A DNA stretch of 64,000 bases from Squalus acanthias (lineage: Eukaryota). Under the pieces are notes generated by a model, which made no database searches, was not told where the DNA came from, and worked only from the letters and a program-made list of their open reading frames with translations. Below are positions 1 to 64,000 of the stretch, piece after piece (positions within the stretch are counted from its first letter, which is position 1; each line of letters opens with the position of its first letter). Location: assembly GCA_030390025.1 (NCBI GenBank), contig CM059441.1, positions 67,146,001-67,210,000 on the forward strand, read 5' to 3'. The position numbers and the translations under genes were made by a program.

Positions 1-430
1 TGTTTGTGTAGTCCCACCTCATTGGGAGAACCTCTCTCACCAATGACAGATCGCTTCTGTAACCTCACCTGCCGCTGCCATCTGTTCTAGCCTAAGGAGG
101 GAGTCACTGGAGAGCCTGGGTGCAAGGGCTCACCTTTGTACGGTGATCGTCAGTGTTTGCAGCACCTCAATGCTGTCAAACACTGAAAAATCAGCTGTCA
201 AAAAAAATTGGGCATGGCCCCTTTAAGAAAACCGGCAGATGACGCGTCATCAACTGACGTCATTTGATACCAGCTTTCTCTTAATTGGCCGGCAAGCCCA
301 CAGGGCGGGCTTAACAAGGCCAATTGACGCAAAATCACGTCCGTTGGCCAGATGCAGTTGGGGTTGCGACTGGAACCCTGAAGGCAGCTGTCCCACCCCC
401 AAGCCGCATCGAGAGGAAAAATCACGGCCC
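1..430. mobile_element. Right part of a second copy of the same Harbinger-type MITE
   Basis: Aligns by eye with about 2062-2458; ends GAAAAATCACGGCCC. Confidence 0.7.
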
Positions 431-875
431 AAGTCTCCATCTGCCCTCTCAGGTGGATGTAAAAGATCCCATGGCACTATTTGAAGGAGAGTTGGGGAGT
501 TGTCCTGGCCAATATTTATCCCTCAATCAACATCACAAAAACAGATTCTCTGGTCATTAATATCTACATCTACCCTTCATAGTTTTAAACACCTCTATCA
601 AATCACCCCTTAATCTGCTCGGTTCAAATATTAACAGTCCCAATTTTTTTACATTTGTATTTCCTCGTGCCACGCAGCAACCAAGTGGATCTGTGCTGTC
701 CCCTCTTTATTACCTCATAAAATTTACAACACAGAAACAGGCCATTCGGTGTTTATTCTCCACTCGAGCCTTACTTCAACTCACCCCATCAATATATCCT
801 TCTATTCCTTTCTCCCTCATGTACTTACCTAGCTTCCCCTTAAACGCAACATCCTTCCTTTAGTCTGAAGCCCAA

Positions 876-1219
876 AACATAGAAAAATAGGAGTAGGAGT
901 AGGCCATTCGGCCCTTCGAGCATGCTCCGCCATTCAATATGATCATGGCTGATCCTCTATCTCAATTCCATATTTCCGCTCTCTCCCCATACTCCTTGAT
1001 GCCTTTTGTGTCTAGAAATCTATCTATCTCCTTAAATATATTCAGTGACTTGGCCTCCACAGCCTTCTGTGCTAGAGAATTCCACAGGTTCACCACCCTC
1101 TGAGTGAAGAAATTTCTCCTCATCTCAGTCCTAAATGTCCTACCCCGTATCCTGAGACTGTGACCCCTCATTCTAGACCCCCCAGCCAGGGGAAACATCC
1201 TCCCTGCATCCAGTTTGTT
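876..1219 (-). mobile_element. CR1 LINE 3' fragment
   Basis: RGHSLRIRGRTFRTEMRRNFFTQRVVNLWNSL plus CR1 3' UTR. Confidence 0.9.
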
Positions 1220-1398
1220 CGTAGTACTTCAACTCTGGTCTTAGAGGCTTTATATGAATTCACCTCACTAATCTATCTTCACTTTTACATTTCACACCTC
1301 TTGCCATAAAGCCCAGCATTCCATTAGCTTTCGTTACGGCCTTATCTACCTGAGGTGCTGCTTTTAACGACCTGTGGATCCTGAACCCCCAGGTTATT

Positions 1399-2530
1399 GA
1401 TTCACAGGATGTGGGTGTCGCTGGCAAGGCCAGCATTTATTGCCCATCCCTAATTGCCCTTGAGAGGGTGGTGGCTTGCTAGGCCATTTCAGAGGGCAGT
1501 TAAGAGTCAACCACATTGCTGTGGGTCTGGAGTCACATATAGGCCAGACCGGGTAAGGACGGCAGATTTCCTTCCCTAAAGGACATTAGTGAAATTTAAT
1601 TAACTGAATTTAAATTCCCCAGCTGCCGTGGTGGGATTTGAACTCATGGGCTGGATTTTACCAGCCCTGAGGAAGCAGGACTGCTGGGAAAGTCGAAAAT
1701 AATGGGAGCGGGTCCCGAACCCGCTCCCAACCCGCCTCCAACCAATCTTCCCAGGAGTCAGGTCCCCGATTTGGGCAGGGACCCGACTCCTAGCGGCGGG
1801 AAGAGGATTATAGCCACTTAACTGTCTTAAGAGGCTTTTTCCCCATTTTGCGACTTCTGCTGTGGGCTTCCCGACATCGGGGAACCCCGCCAGGGTAAGT
1901 GAGGCGCGCTGTGGGTCTGTTGTACTGTTGGTATACAGATGACAGCTGCAGAAGTGGTGTGAAGCATGCAATGGGATACTGGTGAGTATCAGAGGTAAGG
2001 AAATGTTGGGAAAGTCATTTTTAAAGTGTTTAGATTTTTCTGTAGGTGACAAGCTTTGAAGTGTTTGTGTGGCCTCAACTCAATGGGAGAAATGACAGAT
2101 GGCTTCTGTATCCTCACCTGCAGCTACCATCTGCTTGATCCCAAGGAGAGAGTCATTGGAGAGCCTGGGTACAAGGGCTCACCTCTGTACAGTGATTGTC
2201 AGTGTTTGACAGCACCTCAATGCTGTCACTGTCAAATCATCTGTCAAAAATTTATGGTTCATGTGCCTTTAAGAAAACCGGCAGATGAAGCGTGATCAAC
2301 TGACGTTATCTGACACTGGCTTTCCCTTAATTGGCGGGCTTAACAACGCCAATCAGGGGAAAATAGCGTCTGTGCGTCAGACGTCACTGGGAGCGGGACT
2401 AGAACCCCGAAGACAGCAGTCCCGCCCCCAACTCGTCTCGGTGAGTAAAATCCAGCACCATGTCTCCGGATCATTAGTCCAGGCCTCTGGATCACTAGCC
2501 CAGTAACATTACCACTCTGCTACCGTACCC
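1399..2530 (-). mobile_element. tRNA-derived SINE family B, split by the Harbinger MITE
   Basis: A/B-box head about 2530-2462 and 1647-1620; body and tail match 45007-45485; 3' tail shared with the LINE at 3553-4572. Confidence 0.75.
1648..2458. mobile_element. PIF/Harbinger-type non-autonomous DNA transposon (811 bp)
   Basis: Terminal inverted repeats (TIRs) GGGCTGGATTTTAC...GTAAAATCCAGCAC (13 of 14 match); 3-bp TSD CAT; splits a SINE. Confidence 0.75.
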
Positions 2531-2695
2531 AAAGCTTTGCGCCATTCAAAGTATAATAGTTACTTTTATCTTTTTAAACCAAAATGTACCACAACATTTT
2601 TAGTGACGTTGACTTCCATCTGCCATCTTTTTCCTCATTCCACCATCACATCTGTGTATTTTGATCCTCAGAATTCGTTGCCTCCTATTGTATTG

Positions 2696-2841
2696 CAATG
2701 TCCCCCGTAAGCCGCGCTGCCTCCTGCGCGGCCCATTCAAATTTCTGCGCACGCGCGGTATCTACAATGAAAAAGCCGGTGAGCGGCTTGCGCGGGACCT
2801 TCGAGATGACTGCACGGCTGCGCAGCTCAGCGGGAAGATTG
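2696..2841. mobile_element. About 145-bp CpG-rich MITE, probably hAT-type (copy 1, opposite orientation to copies 2 and 3)
   Basis: TIR CAATGTCCCCCGTAAG...CTCAGCGGGAAGATTG; internal homology to 38521 and 43555; no clear TSD. Confidence 0.65.
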
Positions 2842-3552
2842 CGCTACTCCCTCTAGATCTATATCCAAACCATAAATGTACACAAGTGAACAGAAGCTGT
2901 CCCAGAACCGAACCCTGTTGGACATTGTTCCTCACTGCCAACCACTCTTGAGAAACTGCCCTTAACTCATACTTTTTCCCTTCCTTGTAACCAGTTTGAT
3001 ACCCTCCCCCTAATTCCATAGTCCCTTAACCTTCTCTAATAATCTCCTGTGTGGTACCGTGCCAAAGGCTTTCTGAAAGTCCATGTTGACCACATCAACT
3101 GCATTTCCCCATCCGCCATGTCTATTAGATTTGTCAAGCGCAAGCTTGCTTTCTGAAATCCGATCTTGGCTTCTTCTAATTATTTTCTCTGTCTCGCTAT
3201 TTAGTTCCGTCTCTCGTTTTGACAACGGGTAGTACATTGGCCACCCTCCAGCCCACTCTCAATAGAATCCTGAATTATAATTTCTGCCTCCGCTATTTAT
3301 TCCCTCAGGTATCTTGGATGTATAACCTCAGGTCCCAGCAATTTTTCCATTCTTTAACTGAACAGAAACAGGCCATTTGGCCCAACCAGTCCATGCCGGC
3401 GTTTATGCTCCACCCCAGCTGCCTCCCATCCTTCCTCAACTAACTATCAGAATAACCTTCTATTCCTTTCTCCATCATGCGCTTATCTAGCTTCCCCTTA
3501 AATGCATTTATATTATTCGCCTCAACTACTTCCTGTGGTAGCAAGTTCCATC

Positions 3553-4572
3553 TCAGCCACAGGACATCGCTGCCTGGAGTTCCTCAGGGCAGTGTCCTAG
3601 GCCCACCCATCTTCAGCTGCTTCATCAATGACCTTCCCTCCATCACAAGGTCAGAAATGGGGATGTTCGCTGATGATTGCACAGTGTTGAGTTCCATTCG
3701 CAACTCCTCAGATAATGAAGCAGTCTATGCCCGCATGCAGCAAGACCTGGATGACATTCAAGCTTGGGCTGATAAGTGGCAAGTAACATACGTACCACAA
3801 AAGTGCCAGGCAATGACTATATCCAACAAGCGAGAGTTTAACCACCGCCCCTTGACATTCAAAGTCATTACCATCGCCGAATCCCCCATCAACATCATCC
3901 CGGGGGTCACCGTTGACCAGAAACTTAACTGGACCAGCCACATAAATACTGTGACAACAAGAGCAGGTCAGAGGCTGGGTATTCTGCGGCGAGTGTCTCA
4001 CCTTCTGACTCCCCAAAGCCTTTCCACTATCGACAAGGCACAAGTAAGGAGTGTGATGGAATACTCTCCACTTGCCTGGATGAGTGCAGCTCCAACAACA
4101 CTCAAGAAGCTCGACACCATCCAGGACAAAGCAGCCTGCTTGATTGGCACCCCATCCACCACCTTAAACATTCACTCCCTCCACCACCGGTGTACCGTAG
4201 CTGCAGTGTGTACCATCTACAAGATGCACTGCAGCAACTCGCCAAGGCTTCTTCGGCAGCACCTCCCAAACCCGCGACCTCTTCCACCTAGAAGGACAAG
4301 GGCAGCAGGCGCATGGGAACACCACCACCTCCAAGTTCCCCTCCAAGTCACACACCATCCTGACTTGGAAATATATCGCCGATCCTTCATTGTCACTGGG
4401 GCAAAATCCTGGAACTCACTCCCTAACAGCACTTTGGGAGCACCTTCCCCACAGGGACTGCAGCGATTTAAGGTGGCAGCTCACCACCACCTTCTCAAGG
4501 GCAATTAGCGAAGGGCAATAAATGCTGGCATTGCCAGCGACGCCCACATCTCAGGAACGAATTTAAAAAAAA
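3553..4572 (+). mobile_element. Non-LTR LINE (CR1/L2 group), 3' part with open RT frame
   Basis: GVPQGSVLGP, MFADD, WNSLP in ORF 3477-4508; tail GCAATAAATGCTGGC...GCCAGCGACGCCCACATC and oligo-A. Confidence 0.9.
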
Positions 4573-4814
4573 TTCCACACTCTGCAGATCACATATTCCC
4601 TCTTCTTCAATTTTAGTTTGTTTCCAACCTCTATTTATCCACAGAATTTTGAAACTTCAAGTAGCCTCCATTTAAGAAAAATACAAAATTGATTAATTCT
4701 GCAACTTCACAATTGCTTTTTTTTTAATATCCCATTGTTGATCAACAATTCTTTGGGCCATTTTCTCTTCCTACCTCCACTCTTCTCGCTCACTCCTCCT
4801 CTTTCTAAAATCAT

Positions 4815-5010
4815 TGTCAGCCGTAGCTCACTGGGTAGCACTCTCGCCTCTGAGTCAGAAGGTTGTGGGTTCAAGTCCCCATCCAGAGACCGGAGCACAA
4901 AATCTAGGCTGATACTCCAGTGCAGTACTGAGGGTATGCTGCACTGTCGGAGGTGCCGTCTTTCAGATGAGACATTAAACTGAGGCTCCGTCTGCCCTCT
5001 CAGGTGGATG
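4815..5010 (+). mobile_element. DeuSINE (SacSINE1-like), 5' part
   Basis: tRNA-like A/B boxes followed by CTGTCGGAGGTGCCGTCTTTCAGATGAGAC. Confidence 0.8.
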
Positions 5011-5039
5011 CCAGGTGGCTGAGTACACCAGCATCAAGA

Positions 5040-7940
5040 TACATAAGAACATAAGAAATAAGAGGAGTAGGCCATACGGCCCCTCGAGCCTGCTCCATCA
5101 TTCAATAAGATCATGGCTGATCATCGACCTCAACTCCAATTTCCCGCTCGATCTTCATATCCCTCGATTCCCCTAGAGTCCAAAAATCTATCAATCTCAG
5201 CCTTGAATATACTCAACGACTCAGCATGCACAGCCCTCTGGGGCAGAGAATTCCAAAGATTCACAACCCTCTGAGTGAAGAAATTCCTCCTCATCTCAGT
5301 CTTAAATGGCCTACCCCTTATCCTGAGACTATGCCCCCTAGTTCTAGAGACTCCAGCCAGAGGAAACAACCTCACAGCATCTACCTTGTCAATCCCCTTC
5401 AGAATCTTGTATGTTTCAATGAGATCACCTCTCATTCTTCTAAACTCCAGAGAGTATAGGCCCATTCTACACAATCTCTCATCATAGGACAGCCCTCTCA
5501 TCCCAGGAATCAATCTAGTGAACCTTCGCTGCACCGCCTCCAAGGCAAGTATATCCTTCCTTAGATAAGGAGACCAAAACTGTGCACAGTACTCCAGGTG
5601 TGGTCTCACCAAGGCCCTGTACAATTGTAGCAAGACTTCCTTACTCTTATACTCCAACCCCCTTGCAATAAAGGCCAACATGCCATTTGCCTTCCTTATT
5701 GCTTGCTGTACCTGCATGTTAGCTTTCTGTGTTTCTTGCACGAGGACACCCAAATCTCTCTGAACACCAACATTTGAAAGTTTCTCACCATTTAAAAAAT
5801 ATTGTTTTTCTATTCTTCCTACCAAAGTGAATAACCTCACATTTCCCTACATTATACTTCATCTGCCACCTTACTACCCACTCACTTAGTCTATCTATAT
5901 CCCTTTGCAGACTCTTTGTGTTCTCCTCACAGCTTACTGTCCCACCTAGCTTTGTATCATCAGCAAACTTGGATACTTTACACTCGGTCCCTTCATCTAG
6001 GTCATTAATATAAATTGTAAATAGCTGAGGCCCCAACATTGATCCTTGGGGCACTCCACTAGTTACAGCCTGCCAACCTGAAAAAGATCCGTTTATCCCT
6101 ACTCTCTGTTTTCTGTCTGTTAACCAATCCTCTATCTATGCTACTATATTAACTCCAACCCCATGAGCCCTAATCTTGTGTAATAATCTTTTATGTGGCA
6201 CCTTATCGAATGCCTTTTGGAAATTCAAATATACTATATCCACTGGTTCCCCTTTATCTACCCTGCTAGTTACATCCTCAAAAAATTCTAATAAATTTGT
6301 CAAACACTATTTCCCTTTCATAAAACCATGTTGACTCTGCCTAATCATGTTATGATTTTCTAAGTGCCCTGATACCACGTCCTTAACAATGGAATCCAGA
6401 ATTTTCCAGACGACTGATGTCAGGCTAACTGGCCTGTAGTTCCCTGTTTTCTCTCCCTCCTTTCTTGAATAGCGGTGTTACATTTGCGACCTTCCAATCT
6501 GCTGGTACCATTCTAGAATCTCGGGAATTTTGGAAGATCAAAACCAAAGCATCCACTATCTCTGCAGTCACCTCCTTTAGAACCCTAGGATGTAGACCGT
6601 CAGGTCCAGGGGATTTGTCGGCTTTTAGTCCCATTAGTTTCTCTAGTACTTTTTCCTCTACTTATATTAATTACGTTAAGTTCCTCACCCTCATTAGACC
6701 CTTGGTTCCCCACCATTTTTGGTATGCTTTTTGTGTCTTCTACTGTGAAGATAGATACAAAATATTTGTTTAACGTTTCTGCCATTTCCTTATTCCCCAT
6801 AATAATTTCTCCTGTCTCAGCCTCTAAGGGACTAACGTTTACTTTTGCTACTCTTTTCCTTTTTACATACTTGTAGAAACTCTTACAATCTGCTTTTATA
6901 TTTCTTGCTAGTTTTCTCATTCTTTATTTTTCCCTTTTTATCAATTTTTTGGTCAATCTTTGCTGGTTTCTGAAACTCTCCCAATCCTCAGACTTACTAT
7001 TATTCTTTGCAACATTATAAGCTTCTTCTTTCAATCTAATGCTATCCTTAACTTTAGTTAGCCACGGTTGGATCACTTTTCCCGTGGAGTTTTTATTTCT
7101 CAATGGAATGTATTTTTGTTGAGAATTATGAAATATTTCTTTAAATGCTAGCCACTGCTTATCTACCGCCATACCTTTTAATCTATTTTTCCAATCTACC
7201 TTAGCCAACTCGCCCCTCATACCTATGTAATTGGCTTTATTTAAGTTTAAGACTCTAGTTTCGGACAGGCAAGTCACTCTCAAAATTAATGTGAAATTCT
7301 ACCATATTATGATCACTCTGCCCCAGAGGACACTTTACTCGGAGATTGCTAATGAACCCTGTCTCATTGTACAATACAAGATCTAAAATAGCCTATTCCC
7401 TGGTTGGTTCCATGACATATTGTTCGAGGAAACTGTCCCGAATGCATTCCATGAACTCGTCCTCCGGACTACCTTTGCCAATTTGATTTGTCCAGTCTAT
7501 ATGAAGATTAAAGTCCCCCAAGATTATTGCATTACCTTTGTTGCAAGCTCCTACTATTTCTTGATTAATATTCTGTCCAATGGTATAGCTACTGTTAAGG
7601 GGCCTATATACTACTCCTACCAGTGTTTTCTGCCCCTTGTTATTCCTCATCTCCACCCATACTGATTCAACTTCCTGATCTTCTGAGCCGAGATCCTTTC
7701 TCGCTACTGTCCTCACGCCATCCTTTATTATCAGGGCTACTCCCCCTCCTTTTCCATTCTACCTGTCTTTTCGAAACGTTAAGTACCCTGGAACATTTAG
7801 TTCCCAACCTTGGCCACCTTGTCTCTGTAATGGCTATTAGATCAAACCTGTTTATCTCTATTTGTGCCACTAGTTTGTCTATCTTGTTACGAATGCTTCG
7901 TACATTCAGATGAAGAGCCTTTAATTTAAATTTTTACCAT
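5040..7940 (-). mobile_element. CR1 LINE, near-complete but disrupted ORF2 (AP endonuclease + RT)
   Basis: IAITET and GDFN (endonuclease), KSPGPDGLHPRVLKE, PQGSMLGP, KFADD, RPHLEYC, in several frames; TTCTTATG tail. Confidence 0.95.
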
Positions 7941-8619
7941 TATTCCCAGCATGCACAAATATACAAGGCACTCCCCCAACATTGTCAGTCAAAATACCTT
8001 GGCAGAGGTATTAACTCATGCACTAGATTCTATAGTGCATTAGAGTCCAGCTGTATGACATCCTCAATGGTGCTGTTCCACAGGATGTTGAATGGTGGTT
8101 CCATGCTCCGAATTGTCACATTGAAAGTTCCTGATTTTGGTCACACCATTAATGGACAGCACTGAGGTTAGGTGCTTCTTCTGTGGGAGTGAGGGAAAAA
8201 TCAAGAACGCTAGTTCAGCCGCAAGATACTCGTGTTTTTCCCACTGTAATTTTATTGCTGCTTCCTCTGTCTCTGCTGCTTTCCCTATTGTGTCAGAAGC
8301 AAATATGGCAACTGTCCCATCTGTTTTGATGTCCGTGTCATTAATAGGACATAGATTAGAATCACCAGAGTCCACAAATTGACCACTTCAGGACCTCCTC
8401 CCACTCTGACACACGATTTCGAATGCACGGCCTGATAGGGTGGTGGCTACAGATTCAATAGTAACCGTCAAAAGGGAATTGGATAAATACTTGAAGAAGA
8501 AAAAATTGCAGGGATATGGGGAAAGACTAACTGGATTGCTCTTCAAAAGAGCCGGCACAGACTCGATAGGCCAAATGGCCTCCTCCTGCGCTGTACTATT
8601 CTATGAACATATAAAACGT

Positions 8620-9990
8620 CGGACAGGAAATGACCAGCTCGCCCAACTAGCCTATCCCATACAGTTGTGATGCCTTATGCATCACATCAAGAGACTCCCT
8701 ATCCCCATGGTGCCATATAGTGTCTTGAGAGAGGCAAAAAAGAAATTCAAAAAGCCACAGCTAATTAGGATAAAAAAAAATCTGGAAAATTCCTCTCCAA
8801 TCCCTCCAGATGACCAAAACTAGTTCGAGACCCCACATCGACCATGACTTATATTATTTGGTACCTACCTCTTTTAAGATGTGATCTTCGTCCCAGCCAG
8901 GAACTGGTTCAGCTCTCTCTTTAAGGTATACAATGAATCAGCAGACCCACGCAGGCCAGCAACTTGTTCCATAGGTCTCCTATTCTCTGGGAAAAGCAGA
9001 ACTGCCTAACATCTAACCTATTTCTTCCCTTGCGTAATTTATAGGCATGAACCCGGGTCCTCCCCAAACTATCCAATTGAAATAATTTGTCATGTGTGCG
9101 CACAATCTAGTCCCTTCATTACTTTATAGACCTCAATCAAATTGCCCGAGTCTACGCTTCTCTTAAGTATAGAGACCCAGGTCTTTAAACCGATCTGGGT
9201 AGCAAAAGAAAGATTTGCATTTATATAGCGCCTTTCACTGGATTTCCCCAAGGTGCTTTACAATCAATGAAATACTTTTTGGAAGCGTAGTCACTGTTGT
9301 AATGTAGGAAAAGCAGGAGCCAATTTGTGCACAGCAAGCTCCCACAAACAGCAATGTGATAATGACCAGAAAATCTGTTTTTAGTGATGTTGATTGAGGG
9401 ATAAATATTGGTTAGGACACTGGGGATAACTCCCCTGCTCTTCTTCAAAATAGTGCCATGGGATCTTTTATGTTCACCTGAGAGCAGATAGGGCCTGGGT
9501 TTAACGTCTCATCCGAAAGACAGCACTTCAGACAGTGCAGCACTCCCTCAGCACTGCACTGGAGTGCCAGCCTAGCTTTTTGTGCTCAACTCTCTGGAGT
9601 GGGACTTGAACCCACGGCCTTCTGACTCAGAGGCGAGGGTGCCACCCACTGAGCCACTGGCTGACACGGTGGTGCTTTAAACTGGGAATCATTCTCGTGG
9701 CCCTCCTCTGAGCCTTTCCCAAAGACTCAACATCATCCAGCATGCGAGGGGACCAAAACTGGACAGGGTTTTCTAAATGAGGCCGAACCAAGGTCTTATA
9801 CAAGAACAAAATGATATGTTGCATTTTGTGATGGATAGTCATGTGAATGCAAGTCCAGTGCTCCATTTGCTTTAGCTATAACGTTGTGGCATTGGTCATG
9901 AATCTTTAGTGAGTTATGAACCATGAAAGCAAGATTTTTTCTTTCCCCACATACTTTAGTTCTGCCCCTTGTAAGGTGTAAAGGTGCTTA
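8620..9990 (-). mobile_element. Older CR1-type fragment with nested DeuSINE (about 9210-9665)
   Basis: LYKTLVRPHLENPVQFWSP (9627-9866) and HAYKLRKGRNRLDVRQFCFSQRIGDLWNKL (8921-9103); SINE between them. Confidence 0.75.
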
Positions 9991-10029
9991 TGCAATCAAC
10001 TTTGAATCCAATCCCACACACACACTGCG

Positions 10030-10320
10030 GGGGAGACTAAAACTAGGGGCTCCAAATATAAGATAATCCAATAGGGATTTCAGGAGAAACTTCTTTACCC
10101 AGAGAGTGGCTAGAATGTGAAACTCACTACCACAAGGAGTAGTTGAGGCGAATAGTATAGATGCGTTTAAGGGGAAGCTAGATAAACACTGAGGGAGAAA
10201 GGAATAGAAGGATATGCGGATAGGGTGAGCGGAAAAGGGGCGAGAGGACTCGTGTGGAGCATAACCACCAGCCCGGGCCAGTTGGGCTTGTTTCTGTGCC
10301 GTACGTTCTATGTAACTGTA
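10030..10320 (+). mobile_element. CR1 3' fragment
   Basis: AACTAGGGGC...GAGAAACTTCTTTACCCAGAGAGTGG and 3' UTR. Confidence 0.75.
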
Positions 10321-11749
10321 TTCCTGTGGCGTTTGGTTTAATTAGGAGTCTGTTGTGTGGGACGTTGTGAAAAGCTTTCTAACTGTCCAGATTAACAGTG
10401 CAAGCAATGATGCTGAAGCAGATAAACTCTAAATGGGCCCTGGGTTAGGGAGGGGGAAAATCGGTTCGGGTTCCTGCTCCTGCTCACTAATTCAAGACCA
10501 CTGCTGGAAATGCAACCGAGTATCAAGTGCAGTATAAATGTTGGCTTCTCAATACGCTGAGGCGCTGGCTTAGGGGTTCCTGACATTTCGGACTTCTCCA
10601 GATTTGAACAAAAACGTTAATACACAGCAGCTGACCTACTATAAAAGGTTAAGGATGGTCCTTTACTAACTGTGGAAACAGAGTGATTTTCAAACCAACA
10701 GTCTCCCTCACGGCAACGCTATCGCTTGTGAGATACAAGAGAGATTGCATAGAGCTCCATCATTCTTAAGAGAAACCAGAAAGCACCCTCTAACCACACT
10801 CCTCATTTTCTTCTGGCTCCCACAGACGGTGTTACAGGGGACGTCACAGAGAGGCTTTATTGTGTGAGCAATGTTGTGGTGCGTATTCAACAGCCAACTG
10901 GAATCATAAAAAAAATCCTGACTGCAGCATACATCATCATTATACTGCTCCTGGGATTCAGGAAGCTGCTCTCTCTCATTACTTCTTGTTCCAGCCACAC
11001 GCAGCTCCTGTTTATTCAGCAGGCTAAGTATCGAATGAAGACTTTAATTGTTCCAGCGGACTTCCGTGGGTTGTGCACCTTCATGGTATTTTTTCTCCCC
11101 CCACCCCCCAGAGAAATTAATGCAAATAACCACATGGATTCCATTTTTTCATTAAACGTGCTAGTTTAATACTTCTAGCAGGGTCCCCTTCTGTTGAAGG
11201 GTATTCTTGACACTGCTGTGTTTGGCTTATGGTAAAACATTGCCCTTAACTTTTGAAGATGTCGGAGTGTATCGCTCTTTAAATGTTATGTAACGTTCTT
11301 CCTTCTTTTCCCCTTTCTAGCTGATTCGCGTCATGCAGCCTCCACGTTATTCCAGGTGAAGGGAGGATGGAAAAGCACAGCCCACAGCTCCCTGAATTTC
11401 ACCAGCGTTATCCTTCAATTTAACCGCCTCCCCCTTATCACTGGGTGACATGCTTTTTAGCGCAACCATTTAAAAAAAAATCTTCACCATCCATTCTCCA
11501 GTTCCCAAAGCACATTCAGTAAGTGCCGAGAATGACCTCTGCACAACAGGTAGCTGATATCAAGTAAACAAGAATTCTCAAAAACATCAAATTTCCCCCC
11601 CATCCAATTTTAGGGCCTCCTACGCTCGATCGAGAAGGCAGACAAGCAAACTACGCCCAATCCTCAACTGCTAAACCAGCCGCAAGGCCGGAAAACACTA
11701 CCTTCTGGGAAACTCACCCTGCACTTTCCCCCAATGAGTTTGGGATCTT

Positions 11750-11886
11750 ATACAAAAGCAAAATACTGCGGATGCTGAAAATCGGAAATAAAAACAGAAA
11801 ATGCTGGAAATACTCAGCAGGTCAGGCAGCAACTGTGGAGAGAGAAACAGAGTTAATGTTTCAGGTCGACGACCCTTCGTCAAAAC
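11750..11886 (-). mobile_element. Short PLE 3'-end copy with mutated hammerhead core
   Basis: Matches the PLE 3' repeat; perfect 15-bp TSD TGAGTTTGGGATCTT (11735-11749 / 11887-11901). Confidence 0.85.
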
Positions 11887-12703
11887 TGAGTTTGGGATCT
11901 TGCTGTGCAGGGACAAAGCTGTATCTGATCACTCAATGACGCATCACATTGCTGCTCCGTTGCAGTTCACCTTTTGCTCAGTTGGCCTCTTCACCCAGAA
12001 AGCATTTTGATGACGTACCAATCTTTTCGCCCACTGCTCTTCCTCTCCGGAAGGTGTTGGTTTTCCTCACTGGGGTACAGTTTCAAGGCAACAATACACC
12101 CCGTGTTAGTGTTCCATCGTTGAGCTTGATATTGAGCGGCGGCAAGCTACACAACTGTTGAGGACGCCATAACCGACCCCTTTTTCCTGTCCTCAGCCCA
12201 CGTGCACGTCCAGTAGGGCATCCCCGACAGCGATTGGGAGAGGAAACCCTGGCCCATTTCAACATCGCTAACCCAAGGATACTCCAGCCGACTGCAGCAA
12301 CCCTAATGCCATCCAGGCGAGGTCAGCAAAGGTCACTACAGACTTGGGATCAAACGCGAGTCCTTCCTGGTCAAGGAGACTTTATTTCCAAGCCACCAGG
12401 GGCATAAAAATAAATTTCAGGCTGCTTTCAACTTCAAATAAACATATACAAACCCCCTCAGCAATACAAGTTCTTTTTCTGCTACCTTCAGCAAGAGATC
12501 TCCGGTTTTGCAAACGGATCAAAACGGCAATGTTTCAGGCGTCACGTGTGCCCTGACCTCGCAGCACTCTGTGCAATGTCAAAAAAAGTGCGTCAGATTT
12601 CTGGAAACAATACCATCCATTTCTAACACAAGAGACAACATCCCAAAAGGCCTCGAGGATCACACGTGGCCTCAACAACCAAGAACAAAGCTGCACTTTG
12701 CAG

Positions 12704-12738
12704 TACAAAGGCAAGATACTGCGGATGCTGGAAATCTG
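12704..12738 (-). mobile_element. 35-nt tail-only PLE insertion
   Basis: TACAAAGGCAAGATACTGCGGATGCTGGAAATCTG matches the extreme 3' tail of the copies at 11750 and 42173; CTGCACTT on both sides. Confidence 0.55.
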
Positions 12739-13422
12739 CACTGCACTTGAGTTATGCAAGGTTGAAATTGCTCCATTATTGGTTATAATAGATATATTAG
12801 AAATAAAAACTGCTGCCAGCCTGTTCTCTAGCTGGTTTGGAGAACTGCCCGATGATCACTGACAAGAGAACAGGTTCTATAAAACTAATAAAAACATTAA
12901 TGTAAAAACAACATCACATAGTGATAACTAAAGCTGGTGACAATCTGGCTGAGCTATTTGGGTCAATTCTTAGGATGAAATTTGTGAATGTCCTATCCCA
13001 GAAGTCGATACCCTTTCAGTACATGCTTGAGCTGCCTGCAGTTCAAACATTCACCTTCAATTTGATATACCATAGAATTTACAACACGGCTAACAGCCGA
13101 ACGGGGAATTGGCTGGTGCATTGGCTTAAGCACGATCCTTTTTTGGGTTTTAATCTGGCTCATGTTGACACTCCAGAAACCAAAATGAAATAAATGAGCT
13201 TCGCTAAATCTTGCGATTTCTGTGCTTCTCAATATCTCAGTATTTCCATTTCTTCACCCGCACTATATAGAATATACAGCACAGAATCCGGCTATTCGGC
13301 CTGACCAGTCCACGCCAGTGGCTCAAGTGTTACATTTTCGGTCACGTACTCTGAAGTCCCAGCCACCGAGCACCCGACGTAATATCCAGCATGCACCGCC
13401 GAAGAAATGGGCACCGAGAAAC

Positions 13423-13627
13423 TCGGAAATAAAAACAGAAAATGCTGGAAACACTCAGCAGGTCAGGCAGCATCTGTGGAGAGAGAAACAGAGTTAAACG
13501 TTTCAGGTCAATCTTCTGACGAAAGGTCATCAACCTGAAATGTTAACTCAGTTTCTCTCCCCACAGATGCTGCCTGATCTGCTGACCATTGCCAGCATTT
13601 TCTGTTTTCATTTCAGATTTCCAGCAT
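13423..13627. mobile_element. Fold-back (palindromic) PLE derivative
   Basis: Inverted arms of the PLE 3' repeat; CTGACGA core at 13516; degenerate TSD GCACCGAGAAAC / GTACTGAGAAAC (10 of 12 match). Confidence 0.8.
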
Positions 13628-15799
13628 GTACTGAGAAACGCAGAACTGGTTTGCTGTTGCTCCTCGAACCTTGGTATCCATTTGTGCTGCTTCCAAATTT
13701 ATTGGTCAGTCGTTAATGGGAAATCTCTCCTGCATCCATTTTATGGTTGGGACTCCCACGGAGGTGACCACATTGAGGGGAATTAGCTCAGTTGCTCATT
13801 AACGCTTTTTTTTTGCACAGATACATACACCAAGTGTTTTCTTCTCTCCCTTCCACAGCTTCCCTGGACCACGAGTCGACTGCCGCTGATGCGTCACCAG
13901 CGCCCGAGTCGGCAACCGAAAGCGTTCGGAAACAGCCACAAAATAGCAGCTTGGCGGTTAGTCTCCCGCCAACCGACACCATTTGGTAAAACTCAAGTGA
14001 GCCGGGAACCCGCTGAGGTGGTGGAGTGAGAGAATCACGCGTGCAAACCCATGTCTCACAGCTCCATGGAATCCGGTGGTGGTCCTACAAGATGCAGCAT
14101 TACCAGAGCACCAGTGGGGCACCTCCTCACAGCTGATAGCAGTGCTCCCACTGACAAACCCCCCAAGAGCAGGATGTCCACTTAAATGCGTGGCAACAAT
14201 TCACAGCCTGGAGAGAACCTGATAGAGGGGGGGGAGGAAAAAGAGAGAGAAAAGTATTTGGGTGAAAGTAAACACAAGGTGCATTATGTCCTGCAACAGT
14301 TTAATTGGATTTTCACCACATAATTACCAGTCACAATATCACATACTTTAATGATTCCACATCAGGGTAGAATCTGCAGTTGAATGGACACTGAACTCAC
14401 ACTAAGTTTACTGAATGGTTCATCCATAACATTGTACGACAGCCAGATCCAGGTGTGACCTTGAGGCTGCCAATTTCCCAGACCACTAAGCACACAGCTA
14501 CTGAGTGCATTGTTCAATGGTACTCTTTGTAATTACATCTCTCTCTCAGTACCGTATCTGATAAATATTAACAGTCAATTTTTTTTTTAAAGTTATGTTT
14601 GCATTTACATAGCCTGGCAATCGTGTTAGCCTGTGTTCGAACCATTCAATAGCTGAATAAAAGGACATTGTGCAAGTCCATTAGGGAACCAGGCAGCCTT
14701 TGCCGATACAAAGCAGCTACGTTCTCGTCATATACCCCGTACATACCCTGCTTTGGCAGGGGAAACTAAAACTGTAACTAGTAAGGCCCAATCTTTCAGA
14801 TCCTGGCCAGCATGCACACTCAAGCAATTTAATTCCAACGGTCCCAAGTTCCAACTCCCAGTTCGTCCTGACTTACTTCATCTCAGCCTGGGAGGGCTGC
14901 TGGGGTGAGACACCCAGCCTCAAAAATATCTGGGACAGGAAAGCAGGGGGGGGAACAAGAGAAAAAAAAAACAGCCATGGTTCCTGTTCCTAATCGTCAC
15001 CCACTGATCCCTGGTGGCCTTGGGTTACTGCAGGCTCTTCTGCACAAATAGAGAGAAAGGTATTTATATTACCCTTATCATCTTCCCATATACTACCTTT
15101 GTATTATACAGGAAACTCTCGTTTAAACGGCACCTAAATATCTGGAATTCTCTATTAACCGGCAAAATTCATACTCCGAAAACACCACCTCAATAACCGT
15201 TTTGTTTCTCAAGAGAATTTAAATGAATAGTGAACAAATAACACCCCCCCCCCCCACACACAAAAATGAATGTAGTACAGTATCTATACTAAACTATTAT
15301 TTTGTTGTACAGTTATATTATTTTATACTTTCCAACTGCAAAGCTAAATGTCTTGATCTATTCCAAACTGACTCCTTCATATGAAAGGTTCTTAAAAAAA
15401 ACTTACAACTAGCTGTTAGGGTTTGTTGGATTTAAATAATTGTCAGCTTCAATCAAAAGGAGCTGCTTGTCCATCATGTAAACCAAATCGCACAACATGT
15501 TTACATGTGAAATATGGGGCCTGCTTCCTCCCTCAAGCACATTTGTGCGGAGACAACAGAACAAAACTCAACAACATTCGTATCGCGTTAGGCTGGGGGC
15601 CGGGTTTTGACTGCAGCTGGATTTAAAGTCCTTATGTAATGTGACTGGATTAATAATAGACCTCCACTGAGCCAAAACTAAACAAAAAAATACTTCATTT
15701 CTGTCACAACCCCCTTCCAAATAAAAAAAAACGCTTCCAACTCTCACCACATCCAAATTAAGATAGACTAGATAGCTGTAATGTTCACCCACAAATGTT

Positions 15800-15885
15800 T
15801 TTATTGTTTAATTTCAAAACCATGAGTAGAATATAAATATCAGTTCTTTCAGGCAAAGGATACGGACAGTATCAAACACTTTATT
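15800..15885 (-). terminator. Candidate NUDCD3 polyadenylation signals (two AATAAA)
   Basis: TTTATT on + at 15880-15885 and 15800-15805, about 325 and 405 nt after the stop codon, in AT-rich sequence. Confidence 0.5.
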
Positions 15886-16209
15886 TTCACTATTCACAGG
15901 AAAGCACTCGAAACCACAAACTTGGAGAAGTCGCTCACCTTAGCTTGAGACAGCAAATAAAGTCTCGGGAAAATGTAATATATGTAAAAATTAATATGAA
16001 TGAAGAAATAAATACATTTGTCTACTACAAAGACTTGGCAACCGATGCTTTGCAACGACCTCACTTGAAGCTCAGAGAAAGTCTCTTCGTTACTCGAGAA
16101 CAGAGTGCAATCCATGATTTGTGCTGATCTTCGGTGGCGTTGGAGGGGGGGGCAGCGGGGGGGGGTCAGGTGCGCGCCTTCTGCATACTGGTGGCGCTGG
16201 CAGGAGAAG

Positions 16210-16320
16210 TTAGAACTGCACTGCTCCGGGAGAAATGTTAAACAGAGATGGGTCAAACGTCTGTCCTTTGAATGGTGAGCCTTCAGCATCCCAGCCTTTC
16301 TTCAGCATCTCGTGCACTTT
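16210..16320 (-). CDS. NUDCD3: NUDCD3 last coding exon
   Basis: TTCTAG|KVHEMLKKGWDAEGSPFKGQTFDPSLFNISPGAVQF-TAA; spliced CDS totals 1089 nt = 362 aa plus stop. Confidence 0.96.
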   Translation of the reverse strand, partial: KVHEMLKKGWDAEGSPFKGQTFDPSLFNISPGAVQF

Positions 16321-16669
16321 CTAGAAACCGCCAACAAATGATAAAACAGTTTGAGAAAAGTGGGGGGGAAAATCTGCCATTTGTCGCAGTTTGTAACAAC
16401 GTAAGCCACATACACAAGTTCCCGCGTGTTCAGGAATGCAAGGTAAATACTGCCAGCTGAAACAACCGTCCGTACATTTACAGTTAAGTAACAAAAGAGC
16501 CAAAGGTAGCAGGAACGATTGGGAGAAGATAGAACAGTGGATTGGAAAATGATTTTTTCCACTACCAGAGTTCAAATTAATCTAAGGCTGCTCTTTCTAT
16601 CAGGGTCCATTGAGTATGAGTCAGTCTCAATCCAGTTCAAGTTCCACCAAAAATTTCCAACATCACCAA

Positions 16670-17305
16670 TTTGACCCTGAAATGAGCTTCCGACCACATA
16701 TCCACGGCATAACTAAGACCGCCTATTTCCACCTCCGGAACATCACCCATTTCTGCCCCTGCCTCAGCTCATCCGCTGCTGAAACCCTCATCCATGTCTT
16801 TGTTACCTCTAGACTTGACTATTCCAACGCACTCCTGGCTGGCCTCCCACATTCCACCCTCCGTAAACCTGAGGTGATCCAAAACTCGGCTGCCCGTGTC
16901 CTAACTCGCACCAAGTCCCATTCACCCATCACCCCCTGTGTTCGCTGACCTACATTGGCTCCCGATTAAGCAACGCCTCAATTTCAGAATTCTTATCCTT
17001 GTTTTCAAATCCCTATCTCTAATCTCCTACAGCAACCCCCCCCCCAGCCCCCCCCAAGAGATATCTGCGCTCCTCTAATTCTGCCCTCTTGAGCATCCCT
17101 GATTATAATCACTCAACCATTGGTGGCCGTGCCTTCTGTTGCCTAGGCCCCAAGCTCTGGAATTCCCTGCCTAAACCTCTCTTTCCTCCTTTAAGACACT
17201 CCTTAAAACCTACCTCTTTGACCACTTTTTTGTCTTATAATACTGCTGTGAAGCACCTTGGGACGTTTTACTACGTTAAAGGCAAGATACAAGTTGTTGC
17301 TGTTG
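16670..17305 (+). mobile_element. L2 LINE 3' fragment
   Basis: ETLIHVFVTSRLDYSNALLAGLP, GGRAF...LWNSLP; tail CTTGGGACGTTTTACTACGTTAAAGGC. Confidence 0.88.
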
Positions 17306-18404
17306 CTAAATTGGCAATCTTGTTCCGAGAGGCCTCAAGTTCAGGTGGTGTGGGAAATGGAGAGTTTTGAGGTTTCGATAAAATCGTATTATTGCAAGAA
17401 GTGAAGAAGGTTCACTTCATCCATCCTGTGCTGTGTCTGACCTTGGAGGTCTGGGTGCCAAACATTCAAGTGTACGACAGAACAGCACTTATAACATACA
17501 CAACCAGTGTAGCAACATCCATGGCCCTGTCATTTACATCCACACACAGAATCTACTCAATCACATCCATGGCCCTCCACTCCCTGGTGAATTAGTGCTC
17601 TGCCCACTCCTTTTAGAATGATTCCACCAGGCCGGCGTTACCCTCCATCAGTAGCTGTCTGTTGTCACCGACACTCAAGTGTGCAAAAGGTACATCTGAA
17701 CTTCAGACCAGCTGCGATAAAGGTTGTTCTGTGAACTGGATGGGGACGGGGGACAGGGAGGGAAACAGAAAGCGAGACCAAAAAAAAAATCCCAGCATTT
17801 TCGGCCCACTTTTTAAGACACTGAAGGGAAAGCAGCCAAACTTGTTTGATTTTGCCTGGAGCCTACAGCAAAAAAAAGTGTCACATAAGCATTCCTTAAA
17901 ATGGTCTCTAATGATCCAACTGGTTTGGCTGCCATTTCATTCTGCCATCAGCACAAATCTATATTTAGATGTAATTAAGACAGGTCTCCTGCAGAACATT
18001 TACCTACAGTTAAGTGCTTTGCCAATAGCATCATTTGTGTGTGGGAGCAACAACATTTCACTTCAGGATTCTGGCCACTCATGGTGCAGCAAAACACATG
18101 CCAACGAGCAACTTCAAATCACACAATTATGAAAAAAACAAAACAAATAGAATTTGCAGGCGAATTGTCTTAAGGACACGGGTATGAAGCTTGCGTAGAT
18201 TTTACAGCACAGAAACAGGACATTCGGCCCAACTGGCCTATGCTCCTCATGAGCCTCCTCCCACTGCTGTTGGGAGACGAAGTGAATGACACAGCATTGG
18301 AGGGGGGGTCACACAAGAGGAACCTAGACTTGGAATCAAAATTATGAAAGACAAGAAAAATTTGGAATCACTGGTTGACAAAAGAAAGCCTCATCAGAAG
18401 AACC

Positions 18405-18730
18405 GAAGAATTAGGAGCAGGAGTAGGCCATACTGCCCCTCGAGCCTGCTCCGCCATTCAAGAAGATAATGGCTGATCTTCGACCTCAACTTCACTTTCC
18501 CGTCTGATCCCCATATCCCTTGATTGCAACAATCTATGTATCTATCTCAGCCTTGAATATACTCAACCATTCAGCATCCACAGCCCTTTGGGGTAGAGAA
18601 TTCCAAAGATTCACAGCCCTCTGAATAAAGACATTTCTCCTCATCTCCAATCTTAGATGGCCGACCCCTTATCCGGAGACTACGCACCCTAGTTCTGGAC
18701 TCTCCAGCCAGGGGGGGAACAACCTTTCAG
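18405..18730 (-). mobile_element. CR1 3' fragment
   Basis: Same 3' UTR and ORF end as 5040-5400. Confidence 0.85.
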
Positions 18731-19809
18731 CAGAGGGTAGATCACTTAAATGTCTTAAAGTACTTCATACAGTCCCTTCACCACACGGACTGCAGCGGTT
18801 CAAGAAGGTGGCTCACCACCAGCTTCTCGAGGGCAATTAGGGATGGGCAATAAATGCTGGCCTTGCCAGCAGTGCCCACATCCCATGAATTAATTTTTAA
18901 AAAATGACTTTTTTTTTGAAGTGCAGTAACTACTGCTACGTAGGCAAATGTAGCAATCATTTTGCCCAAAACAAAATACCACAAACAGCAGTTTTATCTG
19001 CGATTGGTGGTGTTGGTCAAGACACTCGGAGAACACCCGGTTTGTCTTTAAATAGTGCCGTGGAATATTTAACATGTACCTGAACCACAAAAAGAAGCAA
19101 GTGGGTCTTGCTCAATGTTGCTGACCGTGCGGCACTCCTTCGGTACTGCACTGGAATGCCAGCCTAGAGTTTGGATTCAATTCTTGGCGTGAGGCTTGAA
19201 CCCACAACCTCTTGACTGAGAAGCAAGTGCATGACCAAATGAGGCAAGCGAACACCGGAATGAACAACAACTTGCACCTTTAGCGTAGTAAAATGTCCGA
19301 AGACGCTCACAGGAGCGTTATCAGACAAAAATTGACAACGAGCCCAAGGAGGAGACATTAGGACAGATGACCAAAAGTTTAGTCAAAGAGCTGGTTTTAA
19401 GGAGCATCTTCTTCAGAATACCAGCAGTGTGTGTATGGGAGGGACACAAACCAATTCTTATCCCAGTTTTCACTGAAGAGTGCTAAAATCCTGATCAAGG
19501 GATCTAACTTTTCATAAACCATTGTGGGAGCTGGAGGGAGGGGAAATTCACCTGGCACCACGCCTGCACACCCCCAAGCAGTTCAAGACCATCTCCCTAG
19601 AAACCCTAGCTCACAATCAAACTGGACAAGTAGTGGTACCTATATTCTGGTCCATTCGAGTGTACTGAAAAATCACCAACAAAATATAGAAAATTCTTAT
19701 TTATTCCATAAAAATCCTGACGTTTGCCAGCAGGGTTGTTTTTTTAATGTCTCACTCTGCCCTGGACTGCATTTTCCTCATTTATTCCTGCTACCCTTTT
19801 GTTTCGTTG

Positions 19810-19980
19810 AGTATATTCAAGACAGAGATCAATAGATCTTTTGGATATTAAGGGAATCAAGGGATATGGGGACAGTGCAGGAAAGTGGAGTTGAGGTAGA
19901 AGATCAGCCATGATCTTATTGAATGGCGGAGCAGGCTCGAGGGGCCGCATGGCCGACTCCTGCTCTTATTTCTTATGTTC
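19810..19980 (+). mobile_element. CR1 3' end
   Basis: CR1 3' UTR ending TTCTTATGTTC. Confidence 0.8.
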
Positions 19981-20458
19981 ACTGCTCCTTTTCTGACTAT
20001 ATCTCTCCTTTTTTTTGCCCTCTTCCCCGTCCCATTTCTTTGCTCGCTCTGGATCTCCTCTCAGCATTGTGGCAGCCCAGAGTTTTTGGACAATGGCTTC
20101 ACCATTTCAACACGCAGACAAATCACATCACAGTCACCAAGCGGTCACCAGGTAATTGGTCTGTGCCGGACTACTGACGTCAACAGAGCAGGGACGGTCA
20201 CGAGAAGAAAAGATTTTAAATTGTATTTCCCTTCTGCGGTTACCCTGCGCCAGCGCAGGCTTGGTCCCCAGAGAACTTGACCACAACGATCAGCGGAGTC
20301 CACAGGTTTCCCCTGCCTGCTAGATTATAAAATACAGGATTCCCCACATAGACTGAAAGTCGACACAGTGACAGTCCGAAACACAGGTTACTTCTCCAGA
20401 TAATGGTGCATGAAATGGGGAGGCCCTAAAGAGGGCGAAAATCACAAGGTGGGGGGGG

Positions 20459-21326
20459 TGTAAGGAAATCTCAATTAAATGATTCCTCGTGATTCAGGCT
20501 CGAACGTATTGTCCAATCTCAAAACTGAGATGAGGAGAAACTTCTTCACTCGGAGGGTAGTAAATCTATGGAATTTGCTACCTCAGAGAGCTGTGGAAGC
20601 TGCGACATTAAATAAATTTAAAACGGAGATAGACAGTTTCCTAGCTGATATGGGAATTAAGGGTTATGGGGAGCGGGCAGGGAAGTGGACGTGAGTCTAG
20701 GTTCAGATCAGCCATGATCCTATTGAATGGCGGAGCAGGCCCGAGGGGCCGTATGGCCGACTCCTGCTCCTACTTCTTAAGTTCTTATGTCCAAATGCAA
20801 GTTTATTGCTCAGACACCAATAGTATAATAACTATTGCGGTTATACAATAGACTCACACATCCTGGTTTTCTGCAGACCCGAGGTGATCAAACTTGGCCT
20901 CCGTAGGTGTTGGACTTCCGACCGTCCCGTGAGCTCTAACTCAAGGCTGTTACCTGCTCTTTGTATCCCCCTTTTTTGAGAGTCACATCACATGATGCCC
21001 AGAATGTATATTGAAGCGAGGTTCCTTCTCGTCAAACCACCAGACTTGACACAATAGCCATCTTGATGGTTTAACTGTTAATCAGTTCAACCTGACCTGC
21101 GGCCTTAATATTATAAACGGAACAGGACGACCGAGACAATCCCAGATAGTTAGTTAATGTGATAGCCCTTGGGTGCTTCCATTGTTCTGGCCAATACCTG
21201 AAACTCGCACCTGTCTGCTAGTTGCTACTTCCATTGTTCTGACTAATCTCCAATATTAGCATATTCTAAATCGGACAATGACCTAGAGATATGATGGGAC
21301 ACCTGACACAGAAGTAAGTTCGAACA
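20459..21326 (-). mobile_element. Probable solo LTR, interrupted by a CR1 3' fragment
   Basis: TGT...ACA termini with GGGGG on both flanks; minus-strand AATAAA at 20802-20807; duplicated CTTCCATTGTTCTG near 21176 and 21228. Confidence 0.55.
20517..20788 (+). mobile_element. CR1 3' fragment nested in the solo LTR
   Basis: KTEMRRNFFTRRVVNLWNLLP; TGTCCAA repeated at both junctions. Confidence 0.88.
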
Positions 21327-22895
21327 GGGGGAAATTATCTATTTAAACAAAAATGTTCAAATTTTTTATCTTCAAAAAGCACTCTCAAGGTTATTAAAAT
21401 GTGGAGCTCGAGTTACGATCACGTCAAAGACTCCTTTACAATGGGCCACTTGATTATCTAACATTGAAACTTGATGCAGTGATGCCTGCATTTCCCATTT
21501 ACTGATAACACACAATTGTAATTCTCGTAATCCGCACGCCAAGCCAGGGAAATCTTAGAGGAAATGAAGGCATTCTATCAACTTGGTCCATTTTTGTTTT
21601 TGCATTGACCTTGAAACAATGAAGTCATTTACGAAGTTTCATTTAACGGGTTGGATTCTACTGTAATATACTGTATTTTATTTAGGTCCATGATATACTT
21701 AAAGGATGCCCCAGTCATCAACTGCAAATAATTATTCGATTTAACTTCGGTCACAATAGTTAACCCTTCACTGTCAGTTTTATCATGTTTCCTTACTGGT
21801 GCTTTAATATATATCTTCCTCACCCCGTTTCCCCCCCACCCCTTCATCTTTTATCTTTTCTCCATACCAAATACCATTTTCAGGGGAGAGTATAGGCTGG
21901 CCTCTGTTTAAGTCACTGTAAGCGATTGTTCTCTGCAGGCACGTTGCAAACATGAAATTTGTTATGTTGCAATTAGTCCCTGAAAGAACATACCCGCGTC
22001 TGTCTGTCTTTCTTGGTCTCACTGACGTCAATAATTAGAACGGTTACTTTTTGAAACTATCAACCAAACAGTTGTAATTGGAGGCGGTTTCAAAATATTA
22101 CTTTTATTTATTAAAAAAAATCAAATTAGGATGCAGAAAGTCACTGTGTGTGTCTCAGCAAAAAAAGCTTTCTGAAGGTTTTAGCATCTTTATTAAGTAC
22201 CAACTAAAACTACAACAGGTATTATTTTAGCTCTTGTCTGTCTGTCTCTCTTTCACATACACACAACCCCCTCTGTTTCAGAACACACAATACATTTTAC
22301 CTGAATAAAGCTTTTGAACTTTGTCCTCTAGCTTTGCTTCAAATAATTTTGACAAAGAACTACATCGATTTTGTCAGAGACGGAAATAGAAGTATTCGAT
22401 CATTTGGCCAGCTTAAATGCTACTGACGCACACTGCAGATGCTCAGACTGTAGGACCTGCCTTTGGGTAGTAGTGTCACAGTTCTGAGCAAAAATATAAC
22501 GTCCAAGTCTAGACATGTGGGACAAGCAACACCTTCAAGGGAATTCTTTTTCATGAAGGCATTAAAAAGACAATAAAATTCATAATATTTCAGTAAAATA
22601 ACTTGTTAAAAGTTGTTTTAAAAACTTATTTCAGTTACTAAGAAAAAAAATGGGAGGCAAAGATTTTCTCGGCAAAATTTGGAGCGATTCCACTCGTTCC
22701 TCAACAAACCATGACTCCGAAACGTTGACATGTTCCTACGGGGGTTTTCCATTACAAATTTTGATATTCAACGTGTTACTGGAATTAAGGGCTGTGGACA
22801 GGAAGCTGGGTAATATTGAAGATTATTAATAATACATAAATAGATAGGTGGTCAGGGATTAGCGACTTTCGCCCCACTCCCGATCACTTGCTTAC

Positions 22896-23084
22896 CGTTT
22901 CGTGGCTCTGTGGCTTGCCCTGCATTTTCTGATGATAATCAAAGGTTAGTCTGTCCAGCACCGCATGCTCCTCCTCATCCACCGTTGCCATTGAGCGCTC
23001 TTTGTTTATCTTGTCTATGTCTATAGTCTCTTCGCCTTCTAGAATTGCGTTCCACCAGTATTCCCCGTTTTTACTCAGGTTAAT
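22896..23084 (-). CDS. NUDCD3: NUDCD3 coding exon 5 (not in the ORF track)
   Basis: Manual translation: AACAG|INLSKNGEYWWNAILEGEETIDIDKINKERSMATVDEEEHAVLDRLTFDYHQKMQGKPQSHET|GTAAG; 189 nt. Confidence 0.96.
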
Positions 23085-23807
23085 CTGTTAACAAAACGAA
23101 TAATTAAAAGTGGTTATTGCCTTTGCGAAACGCAACACTTAAAAGGCGCCTGGGAGTAGAGGGTGCAAATGCCCGCCGTGGTTGGAATGATCCACCCGAG
23201 TATGCAGAGACAAACAAGCAAAACAGCATTCGATGGAATTTAACATCGGAGAGCTTCCGTGCACTTCCTCCACTTGGAATATATTTATTGAAGGTCATTT
23301 AAACAAAACATCACAGTATCTCTTGGGAATTCCATATCCATATGAAAAGACTGGCTTGTTTTAAAAAAAAAGGGAAAGATACAACTGAAAGCACAAAACA
23401 GTCCTTTATTTCCAACGTGCACATCTTCTCCGGCAGACAAAAATAACAACAGCTCGGAGTGCAGTGATTTAAATAGTTTGCACGACTGGGAAATCTACAA
23501 CGTGAGCATTGTTGGCTTCAAGTCCTCCTTTCCCAATCCGTATTGTAAGGATGATGGGATGGACAAGCTTGAAAAGTTCTCCACAGACAAGATCAATATA
23601 CCCAGGCTTAACTCTCGAGCCGTGCAATATGTCTTCTTACCCACGTTTAAAATAACGGACAAACAAAAATTATTATTGACAGTTACAGTGATGGACTCCT
23701 GTTATTTGTAGCAAATTCTTCTACATTTTTGTAAGTTGGGGTAGGGGAGTTTAATGCCGTTTAGTGGAATAAACGTAAATGTCATAAATAAGGTCGCAAC
23801 ATTAATA

Positions 23808-24450
23808 AGAACATAAGACGTAGGAGCAGGAGCAGGTCATTTGGCCCCTCGAGCCTGCTCCGCCATTCAATAAGATCATGGCTGATCTGATCTTGGCCTC
23901 AACTCCACTTCCCTGCCCGCTCCCCATAACCCTTGACTCCCTTATCATTCAAAAATCTGTCTATCTCCACCTTAAATATATTCAATGACCCAGCCTCCAC
24001 AGCTCTCTGGGGAAGAGAATTCCAAAGATTCACGACCCTCAGAGAAGAAATTCCACCTCATTTCCGATTCAAAAGGGTGCCCCCTTATTCTGAAATTATG
24101 CCCCCTAGTTCTAGATTCCCCCACGAGGGGAAACATCCTCTCTGCATCTACCCTGTCAAGCCCCTTCAGAATCTTCTATGTTTCAATAAGATCCCCTCTC
24201 ATTCTTCTAAACTCCAATGAGTATAGGCCCAACCTGCTCAACCTTTCTTCATTAGATAACCCCTTCATCTCCAGAATCAACCTCGTGAACCTTCTCTGCA
24301 CTGCCTCCAATGCAAGTATGTCCTTCCTTAAATAAGGAGACCAAAACTGTACGCAGTACTCCAGGTGTGGTCTCACCAACGCCCTGTACAGTTGTAACAG
24401 GACTTCGCTACTTTTAGACTCCATTCCCTTTGCAATAAAGGCCAACATAA
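23808..24450 (-). mobile_element. CR1 3' fragment
   Basis: LLQLYRALVRPHLEYCVQFWSP...RMRGDLIET. Confidence 0.92.
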
Positions 24451-24899
24451 ACCCCAACAATTAAGCATCAAGTGACTCTAAAGAGTGAAATGCTATGGGG
24501 ATTTGACTCCACTTCTGTACCCTTGGACATCTGCCAAATAAGCCCTGTTTGAGCTCTTTTGCAGCCACGTTCAACAGAAGGCCATTCAGCCCCCGGAGCC
24601 TGAAATTGGCCCAGAAATATTTTTCTTCACTCACAGCTTTTCAGCCCAGTCCTTCTGAAGATATTATTGCCAGCCCAAGAGTTTTGTACAAAATTGTGGT
24701 ACATTTCTTGCTGGGAGCGACTGCATTTATATCCATAAATGTTTAATTGGGTCTTGTGTCTTAGAGCTTCTTTCTGCAACCAAAATTAATGCAATATGTC
24801 TCGGGAGGTAGGGATTATGAGAGAGATTAAAAAAAACTCAAAATAAAAGTCTAAAATGAACCATTTATTTTCTCAGAAAACTCCCAAATAAATCTCATT

Positions 24900-25252
24900 G
24901 AAACATAAGATTCTGAGGGGGATTGACAGGGTAGATGCTGAGAGATTGTTTCTGCTGGCTGGAGAGTCTAGAACTAGGGGGCATAGTCTCAGGATAAGGG
25001 GTCAGCCATTTAAGATGGAAATGAGAAATTTCTTCACTCAAGTGTTATGAATCTTTAAAATTCTCTGCCCCGAAGGGCTGTGGATGCTGAGTCGCTGAGT
25101 ATATTCAAGACTGATAGAGATAGATTTTTGGACACCAAGGGATCAGGCGGGAAAGTGGAGTTGAGTTCAACAATCAGCCATGATCTTATTGAATGGCGGA
25201 GCAGGCTCGAGGGGCCGTATGGTCTACTCCTGCTCCTATTTCTTATGTTCTT
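24900..25252 (+). mobile_element. CR1 3' fragment
   Basis: ORF2 end and TTCTTATGTTCTT tail. Confidence 0.85.
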
Positions 25253-25736
25253 AGAAAAATAAAAATCAATCAACCAGAGAGCTGGGTGCAAGTCATCCAG
25301 TCCTCTCTTACATTATGCAACTTGCGTGGGATTGAAAAATACAGGGGAAAGGCTGCAGCAAGTGATGGAAATCTTCAGCTTCACATTATTAAGCTGGGTT
25401 TGAATAGAACTGTTCCAAACTCTGAAGACTGCTTGTAGGCAGGTTAGGCCATTCTGCTCACTGCTAGCCATTCTTGACAAATTTAACATGAGAGTAAGTC
25501 TTGATCCCAGTGCCTCTTCTGGTGCATTTGCACTACACCTCCGGAGTCAGGTGAAGTGGTTTTGCATTGCATCACCCCACCTTGCCCATTACCGATGCAC
25601 AGCCCAGTTGGATTTTTTTTTGTCCACTGAAATCATGGATGGGAAATTGCAGAAGTTGGCCTGTGATTTTGAGAGATGCGCTGGTGGTGCTTGGGAGTCC
25701 TTAGCGCTGGCCTGTAATTGGAAAATAATCCCTCAT

Positions 25737-25826
25737 TGTGAAAATGCAAACCCAACTCTGGATTTACATGACATATTAGTGTGTGAAAATGCAAACCCAA
25801 CTCTGGATTTACATGACATATTAGTG
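25737..25826. repeat. Perfect 45-bp tandem duplication
   Basis: TGTGAAAATGCAAACCCAACTCTGGATTTACATGACATATTAGTG x2. Confidence 0.95.
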
Positions 25827-26671
25827 TGAAGTGATGAGATGCAATTGAAACCCCAAATCTCTCTTGCACAAATCTTGACTGGTGGTTTATAACGTGCTCT
25901 CGGAGCAGCTCCTGCTACCGCCCCCCTCCCCCCCGACTGAAGAACGATACTCGCAACAAGGTGACACAGGAAGGGGAATTTTTTTTTCTCATTTTGAAAA
26001 ACTGGGTGACAATAACAAACAGAATTTAAAAAAATACTAACTGATGAAATAAAATACCTCTCTTTTTTAAAATTTTCTTGTTGCGCACATTTGGACATCG
26101 CTGCCTAGGGGGGTTGACTGGAGTGATCTAATCATTAACCTGGGATGGTGCAGTTTCAACTGGGCATGTTAGTTCAGCCCTTCATCCACCAGACTCCGTC
26201 TCATTCAATGAGGTTGCCGTCAGAACTCAAGGTCTCAGCAACAGAAAGGAAAATTTAAGACAGGAAAGGAAAAAGACGTTACAATTAAAGATAATTCTCT
26301 GTAACTGATTTAAAAGAACCGATATTAAGGTTTCCTCAGACTGATGTATGCGGCAGCCAGACACGTCTTGATATCACTAAATATCAGTGAGTGGGAAACC
26401 TGTTATGTTCGGGGTTTTGTGGCTTTCGTAAGTCGATATATTTTCCACGCAGGTGGCTTTTAGAACAGACTGCTTCGTGTCACAATAGTGCCTCACGGCA
26501 ACTCACAAATCTCATTGCATCACTGGGCATAATATATGGTGGAAAACTGACCGAAAGGCAAAAACAATGCTGCTAAATAATAGTAACAATCAAGGCTGGT
26601 ATAAAACAGTAAAAATACGGTGAAGAGGTGAACAGGAAAGGGACACTCAGTGATGCTGCCATGTCCAAATT

Positions 26672-27125
26672 CATAAGAACATAAAAAATAGGAGGTCATT
26701 CGACCCTTCTCCGCCATTCAATAAGATAATGACTGATCTTCGACCTCAACTCCACCTTCCCACACTATCCCCATATCCCTTGATTCCCTTAATATCTAAA
26801 AATCTATCCATCTCTGTCTTGAATATACTCAACGACTGAGCATCCACAGCCCTCTGGGGTAGGGAATTCCAAAGATTCGCCACCCTCGGAGTGAAGAAAT
26901 TTCTCCTCATCTCAGTCCTAAATGGCCGACCCCTTATTCTGAGACCATGACCCTCTAGTTCTAGACTCCCCAGCCAGGGGAACCATCCTCCCAGCATCTA
27001 CCCTGTAAGAATTATATATGTTTCAATGAGATTGTCGCTCATTCCTCTCAATTCTAGAGAATATAGGCCTAGTCTCCTCAATCTCTCCTCATAGGACAAT
27101 CCCGCCCCAGTCTGGTGAACCTTCG
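26672..27125 (-). mobile_element. CR1 3' fragment
   Basis: GHGLRIRGRPFRTEMRRNFFTPRVANLWNSLP. Confidence 0.9.
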
Positions 27126-27949
27126 GTGCACTTCCTCATTCAGATGCTGGGTTACAAAATTCCAGCCGCCAAGCAGCCAGAGAGAGAGAGAGATTCACTA
27201 CCTGCTCTGCTACGACCAAGCAATATAGAACTTACCAGCTTGCACGCTGCATTTGTGCAGTCAGCTCCTTCTCTATTCACTTGCTTAAAAAAGTGCTTCC
27301 TGCATTTAGAATATCTGAAACTCAAGTAATAATTTCTGGCAACTGAAAAGTGAATTGAGCAAATTTTCAAAAATATGAATCCAATTCTCGAAAGTCACAG
27401 TCATGCAACCAGCAGTGTGGGAGGACAGGCTGCACAGGTCTGCATGAGAGATGCCGAACATGCTTAATTGCCAATCGTAGCCATCCTGTCGGCCAAGACA
27501 TGAAGTGCAAGCCTCTGTGTGTGGTATTTTTAGTGTCTCACTGTGAATTCCTGCTTGTGCTATTTTCACACAGCCATTAAACCAGTTTAAAATAAAATAC
27601 AGGCCATTCAAAATTTCAACCCAGAAATGTTTCTCCAAGGGGTCAGCAAAAGCAACATTGGCAGAAGGCTCGGAGCAAGCTCACCTGGGGAAACTGTACG
27701 GTGCAGCAAGATCAAGGAAAGGGAAAGAGCTAGGATAACCTTTTTAAATTGTAGTTAGACCGCTCCCTCATATTTCTACCCCCATCTGACATGGAATATA
27801 CAGCACAGAAACAGGCCATTCGGCCCAACCAGTCCATGCCAGCATTTATGCTCCACTCCAGCCTCCTCCCATCCTTCCTCATCTAACTCCATCAGCATAA
27901 CTCTCTAATCCCTTCTCCCTCATATGCTTATCTAGCCTTTATTTTTTAA

Positions 27950-28215
27950 AATTCATTCATGGGATGGGAGTGTCGCTGGCAACACCAGCATTTATTGCCC
28001 ATCCCTAATTGCCCTCGAGAAGGTGCTGCAGTCCATAAGGTGAAGGTACTCCCATAGTACTGTTAGGGAGAGAGTTCCAGGATTTTGACCCAGCAACGAT
28101 GAAGGATCGGCCGATATACTTCCAAGTCAGGATGGTGTGTGACTTGGAAGGGAATGTGCAGGTGGTGGCGTTCCCATGCGCCTGCTGCCCTTGTCCTTCT
28201 AGGTGGTAGAGGTCT
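27950..28215 (-). mobile_element. 3' fragment of the LINE family at 3553-4572
   Basis: RSFIVAGSKSWNSLPNS...LLEGN plus the same tail. Confidence 0.8.
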
Positions 28216-28362
28216 TTTAAAAAGTGAATGGCCCTCCCCTCAGTCTCTCCAGACCCTTTTCCAATTTGAAAACGCACGTGGCAACCAAGCCTACACCAAT
28301 AGCCTTCAGTTGCTTGGAGGAAACGGAGGACACTGGGAGATGGGATTTCCCAACCAACTTTT

Positions 28363-29348
28363 ACATAGAAACATAGAAGATAGGAGCAGGAGTAGGCCAT
28401 TCGGCCCCTTGAGCCTGCTCCGCCATTCGATGAGATCATGGCTGATCATCCAAACTCAGTACCCTGTACCTGCCTTCTCCCCATATCCCTGGATACCTTT
28501 AGCTTTAAGAAATATATCTAACTCATTCTTGAATATATTTAATGACTTGGCCTCAACTACCTTCTGTGGTAGAGAATTCCACAGGTTCACCACTCTCTGG
28601 TTGAAGAAATTCTTCCTCATTTCTGTCCTAAATGGCTTACCCCTTATCCTTAGATTATGACCCCTGGTTCTGGACTCTCCGACCATCGGGAACATTCTTC
28701 CTGCATCTAGTTTGTCCAGACCTGTCAGAATTTTATATGTTTCGATGAGATCCCCTCTCATTCTTCTATACTCCAGCGAGTATAAGCCCAATCGACCCAA
28801 TCTCTCCTCATAGGTCATTCCTGCCATCCCAGGTATCAGCCTTGTGAATCTTCGCTGAACTCCTTCCATGGCACGAACATCCTTCCTCAGATAAGGCGAC
28901 CAAAACTGTACACAGTACTCAAGGTATGGTCTCACCAAGGCCCTGTACAACTGCAGCAGGACTGTTCCTATACTCAAACCCTTTCGCTATGAAGGCCAAC
29001 ATACCATTTGCCTTCTTCACCGCCTGCTGCACCTGCATGCTTACCTTCAGCGACTGGTGCACAAGGACACCAAGGTCTCGTTGCACTTCCCCTTCTCCCA
29101 ATCTGTTGCCATTCAGATAATAGTCTGCCTTTCTGTTTTTGACACCAAAGTGGATAACCTCGCATTTATCCACGTTATATTGCATCTGCCACGCTTCTGC
29201 CCACTCACCCAACCTGTCCAAATCATCCTGGAGTTTCTCGGTATCCTCCTCGCAGCACACACGCCCACCCAGCTTTGTGTCATCTGCAAACTTGGAGATA
29301 TTACATTTAGTTCCCTTATCTAGATCATTAATGTATATTGTGAATAGC
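28363..29348 (-). mobile_element. Young CR1 3' fragment
   Basis: FTIYINDLD, KFADD, RPYLEYC; nearly identical to 34427-35197. Confidence 0.93.
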
Positions 29349-31026
29349 TCCTCCTTATGGAGAAGCACCCATGCACTCTAAACGAGTGGCATATATTGGG
29401 CGAGTGGCTTCAGTGATATTTTTGGAGCTCGGTTATGCCTGTATTTTGTAACTTACAAACACAATTCAAAGGGTTCACCTTGGTGTGCTCCGAACTGCAT
29501 GCAGTGCATCAGTCATTTCAAGAAACCTCTCGGTGTTTTCAGCAGCAGGCAACAAACCCAGCAAAAGATGCGACAAGCAACGGAAAGTGAAATTTCCAAA
29601 CATCTCCCTCTCTGTTCTGGCTGAAACTCTTGTCTCGGGGAATAAATTGACACGGTTATCATTTATATGTGAAACAGGGTTTCACTTGTAAGGGGACTGC
29701 ACTGAGAAACAAAGTGTTTTTTTGACTGTGTCTCCTCACGTCTGCGATCATTACCTCAGGTGTTGAGTTTTTAAAGTAGGTTTGGTATCATAGTGAAAGT
29801 TGCTTAACGTGAATGTCTTGGCAACAAAACTATTACTTTTATTCAGTGGGTCCAACCACCAGACTCCGTCTGGGGAGACCAGAAGGAGGGGACAATAACA
29901 TGAATTATGGGACACATTTCCCCACAAGGGAATAATTCCGAGATGCACATCCCTTTCTGATTAGTGCTACAGTCTATTAACTTTGGTTTTCCTTTTGTGA
30001 AATGGTATAGCTTCGTGTGTGTGTGTCTCTCTCCCTCCCTCAAGAGCCTCTGCTTTCCCTGCGCCAAGCACTAATTGCCAAACGACCTGCAGCACCTCTC
30101 CCTGATATTCCTGATCTCCGCTTGGGAACTCCACACGGCTGTGCAGCTGGGGCTGGGAGCATGGAAGTCAGGCATGCATCCGCCGTTGCCATGGCATCAA
30201 AACAATGACTTAAAACACAATAAAAATGCCAATTCAATAACATCAATCTATTTTTGAAACAATTCAGAGCATTCTTGCGTAATTGGAGTTGTCAAGTCAA
30301 CAAAAGGCTTGCACATATCAGGACACTAAAACATTCCGAGGTCACGATTTGGACCCAGGTCTCAGCTAGCGAAGGAAACAAATTGTGGCCTCACTTGGGT
30401 TTTCCTTAAACATTCCCACTGACACAGCGGCACATTTCTCTTTATTTCCTCAACAGTTACAGAACCCAACGAGTCACCAAACTCATCAAAAGGAATGGGG
30501 TAGAGTGGAAGCTGCCAAAAAGATGCGCGCGCGTGCATACACAGAGTTAAAATGCAATCTAATGTTTGTGCTGAGCTGCTGAATCCTTTACAATGCCGCC
30601 AAAACAAAAAAGCTGCATCAATGGATCAATATCAGACTGCCAAGGTGCATTTTTTTTTTTGCAAGTTCTGCAAGTGAGTTCTTTTCAGTGATTAGAAGAA
30701 CCAGCAAGGCTCAGATTATAAAGAACCACAGTGAGAAGTAAACAATTAGAAATCTGGAGATAAAAAGCACATAAAAAAAAAGCTAGAAATACAAAGACTC
30801 GTTCACGACAAGGCAAAGGTAGGTTAAGATGATGGATGCAGACACTTCATTGGAAATTCAGCAGAGGGTAAATTCCAGCTCAACCGACATAATCGGCCAG
30901 TTATAATGTCCCGACCACCAGTATGGCTGAGATCAGCTAACCCAGCACAGACCAGAAATCGCAACCTAGACCTTCCTGATCTCACCACTGGATAAACTCA
31001 CGGCAACATCGGGAGCCCAGCATAAA

Positions 31027-31475
31027 AAGAAAGACTTGCATTTCTATAGCGCCTTTCACGATCACCGGACATCCCAAAGCGCTTTACAGCCAATTAAGTA
31101 CTTTTTTTTTTGAAGTGTAGTCACTGTTGTAATGTAGGAAACGCAGCAGCCAATTTGCGCACAGCAAGCTCCCACAAACAGCAATGTGATAATGACCAGA
31201 TAATCTGTTTTAGTGATGTCGGTTGAGGGATAAATATTGGCCAGGACACCGGGGATAACTCCCCTGCTCTTCTTCGAAATAGTGCCGTGGAATCTTTTAC
31301 ATCCACCGGAGAGAGCAGACGGGGCCTCGGTTTAACGGCTCATCCGAAAGACGGCACCTCTAATGCACTGGAGTGTCAGCCTGGATTTTTGTGCTCAAGT
31401 CTCTGGAGTGGGACTTGAACCCACAACTTTCTGACTCAGAGGCAAGAGTGCCAACCTCTGAGGCACAGCTGACAT
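31027..31475 (-). mobile_element. DeuSINE (SacSINE1-like)
   Basis: Reverse complement of the 40019-40483 type. Confidence 0.88.
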
Positions 31476-32473
31476 TAAGATTTATTATATTAAGGAATTC
31501 CATAGTGGCCATATCTTGAAAACCATAATTATTCCCAGAATTATAATCTCTACCCCACCACCGCCCCACCCCTAATCTTCACCAACTGTTCCAGTGCAGG
31601 ATGTCATATTCCGAAAAGAGAACCCACAGCAAAGCGGAGATCCAATTCATCTCATCTGTCCTGCACCCCGCTGTGAACAAAGGGAGCACGATGTTAACTG
31701 ATCCAAACAAAAGCCATGTTTGTAAGGTTTCAAAACCCTGAATGGTGTTGTTTACATAAGAAATTTACTGCACGCCTTAATAAAATAAAAGCTGGCTTGC
31801 TGCTCCAGTGGGTACACGCACCAGTCAGTAGCAGTGGGCCGCACAAATAGAGTGTCGTTGGCTTGTGTTCCAGTCCCAGTTTGTGTTCAGTTAGCTGAAA
31901 CAGAGGGGTTCCAGCTCGCTTCAGCCCACCCGAGTTAGTAACGGGAACATCGTCAACCCAGGTTGCCACGCCCAATGGCTAGCCAGTGACCCTGGTGGAA
32001 ACTGTAGGTGCGTGGATATCAGTCGAGGACGTACTTGGTTCAGTTGTGCTACTCCTCCACTGTCTAATACTCTACAGACCACTCGGTGCTTTGAGATGAG
32101 TGTAACCACTTGGGCAAGGGTGGAGGGTTGCAGATGTGGAACTCTACCAGTGAGAATCAGCGACATCAGGAGAAACACCAGGGTACAAAATCCTAAATTT
32201 AAAACAACTTCTGCTGTTAGTCATTTAGGCTGGGGATTTACATGGAGTTTAAGTCACATGCTGATTACTTCCCACGCTTGACTTCATAGGTGCATTTAAG
32301 CGGAAACTAGGTAAACATACGAGGGAGAAAGGAACAGAAGGTTATGCTGACAGGGCGAGATGAAGAGGGGTGGGGAGGAGGCTCGTGTGGAGCATAAACA
32401 CCGGCATGGAGCAGTGGGACCGAATGGCCGGTTTCTATGTTGTACATTCGATGTAATGTCTTCGCGGTCTTAC

Positions 32474-32617
32474 CAAGATGCAGCACCCCGGCTCTAAGCT
32501 CCACATGGAGTTTTCGGTGTTGATCTTGTGCGTCAGCTTTCCATCGACAATGACTCGCTCGCTCCTTCCTTCAAGCACAGCCACACGCAGCCGGTTGCTC
32601 TGTATGTCGACAGACAC
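32474..32617 (-). CDS. NUDCD3: NUDCD3 coding exon 4 (CS/p23 domain)
   Basis: CAG|GTG; VSVDIQSNRLRVAVLEGRSERVIVDGKLTHKINTENSMWSLEPGCCIL; donor TTG|GTAAG; 144 nt. Confidence 0.96.
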
Positions 32618-34426
32618 CTGTGTACAAACACAAACAAAATTTAACGAAACCGCATGCAGCCTTTCCCATTCTCTCTCCAGTTGCCATTTGTACACATCAG
32701 TGACACATCCCACTTACATTTCACACTCGTCAAAAACCATTGACATTGTCTTGACATGCGGTATTGCAAGTTGGTATTAATCGTCAGTTTTCAGAGCTCT
32801 GGTAATTCCCAACCCATGCCATGTTTTTAATCTATTATTCGCATTCTATTGGGGATCCGAGGGGATGAGAGTAAGGCAGCAATCTGAAGTGAAACTCTTC
32901 CTCCTACAAGTGGAATGGAAGAAAGTCTAATATTTATTTTACAAAAATCAGCCTAGTGGCAGAAGAACGTCACTCAATGTTATGCAACGAGTGGTTAGGA
33001 TTTGGAACGCACGGCCTGATAGGGCGGTGGACACAGATTCAATAGTAGCCCTTCAAAAAGGAATTGGATAAATACTTGAAGGAGAAAAAAATTGTAGGGA
33101 AATAGAGGGGGAGTGGGACCAACTGGATTGCTCTTCGAAAGAGCCGGCGCAGACTCGGTGGGCCGAATGGGTGGTGGGGGTCTGGAACTCACTGCCTGAA
33201 AGGATGGTAGAGGCAGAAACCCTAACCACATTTAAAAAGTACTTGGATGTGCACTTGGGATGCTGTAACCTGCAGGGCTACGGACAGAGCTGGGAAGTGG
33301 GATTAGGCCGGATAGCTCTTTGTTGGCCGGCGCGGACACAATGGGCCGAAATGGCCTCCTTCCGTGCTGTAACTTTCTACGATCCTTCTGTGCTGTACTA
33401 GTCTATGATTCTATAAATGTTACTCGAGGCCGGAGAACCAGCCTTTCGCCCACCCTGTATTGGGGGACTGGTGTGTAGCACGGCATTTGGGAGTGGGAGA
33501 ACTGCATCATTTTGATGGTAGCATTCAGAGCTGGCATTTGGCCAGAAGAGAAAGAACTCCCTGCTCTTCTTCAAAACATCCCGAGGGAATCAGGAACACC
33601 CACCTGAACCGTCAGAACTGAGTCTCATCCAAAGGGCGGCATCTTCAACAGTGCAGCATCAGCCTAGATTAGGAGCGCAAACTCAGACTCAAACCTATGA
33701 CCTAGAGGCAAGAGTGCCACCAACTTAGCCAAGCTGACACACCAGAGCTGGTATTTCATGAAATTCTGATACGTCAGGCACTGTAAAACACCAATACTTA
33801 TTGAATGAGCAGAACCAAAAAACATCCCATCGTCTTCACATGTCCTGTCTGCAGGAACACTGGAAGCACAAGGATTTGGGGCTTACACATTTTCTGTTAA
33901 ATACACAATGAACACTGTCCCCTCCAACCAACAAAATAGTAGCAAGAAATTTATAAAAGCAGAAGGCCCTTTCTGGCAGGATTAACTTGGGACACCATTT
34001 ACCAACCTGTGAACATTTAGCTTCCTGCACTGCAACAATTTGTGAGCCGTTTGCTTGTGGTCCAATTTCACTGTGATTCCGAGAACTCTCGACGCTGAAC
34101 CGTGAAACCATAAAATGCCCATTTGAAAGAAGTCTACTGAGGTCACAAATACAATCTAATCCTGGTGAGCTGGTTGCCAAAAACCGGCATGCTTTCAGTA
34201 GATATTGCCCGGACCTGGGTTTCAGTCACTCAACAGTTAAAATGAACACTACAGCTGACAGGACATTGGCTAAGGTGGAACAGTATCCTCGTGCACTGAT
34301 GCTCCCTGCGCTCTGAAGCTCAGGGTCTGCGAGCAGCAACATGTTGGGCCATCTTACCTTGCTTTGCCTCATCACAATCAATTTCTTACTCTTGAGGTAT
34401 TTGGGGAATGGCTTCAGACAGCTCTG

Positions 34427-35197
34427 ACATAGAAACATAGAAGATAGGAGCAGGAGTAGGGCATTCGGCCCCTCGAGCCTGCTCCGCCATTCGATGAGAT
34501 CATGGCTGATCATCCAAACTCAGTACCCTGTCCCTGCCTTCTCCCCATATCCCTTGATACCTTTCGCTTTAAGAAATATATCTAACTCATTCTTGAATAT
34601 ATTTAATGACTTGGCCTCAACTACCTTCTGTGGTAGAGAATTCCACAGGTTCACCACTCTCTGGGTGAAGAAATTCCTCCTCATTTCTGTCCTAAATGGC
34701 TTACCCGTTATCCTTAGATTATGACCCCTGGTTCTGGACTCTCCGACCATCAGGAACATTCTTCCTGCATCTAGTTTGTCCAGACCTGTCAGAATTTTAT
34801 ATGTTTCAATGAGATCCCCTCTCATTCTTCTATACTCCAGCGAGTATAAGCCCAATCGACCCAATCTCTCCTCATATGTCATTCCTGCCATCCCAGGTAT
34901 CAGCCTTGTGAATCTTCGCTGAACTCCTTCCATGGCAAGAACATCCTTCCTCAGATAAGGTGACCAAAACTGTACACAGTACTCAAGGTATGGTCTCACC
35001 AAGGCCCTGTACAACTGCAGCAGGACATCCCTGTTCCTATACTCAAACCCTTTCGCTATGAAGGCCAACATACCATTTGCCTTCTTCACCGCCTGCTGCA
35101 CCTGCATGCTTACTTTCAGCGACTGGTGCACAAGGACACCCAGGTCTCGTTGCACTTCCCCTTCTCCCAATCTATTGCCATTCAGATAATAGTCTGC
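34427..35197 (-). mobile_element. Young CR1 3' fragment
   Basis: Open 216-aa ORF 34520-35170 of the CR1 ORF2 C-terminus. Confidence 0.93.
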
Positions 35198-35784
35198 CTA
35201 GTTGGGTTTTAGATTTTGGCACCGACCGGCTCCAGTCTCACTTTCCCACCACAACTTTCTGCCCTCTCCTCCTGAAGCCATCAGCTTCTCCTGGGTATAG
35301 TTTCTCAGGCGCTGGTAGGCCATCAGTACCCCGCCCAAGAGACCATTCTTGTGTCAGCGCAGATAGCGAGTAACAGCAGGCTATTCTCCCCGAGGATAGC
35401 ACAGCCGAGCTTGATCCCAATTACACCCAACATCCATGCGCATGCTTTCCAACCGACATTACTGGATAGTGTTCTGGAGCAGGAACCCTGGCTGACCCTT
35501 CCTCCTTCTTGGCCCAGGAGTGCAGAGATCATCTGTCGCAACCCCAACTGTTGCCGCAGCCGAGATCAGTACAAAAACCTGGGACCTTCAGCGGGATGGC
35601 CGAGTGCTACACTGGACAGGGCGCCTTGACCCGGTCAGCCATCAGGGAGCTTGGCATGGTAGATCTTTGATTCTCACAGCACTGAATTTTAAACTAGTCA
35701 AAAAAGTTACATCTGCAGCACGAATAAGGTCACTCATTGGAACAGGTCAGATTCTGGTGCGGACTGCACGGGATTGGCGATTAC

Positions 35785-35908
35785 CTGTCTTCCTTTAACG
35801 ATCACTTTGGGCACCGGCACTTTCACTTCCAGGTCGGTGTAATCCTGGGACCAAGTGTAGTTCTCCCTCACAGCCCCATTGTAGCTGTCAGAATTTTCCT
35901 CACATTTC
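35785..35908 (-). CDS. NUDCD3: NUDCD3 coding exon 3 (start of CS/p23 domain)
   Basis: TTGCAG|G; KCEENSDSYNGAVRENYTWSQDYTDLEVKVPVPKVIVKGRQ; donor CAG|GTAA; 124 nt. Confidence 0.96.
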
Positions 35909-36284
35909 CTGCAAACAAACCAATGGACAAATGATCGGATGTAACACACCATTGCTAAAAGTCTAACAAGGTGATAATAACACACTGCAGGCTCTGATTT
36001 TCCCACTCCAAGTGCCGAGTGGCAACAAGCATTCGACACAGGATCCCACCAGCTGGGGAGCAAGGCCATTGGAATCCAATCATTGAAGGGGAACTCTGCT
36101 GCACCAGTGAGACCTTTCCATTTCTTACCTTGGGGCTCCTCAAAGTGGGATTCCCAAAATGGTGCCAAATTCAGAGCTAATTTTATGCCGTGGACCCACA
36201 CCAACCAAGAGCTATACTGGCGCTGCTCAAACTCCTTTCACAGATCACCCTGGCAAAGAAAGGAAAGCCTCAACTCATCAACCT

Positions 36285-36540
36285 GGGATGTGAGGGCTGT
36301 CCCATGAGGAGAGATTGAGTGGAATGGGCCGATACTCTCTGGAGTTTAGAAGAATGAGAGGTGATCGCATTGAAACATGTCAAGATTCTGAGGGGGATTG
36401 ACAGGGTGGATGCCGAGAGGTTGTTTCCCTAGCTGGAGAGTCTAGAACTAGGGGGCAGAGTCTCAGGATAACGAGTCGGCCATTTAAGACTGAGAGGAGA
36501 AGGAATTTCTTCACTCAGAGGGTTGTGAATCTTTGGAATT
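36285..36540 (+). mobile_element. CR1 fragment
   Basis: CTGGAGTTTAGAAGAATGAGAGGTGATC...GTTGTGAATCTTTGGAATT. Confidence 0.8.
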
Positions 36541-37174
36541 GGGTGGGGGGAGTGGTGAAGAGGAGGGCAATGGATATTTCAACCGTTGCACAGGCAAGCT
36601 TATTCGTTGTGATATGATGCATACTTATTTTTACGAATGGGACGGAGTCTGTTTTTGTTTATTCAGGATACAGCAAGAACGTTCCTCAAAAAAGCTTCAG
36701 TCATTTACTTGTATTTTTCTGGCCAGAAAGTTCACAGACACTCAGAAAATACTCCCCGACAATTCATGAATAATGCAGGTTACCGTGGGCATTTCGCAGA
36801 GTACGATACAAAATAAAACATTTATACCATCTTAATTGTTTTGCCTGTTCCAATAATGTATTTTTAATGGCTTTACCAGCCAAATAGTCAGACATCCAAC
36901 ACACTGTAAGTCACTAAGTACCCAATTATTTAAGCCCCGCAGCAATGTCCTATTTTGTTGGGTTTTCATTTTAGAAATGGAAACAACTTCGCAAAGTTTC
37001 CGTTTGTCCTTTAAATACGAACCATTTTCTAATTCCTGCTTCCTCCTTTCATATCCATTTTTCCTCCTCCGAGACCCTCCCCATCATTCCCAACGGACAG
37101 AATATGGAGCTGATTTGCTCCCAGCCCCTTATACCCACTCAGGAGCCACAAGATGCCTTGTTGCTCAACATTCT

Positions 37175-37455
37175 CTCCGTCAGCACCTCGCAGCCACCCA
37201 CGCTCCACCATTGGCGGCCGTGCCTTCAGCTGACATGGGCCTAAGCTCTGGAATTCCTTCCCTAAACCGCTCCGCCTCTCTCTCCTCCTTTAAGACCCTC
37301 CTTAAAACCTACCTCTTTGACCAAGCTTTTGGTCCCCTGCCCCAATATCTCCTTATGTGGCTCGGTGGCATACTTTGTCTGATAACGCTCCTGTGAAGCG
37401 CCTTGGGACGTTTTACTACATTAAAAAGGTGCTATTTAAATGCAAGTTGTTGTTC
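37175..37455 (+). mobile_element. L2 3' end
   Basis: SFKTLLKTYLFDQAF and L2 tail. Confidence 0.8.
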
Positions 37456-38279
37456 AGGAACAGAGGTGGACAAACCAGGCACAGACTGATCGTAGTATCT
37501 CACAGCACAGGAGGCCATTCGGCCCATCGTGCCTGTGCTGGCTCTTTGAAAGAGCTACCCAATTAGTCCCACTCCCCCACTCTTGCCCCACAGCCCTGCA
37601 ATTTTTCTCTTTCAAGTACATGCCAATTTATTCCACTTAAAAGCGATTATAAAGTCATTCCGCTTAAAATCTACTACGGTAGAAGCTCCATCAAAATGGA
37701 CAATGGAAACCGGTGGATTGTCCAGCACTTTTTGGTCTTAACGTTACGGTAGAGCAACATGCTTGATACAGGAACGCAGACATCTGCATTACAAATAACA
37801 AACTGAGTTTGATTTTTCTTGGGGCGGTGAGGTCGATTTGCGTTGGAGAGAGCATTGGTGCTGGTGGGTTGCCTGCAAGATGACTTTCTTCTGCGGAAAA
37901 TCTGCCATGTAATCCGAGTACGGATAATGGAGCTCCACAGCCTGACCACAGTTCTCTTGGGATGAGAAAAGGTTCGCCATTGCATCGTCCATTCTTCGGC
38001 TCCTGTTGGGACAACAGCACACCGTTTCCCGTCCAAGAAGTGGGCCTGAGTGGCCTCCGACAAGCCACTCTGGAGTTGGCTGGTCAGAGGCCCGCAAGAG
38101 CAGCATGGGTTGACTGGTTTCTAGTTTCTTCACCTTCCCCATGTGGGGAAGCCCCCCATGGATCTACCTAGTGCCGGACTGCGCAACCAAGAGCAGAAAC
38201 GTACCAGGTGCACAAGTGCCGCCACTTCCTGGAGCAGCAGACAGCTGCACCAACGTACTGTTACTACCTTCCCACTCTC

Positions 38280-39190
38280 CATAGAATCATACATCACAGA
38301 AGGAGGCTATTCAGCGCATCGTGCCTGCTCTTTATAAGAGCTGTCCAATTAGTCCCACTCCCCATCTCTTTTCCTATAGACCTGCAGTTTTTTTTTACTT
38401 TTCCAAGTATATATCCAATTACCCACTGAAAGTTACTATTGAATCTGCTTCCACAACCCTTTCAGGCCGTGCATTCCAGATCAAAACAACTCGCTGCGTA
38501 AAAGAAATTCTCCTCATCTCCAACGTTTCCGTTCAGCTGCGGGGCTGCACAGCGGTCTGGAGGTCTCGTGCAGCCGACTCACCGGCTTTTAAATGGAAAA
38601 ACCGCACGTGGCCGGAAATTTGAACGGGCCACGCAGCCCAAAAGAAAATTAGAGAGGGACCATTACTCGTCCCTCCTCTGGTTATTTTGCCAATTACCTT
38701 AAATCTGTGTCCTCTGGTTACCGACACTCCTGCCAGTGGAAACAGTTTCTCCTTATTTACTCTATCAAAACCTTTTATAATTGCGAACGCCTCTATTAGA
38801 TCTCCCCTTAACCTTCTCTGCTCGAAGAAGAACAATCCCCCCATCACTGGTCCCTCATCCCTGGTGCCATTCTAGTAAATCTCCTCTGCACCCTCTCCAG
38901 GGCCCGGACATGCTTCCTAAAGTGCGGAGCCCGGAATTGGACACAATACTCCAGCTGAGGGCTAACCAGTGATTTATAAAGGTTTTGCATAACTTAATTG
39001 CTTTTGTGCTCTTATTCCTCCAGTTATAAAGTCCAGGATCCCAAATTCTTTGTTAACAGTCTGATCAACTTGTCCTGCCACCTTCAAAAGATTTGTGTCC
39101 GTGAATCTCCAGGTCTCTCTGTTTCCTGCACCCCCTTTAAAATTGCACCAGAGAGTTTATATTGCCTCTCCTCGTTCTTCCTTCCAAAAC
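38280..39190 (-). mobile_element. CR1 fragment containing MITE copy 2
   Basis: EQRRLRGDLIEAFAIIKGFDRV...TRGHRFKV. Confidence 0.8.
38521..38665. mobile_element. About 145-bp MITE copy 2, inserted in a CR1
   Basis: CAACGTTTCCGT...AGAGGGACCATTA; degenerate 8-bp TSD CTCATCTC / CTCGTCCC. Confidence 0.65.
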
Positions 39191-39531
39191 GCACCCAATT
39201 AACTCTTTATTTTAAATCTCTATTCTCCTATCCCTTTCAGAGTCACTCAAGCTGCGAGGCCAGGGACACAGATTCAGTCAGTCAGGTAAAAAGGGAGCAG
39301 TCAGACAGCGAGGCAATCCCCGTGACATGTACATATCTGCAATGCAGCAGAGAATCTGCAACATTTGCCAAGCGCAGCGAGATGGAACCTGAGTGCAGAC
39401 AGAGTGAAGCAAGAGACACCAAACCCCAGAAAAGGGCTACTGCTGTTAACCCAGCTCCTCAGAACCATCACAGAGCTGGATATTGATTCTTATTCCCCAT
39501 TTTATCTAAGAACAAACGCACACACACATAC

Positions 39532-39854
39532 TTGGCAGGCTCAAAGTGCTCCCGTTCCGCGTCCGGTGCAGCAGCGGCGCCCTCTAGCGGTTCAGAAGCA
39601 GCACCAACACTGGCTGGCTGCTGCGGATCTGCTGGTGTCTCTCGGTCGGCTTTCCCTGCGCTCTCGCCGTTCTGTTCGGCCGCCTCTGCCGCTACTGCTT
39701 CAGTTTGCTCCTCTGAAGCAACCTCCACCTCCTGACCGGGAGGTGGGATACAAGACTTGTCTTCCTCCATTTTCCTCTTCTTCAGTTTCTCCTCCAGCTC
39801 TTTCAACCGTCTCTCGTTGTCTTGAACGGAATAATGTTCAAACTTCTTGAAAGC
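39532..39854 (-). CDS. NUDCD3: NUDCD3 coding exon 2 (coiled coil and acidic/Ala-rich linker)
   Basis: Acceptor TTCAAG|GCT; AFKKFEHYSVQDNERRLKELEEKLKKRK...EHFEPA; donor AA|GTATGT; 323 nt, phase 2, matches exon 3. Confidence 0.92.
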
Positions 39855-40018
39855 CTTGAAAACAAAATGAAGAAGAGTTGGAACAACATCGGCTGCACTC
39901 GGCCCATTTGCATTCAAGACTGTGATCGATAGATTTTTTTTGTTAGGTAAGGGTATCAAGGAATACGGAGCCAAAGTGGGAAAATGGAGTTGAAGTACAG
40001 CTCAGCCATGATCGAATT

Positions 40019-40483
40019 GTCAGCCGTGGCTCAGTGGGCAGCACTCTCGCCTCTGAGTCAGGAGGTTGTGGGTTCAAGTCCCACTCCAGAGACTTGAGTA
40101 CATAAAGCTAGGCTGACACTCCTCAGTGCAGTGCTGAGGGAGTGCTGCACTGTCAGAGGTGTCGTCTTTCAGATGAGACATTAAACCGAGGGCCCGTCTG
40201 CTCTCTCAGGTGGACGTAAAAGATCCCACGGCACTATTTCGAAGAAGAGCAGGGGAGTTATCCCCTGTGTCCTGGCCAATATTTATCCCTCAATAAACAT
40301 CTCAAAAATAGATTATCTGGTCATCATCACATTGCTGTTTGTGGGAGCTTGCTGTGCGCAATTTGGCTGCTGCGTTTCCTACATTACAACAGTGACTACA
40401 CTTCAAAAGTATTTCATTGGCTGTAAAACGCTTTGGGACATCCGGTGATCATGAAAGGCGCTATAGAAATGCAAGTCTTTTTT
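40019..40483 (+). mobile_element. Full-length DeuSINE (SacSINE1-like), inserted in a CR1 3' UTR
   Basis: A box TGGCTCAGTGG, B box GGTTCAAGTCC, central Deu-like domain, L2-like tail GGCGCTATAGAAATGCAAGTC; AATTG at both flanks. Confidence 0.9.
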
Positions 40484-40761
40484 AATTGAATGGGGGGAGC
40501 AGGCTGGAGGGGCTGAATGGCTACTCCTGTTCCTAAATTCCTAAAAGAGCGGACGTCCCATTAACAGGGCATCAAATCACTTTGTTGCAGTGGGACTGGC
40601 TCAAGCAGTTAGCAAGAACACTGTCCTTTCCCTTGTGTAAGCTACTGCCAAGACTGAGGAGATGAAAGCCTCTACCAGTTAGAGCCCAATACAGAATGAG
40701 TTCAGGGAACCTAAATCCAGATGCCCATGGGTGTCAATTTACAGTATTGGACTGCCCAGAG

Positions 40762-41220
40762 ACCAACAACAACAACTTGTATTTATATAGCGTCTTTAAC
40801 GTAGTAAAACGTCCCAAGGCGCTTCACCGGAGCGTTAGCAAACAAAATTGGACACTGAGCTGACACTGAGCCACATAAGGAGATATTAGGCCAGGTGACC
40901 AAAAGCTTGGTTGAAGAGGTAGATTTTAAGCAGCTTTTTAAAGGGGGAAGAGAGAGGTAGCGAGGCAGCATGGTTTCGGGAGGGAATTCCAGAGCTTAGG
41001 GCCAAGTCAGCTGAAGGCACGGCCACCAATGGTGGAGCAATTAAAATCGGAGATGTGCAAGGGGCCAGAATTAGAGGAGCGCAGAGATCTCAGAGGGTTG
41101 TGGAGCTGGAGGGGGTTACAGAGATAGGGAGGGGCGAGGAGGCCATGGAGGGATTTGGAAACCAGGATCAGTATTTTAAAATTGAGTCGTTGCTGGACCG
41201 GGAGCCAATGTAGTTCAGTG
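40762..41220 (-). mobile_element. L2 3' fragment
   Basis: LHWLPVQQRLNFKILILVSKSLHGL...GGRAFS. Confidence 0.85.
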
Positions 41221-41952
41221 CTTATTCCACAAAGACGATTGCTGTGGGAATTGAAACCACCATACTGGAGCAACAGAGCGGGGGGGGATGTTCTTCAGGG
41301 CTTGTGGCTTCAGCCCACTTCCAGAAGGTGCTCGAGCGCCCCAGGACTGGCCCTTCGATCTTCCCCACCGCTTACCAGCTGCCTGAAGTGCATGGTGAAA
41401 CAGCAATACACTTTAATTTTAGTAAAGCACGTTGAAGCATTCGTTTAAACTGTGCCAGCGTTTCTCTCTATAAAATTACTACCTACTTCTGTGTTTGAAG
41501 CCACTTATCTGTTATTGAAGTCATATTAGCGAGTTAGTGCTCTTCTTTAAAGCTGCATGTGGGAACATCTGCATCCGAAATGTTAGATATGCTTGACCTC
41601 AATTGTGTTCAACATAATGGCTTTCAACCAGTAACTAATATCCAAAATGAAATTTACATAAAACTGGTGATTGTGTCAGGGGCTGGAGAGCAAAAGAACA
41701 ATTATCAGCGAGCAGAATTTTGCAAAGGGTTTGAATGAAATCACAAATTGCCACAGCGAAACAGATTAACACAGGATCTAAAATAATGTGACGTCGCGGA
41801 ATAATGACTATTCTGAAGAATTTTTTTTTGACAACACAGTCCTCGCAAATTAAGCACACTGGTTACCTCTTGTTTCTAACCCCTCAAAGATAATAGAAGT
41901 GACTTGTGATTTGCAGGAACTGGTTTTCAAAGGTGAAGTTTTTAAGTGACCT

Positions 41953-42173
41953 AAAAATAGAAAATGCTGGAAATACTCAGCAGGTCAGGCAGCATCTGTG
42001 GAGAGAGAAACAGAGTTAAAGTTTCAGGTCGATGACCCTTCGTCTGATGAAGGGTCATCGACCTGAAACGTTAACTCTGTTTCTCTCTCCACAGATGCTG
42101 CCTGACCTGCTGAGTATTTCCAGCATTTTCTGTTTTTATTTCAGATTTCCAGCATCTGCAGTATTTTGCTTTT
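41953..42173. mobile_element. Near-perfect fold-back PLE derivative in NUDCD3 intron 1
   Basis: 92-nt inverted arms centred on 42045 plus a 36-nt one-sided tail; TSD GTTTTTAAGTGACCT / GTTTTTAGTGACCT; CTGATGA...GAAACGTT core at 42044-42072. Confidence 0.88.
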
Positions 42174-42881
42174 GTTTTTAGTGACCTGTTCCTTATGTTG
42201 ATGACGAGTTCTGAAATGGCTCCAAGGACGTCAATTACGACGGATTAAATCCACTTCTCTAGCTTTCAGGGCCCATCGTGAGAAGCAGCTCAGACCCGAG
42301 AGTGTACCCTGGGCAAGTACAAGCCAAGGCCGTCAACACAATCTTAAGAACATAAGAATTCGGAGCAGAAGTCGGCCATACGGCCCCTCGGGCCTGTTCC
42401 GCCATTCAATAAGATCGTGGCTGATCTTCCACCTCAACGCCACTTTCCTGCCCCTATTCCCCATATCCCTTCAATTCCTCGAGTCCAAATCTTCTGGATT
42501 CAGGAGGTGTTGACAGACAGCTCGGAGTACTTGACGACTCTTAGTTGAAGGGAAATACTTGAGCGCGTTGTATCCCGGTCATGGTTCAGTAAATGGGCGC
42601 AAGTCTCCAGCCTCTCCGCTGGAATAGCTCCGCTGGGCACTCACTGGAGCAAACGTGAAAGAAAGTTGCACGGAACAGATCCAAGAGACCTGCACCTTTG
42701 ACCCCAATGATACACAGTTCTGAGCATAAACCATTTACATCGCTTGCAGTTTGAGGTCAGTATTGTTCCCATTGCCCGAGCAGTCATTTTTTTTCTGGTC
42801 TCTCTTCACAATGGGATGCTTGACAGCTGTGTAAGTGAACTCTGCTACTCTTGACCGTGCTGTTAATCTGCTCCAGTTGTA

Positions 42882-42907
42882 GTGTGTGTGTGTGTGTGTG
42901 TGTGTGT
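42882..42907. repeat. (GT)13 microsatellite
   Basis: Direct read. Confidence 0.95.
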
Positions 42908-43022
42908 ATTTCCGTGCTCCTCACCTACGAAGCCTGCATAATACGACTGCTTCGATTCTCCATGTATTTATGCTGAAATGATTTTTTTTTTTTATACCCT
43001 CCAGCAAATACCTGATCACACA

Positions 43023-43392
43023 AAAAGACTTGCATTTCTATAGCGCCTTTCACCACCACCGGACGTCCCAAAGCGCTTTACAGCCAATGAAGTACCTTTT
43101 TTTTTGAAGTGTAGTCGCTGCTGTAATGTAGGAAACACGGCAGCCAATTTGCGCACAGCAAGATCCCACAAACAGCAACGTGATAATGACCAGACAATCT
43201 GTTTTTAGCAATGGCGATTGAGGGATAAATATTGGTCAGGACACCGGGGAGAACTCCCCCCTGCTCTTCTTCGAAATAGTGCCGTGGGATCTTTTACGCC
43301 CAACTGAGAGCGCAGACGGGGCCTCGGTTTAACGTCTCATCCGAAAGACGGCACCTCCGACAGTGCAGCACTCCCTCAGCACTGCACTGGAG
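43023..43392 (-). mobile_element. DeuSINE 3' part
   Basis: Reverse complement of about 40130-40483. Confidence 0.85.
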
Positions 43393-43394
43393 AG

Positions 43395-44840
43395 ATTTTG
43401 CATTTATATAGCGCCTTTAACGTAGTGAACCGCCCCAAGACACTTCACAGGAGCGATTTCAAACAAAATTTGACACAGAGCCATATATGGAGATATTGGG
43501 ACAGGTGCGGTAGGTTTTAAGGCACATCTTACAGGAGGAGAGAGAGTTCAAGAGCAATGTCTCCCCTCAGGTGCGCATCAAGATGAGGTCCCGCGCAGGT
43601 CGCTCGCAAGCAGTTGCCACTGGAAGATACCGCGCATGCGGGCAGCAAATTTAAAGGGACCGTGCATGAAAGAAAAATTAGACGGAACATTGGTAGAGAG
43701 GCGGAGAGGTTTCGGGAGAGAATTCCAGAGCTTAGGGCCTAGGCAGCTGAAGGCACGGCCGCCAACGGTGGAACGATTAAAATCGGGGATGCGCTAGAGG
43801 CCAGAATTGGAGGAGCGAAAAGATCTCGGAGGGTTGTAGAGCTGGAGGCGGTTACAGCGATAGGGAGGGACGAGGCAATGGAGGGATTTGAAAATACGAA
43901 TTAAAGTTTTAAAATCGAGGCATTGCTGGACTGGGAGCCAATATAGGTCAGCGAGCACAGGGGTGATGGACGAACGGGACTTGGTGCGAGTTAGGACTAC
44001 GGGCAGCAGAGTTTTGGATGAGCTCAAGTTTACGTAGGGTAGAATGTGGGAGGCCAGCCAGGAGTGCGTTGGAATAGTCAAGTCTAGAGGTAACAAAGGC
44101 ATGGATGAGGGTTTCAGCAGCGGATGAGCTGAGGCAGGATCGGAGTCAGGCGATGTTACAGAGGTGGAAGTAGGCGGTCTTGGTGACGGAGCGGATGTGT
44201 GATTCATCTCAGGGTCAAGCAGGACACCAAGATTGCGAGCAGTCTGGTTCAGCCTCAGACAGTTACCAGGGAGAGGGATGGAGTCGGTGGCTGGGGAACG
44301 GAGTTTGTGGCCGGGACCGAAGACAATGGCTTCAGTCTTCCCAATATTTAGTTGGAGGAAATTTCTGTTCATCTCGTACTGGATGTCGGGCAAGCAGCCT
44401 GAAAAGTTAGAGACAATGGATTGGTCAAGAGAGGTGGTGGCGAGGCAGAGCTGGGTCTTCGTCAGCGTATTTGTGGAACCTGATGAGAGTTTTTGGACGA
44501 TGTCGCCGAGGGTCATCATGTAGATAAGAAATAGGAGGGGGCCAAGTATAGTTCCTTGGGGGACACCAGATGCGGGAGCGGGAAGAGAAGCTCTTGCAGG
44601 TGATTCACTGAATACAACTGTATAGATAAGAATAGAACCAGGCGAGTGTAGTCCCACCCAGCTGGACGACAGAAAAGAGGCGTTGGAAGAAGGTGATGTG
44701 GTGAACGGTATTAAAAGCTGCAGAGAGTTTAAGAAGGATGGAGGGATAGTTTAGCACAGCACATAGGATGTCATTTGTGACTTGATATTGGCCGTTTCAG
44801 TACTGTGCCAGGGCGGAAACCTGATTGGAGGGATCCAGAC
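43395..44840 (-). mobile_element. L2 LINE fragment with RT motifs
   Basis: SGVPQGTILGPLLFLIYM, NFLQLNIGKTEAIVFG, LYWLPV in ORF 43794-44657; L2 tail near 43400. Confidence 0.88.
43555..43692. mobile_element. About 140-bp MITE copy 3, inserted in an L2 3' end
   Basis: CAATGTCTCCCCTCAG...TAGACGGAACATTG; host L2 sequence resumes after it. Confidence 0.65.
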
Positions 44841-45006
44841 ATGGTGGAGATAAGGCCGGGCGAGGGGCTGTTTTTAGGGCGAGCAGAGGCGCGGACTGCC
44901 GGAATGCAGCACGGGCGAGGGGACGGAGGGCGGATTCGGAGATGGGGCGTTGGAAGGGGTGAGACCGTGATCTGATTTCAACAGGAGTGCCGACCATGGC
45001 TCAGTG

Positions 45007-45485
45007 GGTAGCATAGTGGTTACGTTACTGGACTAGTAATCCAGAGGCCTAGACGAATAATCTGGAGATGCGAGTTCAAATTCCACCACGGCAGCTGGGG
45101 AATTTAAATCCAATTAATTAAATAAAAAATCTGGAATAAAAAGCTAGTATCAGTAATGATGACACGAAACTACCAGATTGTCGTAAAAACCCATCTGGTT
45201 CACTAATGCCCTTTAGGGAACTAAATCTGCCGTCCTTACCCGGTCTGGCCTATATGTGACTCCAGACCCACAGCAATGTGGTTGACTCTTAATTGCCCTC
45301 TAGCAAGCCACTCAGTTGTACCAAACCACTGCGACCTAGTCAGCACTGTGGGAGTACCTTCACCACATGGACTGCAGCAGTTCAAGAAGGTGGCTCATCG
45401 CCACCTTCTCGAGGGCAATTAGGGATGGGCAATAAATGCTGGCCTTGCCAGCGACACCCACATCCTGTGAACGTATAACTAAAAA
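45007..45485 (+). mobile_element. tRNA-derived SINE family B, nested in a DeuSINE head
   Basis: TAGCATAGTGG A box, GTTCAAATTCC B box, LINE-derived tail GGGCAATAAATGCTGGCCTTGCCAGCGAC. Confidence 0.8.
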
Positions 45486-45915
45486 CTCTCTCCTCCGAGT
45501 CAGAAGGTTGTGGGTTCAAGTCCCACTCCAGAGGCTTGAGCACGAAATCTAGGCTGACACTCCGAGGGTCACTCTGAAAGAGTGCTGCACTGTCGGAGGT
45601 GCCGCCTTTCAGACGAGATGTTAAACCAAGACCCCGTCTGCTCTCTCACGTGGATGTAAAGGATCCCATGGCACTATTTCAAACTGTTATCCCCAGTGTC
45701 CTGGCCAATATTTATCCCTCAATCAACATCACTAAAAAACAGATGATCTGCTCATTATCACATTGCTGTTTGTGGGAGCTTGCTATGCGCAAATTGGCTG
45801 CCATGTTTCCAACATTACAATAGTGACTACACGTCAAAAAAGTACATCATTGGCTGTAAAACGCTTTGGGACAACCATTGGTTGTGAAAGGTGCTGTATA
45901 ATTGAAAGTCTTTCT
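45486..45915 (+). mobile_element. DeuSINE body (head at 44995-45013)
   Basis: Continues CTCTC...GAGTCAGAAGGTTGTGGGTTCAAGTCCCACTCC to the tail. Confidence 0.85.
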
Positions 45916-46334
45916 TTTTAAATGTTGGGCAACAAGTCAGGATTGGAGGCTTCTGTTACATTGTAGTCCCATTGGTTCAATGTTATGCCATAATATCGAT
46001 GCTAGGTCAGTTTTAGAATCCCTGCCTTTGCGAGAGCGGTTTTATTGGTGACTTTTTCATGAAATGTTTGTTGTAATAATATGATCAGGAAAAGGGCAGT
46101 CTGCTCCATCAAGCCTGACCTGGCAGATATGGTACAGCTTAAGTGTACCATCAACCCAAGCCTTGCCCCACCACCACTTACATCACAATAGTGACTGCAC
46201 TCCAAAAAAGTACTTCATTGGCTGCGAAGTGCTTTGGGACGTCCTGAGGTGGTGAAAGGCGCTGTATAAACGCGAGTCTTTGTTTTTTTTGGTGGGAGGA
46301 GGGTGAGCAGTTTATAGGGAGAAAAAAAACCAAC

Positions 46335-46792
46335 TTGGATTTATATAGCGCCTTCCACGAACACCGGACGTCTCAAAGCTTTACAGCCAATGAAGTACTT
46401 TTAAAAAAAGTGCAGTCACTGTTGTAATGTGGGACACGCGGCAGCCAATTTGCGCACAGCAAGTTTCCACAAACAGCAACGTGATAAATGGCCAGATAAT
46501 GTTTTTGTTATGTTGGTTGAGGGATAAATATTGGCCCAGGAAACCAGGGAGAACTCCCCTGCTCTTCTTCGAAATAGTGCCATGGGACCTTTTACGTCCA
46601 CCTGAGAGAGCAGACGAGACCTCGGTTTAACATCTCATCGGAAAGACGGCACCTCCGACAGAGCAGCACTCCCTCAGCACTGCACTGGAGTGTCAGCCTA
46701 GCTTTATGTGCTCGAGTCTCTGGAGTGGGACTTGAACCCACAACCTTCTAGACTCAGAGGTGAATGTGCTACCCACTGAGCCACAGCTGACA
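46335..46792 (-). mobile_element. Full-length DeuSINE starting about 48 nt into NUDCD3 intron 1
   Basis: Minus strand GTCAGCTGTGGCTCAGTGGGTAGCAC... through to the tail. Confidence 0.88.
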
Positions 46793-46809
46793 CCTAGAGA
46801 GAGAGAGAA

Positions 46810-47220
46810 GCCTTTCCCCGTGGGGCCCCCCGCACTCACCCTCAGCATCAGCTTCTCGGCCACCCCGGGCGGGAAGCCCAGCCTGTCCTCCTTGAGCACC
46901 ATCAGGCGGAAGAAGTCGGTCTTCCTGTACAAGAAGCCGAAGAAGACTTGCAGGAAGCTCTCGATCTGGCCGGCGTGCTGCAGGATGCCGAGCAGCGCCT
47001 GGTCGTACAGCTCGCTGCTCTCGGGAGGCCCGTCCATGCCGCCGGAGTCCGTCCTCCTCCACTCTCAGCCCCTTTCTTTCGCCAGCTCTCCTCTCTCTCT
47101 CTTCCCCCACAACCACTTCCGCCGGAAGGAGTCCACCGCAACGACCTTCCCTCTTACCCCCCCCTCCCAGCTTCGCCCCGAAATAAACGTTCCTGGACAA
47201 CAGACCCACGCCTGCTGGTG
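46810..47220 (-). promoter_or_regulatory. CpG-island-like promoter/first exon of NUDCD3 with paired ETS motifs
   Basis: GC- and CpG-rich patch around the ATG; ACTTCCG-CCGGAAG (two opposed ETS/GABP cores) at 47115-47128, about 80 nt upstream of the ATG. Confidence 0.65.
46840..47037 (-). CDS. NUDCD3: NudC domain-containing protein 3, coding exon 1 (66 aa)
   Basis: MDGPPESSELYDQALLGILQHAGQIESFLQVFFGFLYRKTDFFRL...GFPPGVAEKLMLR is the NudC N-terminal motif; donor AGG|GTGAGT; CpG-rich context. Confidence 0.96.
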
Positions 47221-47267
47221 GGAAAATGTTGGAAATCTTGCAGCACAACGCATTTCAAATTTGCATC

Positions 47268-47430
47268 TTTTTTATATTGCAAACAGTCCAGTTATAATTG
47301 TACCTAGTTTTTTTTATATTGCAAACAGTCGTTATAATTATATCGAATTTATTTTTTTATTGCAAAATTGTCCAGTTATAATTATACCTAGTTTATCTTT
47401 TTATTACAAAACAGTCCAGTTATAATTATA
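47268..47430. repeat. AT-rich minisatellite (units about 40-45 bp), resuming after the PLE at about 49205-49270
   Basis: Recurrent TTTTATATTGCAAACAGTCCAGTTATAATT units. Confidence 0.75.
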
Positions 47431-49204
47431 ATAACAGAAAACGCTGGAAAAACTCAGCAGGCCAGGCAGCATCCGTGGAGAGAGAAAGAGAGTCAACGTT
47501 TCAGGTCGATGACCTTTCGTCAGAACTGTGAAGAGCCGGAAATCAAATAGATTTAAGGCCAGAGTAAAGCTGGGAAAAGGGGGAGGGGATAAAGGAACAA
47601 AGGGGGAGATGGAGAGACATTAAGAGATATGCAAGGCTAGAGGTGGTGTTAATGTGACAGATTAAGGCTGAAAGAAGTGTGAAATCCACTGGCAGAATGA
47701 AGGACATCTGCCAGCTTCTAGGAGGAAAAAAAAGGTGGGGGGGGCAAATAAAAGGGTGGAAAAAATAAAATATAAATGTGATTGGAGCTGAGGTTATGAT
47801 CTAAAATTGTTGAACTCGATATTGAGTCCAGAGGGCTGTAGCGTGCCTAAACGAAAGATGAGGTGCTGTTCCTCGAGCTTACGCTGCGCTTCCGTGGAAC
47901 AGTGTAATAGGCCGAGGACGGTGAGGTCAGAGTGGGAGTGAAGCGGTGAATTAAAGTGACAGGCCACCGGGAGCTCGGGGTCCCCCTTACGGACTGAACG
48001 GAGGTGTTCCGCAAAGCGGTCACCCAATCTGCGTTTGGTCTCCCCAATGTAGAGGAGACCACATCGTGAGCAGCGAATACAGTATACTAAATTGCAGGAA
48101 GTACAAGTAAATCGCTGTTTCACCTGGAAGGGGTGTTTGGGGCCCTGGACAGTGGGAAGAGGGGAGGTATAAGGGCATGTGTTGCATCTCCTGCGCGTGC
48201 ACGGGAAGGTGCCGGGCGAAGGGGAAGGGGTGCTGGGGGTGGTAGAGGAGTGGACTAGGGTGTCACGGAGGGAGCGGTCCCTGCGGAATGCTGAAAGGGG
48301 AGGTGAGGGGAAGATGTGTTTGGTGGTGGGATCACGCTGGAGGTGGCGGAAATGGCGGAGGATGATCCGTTGAATGTGGAGGCTGGTGGGGTGAAAGGTG
48401 AGGACAAGGGGAACCCCATCGTGGTTCCGGGAGGGAGGGAGGGGCAGGGGTGAGGGCAGAAGTGCGGGAGATAGAACGGACACGGTCGAGGGCCGTGTCG
48501 ACCACGGTAGAGGGGAATCCTCGGTTGAGGAAAAAGGAAGACATGTCGGAAGCACTGGTATGGAAGGTGGCATCATCAGAGCAGATGCGGCGGAGACGGA
48601 GAAACTGGGAGAATGGAATAGAGTCCTTACAGGAGGCGGGGTGGGAGGAAGTGTAGTCCAGGTAGCTGTGGGAGTCAGTGGGCTTGTAGTGAATGTTAGT
48701 CAATAACCTATCCCCAGAGATGGAGATGGAGAAGTCGAGGAAGGGAAGGGAAGGTGAGGGAAGGGTGGAAATTGGAAGCATAGTGAATGAAATGTTCTAG
48801 TTCAGGGCGAGAGCAGGAGACGGCACCGATACAGTCATCAATGTACCGGAAAAAGAGGTGAGGGAGGGGACCCGAGTAGGACTGGAACAAAGAGTGTTCC
48901 ACATATCCCACGAAAAGGCAGGCATAGCTAGGACCCATGCGGGTACCCATAGCAACACCTTTAATTTGGAGGAAATGGGTAGAGTCAAAGGAGAAGTTGT
49001 TCAATGTGAGAACAAGTTCAGCCAGGCGGAGGAGGGTGGTGGTGGATGGGGACTGGTTGGGCCTCTGTTCAAGGAAGAAGCGGAGCGCCCTCAGGCCATC
49101 CTGGTGGGGAATGGAGGTGTAGAGGGATTGTACGTCCATGGTGAAGAGGAGACGGTTGGGGCCGGGAAACTGGAAACTGTTAAAATGGCGGAGGGCATCG
49201 GAAG
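47431..49204 (-). mobile_element. Penelope-like retroelement (Neptune-type), 5'-truncated and frameshifted, RT + GIY-YIG endonuclease
   Basis: ORFs 48708-49223 (MDVQSLYTSIPH, GVAMGTRMGP, RYIDD), 48332-48781 (thumb, HYKPTD) and 47794-48576 (CTRRRCNTC Cys linker, LVYCIRCSRCGLLYIGET); 3' terminal repeat about 47431-47530. Confidence 0.93.
47491..47527 (-). ncRNA. Minimal type I hammerhead ribozyme in the PLE 3' repeat
   Basis: Minus strand AGTT-CTGACGA-A-AGGTC atc GACCT-GAAAC-GTT-GACT: full CUGANGA/GAAA core, 5-bp stem II, palindromic ACGU stem III, GUU triplet, 4-bp stem I. Confidence 0.8.
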
Positions 49205-49549
49205 AGTTATAAATATACCTCATTTATCTTTTTATTGCAGTCTATTTATAATTGTATCTGGTTTATTTTTTCCTTTATCAATTTAGTACTATGTATAAAA
49301 ACCCTGGAGGTTGGGAGTACAAATAATATTCATATCAGCCTAAATTTTAAAAGGCAAAGCCCACAATTATTTTGGGAATCCCCTCTGCAAGATCAAGAAG
49401 TGTGTTCCACTTGTGCTCCTCGCTTGTAACAAAAATGGTTATTTTCAGTGCTACTTAAAGCCAGCGACAATTATTAAGAACTTGCACTTACATAGCACAT
49501 ATCACATTCTTAGGATGTTCCAAGACACTTCATAATGAATGAATTACTT

Positions 49550-49990
49550 ATTGAGTACAAAAGTAGAGAAGTTATGCTGAACCTTTATAAAGCGCTGGTT
49601 AGGCCACAACTGGAGTATTGCATCCAGTTCTGGTCACCATACTTTAGCGAAGGGTGTGAAGGCCCTTGAGAGGGTGCAGAGGAGATTAACCAGAATGGTT
49701 CTGGGGATGGAGGATCTTAGCTACAAGGACAGGTTGGAGAAGCTGGATTTGTTTTCATTAGAGCAAAGGAGGTTGAGGGGTGATTTGATAGAGGTGTACA
49801 AGATTATGACGGGTTTGGATAGGCTAGACTGGGAGAGGCTGTTCCATCTAGTTGATGGTACAAGAACTAGGGGACACAGATTTAAGGTTTTGGGCAAGAG
49901 ATATAGGGGGGATGTGAGGTAAAACTTTTTTACACAGCAAGTGGGGAGGACCTGGAATTCACTGCCGACGAAAGTGGAAGAAGCGGAGAC
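49550..49990 (+). mobile_element. CR1 fragment
   Basis: [14 protein letters not shown]...RGDLIEVYKIM. Confidence 0.85.
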
Positions 49991-50475
49991 ATAAGAACAT
50001 AAGAAATAGGAGCAGGAGTAGGCCATTCAGCCCTTCGAGCCTGCTCCACCATTTAATAAGATTATGGCTGATCTTCTGCCTCAACTCCATTCACCGGCCC
50101 TATCGCCATATCCCTTGATGCCCATACTAGTCAGAAATCTATCGACTTCTGTTTTGAATATACCCAATGACTGAGCCTCCACAGCCCTCTGGGGTAGAGA
50201 ATTCCAAAGATTCACCACCCTCTGTGTGAAGAAATTTCTTCTCATCTCAGTCCTGAATGGCCTACCCTTTATCCTGAGGCCCCTGGTTCTAGACTCCCCA
50301 GCCATGGGAAACATTCACCCTATCAAGCCCTGTACGAATTTTGTATGCTTCAATGAGATCCCCTCTCATTCTTCTGAATTCAAGAGAATACAGGCCTAGT
50401 TTACTCAATCTCTTCTCATACGACAGTCCCGCCGTCCCAGGAATCAATCTCGTGAACCTTCGTTGCACTCCCTCA
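49990..50475 (-). mobile_element. CR1 3' fragment, tail-to-tail with the previous one
   Basis: GVQRRFTRLIPG...RRNFFTQRVVNLWNSLP; TTCTTATG tail. Confidence 0.88.
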
Positions 50476-50926
50476 ATGTTTTCAAGGGGAGACTGGATAG
50501 GCACTCGAGGGAAATAAACTTGCAGGGCTACGGGGATGGAGCAGGGGAATGGGACTGACTGGATTGCTCTACAGAGAGCTGGCACGGACTCGATGGGCCG
50601 AATGGCCTCCTTCTGTGCCGTATGACTCTTATGAAGCAGTCACTGTTGTTTTCCAGGCAATTGAAGCAGCTAAATTGTGCACAAGGTTCCACAAACAGCA
50701 ATCAGATCAATGACCAAATAATCTGTTGTTGTTGCTGTTGGTTGGCCAGGACACCAGAGGGCATACCCTGCTCTTTTTCAGATCATACGATGGGGGTCTT
50801 TTACATCTGCCTAAACAGAGGTCATCTGAAAGACCGCAACCTGAACAATCTAGCACTCCCTCAATACCACACTGAAGTGTCAGCTTAGATTATCTGCTCC
50901 AGTGATGGACAGTGACTGAGACCCCT

Positions 50927-50946
50927 CCCCCCCCCCCCCCCCCCCC
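50927..50946. repeat. C20 homopolymer
   Basis: Direct read. Confidence 0.9.
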
Positions 50947-53109
50947 AATCATCTGACTACAAGGTAAGAGCACTACCACTGGGCTAAGGTGATAATTATG
51001 ATCAATTGACACCCCTGCTACTTTCTGTACTTTTCTCCTACACCTTACTGATATTTTTTGTATGATTTCTGTTCCAGAACATTTGGTGCATCACATGATT
51101 CGAGGGCATTGCTATCCAAATTGCTGCCCGTGGGCCCAAGCAATCCAGCCTGCAAACCCCAGGCAACTGGATTGTATTGGCCGCTGATTGCTTTACTCAC
51201 CAGTTTGGCCCGTTTAAATTTCGTCGGTCTCACGGTTTGGAAAAAACACTGTTCTTACTCCTGCTCTGCCTTTAAGACCCTCCCTTAAAACCTGCCTCTT
51301 TATCCAAGCTTTCAGTCACCCAGCCGAATATCTCCTTTGGCTCAGTGTTAATTTGTGTCTAATTGCGGTCCTGCGAAGCGTCTTGGAACGTTTTCCTACA
51401 TCAAAGTTGTTGATGGTGTTCCCATGAGATTGCTGCTCTTCTGCTTTTCCATAGCAGAGGTCACAGGAGAGGGCGATAATGGCCCCCCCTTATTAATGGG
51501 GAAAGGTGCCGGGGTGGGGGTGTTAGGGCGTGGAAAATCTGGCAAGGTCGGGGACGTGGTGGCTCTGCTGATCTTAACTCAATAATGAGTGGCCCCATTT
51601 GTCCGATCAGAGAAGCCAAAGAGCTTGTACACAGCCTGAAACTCAGCGGGAAAATCACTTTAGGACCGGCAAAGAAGGAATTTGCAGTTAGACCGCAGCC
51701 CTGCCCCAAGGAGTCTGCCTCTGCTTTCTTAAAGCCCTGGTACTGTTTTCAGTTTTACTACAATTGGAGACTTAGTGAAGCGAAAGCACTTCACACTGAC
51801 TCTACCCTTGCACTCTCAATGTATGCCAACAGGTTGATACAGGATAGAAAGGGAAAGGGAAATGGAAACGCTTAATCCTGAGCACTATCAAGTTACAATA
51901 GATCTGCAGGATACTGCGACAAAGGTGGATCCAAGTAAAAAGGAGGTTGCGTTAAATACAAAGGGTTTACATTTAGAGAGATGAGCCTGATGTGTCAAAT
52001 TAATTCCCTCGACTCTATTTAATTCCCTCGCCTCTATTTATTTCTACTACATTTATATAATTACTCAGATTGGCACGGAGTTTATGTTGTTGCTAATTTC
52101 AATGTAATGAAGTTTCTAATCCGATTTAATTTGTCTTCAACAAGGATGACTCCATTCATCTGGACCTTGTTATCAGCTGCGACTGTGGTCTGTGCTCACA
52201 GCTGCCCTCAAGTGGGCAATGATGGTACAGCAGGGTGATTCACATAAAGCTGATGTTCTGCTTAACCATTTTAAAACCACTTACCGTCAATTTCCCGAAA
52301 ACAGCCAATCCGGATAATGTTAAAAAGGTAAATACTGCAGATGCTGGAAGTCTACAAAAGGGACATAAAATGCTGAAAGGAGGTCAAGTCAGCATCTGTG
52401 GTGAGAACAGATCAGACCAATCCAGAGCTGAAGAGGTGGATGGTCATATTAATACAAACCGAACAAGGGGAGGGGGACAAGCTGTATCGAGATGAGACAA
52501 GAAATAATGAGTGGAATGTTCTAAATGATCATACAGTAATGGACAGAAGTGTTAATAAAATCACAAACACATTTATAAAATAGTATTGTGAGCTCCAGTA
52601 ACGGGAGTGGAATGTCATTTCAGTTACAAACGTTTGCGGAGACCAAGTCAGTGCTTTCAGGACCATACCGTGGATTTACTAATCTCCACATTGTTAATCC
52701 ATGGTGTGGCCCTGAACTGTATACAAGGTCCCTGGTCTTTGAGTTGACCACAGTTGGCCTGTGACCATGAGGGGAACGGAGACTGGGGAAGCCTGCTCCT
52801 GACTGCTATGCTGTGCTTGTGACTGAGAGTGCTGAGTGATACTGGATTGGGCTCAACTGAGCTGCCCTCCCCCTGGTTGCATGCCCAGTCCAATACTCAG
52901 TACTAAACTTCAATTAAGTTTCAACACAAAAGCCTATCGTTCAAAACAGCCAAGGAGAAAAGGTGAGAAACTGGGATAGAGGAAGTGCTTCTAAAGGCCG
53001 AAAGATTGTCGGGAAGAAAGGAAGTCAGCACTCAATTGTACTGAGGTCCTGGGGAAAAGCACTCCAGGGTCTAGTTTATTTTGCATTTATTGTAGGGAGA
53101 CCTCATGTT

Positions 53110-53360
53110 TAAGTAATAAGTGGAATATTTATGCCACACCTTTATAAAGCACTGGTTAGACCTCCGCTGGAGTACTGTGTCCAATTCTGGGCATCACACT
53201 TTAGGAAGGACATCAAGGCCTTAGAGAGGGTGCAAAGATTTATGAGAATGATACCAGAGACAAGGGACCTTAGTTCTGTGGAAAGACTAGAGAAGCTGGG
53301 ATTGTTCTCCTTAGAGCAGAGAAAATTAAGGGAAAATTTAATAGTGTTCAAAATTGAGGG
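53110..53360 (+). mobile_element. CR1 fragment
   Basis: [33 protein letters not shown]. Confidence 0.8.
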
Positions 53361-55572
53361 GTTGAAATATTTGCAGACACTCAGTGAATTCATAAAAGAG
53401 GGTTGCCAAGATGGCTGTCAGTCAGATATAATGGTGTACAGTCAAGACAGCTGTACCCTGATACTGTATATAACACATTCCGTAAACACAAATTTTGTGA
53501 TAGTATCTACAAGGAGCAACATCTTCTGCGCCAGCCAGGCAGACCCCATGGTGACTGACAGCGAGCATCAAATGTTTCCTGACACAAACATCCAGCCCCA
53601 TCATCATTTCATGCTGACTTTTACATACATCCATATATTATATCAAAGTAGCTTTCAAAATTAAAGTGGAAAGTTTTGTCTTTCCTCCAAACAATAAAAA
53701 TATTAAAATTCATGCAATAATTCAGAATATTTACAACAGTGGTGTTATTGAATTTATGCCACTTGCGAGAAAGACCTCCATGTTTCATGAGCGTCGTTTT
53801 GTTCTTCATTCCCAATTTCTTCCCTCCCCTCCTGAAGGCAGACTCTTGCTGATTCTTCATGCGAGAGCCGAAAAGCAACAGTTAGCAGTCTCTTTGGCTT
53901 TGGAGGGCATCACAGCCAGGTCTGATCCTGTCCTTGCACAACACATTTACACGCTTACACTTTGCAGCAAGGGTCACTGGACAGTGAAGTCGGGCTGATT
54001 TTTCCCTTCTTACCCCAGTAGCACCAAGACTAATTGTACTGCTCCTGCTGAGATCTAATCAACTCGGAAGAGTACGGGGATTGAACCTGGGGTGAGAGTT
54101 ACTGGATACAACTTTCACAGTCTAAAAATAAACCCAGCAACACATTGATAATCAGTGCGCAATAATCCATTAACCACTTAAAACCAAGTAGGATTTAAGT
54201 TATTCATCTACATACCGTTGCGTTTGTATGTTCTGTAACTTTCATCCTCTTAGCACAATGATGAAAAGTAAACCGCTAAAGTTTACAGCATCAAAAAACG
54301 GAATCGACAGATTATTGAACGTATATAAATACTTTAATTTGTTCAGCTGATTCCAAAATTAAATCATCTTGGATAATTTTTTCTTTAAAAATCTGGACTG
54401 ATGGAATCTTTTCTATGTTAACATCGAAACATGATTGCCAGCAATTTTTGTTCACACTGTGGTGTTTGATAAATAGTTAATATATAAAATTAAAACAAAG
54501 TCAATTCACTGAATCTCGGAATAAGCAGCTTGAATTCAGCACTCGTCACTTACTGGGTTCAGTGTCATAAGTACTGGACCTTTGGCCAAACATTATGTAG
54601 CCTTAACGTTTTTCGATAATCCACTGACGCATCAAAATTACAACTGAATACAAGCTTAAAACATCAGCATGACAGAACCCAAATATCCTTGCATCATCAC
54701 TTTTTACTCCTATGCTTCCGTAGCCAGTATCTTTACCGTTTTACTGCAGAGCAGATTTGAAGTGTGACTTTTAAACCTTGCGCACTCCGCTAAATCTTTA
54801 ACCAAAGCAGTATTTTAAAATGGTGTGTGTTTTATTAAAACCTTTACCAGCTTTCCCAATAGCTTAACTAGTTCAGGCACGGAGTAGCTTCGCCATAAAG
54901 ATGAGGAAGGATCCAAGTTTGATCCTCTGTGGATTTATTTGATTTCAGTTGAGATACTACAACTGGGGTCAGCGCCCTTGGGATAGTTGGGGGAGAGGGA
55001 AGAAAAATTCAGTCAGGGTTTCTATCACTATCCTGCTGGATATGCACTTGTGTAGACTGTGGGTAATTATAAGGCTCCAAAGTAATGCCCCTTTGGATGA
55101 ATAGCCTGCCACCACTCACTGTCTCGGTTCCCAGATGACATCGAGGGAAGGAGAGAAATGGCAAAGAGACAGTGCAGAGAAAAAAGGACAGACGGGGGCC
55201 TCGGCTTAACGTCTCATCTGAAAGACGGCACCTCCGACAGTGCAGCACTCCCTCAGTATCAGCCTAGATTATATGCTCAAGTCTTTGGAGTGGGACTTGA
55301 ACCCACAACTTTCTGATTCAGAAGCGAGAGTGCGACCACTGAGCCAATATGATACACATGTCCACATGCATGCATCATATAGAGACTACTTCCCAAGATG
55401 CTTAGCATATGAATAGCTGTTTCATCAACATACAACTTACCAATTCTACAGCACACCGTGCAGGAGACATGTGTAAGCCACACAGAACCAGACATGGGTG
55501 AAGGGCCAGCGTTTACCCAGGGTGTACTGCATCAAGTGACAAATGTGCAACGTGCATTTTGCGAGAGGGTGT

Positions 55573-56270
55573 CATAAGAACATAAGAAATAGTAGCAGGA
55601 GTAGACCAATCGGCCCCTCGAGCCTGCTCCGCCATTCAATGAGATCATGGCTGATCTGATCCAACCTCAACTCTAAAGAACACAAGAAGCAGGAGCAGGA
55701 CCAGGCCACTCGGCCCCTGGGCCCGCTCCGCCACCCACAGGGCCTTGACCGATCCGAACTCAAACTCATGTCCAATTTCCAGCCCGCTCCCCGTAACCCC
55801 TGATTCCCTTTACTTCTAGGAAACGGTCTATTTCTGTTTTAAATTTATTTAATGAAGTAGCTTCCACAGCTTCCTGGGGTAGCAAATTCCACAGACCCAC
55901 TACCCTCTGAGTGAAAAAGTTTCTCCTCATCTCAGTTTTGAAAGAGGAGCCCCTTATTCTAAGATTATGTCCCCTAGTTCTAGTTTCACCCATCATTGGG
56001 AACATCCTCACCGCGTCCACCCGATCAAGCCCCTTCACAATCTTATATGTTTCAATAAGATCGCCTCTCATTCTTCTGAACTCCAATGAGTAGAGTCCCA
56101 ATCTACTCAACCTCTCCTCGTATGTCCACCCCCTCATCCCCGGAATTAACCGAGTGAACCTTCTTTGTACTGCCTCGAGAGCAAGTATGTCTTTTCTTAA
56201 GTATGGACACCAAAACTGTATGCAGTACTCCAGGTGCGGTCTCACCAATACCCTATACAACTGCAGCAAT
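55573..56270 (-). mobile_element. CR1 3' fragment plus a second CR1 tail, in the POLM 3' region
   Basis: Open ORF 55766-56269 of the ORF2 C-terminus; two consecutive 3' UTRs ending near 55677 and 55573. Confidence 0.9.
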
Positions 56271-56316
56271 ACCTCAGGATTTAGTCTCTGTACTTCTGCT
56301 GCTTGAATTCAGCAGA

Positions 56317-56427
<111 letters not shown>

Positions 56428-57015
56428 CTATTTATTTATATATAAATTTATTAAACAATCATACAATTAGCACAAATAATGTTACTTTGGTTTTAAGATG
56501 CTGGACTCTTAATGTAATTTCATTAAGGGGAATCCATTCAGAATTCACTGCATTCGAAGTGCAGTGGGTTGGCAGATTACTGCACTATACAGTGGAATGC
56601 TAAGGTATGGACCAATGCTTACGGTTTCCCACATCTGCAGTTCTATCTTACTTGGATTATTTTGTGGGTTAACGCTTTATGTAGGGATGGAGTGATTTTT
56701 TTTTACCTAAATTGGAGATTGAATCAATCTGAACTCCTCTCCAAGAGCAGCATGGGAAACACGAGGGAGCCGACGGCCAACCTTTCAATTGCTGTGGATC
56801 ACATCACCGAGTGCTGCGATGACAGTGAGGACGCCACAGGGAAAGCCCTGATATAACATTACTGAGAATCAGACAGCACAGGAGGAGGCCATTCAGCCCG
56901 CCATGCCTGTGCTGATACCACAGTCACATACCGCATTTCACGGATAGCTGAGTGGATTCCACTTCTTCAAAATTGTTTGGTAGGTTGCGAGCCAAAGATT
57001 TGGATTTCTTCCTAC

Positions 57016-57099
57016 CTGTTCATTATCAAACAAAGAATGGCTGTTCAGACTCATGTGCTTGAAGTGCTTAGCGTATCTGCGTAGGTCTCGTTCAAAGAG
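57016..57099 (-). CDS. POLM: DNA polymerase mu, thumb exon (not in the ORF track)
   Basis: CTGTAG|LFERDLRRYAKHFKHMSLNSHSLFDNEQ|GTAGG; NSH motif is POLM-type; 84 nt. Confidence 0.9.
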
Positions 57100-58344
57100 C
57101 TACAGGACGCAAGGAGGAGGAAACAAGAAACTGTCATTGAAACCAAGTCAAAATGGAGAGAGCTTTCCTCTTCTGAAGTGAATGGATTTCTATCTCTGAT
57201 TTTCTGCATTTCCAGATGATGTGTGTTACCCTCTTTCCCACCCCCCCAACCAGTTTTCTCCTCTTCCTCATCTAAAGTCTTTGACTCTTGCTGGTGTCAG
57301 TTGCTTTCCCATACTTCACTCAAATGGCCATTCTTCAATTGTGAGCCTAGATTGAGTGCGTCAACTGCAGGGACATAACAGCAAAGCCCACACATTCATG
57401 TGGACACGCTTCTTACAGGAGTCGTGCATATTATTCAGGAGTGGAAACCCCTGGCTGGTTTGCTGTTCCCTACTCCAGGGGTGCTGATGCCAACTGAAAT
57501 GTCCTGTTATCCCAGCTGCAATCAGGTAACGCATTACAAGCTGGGACCCTAATGGTGTGCAAAAATTTTATAGATACAAAATGCTATGGAACTCGCTACC
57601 ACGTGGTGTGGTTGAGGGAAATAGCATAGCTGCATTTAAGGGAAAGCTCGATAAGTACACGAGGGAGAAAGAAATAGAAGATATGTGGATAGGGTGAGCT
57701 GAAGTAAGGGGAGAGGAGGCTTGTGTGGAGCATAAACACCGGCATGGACCTGTTGGGCTGAAGGCCCGTTTCTGTGCTGTAAATTCTAAGTAATATTAAA
57801 CATAGTTTGTTAACTAGCTTTCAAACTAAACTCAGATTCTTATGAAAATGAAGTATGATGTATTTTATTTTTAAGATATGCCTCAGTCCATCTCTAAAGC
57901 TCCAACAAGCTTATCTAGCAATCAATTGAGCTATTATAGACCATGAACGTTTCAGGTTCAATCTTAGTACATTCAGACTGAGCTGATCACAACTGGGGTG
58001 GTGGCATAGACACAACTGGACTTAGCACCACTGGAGGGGACAAGCCAGAGTTTCTATTTCTGATTGATATGCAGCCAATCCTGTAAAGGTGCATCATGGA
58101 TGTCAAGCGATGGCAGTAATGCTCAAAGTGCCTGCCAACACTCCGGGCTGCAAATAGTGGCACCACTATTCCTGGCCAGAATGGAGACGATTGGGTAATT
58201 TCCCCCGTCAATCACGCCTGGAGACCGTACTTCTGTAAGCGATCGGGATTGATTTTACGCACATAATTTGTTTGTTACTATCCTCCACTCACTGCAATTT
58301 GCTGAAGAAATCACCCTGCTTTTATCGGGAGAAGTTGCTGCAGT

Positions 58345-58865
58345 TTCATAGAGTCATAGAGTTATACAGCACAGAAAGAGGCCCATCGTGTCCGCACCGG
58401 CCATCAAGCCCTGTCTATTCTAATCCCATTTTCCAGCACTTGGTCCGTAGCCTTGTATGCTATGGCGTTTCAAGTGCTCATCTAAATGCTTCTTGAATGT
58501 TGTGAGGGTTCCTGCCTCTACCACCCTTTCAGGCAGTGAGTTCCAGATTCCAACCACCCTCTGGGTGAAAAAGTTTTTCCTCAAATCCCCTCTAAACCTC
58601 CTGCCCCTTACCTTGAAACTATGCCCCCTGGTTATTGACCCATCTACTAAGGGGGAAAGTTCCTTTCTATCTACCCTATCTATGCCCCTCATAATTTTGT
58701 ACACCTCAATCAGGTCCCCCCTCAGCCTTCTCTGCTCTAAGGAAAACAACCTCAGCCTGTCCAGTCTCTCTTCATAGCTGAAACGCTCCGGCCCAGGTAA
58801 CATCCTGGTGAATCTCCTCTGCACCCTCTCCAATGCAATCACATCCTCCTATAGTGTGGCGACCA
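58345..58865 (-). mobile_element. CR1 3' fragment
   Basis: [16 protein letters not shown]...RKNFFTQRVVGIWNSLP. Confidence 0.9.
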
Positions 58866-59020
58866 GAACGACCAGTCATGAGTTCTGTTTGTTGAAGTTC
58901 ATAGAGACTCCTTTTAAATAGACTCTGTAGACTGTTTGCCGTAGTGCACTGTTCAAACACACTATTTGCTGAGTAAATAGACCCTGTTTGCTGTAAAATA
59001 GATTGTTTGCTGTGACCCCT

Positions 59021-59050
59021 GCCTTAAGTCCCGCCGCCTTAAGTCCCGCC
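59021..59050. repeat. 15-bp tandem duplication
   Basis: GCCTTAAGTCCCGCC x2. Confidence 0.9.
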
Positions 59051-59644
59051 CGCCTCCAACTCATTATTGACACAGTGGTGCCAATAGACATTCTGAACAC
59101 TCACTGCCAGGACTGAAACATAAATAATGATGATACAGGCAAGGTAAAGAACCATACTCCAGCCAGAAGCAAAACACCTTCAGTAGGGGAGGGAGAAAAA
59201 ATGGCAAGAAATAAAAGTACTGCCGCAGGACCGCTTGCATCAAAATCAACAGAGGAAGAAAATTTTGTAAATCCAGCTTTCCGCACCAGGTTGCAATACC
59301 TGCCATAAATTGCCGTGGCTTGTACATCAGTGCACCATACCAGTGCACTCTCTTTTTCTGGTCTCCCATCTCCTGCCAATAGATTATTAAAAGGTCCTCC
59401 AGTACCTCACCCAAGTATCCATATTTTATGCCCAAGTCTACAGCAGGTAATTTGACTGTGGGCAGCATTAGAGTCAAGTTTAATCATTTTCTCACCCAAC
59501 ATCCACACACGCATGTCTACTTCCAGCAGAGATCACTGGATGTTGGTTAGGATCAGGAACCCTGGGTGGTTTTCCCCCTACTCCAGGTGAGCTGAGGCCA
59601 AATGCATGTTCATACTGCCACCCAAGCCAAGATCAGCTAACTCA

Positions 59645-60410
59645 ACAACAACTTGGATTTATATAGTGACTTTAATGTAGACAAACGTCCCAAGACATTT
59701 CACAGAGGCATAATCAGACAAAAACGGGCACCGAGACAAAGAAGGGGGTGTGACCAAGGAGATGTGGTCAAAGAGGTGGGTTTTAAGGAGGATTTTAAAG
59801 AAGGCGAGGAATGTAGAAAGGCAGAGGGGTTGAAGGGAGGGAATTCCAGAGCGTGGGGCCTAAATAGCCCAAGGTACGAAAGCCAATGGCGAGATGAAGG
59901 GAATGGGAGTTGTAGGGCTGGAGGAGGTTACCAAGATAGGTGAGGAGCAAGCCATGAAGGGATTTAAACACGAGGGCGATAATTTTAAATTTGAGGCGAT
60001 AGGGGACCAGGAGCCAATGTCGGGCAGAAAGGACAGGGGGCGATGGCTGAGCGGTGCTTGGTGCAGTTAGGATACGGGCAGCAGAATTTCGGGAGAGCTG
60101 ACGGTCATGGAGGGTGCAGGATAGGAGGCCAGCCAGAAGGGCATTTGAATAGTCAAGCCTGGCGGTGAGGGTTTCAGTATCGGATGGGCTGAGGTAGGAG
60201 CGGAGGTGGGCAATGTGATGGAGGTGGAAGTAGGAATACTTTGAGAGGATATGGGGTTGGAAGCTCAAATCAGGTTTCAATAGGATGCCGAGATTGCAAA
60301 CAGTCTGGTTGAGCCTCAGACAGGTGTTGGGGAGGGGATGGAATTGATGGCAAGCGTATGGAGTTTGTGGCGACGGCTTCAGTCTCCTCACTGTTTAACT
60401 GGAGGAAATC
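59645..60410 (-). mobile_element. Decayed L2 fragment
   Basis: RLDYSNALLAGL, RLKFKIIALVFKSLHGL, LWNSLP. Confidence 0.8.
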
Positions 60411-60955
60411 CTCATCTTCCTGCAATATTTCTGTTTTGCTGGTAATTCTAACCAATCATACTGAAGAAAGGAAAGAACTTGTATTTGTGTAGTACCTGAT
60501 CACATCCTCAGGGCATCCCAACACATCTTACAACCAATGGATTACTTTTGAAGTACAGTCGCTGCTGTTATGTGGGTAAAATCGGCAGCTGATTTGCACA
60601 CAGCAAGGTCTCACGACCAGCAAATGTTGGCCAGGAGAACCTGCTCTTCTTCAAATCGTGTCATAAGATCTTTTGTGGTCAAATGAGCAGGCAAATGGGC
60701 CCCGGTTTAATGTCTCACCTGAAAGACGGCTCCTCTGATGCCGCAGTTATCATTGCGAGTGTCAACCTAGATTATGCACTCAAATCCCGAGTGGGGCTTG
60801 AACCCACAATCTTGCGAGTCAGAAGCAAGAGTACTCTCATCTGATCCAAGCTGACAATATTTAAACAGGTTCAATATTAATAATATCCATAAGTCACTGT
60901 GCAAACACAATCATACATACTTGGTCACTTAACGCGGCACCTTCCACAGACAATA

Positions 60956-61136
60956 GAACTGAAAATGCTGGAAATACAGAGCATGTCTATCAGTGTCTGA
61001 AAAAGAAAAGACGGGCTGTTTTGAATCAAGAGCCTTTGTCAATTCTGACGAAGGGGATTGATCCAAATGTCTTTCTCAGTTGCTAACCAATCAGCTGTGT
61101 AATTCAGATTTTCAGCAGAGTTCTGCTTTTTATTTC
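60956..61136. mobile_element. Old, decayed fold-back PLE derivative in a POLM intron
   Basis: GAAAATGCTGGAAATAC left arm, CTGACGAAGGG at 61045, decayed right arm ending TTCTGCTTTTTATTTC. Confidence 0.55.
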
Positions 61137-61181
61137 TCTATTAGACAACAGTTGTGTCTTACTATATTCAATTATACTTAC

Positions 61182-61514
61182 CCGTGAACCTGTCCATCCC
61201 AATAAGGCATAGGCATACTGGCCAAAGGGGGCAATGACCAGGTCCACTCTCACAGCCTTCCAGTCCTTACCCCTTGCTGCAGCAGCAGTTACCGGCCGAG
61301 TCGCCCCTGCATGGCCAGCAAGTCCAATTCCCTGAGTCTCGTTCACAGCCAAAGAGTCACGATTGCTTGGTCGGTTAGGTTCTAGATTAGTTACCGCCTC
61401 CTTCTTCAGTTTGAAGATAGAAAAACATTTTGTAAAGTGATCAAATATCTCGGGCTCCTTGTTTTTCCACTTTTGGTAACTGTTGTCTATGATGTCATCA
61501 TACAGTATCAGTCC
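61182..61514 (-). CDS. POLM: DNA polymerase mu, Loop1/third catalytic Asp exon (111 aa)
   Basis: TTTAG|GLILYDDIIDNSYQKWKNKEPEIFDHFTKCFSIFKL...WKAVRVDLVIAPFGQYAYALLGWTGSR|GTAAG; 333 nt. Confidence 0.9.
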
Positions 61515-61644
61515 CTAAAATAATTGTAAAACAGACTTGTAACTTAACATTTACTTTTCCACAGTTCTACTCTCCTCTCAAAGGCTGGCTGCATGAAAAA
61601 TGTCCAGGTTGTTGAAAACATTCATTATGCAAGGATCTTGCGGT

Positions 61645-61962
61645 TATCCGAGATCTCGGCGCTCCTCTAATTCTGCCCTCTTGAGCATCCTCGATTTTAA
61701 TCGCTCCACCATTGGTGGCCGTGCCTTCAGCTGCCTAGGCCCTAAGCTCTGGAATTCCCTCCCTAAACCTCTCTGCCTCGCTACCTCTTTTTCCTCCTTC
61801 AAGACGCTCCTTAAAACCTACCTCTTTGACCAAGCTTTTAATCATCTGCCCTAATATCTCTATGTAGCTCGGTATCAAATTTTGTCTGATAACACTCCTG
61901 TGATGCGCCTTGGGACATTTTACTACGTTAAAGTCTCTATATAAATGCAAGTTGTTGTTGTA
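61645..61962 (+). mobile_element. L2 3' end
   Basis: GGRAFSCLGPKLWNSLP...FKTLLKTYLFDQAF; tail ATAAATGCAAGTTGTTGTTG. Confidence 0.85.
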
Positions 61963-62299
61963 GTTACAGAGAACTAGATTAATTACAACATTAATTACAA
62001 AACCTTTGTTGACAATATTAAAAGAACACTTTTCCTATTAACTTGTTTTGCAAACAGTTCCTTCTCAAAATCTTTCAAAACAATTTTAAATATAAAAATA
62101 GCTTTGGAAAAAGCAAATGAAAAACATTAAAATGATGATAACAAGACTATTGGATGTGTTCTGTGGGTATCTCCATGCCTGACTCCATCAGAATGCAGCT
62201 TCTCTACGAAAACCAAGGCCTACTTCTGGTGTGGTGCTAAGATATATAGTCCAGATCTCAGGGCCTAATCCCCAGTTTGTGCTGAGTTAGCTCATCTCA

Positions 62300-62860
62300 C
62301 TCTGCCTCCAATGGTGGGACACAGGGAGGGGAGATGTGCACAAGCGGCAGGAGTCGGAAGACCGAAAGGTACCGGAGGGAATGTAAAGCTGGAGAAGGTT
62401 GCAGAGATAGGGTAGGGAAGGGTGAGGCGATGGAGGTTAATAGAAGATAGGATTTAATCTTAACGTTTTGGGGGAACAGGGAGAAATTGTAGGACAGCAA
62501 GGAGAGGAGTGACGTGCAAGAGGGTCGGGATTCCGACAGCTGAGTTTTGAACAGGCTGGAGTTTATGGAGGGTGCTAGGCCAGTAAGGACAACACTGAAA
62601 AAAAATCAAGTCTGGAGCTAACAAAAGTATGGGTAAGGGTTCCAGCGGCAGCGAGATAGGTGTGGTGGCCGGCAATGTTATGGAAGTGGAAATAAGCGAC
62701 GTTGGAGATGTTTAGGATGGCAGGTTTGAAGCGGAGCTCGAGGCTGAACAGGATGCCAAGGTTTCACATACGCTGGTTCAGCTTGAGCAGGGGGCTAGGG
62801 AGCGGGTGGAGACAGTGTGAAGGGAACAGAGTTTATGCAAGAGACCAAAAATGATGGTCC
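62300..62860 (-). mobile_element. Heavily decayed L2 fragment
   Basis: STLHKLQPVQNSAV; similar by eye to 43800-44340. Confidence 0.55.
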
Positions 62861-63840
62861 CTGATGAGTACCCCAGCATCAGTCAGTTCTTTTGCTGTTT
62901 GTTGAGTAACTCATTATTGGCCAGTGGAATAGAAAGAGACAAAATAGAATCAATAATCAAGATGTAGAGAGAAAGCTAACTACACTCCCACCCATCTAGA
63001 ACTCTGGATAATAAAAGCACAGCAATATTATGCAGCACAGTTTAATAGCATGGGCAGGAAAGGGGGGGAAAAAAAAAGAGGGACAGTAGTCCATGGCAAA
63101 TCTTAAAAGGGTGTGGGTTCACCTAATTTCCCCAAAATTTAGATTAGTTTCCCCAATCTAAAACATGCTGCCATGGGGAGATGACAAACAAAAATCTCTT
63201 ACTTCAGGGAAAGTCAGAGGGACAGTAACCGAAGACAGAACTGTATAACTTACCCCAGTCTTAACCTTGAACCGCGTCAGTCTCTAGCTTTTCTCCCACC
63301 TTCTCCGAGCTCAGCTTGTCCAAGGGACCCACCTCCTGCTCTGTTGACCCACATTCCCATTAAACTGCTGATCATCCAACTTCCCTTTCTGGCCCGCATT
63401 CTAGCTGGTATTGTCAATGGTTCCCAGTCAGGTTTCCGCCTCTGCTACAGCACTGAAACGGTTCTAATGAAAGTCACAAATGGCATCCTGTGACTGCGAC
63501 CACGGTATTAACTCAGTACACGCCTCAGCCTTCTCGATCTCTGCAGCCTGTGACACGGTTAGCCACACCATCCTCTTCCAACGCCACTCCTTCACTGTCC
63601 ATCAGTGTGGGACTGCCCTTGGTTTCTTTTACTCTTAAAAATCAAAAAAGTTCTAGATACCAGAGATATTAAATGTTTTGGGACTACTAGCCTATTAGCA
63701 GCAAACTTCTGAAACTCACTCCCCGTAAGTGTGGCTAACGCATCTCACATCAGTTTGATCCACTTCCAAGTTGAAGAGCTTTAAGGGTCTAAATTATCTC
63801 TTGGGACATTGCCAAAGTTAATAAAATGTCTGAGGCATAC

Positions 63841-63943
63841 CTGGGTGGCCATCCAACTAATCACTTGGTAAACAAGACCCTCTTCCTTGCCTTCCTCTGG
63901 GTGAGTTATAAGAAAGTCAACATCATGGCCAGACTCCTCCTCT
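63841..63943 (-). CDS. POLM: DNA polymerase mu, exon with catalytic GHDVD motif (gene continues beyond window end)
   Basis: TTCAG|A EEESGHDVDFLITHPEEGKEEGLVYQVISWMATQ|GTATGC; ITHP is POLM-type (human TdT has ITSP). Confidence 0.88.
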
Positions 63944-64000
63944 CTGAAGAACAGAACATTCTGATGAGTGAACACAAACCACTTAAAAAAAAATACTTCA

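Follow-up and report, generated by a model that had tools for sequence, protein, structure and literature searches.

A 221-nt insertion in a 64,000-nt stretch of Squalus acanthias DNA (hereafter the window) has its centre of symmetry on the core of a hammerhead ribozyme, and raises the question of whether such a palindrome is a mobile element in its own right or is formed anew whenever a larger element inserts. A preliminary description had offered two readings, a hairpin-ribozyme family amplifying itself through a PLE acting in trans, and a recurrent strand switch at the ribozyme fold. The anatomy given there holds: the 92-nt arms are mirror images around T42045, 3 of the 92 pairs being mismatched, this centre falls within CTGATGA, a 36-nt tail is present on one side only, and the insertion is flanked by its own TSD of 15/14 bp. 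The 5′ strand of stem I is missing as described, the inverted arm sitting in its place, and the predicted cleavage after 42072, in the GUU triplet, would concern a copy from which the stem I partner strand is absent. The predicted RNA fold of the palindrome (−172.4 kcal/mol, z = −25; 0 of 200 shuffles equally stable) would also bury the core, in line with the masking that had been supposed, and RNA of the palindrome is predicted not to cleave itself. Rfam hammerhead models gave no match in the window at E <= 1; sub-threshold mir-14 matches at 41997–42093 and 13475–13565 are produced by the hairpin shape. An ATG at +50 (window 42094 onward) starts a 30-codon frame running through the tail. The features are collected in Table 1, and positions in the text are relative to the C of CUGANGA as 0 (window 42044).

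Table 1. Coordinates of the focal palindrome and of related copies in the window.
Feature	Position	Strand	Remarks
Left TSD, 15 nt	41938..41952	+	one-A difference from the right TSD
Left arm, tailless inverted PLE 3′ repeat	41953..42044	-	short end, ~+93 from C3 of core
Junction TCTGA, 5-nt quasi-palindrome	42043..42047	.	putative annealing of cDNA 3′ ends, with one central mismatch
Hammerhead core CUGAUGA	42044..42050	+	CpG-decayed form of CUGACGA
Hammerhead stem II	42052..42064	+	5 bp + 3-nt loop
GAAA, palindromic minimal helix III, GUU triplet, stem I 3′ strand	42065..42076	+	
Right arm, PLE 3′ repeat	42046..42137	+	
Tail, 36 nt	42138..42173	+	right arm only; long end, ~+131
Right TSD, 14 nt	42174..42187	+	
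Second head-to-head copy	13423..13627 (approx.)	.	own junction, partial tail, degenerate TSD
Single non-palindromic tailed copy, 137 nt	11750..11886	-	start at −3
PLE of sister subfamily, 5′-truncated, frameshifted	47431..49204	-	RT, CX4CxxC linker, GIY-YIG, 3′ UTR, hammerhead, short end
Old weak palindrome of diverged related PLE end (probable)	60956..61136	.	

Sequence identifies the arms as the pLTR end of an EN+ PLE that has a Neptune/Nematis linker motif, because long copies extend upstream via the 3′ UTR into GIY-YIG and RT coding sequence, and because near-full-length copies are arranged as 3′ UTR, hammerhead, tail and main ORF. In most near-full-length copies the 3′ repeat lies upstream of the ORF start as a partial tandem, which is the arrangement of a pLTR, and the optional 30–40 bp tail and inverted 5′ copy of EN+ PLEs are both found; insertions of the latter with an inverted 5′-truncated copy and a tail of that length have been described (PMC3846280; PMC8557442). 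A single ORF contains RT and then GIY-YIG, with matches on broken fragments to PF00078 (E = 4e-6) and PF01541 (E = 2.6e-4) that both lie below the Pfam curated cut-offs. Between RT and endonuclease, the linker CX2-5CxxC is present as CTRRRCNTC; this motif belongs to the definition of the Neptune clade and is common to Nematis too (PMC8557442). The main ORF (MPTLKK...) begins ~35 nt past the tail in copies L156, L160 and L165, whose leader holds several pyrimidine-rich CAG acceptor-like sites, and a pattern for the N-terminal region matched only its own locus in the genome. The source element contains the parts of a minimal type I hammerhead (CUGANGA, GAAA, stem II, an NUH triplet and palindromic helix III), with a stem I of 4 bp whose first base is A(−4). 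Stems I and II pair in 98.1% of cells vs at most 44% when slid, the changes being one-sided and without a compensatory pair. The short helix I, palindromic minimal helix III and mostly solo motifs are shared with metazoan PLE hammerheads, among which dual hammerheads on opposite strands, 100–700 bp apart, are already known (PMC4209133).

Several other copies are found in the window. The second palindrome, correctly described as having a different junction, has arms that are 87% complementary; its right arm begins at −2, its left arm gets only to +13, and the two sides of its TSD match at 13/16 positions. The single tailed copy, overlooked in the preliminary description, is flanked by a perfect 15-bp TSD (11887–11901 and 11735–11749). 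As for the PLE put forward there as a partner-type copy, RT and GIY-YIG fragments are indeed present, but it belongs to a different subfamily, 88–91% identical to the arms. The third palindrome was also upheld in part: each of its arms aligns to the PLE end better than 500/500 shuffles, but the arm-versus-arm alignment is weak, being equalled by 1/500 shuffles, and an inverted-repeat scan of the window did not list the pair; it probably represents an old palindrome from a diverged relative. Shorter or older pieces of the same PLE end lie at 52323–52406 and 12707–12738, and an inverted repeat without relation to the PLE occupies 39391–39663 (31 nt, 71%, spacing 211 nt).

The 31-mer of the arm used as an anchor has 20,982 exact matches in the 3.71-Gb genome. 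An unselected set of 172 arms, in whose choice the 5′ end played no part, combines the 100 anchor matches that head the listing for contig C1 (30 taken as search loci and the remainder as 10-kb stretches) with 16 unselected 10-kb windows on other contigs and with the window itself. Further sets were chosen by junction or 5′ end, including 60 stretches around 70 listed places with non-native bases at −10/−9 (5 places were left out). In all, 102 head-to-head pairs were recorded among 418 arms examined for pairing. The anchored sample is biased to young copies and to one contig. Local alignment to natural copies placed the copy ends to within a few bases, and the relatedness of arms was assessed by pairwise distances and permutation. 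Short head-to-head pairs account for 68 of the 172 unselected arms, and the 6 arms found per 160 kb of unselected windows give a rough figure of the order of 10^5 arms genome-wide.

The structure of these pairs bears directly on the origin of the palindromes. TSDs flank 69 of the 102 pairs (mode 14 bp), compared with 1/304 in mismatched controls. All 34 junctions of the unselected palindromes are distinct, and 92 pairs fall into 81 junction classes. Some junctions do recur, the focal class with 10, 17 and 5 exact matches for three CpG forms and the commonest with 36, and animal retrozymes have been reported as PLE-derived non-autonomous elements (bioRxiv 10.64898/2026.07.22.740005); both facts would suit a non-autonomous hairpin-ribozyme retroelement descended from one or a few palindromic masters and mobilised by the PLE in trans. 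The recurrent classes, however, amount to tens of loci against ~21,000 exact anchor matches. At the 27 loci of the focal class, moreover, the same junction carries the tail on the left in 10 copies and on the right in 10; in the other 7 the two arms were not both classed. Distances in this class are 0.033 between left and right arms within a copy and 0.039 between copies, a small gap, vs 0.043 for left-left and 0.032 for right-right comparisons, and no side-specific variant was seen apart from the base fixed by the search pattern. Across 92 pairs, minor alleles are shared between the two arms at 0.0080 per site vs 0.0021 when permuted, none of 2000 permutations being as high. Inverted partners also accompany kb-long copies, in 4/21 rows, of which two hold the same pair and one has an internal fragment as partner, and the hairpin is predicted to bury the core. 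The self-amplifying family thus fails on its junctions, its tail sides and the absence of clustering of arms by side, and we regard it as extremely improbable. SINE-like amplification of a master was likewise rejected, the copies having neither one junction nor one tail side nor side-specific mutations in common.

The comparison of left and right arms suggested in the preliminary description consequently supports recurrent formation, arms being alike within a copy and not by side. One fixed master is excluded, because the tail flips side, the junctions differ and the arms resemble each other within a copy; the mirror half is almost certainly made anew at each insertion. The arm sequences point to one template per insertion, and gene conversion between arms could also yield within-copy likeness. 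In the focal class (42031–42059), CpG-decayed forms occupy 10 and 5 loci vs 17 intact, a higher share than the 12% of all arms at this position; the hairpin tip may mutate faster.

When plotted against the core, as had been proposed, junctions and 5′ ends of the sampled copies cluster at the hammerhead and are not spread evenly along the element. The 3′ region is intact in 165 arms; 113 of these were at risk at −8..+1, and 43 stopped there (4.7% per nt). Stops amount to 1.05% per nt at −18..−9, fall to 0/63 at −28..−19 and come to 0.2–0.4% per nt upstream of −28; on the other side, a broader and weaker excess (0.8–1.3% per nt) spans +2..+21, that is, stem II, and +22..+35, which holds the predicted cut after +28, shows 0.4% per nt. 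The peak at −8..+1 is common to paired (23/68) and unpaired arms (23/104), 1,347 exact matches genome-wide have non-native bases at −10 and −9, and the near-full-length copy L164 likewise begins at −3. The stop site is the 5′ edge of stem I, and neither the cleavage site nor the RT-facing 3′ side of the fold. Five single copies starting from −3 (L101, L183, L199, L203, L247) are preceded by TCT, matching element positions +32..+34, possibly by a small template jump at the RNA end. Contigs from two other organisms show loose ends at −6/−5 and opposite-strand joints near the core (query L165:1207-1223), so that the trait may be common to relatives.

The strand switch at the ribozyme fold is in this sense half sustained: recurrence and junctions at the hammerhead are found, but the fold as a cause is not, since unpaired copies stop there too. 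The corresponding explanation, a switch set off when RT is held up at the core by a hammerhead that is folded or bound by protein, can draw on the 31/34 unselected pairs with an arm end inside −14..+21, on the microhomology that stems I and II supply at recurrent junctions, and on the protein-assisted ribozyme of PAc, an anole PLE (PMC11167929). RT would nevertheless meet the 3′ strand of stem I (+29..+32) first, where stops are not raised (0.4% per nt), and the peak lies on the far side, past a fold that would already have been copied. Furthermore, the 44-nt hammerhead motif folds no better than shuffles (z = −0.5), and single copies stop at the same spot without any switch, all of which makes a stall at the core quite unlikely. 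The fold or its microhomologies do contribute to the stops, because the weaker excess spans stem II, and its self-complementary stems give microhomology for some junctions.

We prefer to see in the stop site the likely 5′ end of the RNA, over a strand switch caused by the ribozyme fold, and the sequence pattern makes it somewhat more probable than an even chance that this end is a transcription start at about A(−4). A TTAAAA box lies 30–32 nt before A(−4) in 54/67 long copies, which, being related, count as one observation; its spacing and the bases around A(−4) fit the TATA/Inr rule and the vertebrate initiator. An extra G is the signature of cap copying. Of 175 matches to copies that start at A(−4), the first 100 were counted by hand, and the preceding base proved to be G in 60, A in 26 and T in 14; G precedes 6/49 copies at the control site +47, a control contaminated by C-to-T variants. 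The excess of G is weak in non-palindromic copies taken alone (12/27, p = 0.05), and in palindromes (13/17) the G is often templated by the other arm; where a TSD-defined single copy has exactly one additional base, at −3/−4, that base is G in 3/3. The internal, TATA-less promoter of D. virilis Penelope (PMC2377424) counts against a TATA-type start.

Processing of the RNA, either by ribozyme cleavage or by splicing to a pyrimidine-CAG ending at −3, would also yield fixed 5′ ends. The native sequence resembles a good 3′ splice site, and in D. virilis the intron ends at hammerhead helix I (PMC4209133). In D. virilis Penelope the distance from the start site to this intron is 46 nt. Cleavage, however, predicts ends at +29, where no peak is found, and splicing predicts upstream exon sequence within the TSD: 25/40 TSD-defined single copies have no extra base, 9/40 have 1–3 extra bases, and 6/40 have 6–13 unrelated bases. 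The 0/63 stops at −28..−19, where a lariat branch might block RT, add to this, and processing appears very unlikely as the source of the 5′ ends.

The 3′ ends are as regular as the 5′ ones. They are bimodal, at ~+93..+101 and +127..+132, that is, two discrete ends 35 nt apart. Once the 22/102 pairs with one unclassed arm are set aside, 78/80 pairs join one tailed and one short arm, with 1 pair having two tails and 1 none; unpaired arms are tailed in 45 cases and short in 53. Of the 36 exact loci of the commonest junction, 30 were examined: 24 carry the tail on the shorter-reaching arm and 4 on the longer (p = 1.8e-4), and 2 have no tail. The tendency is significant there and not across all junction classes (33 vs 22, p = 0.18; 11 vs 8 in unselected pairs). 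Both arms reach −7..−2 in 16/102 pairs, several with inserted bases. In L065, L076 and L082 the tailed arm ends at +76, +92 and +82, near the start of the short arm and with little duplication; such inversions would be expected if two RTs met on one RNA. A search beside unpaired arms for short tail-only partners gave 4 of 172, all of the short type.

One tail per palindrome and the likeness of arms within a copy would equally be accounted for by a self-priming hairpin, in which a single cDNA, or an antisense template, would fold back near the hammerhead and be extended on itself into a long hairpin, one strand of which would lose its tail to the GIY-YIG endonuclease during integration. Self-priming has already been proposed for palindromic PLE junctions (PMC3846280) and endonuclease resolution for the tail (PMC8557442); the commonest junction offers a 4-nt pairing with a 5-nt loop able to prime a fold-back, and the short end lies at an ATT-containing stretch, a motif cut by PAc (PMC11167929). 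A plain snap-back nonetheless expects the tail on the longer-reaching arm, and it is the shorter one that has it in 24/28 cases. Fold-back at the focal junction would need a 1-nt loop, the pairs with both arms at −7..−2 and inserted bases have no fold-back pairing, and single copies of both end types call for two start sites anyway. Self-priming is consequently unlikely in our view.

We instead consider it probable on balance that each palindrome is one ordinary PLE insertion, in which priming on both target strands gives two short cDNAs that are joined head to head. The endonuclease would nick the two target strands ~14 bp apart, and each nick end would separately prime RT, one at the long (tail) start site and the other at the short one. 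In a full-length tandem, transcription would begin within the upstream repeat, at about A(−4), where stem I opens. RT from the 5′ copy of the start sites would copy only 100–135 nt, like retroviral strong-stop DNA. Both cDNAs would derive from one RNA or source locus, with RT from the short site leading, and would run off the RNA 5′ end just before the hammerhead, no ribozyme cut being required. Their 3′ ends would then be joined through microhomology or end joining, in the focal copy by TCAGA self-annealing, and the central mismatch at that junction might be repaired either way, which would fit the 10:10 tail sides.

The scheme has a parallel in PAc (Poseidon, Anolis carolinensis), for which both target strands were extended in vitro, dimerisation was predicted, ribozyme cleavage was dispensable and two RT start sites bound the tail (PMC11167929); the 3′ ends are likewise bimodal here. 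Double priming of both target strands has a good probability, and the extension of both strands by PAc from two sites makes it plausible for the focal element. The two systems also share tail-bounding start sites ~100 nt past the hammerhead and an uncleaved RNA template. PAc belongs, however, to another clade, the element here having the CX2-5CxxC linker and a tail that precedes the main ORF start, and the available part of PMC11167929 contains no tie between two-strand extension and inverted copies and no mapping of 5′ ends. The fuller proposition, that a dimeric PLE enzyme primes both nicks from two start sites of one capped RNA beginning at hammerhead base 1, is more tentative, with a chance a little under even. 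If true, PLEs would make strong-stop-like DNA, and stumps, inverted 5′ repeats and one-sided tails would all follow, by one rule, from its failed transfer.

In L1 twin priming, both target nicks prime on the RNA, giving an inversion without sequence duplication. Here, in contrast, both arms copy the same region, and L065, L076 and L082 resemble the L1 outcome. Head-to-head pLTRs, a tail at one end, a TSD and a short junction overlap or palindrome are common with published EN+ PLE insertions (PMC3846280; PMC8557442), and PMC8969392 is among the publications that deal with inverted 5′ copies, one-sided tails and junction palindromes of PLEs. Unlike those insertions, the whole insertion can here be just two 90–135-nt ends; the same papers proposed self-priming or endonuclease resolution, and what is added here is a countable sample in which the one-tail rule is nearly strict and the 5′ stop sharp. 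Chlamydomonas has very short PLE insertions (median 128 bp; PMC9977147), and the formation of tandem and inverted PLE structures has been called still undefined (PMC8557442). In the cleavage-and-circle model for metazoan hammerheads (PMC4209133) ends fall at the cut site, whereas the ends here lie ~30 nt upstream. Animal non-LTR retrozymes (bioRxiv 10.64898/2026.07.22.740005) are likewise non-coding, pLTR-derived and hammerhead-bearing, but they are head-to-tail tandems with complete hammerheads, and the focal element is head-to-head, has a broken stem I and gives no sign of amplification of its own. A literature search covering few subscription papers, and lying outside Dfam and Repbase, did not find the family, the one-tail rule or the 5′ pile-up at the hammerhead.

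The palindrome is thus a genuine feature of a known kind and does not define a new family of elements. Transcripts of such hairpins, if made, could enter editing or small-RNA pathways. Annotators should be wary of these palindromes, which mimic MITEs, retrozymes or miRNA hairpins and are by-products of insertion. For the biology of PLEs, they provide countable rules of integration (a single tail and a single template for each pair, a constant 5′ stop and a tailed arm that trails at the commonest junction), which are directly testable in a PAc-like in vitro system.

Follow-up and report, generated by a model that had tools for sequence, protein, structure and literature searches.

An ordinary POLM gene of Squalus acanthias with a recurrent active-site variant, Lys at the Arg387 position of DNA polymerase mu

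The hallmark of TdT is strong template-independent activity, together with expression that is confined to developing lymphocytes. Arg387 of Pol mu touches the primer and restrains it from sliding backward, whereas the R387K exchange favours untemplated addition and primer slippage (PMC3592450). In the human enzyme, R387K raises terminal transferase activity up to 100-fold, and the gain is abolished when the neighbouring Phe389 is also changed (PMC4081086). The SD1 region of Pol mu was defined as 'ERS', with Arg387, from the sequences known then; the Lys of the mouse TdT counterpart QKC is K403, and both K403R and the exchange of QKC for ERS cripple free addition by mouse TdT, while Q402E lowers its activity and Q402A does not (PMC2724280). 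Other elements of these enzymes also bear on the balance between templated and untemplated synthesis: TdT is clearly less active once two residues are deleted from its Loop1 (PMC2724280), Asn457 of the Pol mu NSH motif is a template ligand that is needed for end joining (PMC4081086), and the Arg175 5'-phosphate pocket favours templated synthesis (PMC5622330). Lys325 is a ligand of the gamma-phosphate of the incoming nucleotide (PMC5557891, PMC13662279). Terminal transferase activity has also been described for a fungal Pol mu-like enzyme, and the activity therefore predates the vertebrates (PMC12828229).

The window analysed here, a stretch of 64,000 nucleotides of Squalus acanthias DNA, holds an intact shark POLM on its minus strand, of which it covers the 3' half, and the upstream exons (the 5' half) fall past the window end. 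Four exons, flanked by AG acceptors and GT donors, join into a single open frame of 201 residues with a stop at its end. The exon at 63841-63943, placed by alignment and spliced contigs, encodes His329 and the first two catalytic Asp residues (HDVD), with ITHP at 63898-63909. The main exon (61182-61514) encodes Loop1, the SD1 strand, a long insert, the third catalytic Asp in RVD (RVDLV, 61236-61250) and the GW steric gate (GWTGS, 61185-61199). The exon at 57016-57099 encodes the arginines of helix N, FERDLRR (57076-57096) and the thumb mini-loop NSH, or SD2 (57037-57045), and the last coding exon (56317-56403) contains EEEIF (56365-56379), PPQERN (56323-56340) and the stop. HDVD and RVD, the marks of a family X polymerase, are thus in frame, and the last exon matches Pfam DNA_pol_B_thumb with 35.6 bits against a cut-off of 25.

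Reverse-complement translation of 61422-61442 gives DHFTKCF, with the Lys codon AAA at 61428-61430, as a reading made from the sequence alone had claimed; the remaining motifs named in that sequence-only reading were likewise recovered by translation, all on the minus strand and spread over the four exons. DHF.KCF occurs once in the six frames of the window and in none of 100 shuffles. This SD1 region corresponds to residues 383-389 of Pol mu (D383-F389) and 399-405 of mouse TdT. A count along the alignment with PDB 9cq3 places its Lys at the column of human Pol mu Arg387, the 'brake' position, and the same residue aligns with the Lys of mouse TdT QKC, which upholds its description as a natural R387K equivalent. 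Contigs from public runs, which are RNA only by software guess and carry no tissue labels, have the POLM exons joined end to end (record 15 of run X5 spans all four); they show splicing and not level or tissue. The exon pieces of runs X1 and X2 have no letter other than those of the window, and an assembly error at the Lys codon was rejected because the contigs list no difference there.

The top matches of the main exon are annotated shark and ray POLMs (86% identity to Pristiophorus). Over the four exons, the window protein is identical to Pristiophorus POLM at 178 of 201 residues and to Heptranchias POLM at 169 of 201, compared with 50-53% identity to three shark DNTTs. Heptranchias owns both genes (P0003 and P0338), and the window protein is 84% identical to its POLM and 53% identical to its DNTT. 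In a gene tree of 41 rows, from which the motif's own columns were left out and alongside which a quick mixture-model tree was run, the window sequence falls within an elasmobranch POLM clade (SH-aLRT 99) whose sister is chimaera POLM (99), and the shark DNTTs lie inside a separate DNTT clade (SH-aLRT 99-100). AU tests reject the joining of the window sequence with all TdT (p 4e-4) and with shark TdT (p 1.2e-8); the alignment and tree that the sequence-only reading had proposed as a check thus speak against a grouping with DNTT. At a deeper level, the free ML tree sets chondrichthyan POLM beside TdT (SH-aLRT 87-89), and a monophyletic gnathostome POLM is not recovered in this tree and not rejected by the AU test (p 0.39). 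Chondrichthyan POLM shares Thr148 (human numbering) with TdT; the residue at this column is Pro in bony POLM and in almost every outgroup. The structure model of the orthologue P0001, as distinct from the window protein, matches Pol mu and TdT structures; this fold search does not discriminate, because the two rank alike.

At SD2, the window has the NSH of POLM and not the DNH of TdT, which is found in all three shark DNTTs. At SD1, its TKC agrees with the x-K-C (Lys403) of TdT and departs from 'ERS' with Arg387; since many annotated POLMs do the same (frogs, salamanders and 4 of the 16 mammals listed), 'ERS' should be regarded as typical rather than defining. The GSR motif, which had been put forward as a further TdT-type mark, was rejected as a TdT marker: shark POLMs themselves vary between Q and R at position 438, and R also occurs there in turtle, ostrich and several echinoderm rows. 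A lungfish entry, Protopterus annectens P0028, is labelled DNA nucleotidylexotransferase-like, yet it has ERC, GSK and NSH and groups with POLM.

NUDCD3 adjoins POLM downstream on the same strand (16264-47064, minus; identified by Pfam, PDB and motif scan), with exon-bearing stretches at approx. 46699-47064, 35776-35901, 32486, 22905-23045 and 16264-16293 (Pfam Nudc_N, E 3.7e-23; PDB 1wgv, KIAA1068, E 4.3e-19). It is a synteny marker, in accordance with the gene neighbourhood of POLM, and no part of the enzyme. In human, NUDCD3 also lies near POLM, with several genes between them, unlike the direct adjacency in the window. Shark POLM identity, the AU tests and this neighbour agree that the gene is POLM with NSH, as had been claimed, and the separate shark DNTT that the claim presupposed was found in three other sharks (P0338, P0354, P0384). 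The window also holds retroelements. A Penelope-like remnant, RT followed by GIY-YIG (47797-49223, minus strand; Pfam matches just under the cut-off), sits a short way upstream of the exon with which NUDCD3 begins. Reverse-transcriptase remnants of LINEs, of a kind usual in sharks, lie at 3456-4505 on the plus strand and at 5133-7933, 34520-35197, 55766-56308 and 58420-58848 on the minus strand; one copy begins a few bases past the POLM stop and is covered by spliced contigs as 3' UTR.

In primate numbering, checked against human, the window protein keeps the Pol mu residues His329, Asp330/332/418, Phe385, Phe389, Arg416, Gly433-Trp434, Arg442 and Arg445, as well as NSH. It differs from human Pol mu in having Lys387, Thr386, His384, Cys388, Phe382, Arg438, Glu441 and Glu324/Glu325, a Loop1 that is one residue shorter and a post-SD1 insert that is much longer. 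Like DNTT, it has DHF-x-KCF, GSR, Glu441, Asp443 and an Asp-Ile near the start of Loop1; unlike DNTT (P0338, P0354, P0384), it has NSH instead of DNH and a Loop1 of 24 instead of 26 residues, and it belongs to a separate clade. The Arg175 pocket of the shark POLM orthologues is a further difference from TdT. The elasmobranch POLMs of Pristiophorus japonicus (P0001) and Heptranchias perlo (P0003), with 84-89% identity, share with the window DHFTKCF, NSH, the 24-residue Loop1 and the 53 residues between SD1 and WKA, whereas at position 325 the window has Glu, Pristiophorus Lys and Heptranchias Asn.

Loop1, counted from the exon start to SD1 (61443-61514, minus strand), comprises 24 residues in the window, one fewer than in primate Pol mu (25) and two fewer than in the TdT of sharks and lizard (26), and is of low confidence (pLDDT<50) in the P0001 model. 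The SD1-to-WKA stretch (61263-61421, minus strand) has 53 residues; its length is 22 in Pol mu of primates, 37-40 in TdT of sharks and 70 in lamprey. This long insert, which recalls 'loop2' of Aspergillus PolX1, is probably disordered, judging from the P0001 model (pLDDT<50 across residues 407-445). In addition, POLM isoforms of Mustelus (P0023) and Stegostoma (P0030) skip Loop1 and SD1 without loss of the frame, it appears by use of an acceptor inside the SD1 exon, and are probably inactive.

The distribution of residues at column 387 was counted from best-ranked matches (62 rows, the best 150 of 8781, 120 of 1065 and 120 of 1385). Among the matches listed, Lys stands in all 15 named elasmobranch POLM species, all three shark DNTTs, coelacanth POLM, four of four named tunicates and six unnamed close relatives, both hemichordates, most protostome rows and 4 of 16 mammals (opossum P0298, brushtail possum P0287, tammar wallaby P0313 and manatee P0322). 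Arg stands, among the same matches, in the one chimaera species found, lungfish, two caecilians, 82 of 83 ray-finned POLM rows (Thr in the other), all three cyclostomes, all four amphioxus rows and all nine echinoderms, whereas Thr is found in the frogs (17 of 17) and Ser in the salamanders, and a few isolated reptiles or birds show Gln or His. Human Pol lambda, which is template-dependent, has Lys472 at this column by our own count. With Lys, Arg, Thr and Ser scattered in this way across lineages, the column toggles often. The non-Arg POLMs of manatee, marsupials and coelacanth (Lys), frogs (Thr) and salamanders (Ser) resemble that of sharks in that the Arg387 brake is gone while the POLM is normal in other respects; they differ in being independent events, and the shark Lys lies in a more ancestral-looking motif. 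Manatee POLM, with Lys on a near-human background (E-K-S), is the natural enzyme that comes closest to the R387K mutant. Frog POLM (17 rows listed, e.g., P0304, P0257 and P0068) reads DGHET at SD1, with both the near-invariant Phe385 and Arg387 lost, and, judged from the human F385G result, its terminal transferase activity should be cut.

As for earlier work, Andrade 2009 (PNAS) is the original R387K paper and may itself show natural Lys variants, and Bartl 2003 is reportedly the paper on elasmobranch TdT. A literature search that was light on subscription papers found no report of sharks or mammals whose Pol mu naturally has Lys at position 387, and the residues at issue do not occur by term in PMC3729694 (newt Pol mu) or PMC10815903. 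The natural Lys variant may already have been seen in earlier papers or in the supplementary multi-species Loop1 alignment of PMC4081086.

The Lys of sharks and rays is quite probably an innovation of their own, as far as sequence comparison can tell. An Arg-to-Lys change would have taken place on the shark-and-ray stem, later than the split from chimaeras, and would be one among several independent changes at a labile site (coelacanth, some marsupials and manatee, with Thr in frogs). DHF and the Cys of the motif, common to amphioxus and echinoderms, look old. The fixation of Lys in 15 of the 15 elasmobranchs listed suggests that it is at least tolerated under selection.

The sequence-only reading had instead proposed that the enzyme retains the pre-duplication TdT/Pol mu state. 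According to this proposal, which we consider unlikely, a Pol mu/TdT ancestor would have had Lys, kept by elasmobranch and coelacanth POLM and by TdT, and Arg would have been gained separately in chimaera, ray-finned fish, lungfish plus tetrapods, and cyclostomes. The presence of Lys, among the matches listed, in tunicates, hemichordates, coelacanth POLM and most protostome rows is consistent with such a history, as are the ancestral look of DHF and Cys and the ML tree that weakly joins chondrichthyan POLM with TdT. Six columns split TdT from bony-vertebrate POLM, and shark POLM is TdT-like at three of them (148, 387 and 443) and POLM-like at the other three. Parsimony gives a tie, 8 vs 8 steps, on three of four trees, and on the remaining one retention costs one step more. 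However, a two-state likelihood model, run with all taxa on four fixed gene trees, puts the probability that Lys has persisted without a break since the duplication at 0.00-0.09 for the three species-consistent trees and at 0.17-0.31 for the fourth, in which shark POLM is joined with TdT. These values change little when the two Lys mammals in the tree are set to missing; when the chimaera is dropped as well, they become 0.01-0.18 on the species-consistent trees and 0.61-0.66 on the POLM+TdT tree, and the likelihood result therefore leans on one holocephalan species. Retention also needs four separate Arg gains among vertebrates and has to accommodate Arg in the sister lineage (chimaera), both cyclostome lineages, amphioxus and echinoderms, and is thus not the most likely history. 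It should be noted that an ancestor with Lys would share this residue with Pol lambda, and therefore no high terminal transferase activity would be implied; the shark Lys by itself gives no view of the pre-duplication ancestor.

Taken as a whole, the explanation that we regard as on balance likely is that of a POLM with a shark-stem Lys and a somewhat looser brake, still template-directed, with Glu325 as a possible offset. Arg387 of human Pol mu holds the primer and retards its backward movement, which keeps untemplated addition in check. The shark enzyme, to judge from mammalian work, would act in NHEJ, where it would fill gaps and bridge DNA ends for the most part in a template-copying mode, and the machinery for such templated work would comprise His329, the three catalytic Asp residues, Loop1, NSH and, as seen in full-length orthologues, the Arg175/His208 5'-phosphate pocket. 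The sequence-only reading had stated that Pol mu R387K raises untemplated addition, and the increase of up to 100-fold in the human enzyme cited above bears this out. Moreover, sharks lack the Pol mu-type Glu386 and have Thr or Ala instead, so that, given the Q402 and K403 mutants of mouse TdT, the shark SD1 is TdT-permissive at two sites (Thr/Ala386 and Lys387). White-shark POLM and teleost-type TdT rows have DHFAKCF in common. By analogy with these mutants, the shark Lys probably loosens the brake somewhat, and a higher terminal transferase activity of shark POLM is plausible.

Other features speak against such a gain. The window POLM has a Loop1 two residues shorter than that of TdT and retains Asn457, which binds the template. 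The N-terminal BRCT domain and the Arg175/His208 pocket are seen in shark orthologues of 84-89% identity, the exons concerned lying outside the window, and Arg175 is missing from shark TdT. A Glu codon (GAG, 63937-63939, minus strand; placed by alignment and the X1 contig) stands at the column of Pol mu Lys325 and TdT Lys338, preceded by a Glu at the Gly324 column (63940-63942, minus strand; alignment), and the exon with Glu325 shows no differences from the run X1 contig. Lys occupies column 325 in 282 of 283 fetched motif-matching rows (isoforms included), the exception being the Asn in the POLM of Heptranchias, a hexanchiform shark, and Glu at 325 may be rarer than the Lys387 finding itself; Glu324 is also present in Pristiophorus and three rays among the fetched rows. 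A charge reversal at Lys325 should weaken nucleotide binding; engineered TdTs tolerate Gly at this site (PMC13050093). Glu325 in Squalus acanthias may offset any gain from Lys387, and the enzyme would stay a template-directed Pol mu whose brake may be looser, rather than become a second TdT.

A further possibility, which we hold to be slightly more doubtful than retention, is that Lys387 and the loss of Glu386 together release the brake, such that the enzyme acts as a second TdT, with abundant untemplated addition both during NHEJ and at the joints of V(D)J recombination. This idea draws on the activity and slippage of human R387K, on the crippled K403R and QKC-to-ERS forms of mouse TdT, on the DHFAKCF common to white-shark POLM and TdT, and on N additions being the commonest change at shark light-chain joints (PMC5192425). 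However, the 100-fold effect belongs to the human background and is gone with Phe389 changed too, Loop1 is two residues short of that of TdT, NSH takes the place of DNH, shark orthologues keep the Arg175 pocket, and the window gene has Glu at Lys325. In addition, sharks own DNTT, and the review that describes the light-chain N additions credits them to TdT (PMC5192425), so that they can be explained without POLM. In cyclostomes, TdT is apparently absent (PMC8061691).

We judge it improbable, to a slightly greater degree, that sharks and rays re-evolved a TdT-like SD1 strand in Pol mu and thereby made a repair enzyme a second N-adder beside DNTT. If this were true, the enzyme would help to build the N-rich light-chain junctions of sharks, and all somatic end joining would be more inventive. 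Release of the brake would then recur in coelacanth, marsupials and manatee, with Arg387 as a repeatedly tuned dial, and Glu325 in Squalus acanthias would be a possible compensating damper.

That the gene is DNTT, or that its motif was copied from shark DNTT via gene conversion, is extremely improbable: the exon alone does match mouse TdT over human Pol mu in the PDB (E 1.8e-14 vs 5.2e-8), but a misannotated DNTT is rejected by the two AU tests and the shark POLM/DNTT identities, including those to the two Heptranchias genes, with the NUDCD3 neighbour also against it, and conversion is rejected because the residues directly after the motif are POLM-type (T-K-C then SIF in the window, Q/E-K-C then LML/LIL in shark DNTT), so that no conversion tract is needed.

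The locus is thus an ordinary POLM with a recurrent active-site variant. The weakness of Pol mu as a terminal transferase, compared with TdT, has been put down to Arg387, and yet many annotated POLMs lack this residue, namely those of every shark and ray sampled, of coelacanth, frogs and salamanders, and of several mammals. It follows either that vertebrates differ widely in how much untemplated addition their Pol mu performs, or that the effect of the brake is context-dependent, and the shark case bears on whether enzymes other than TdT add N nucleotides in cartilaginous fish.
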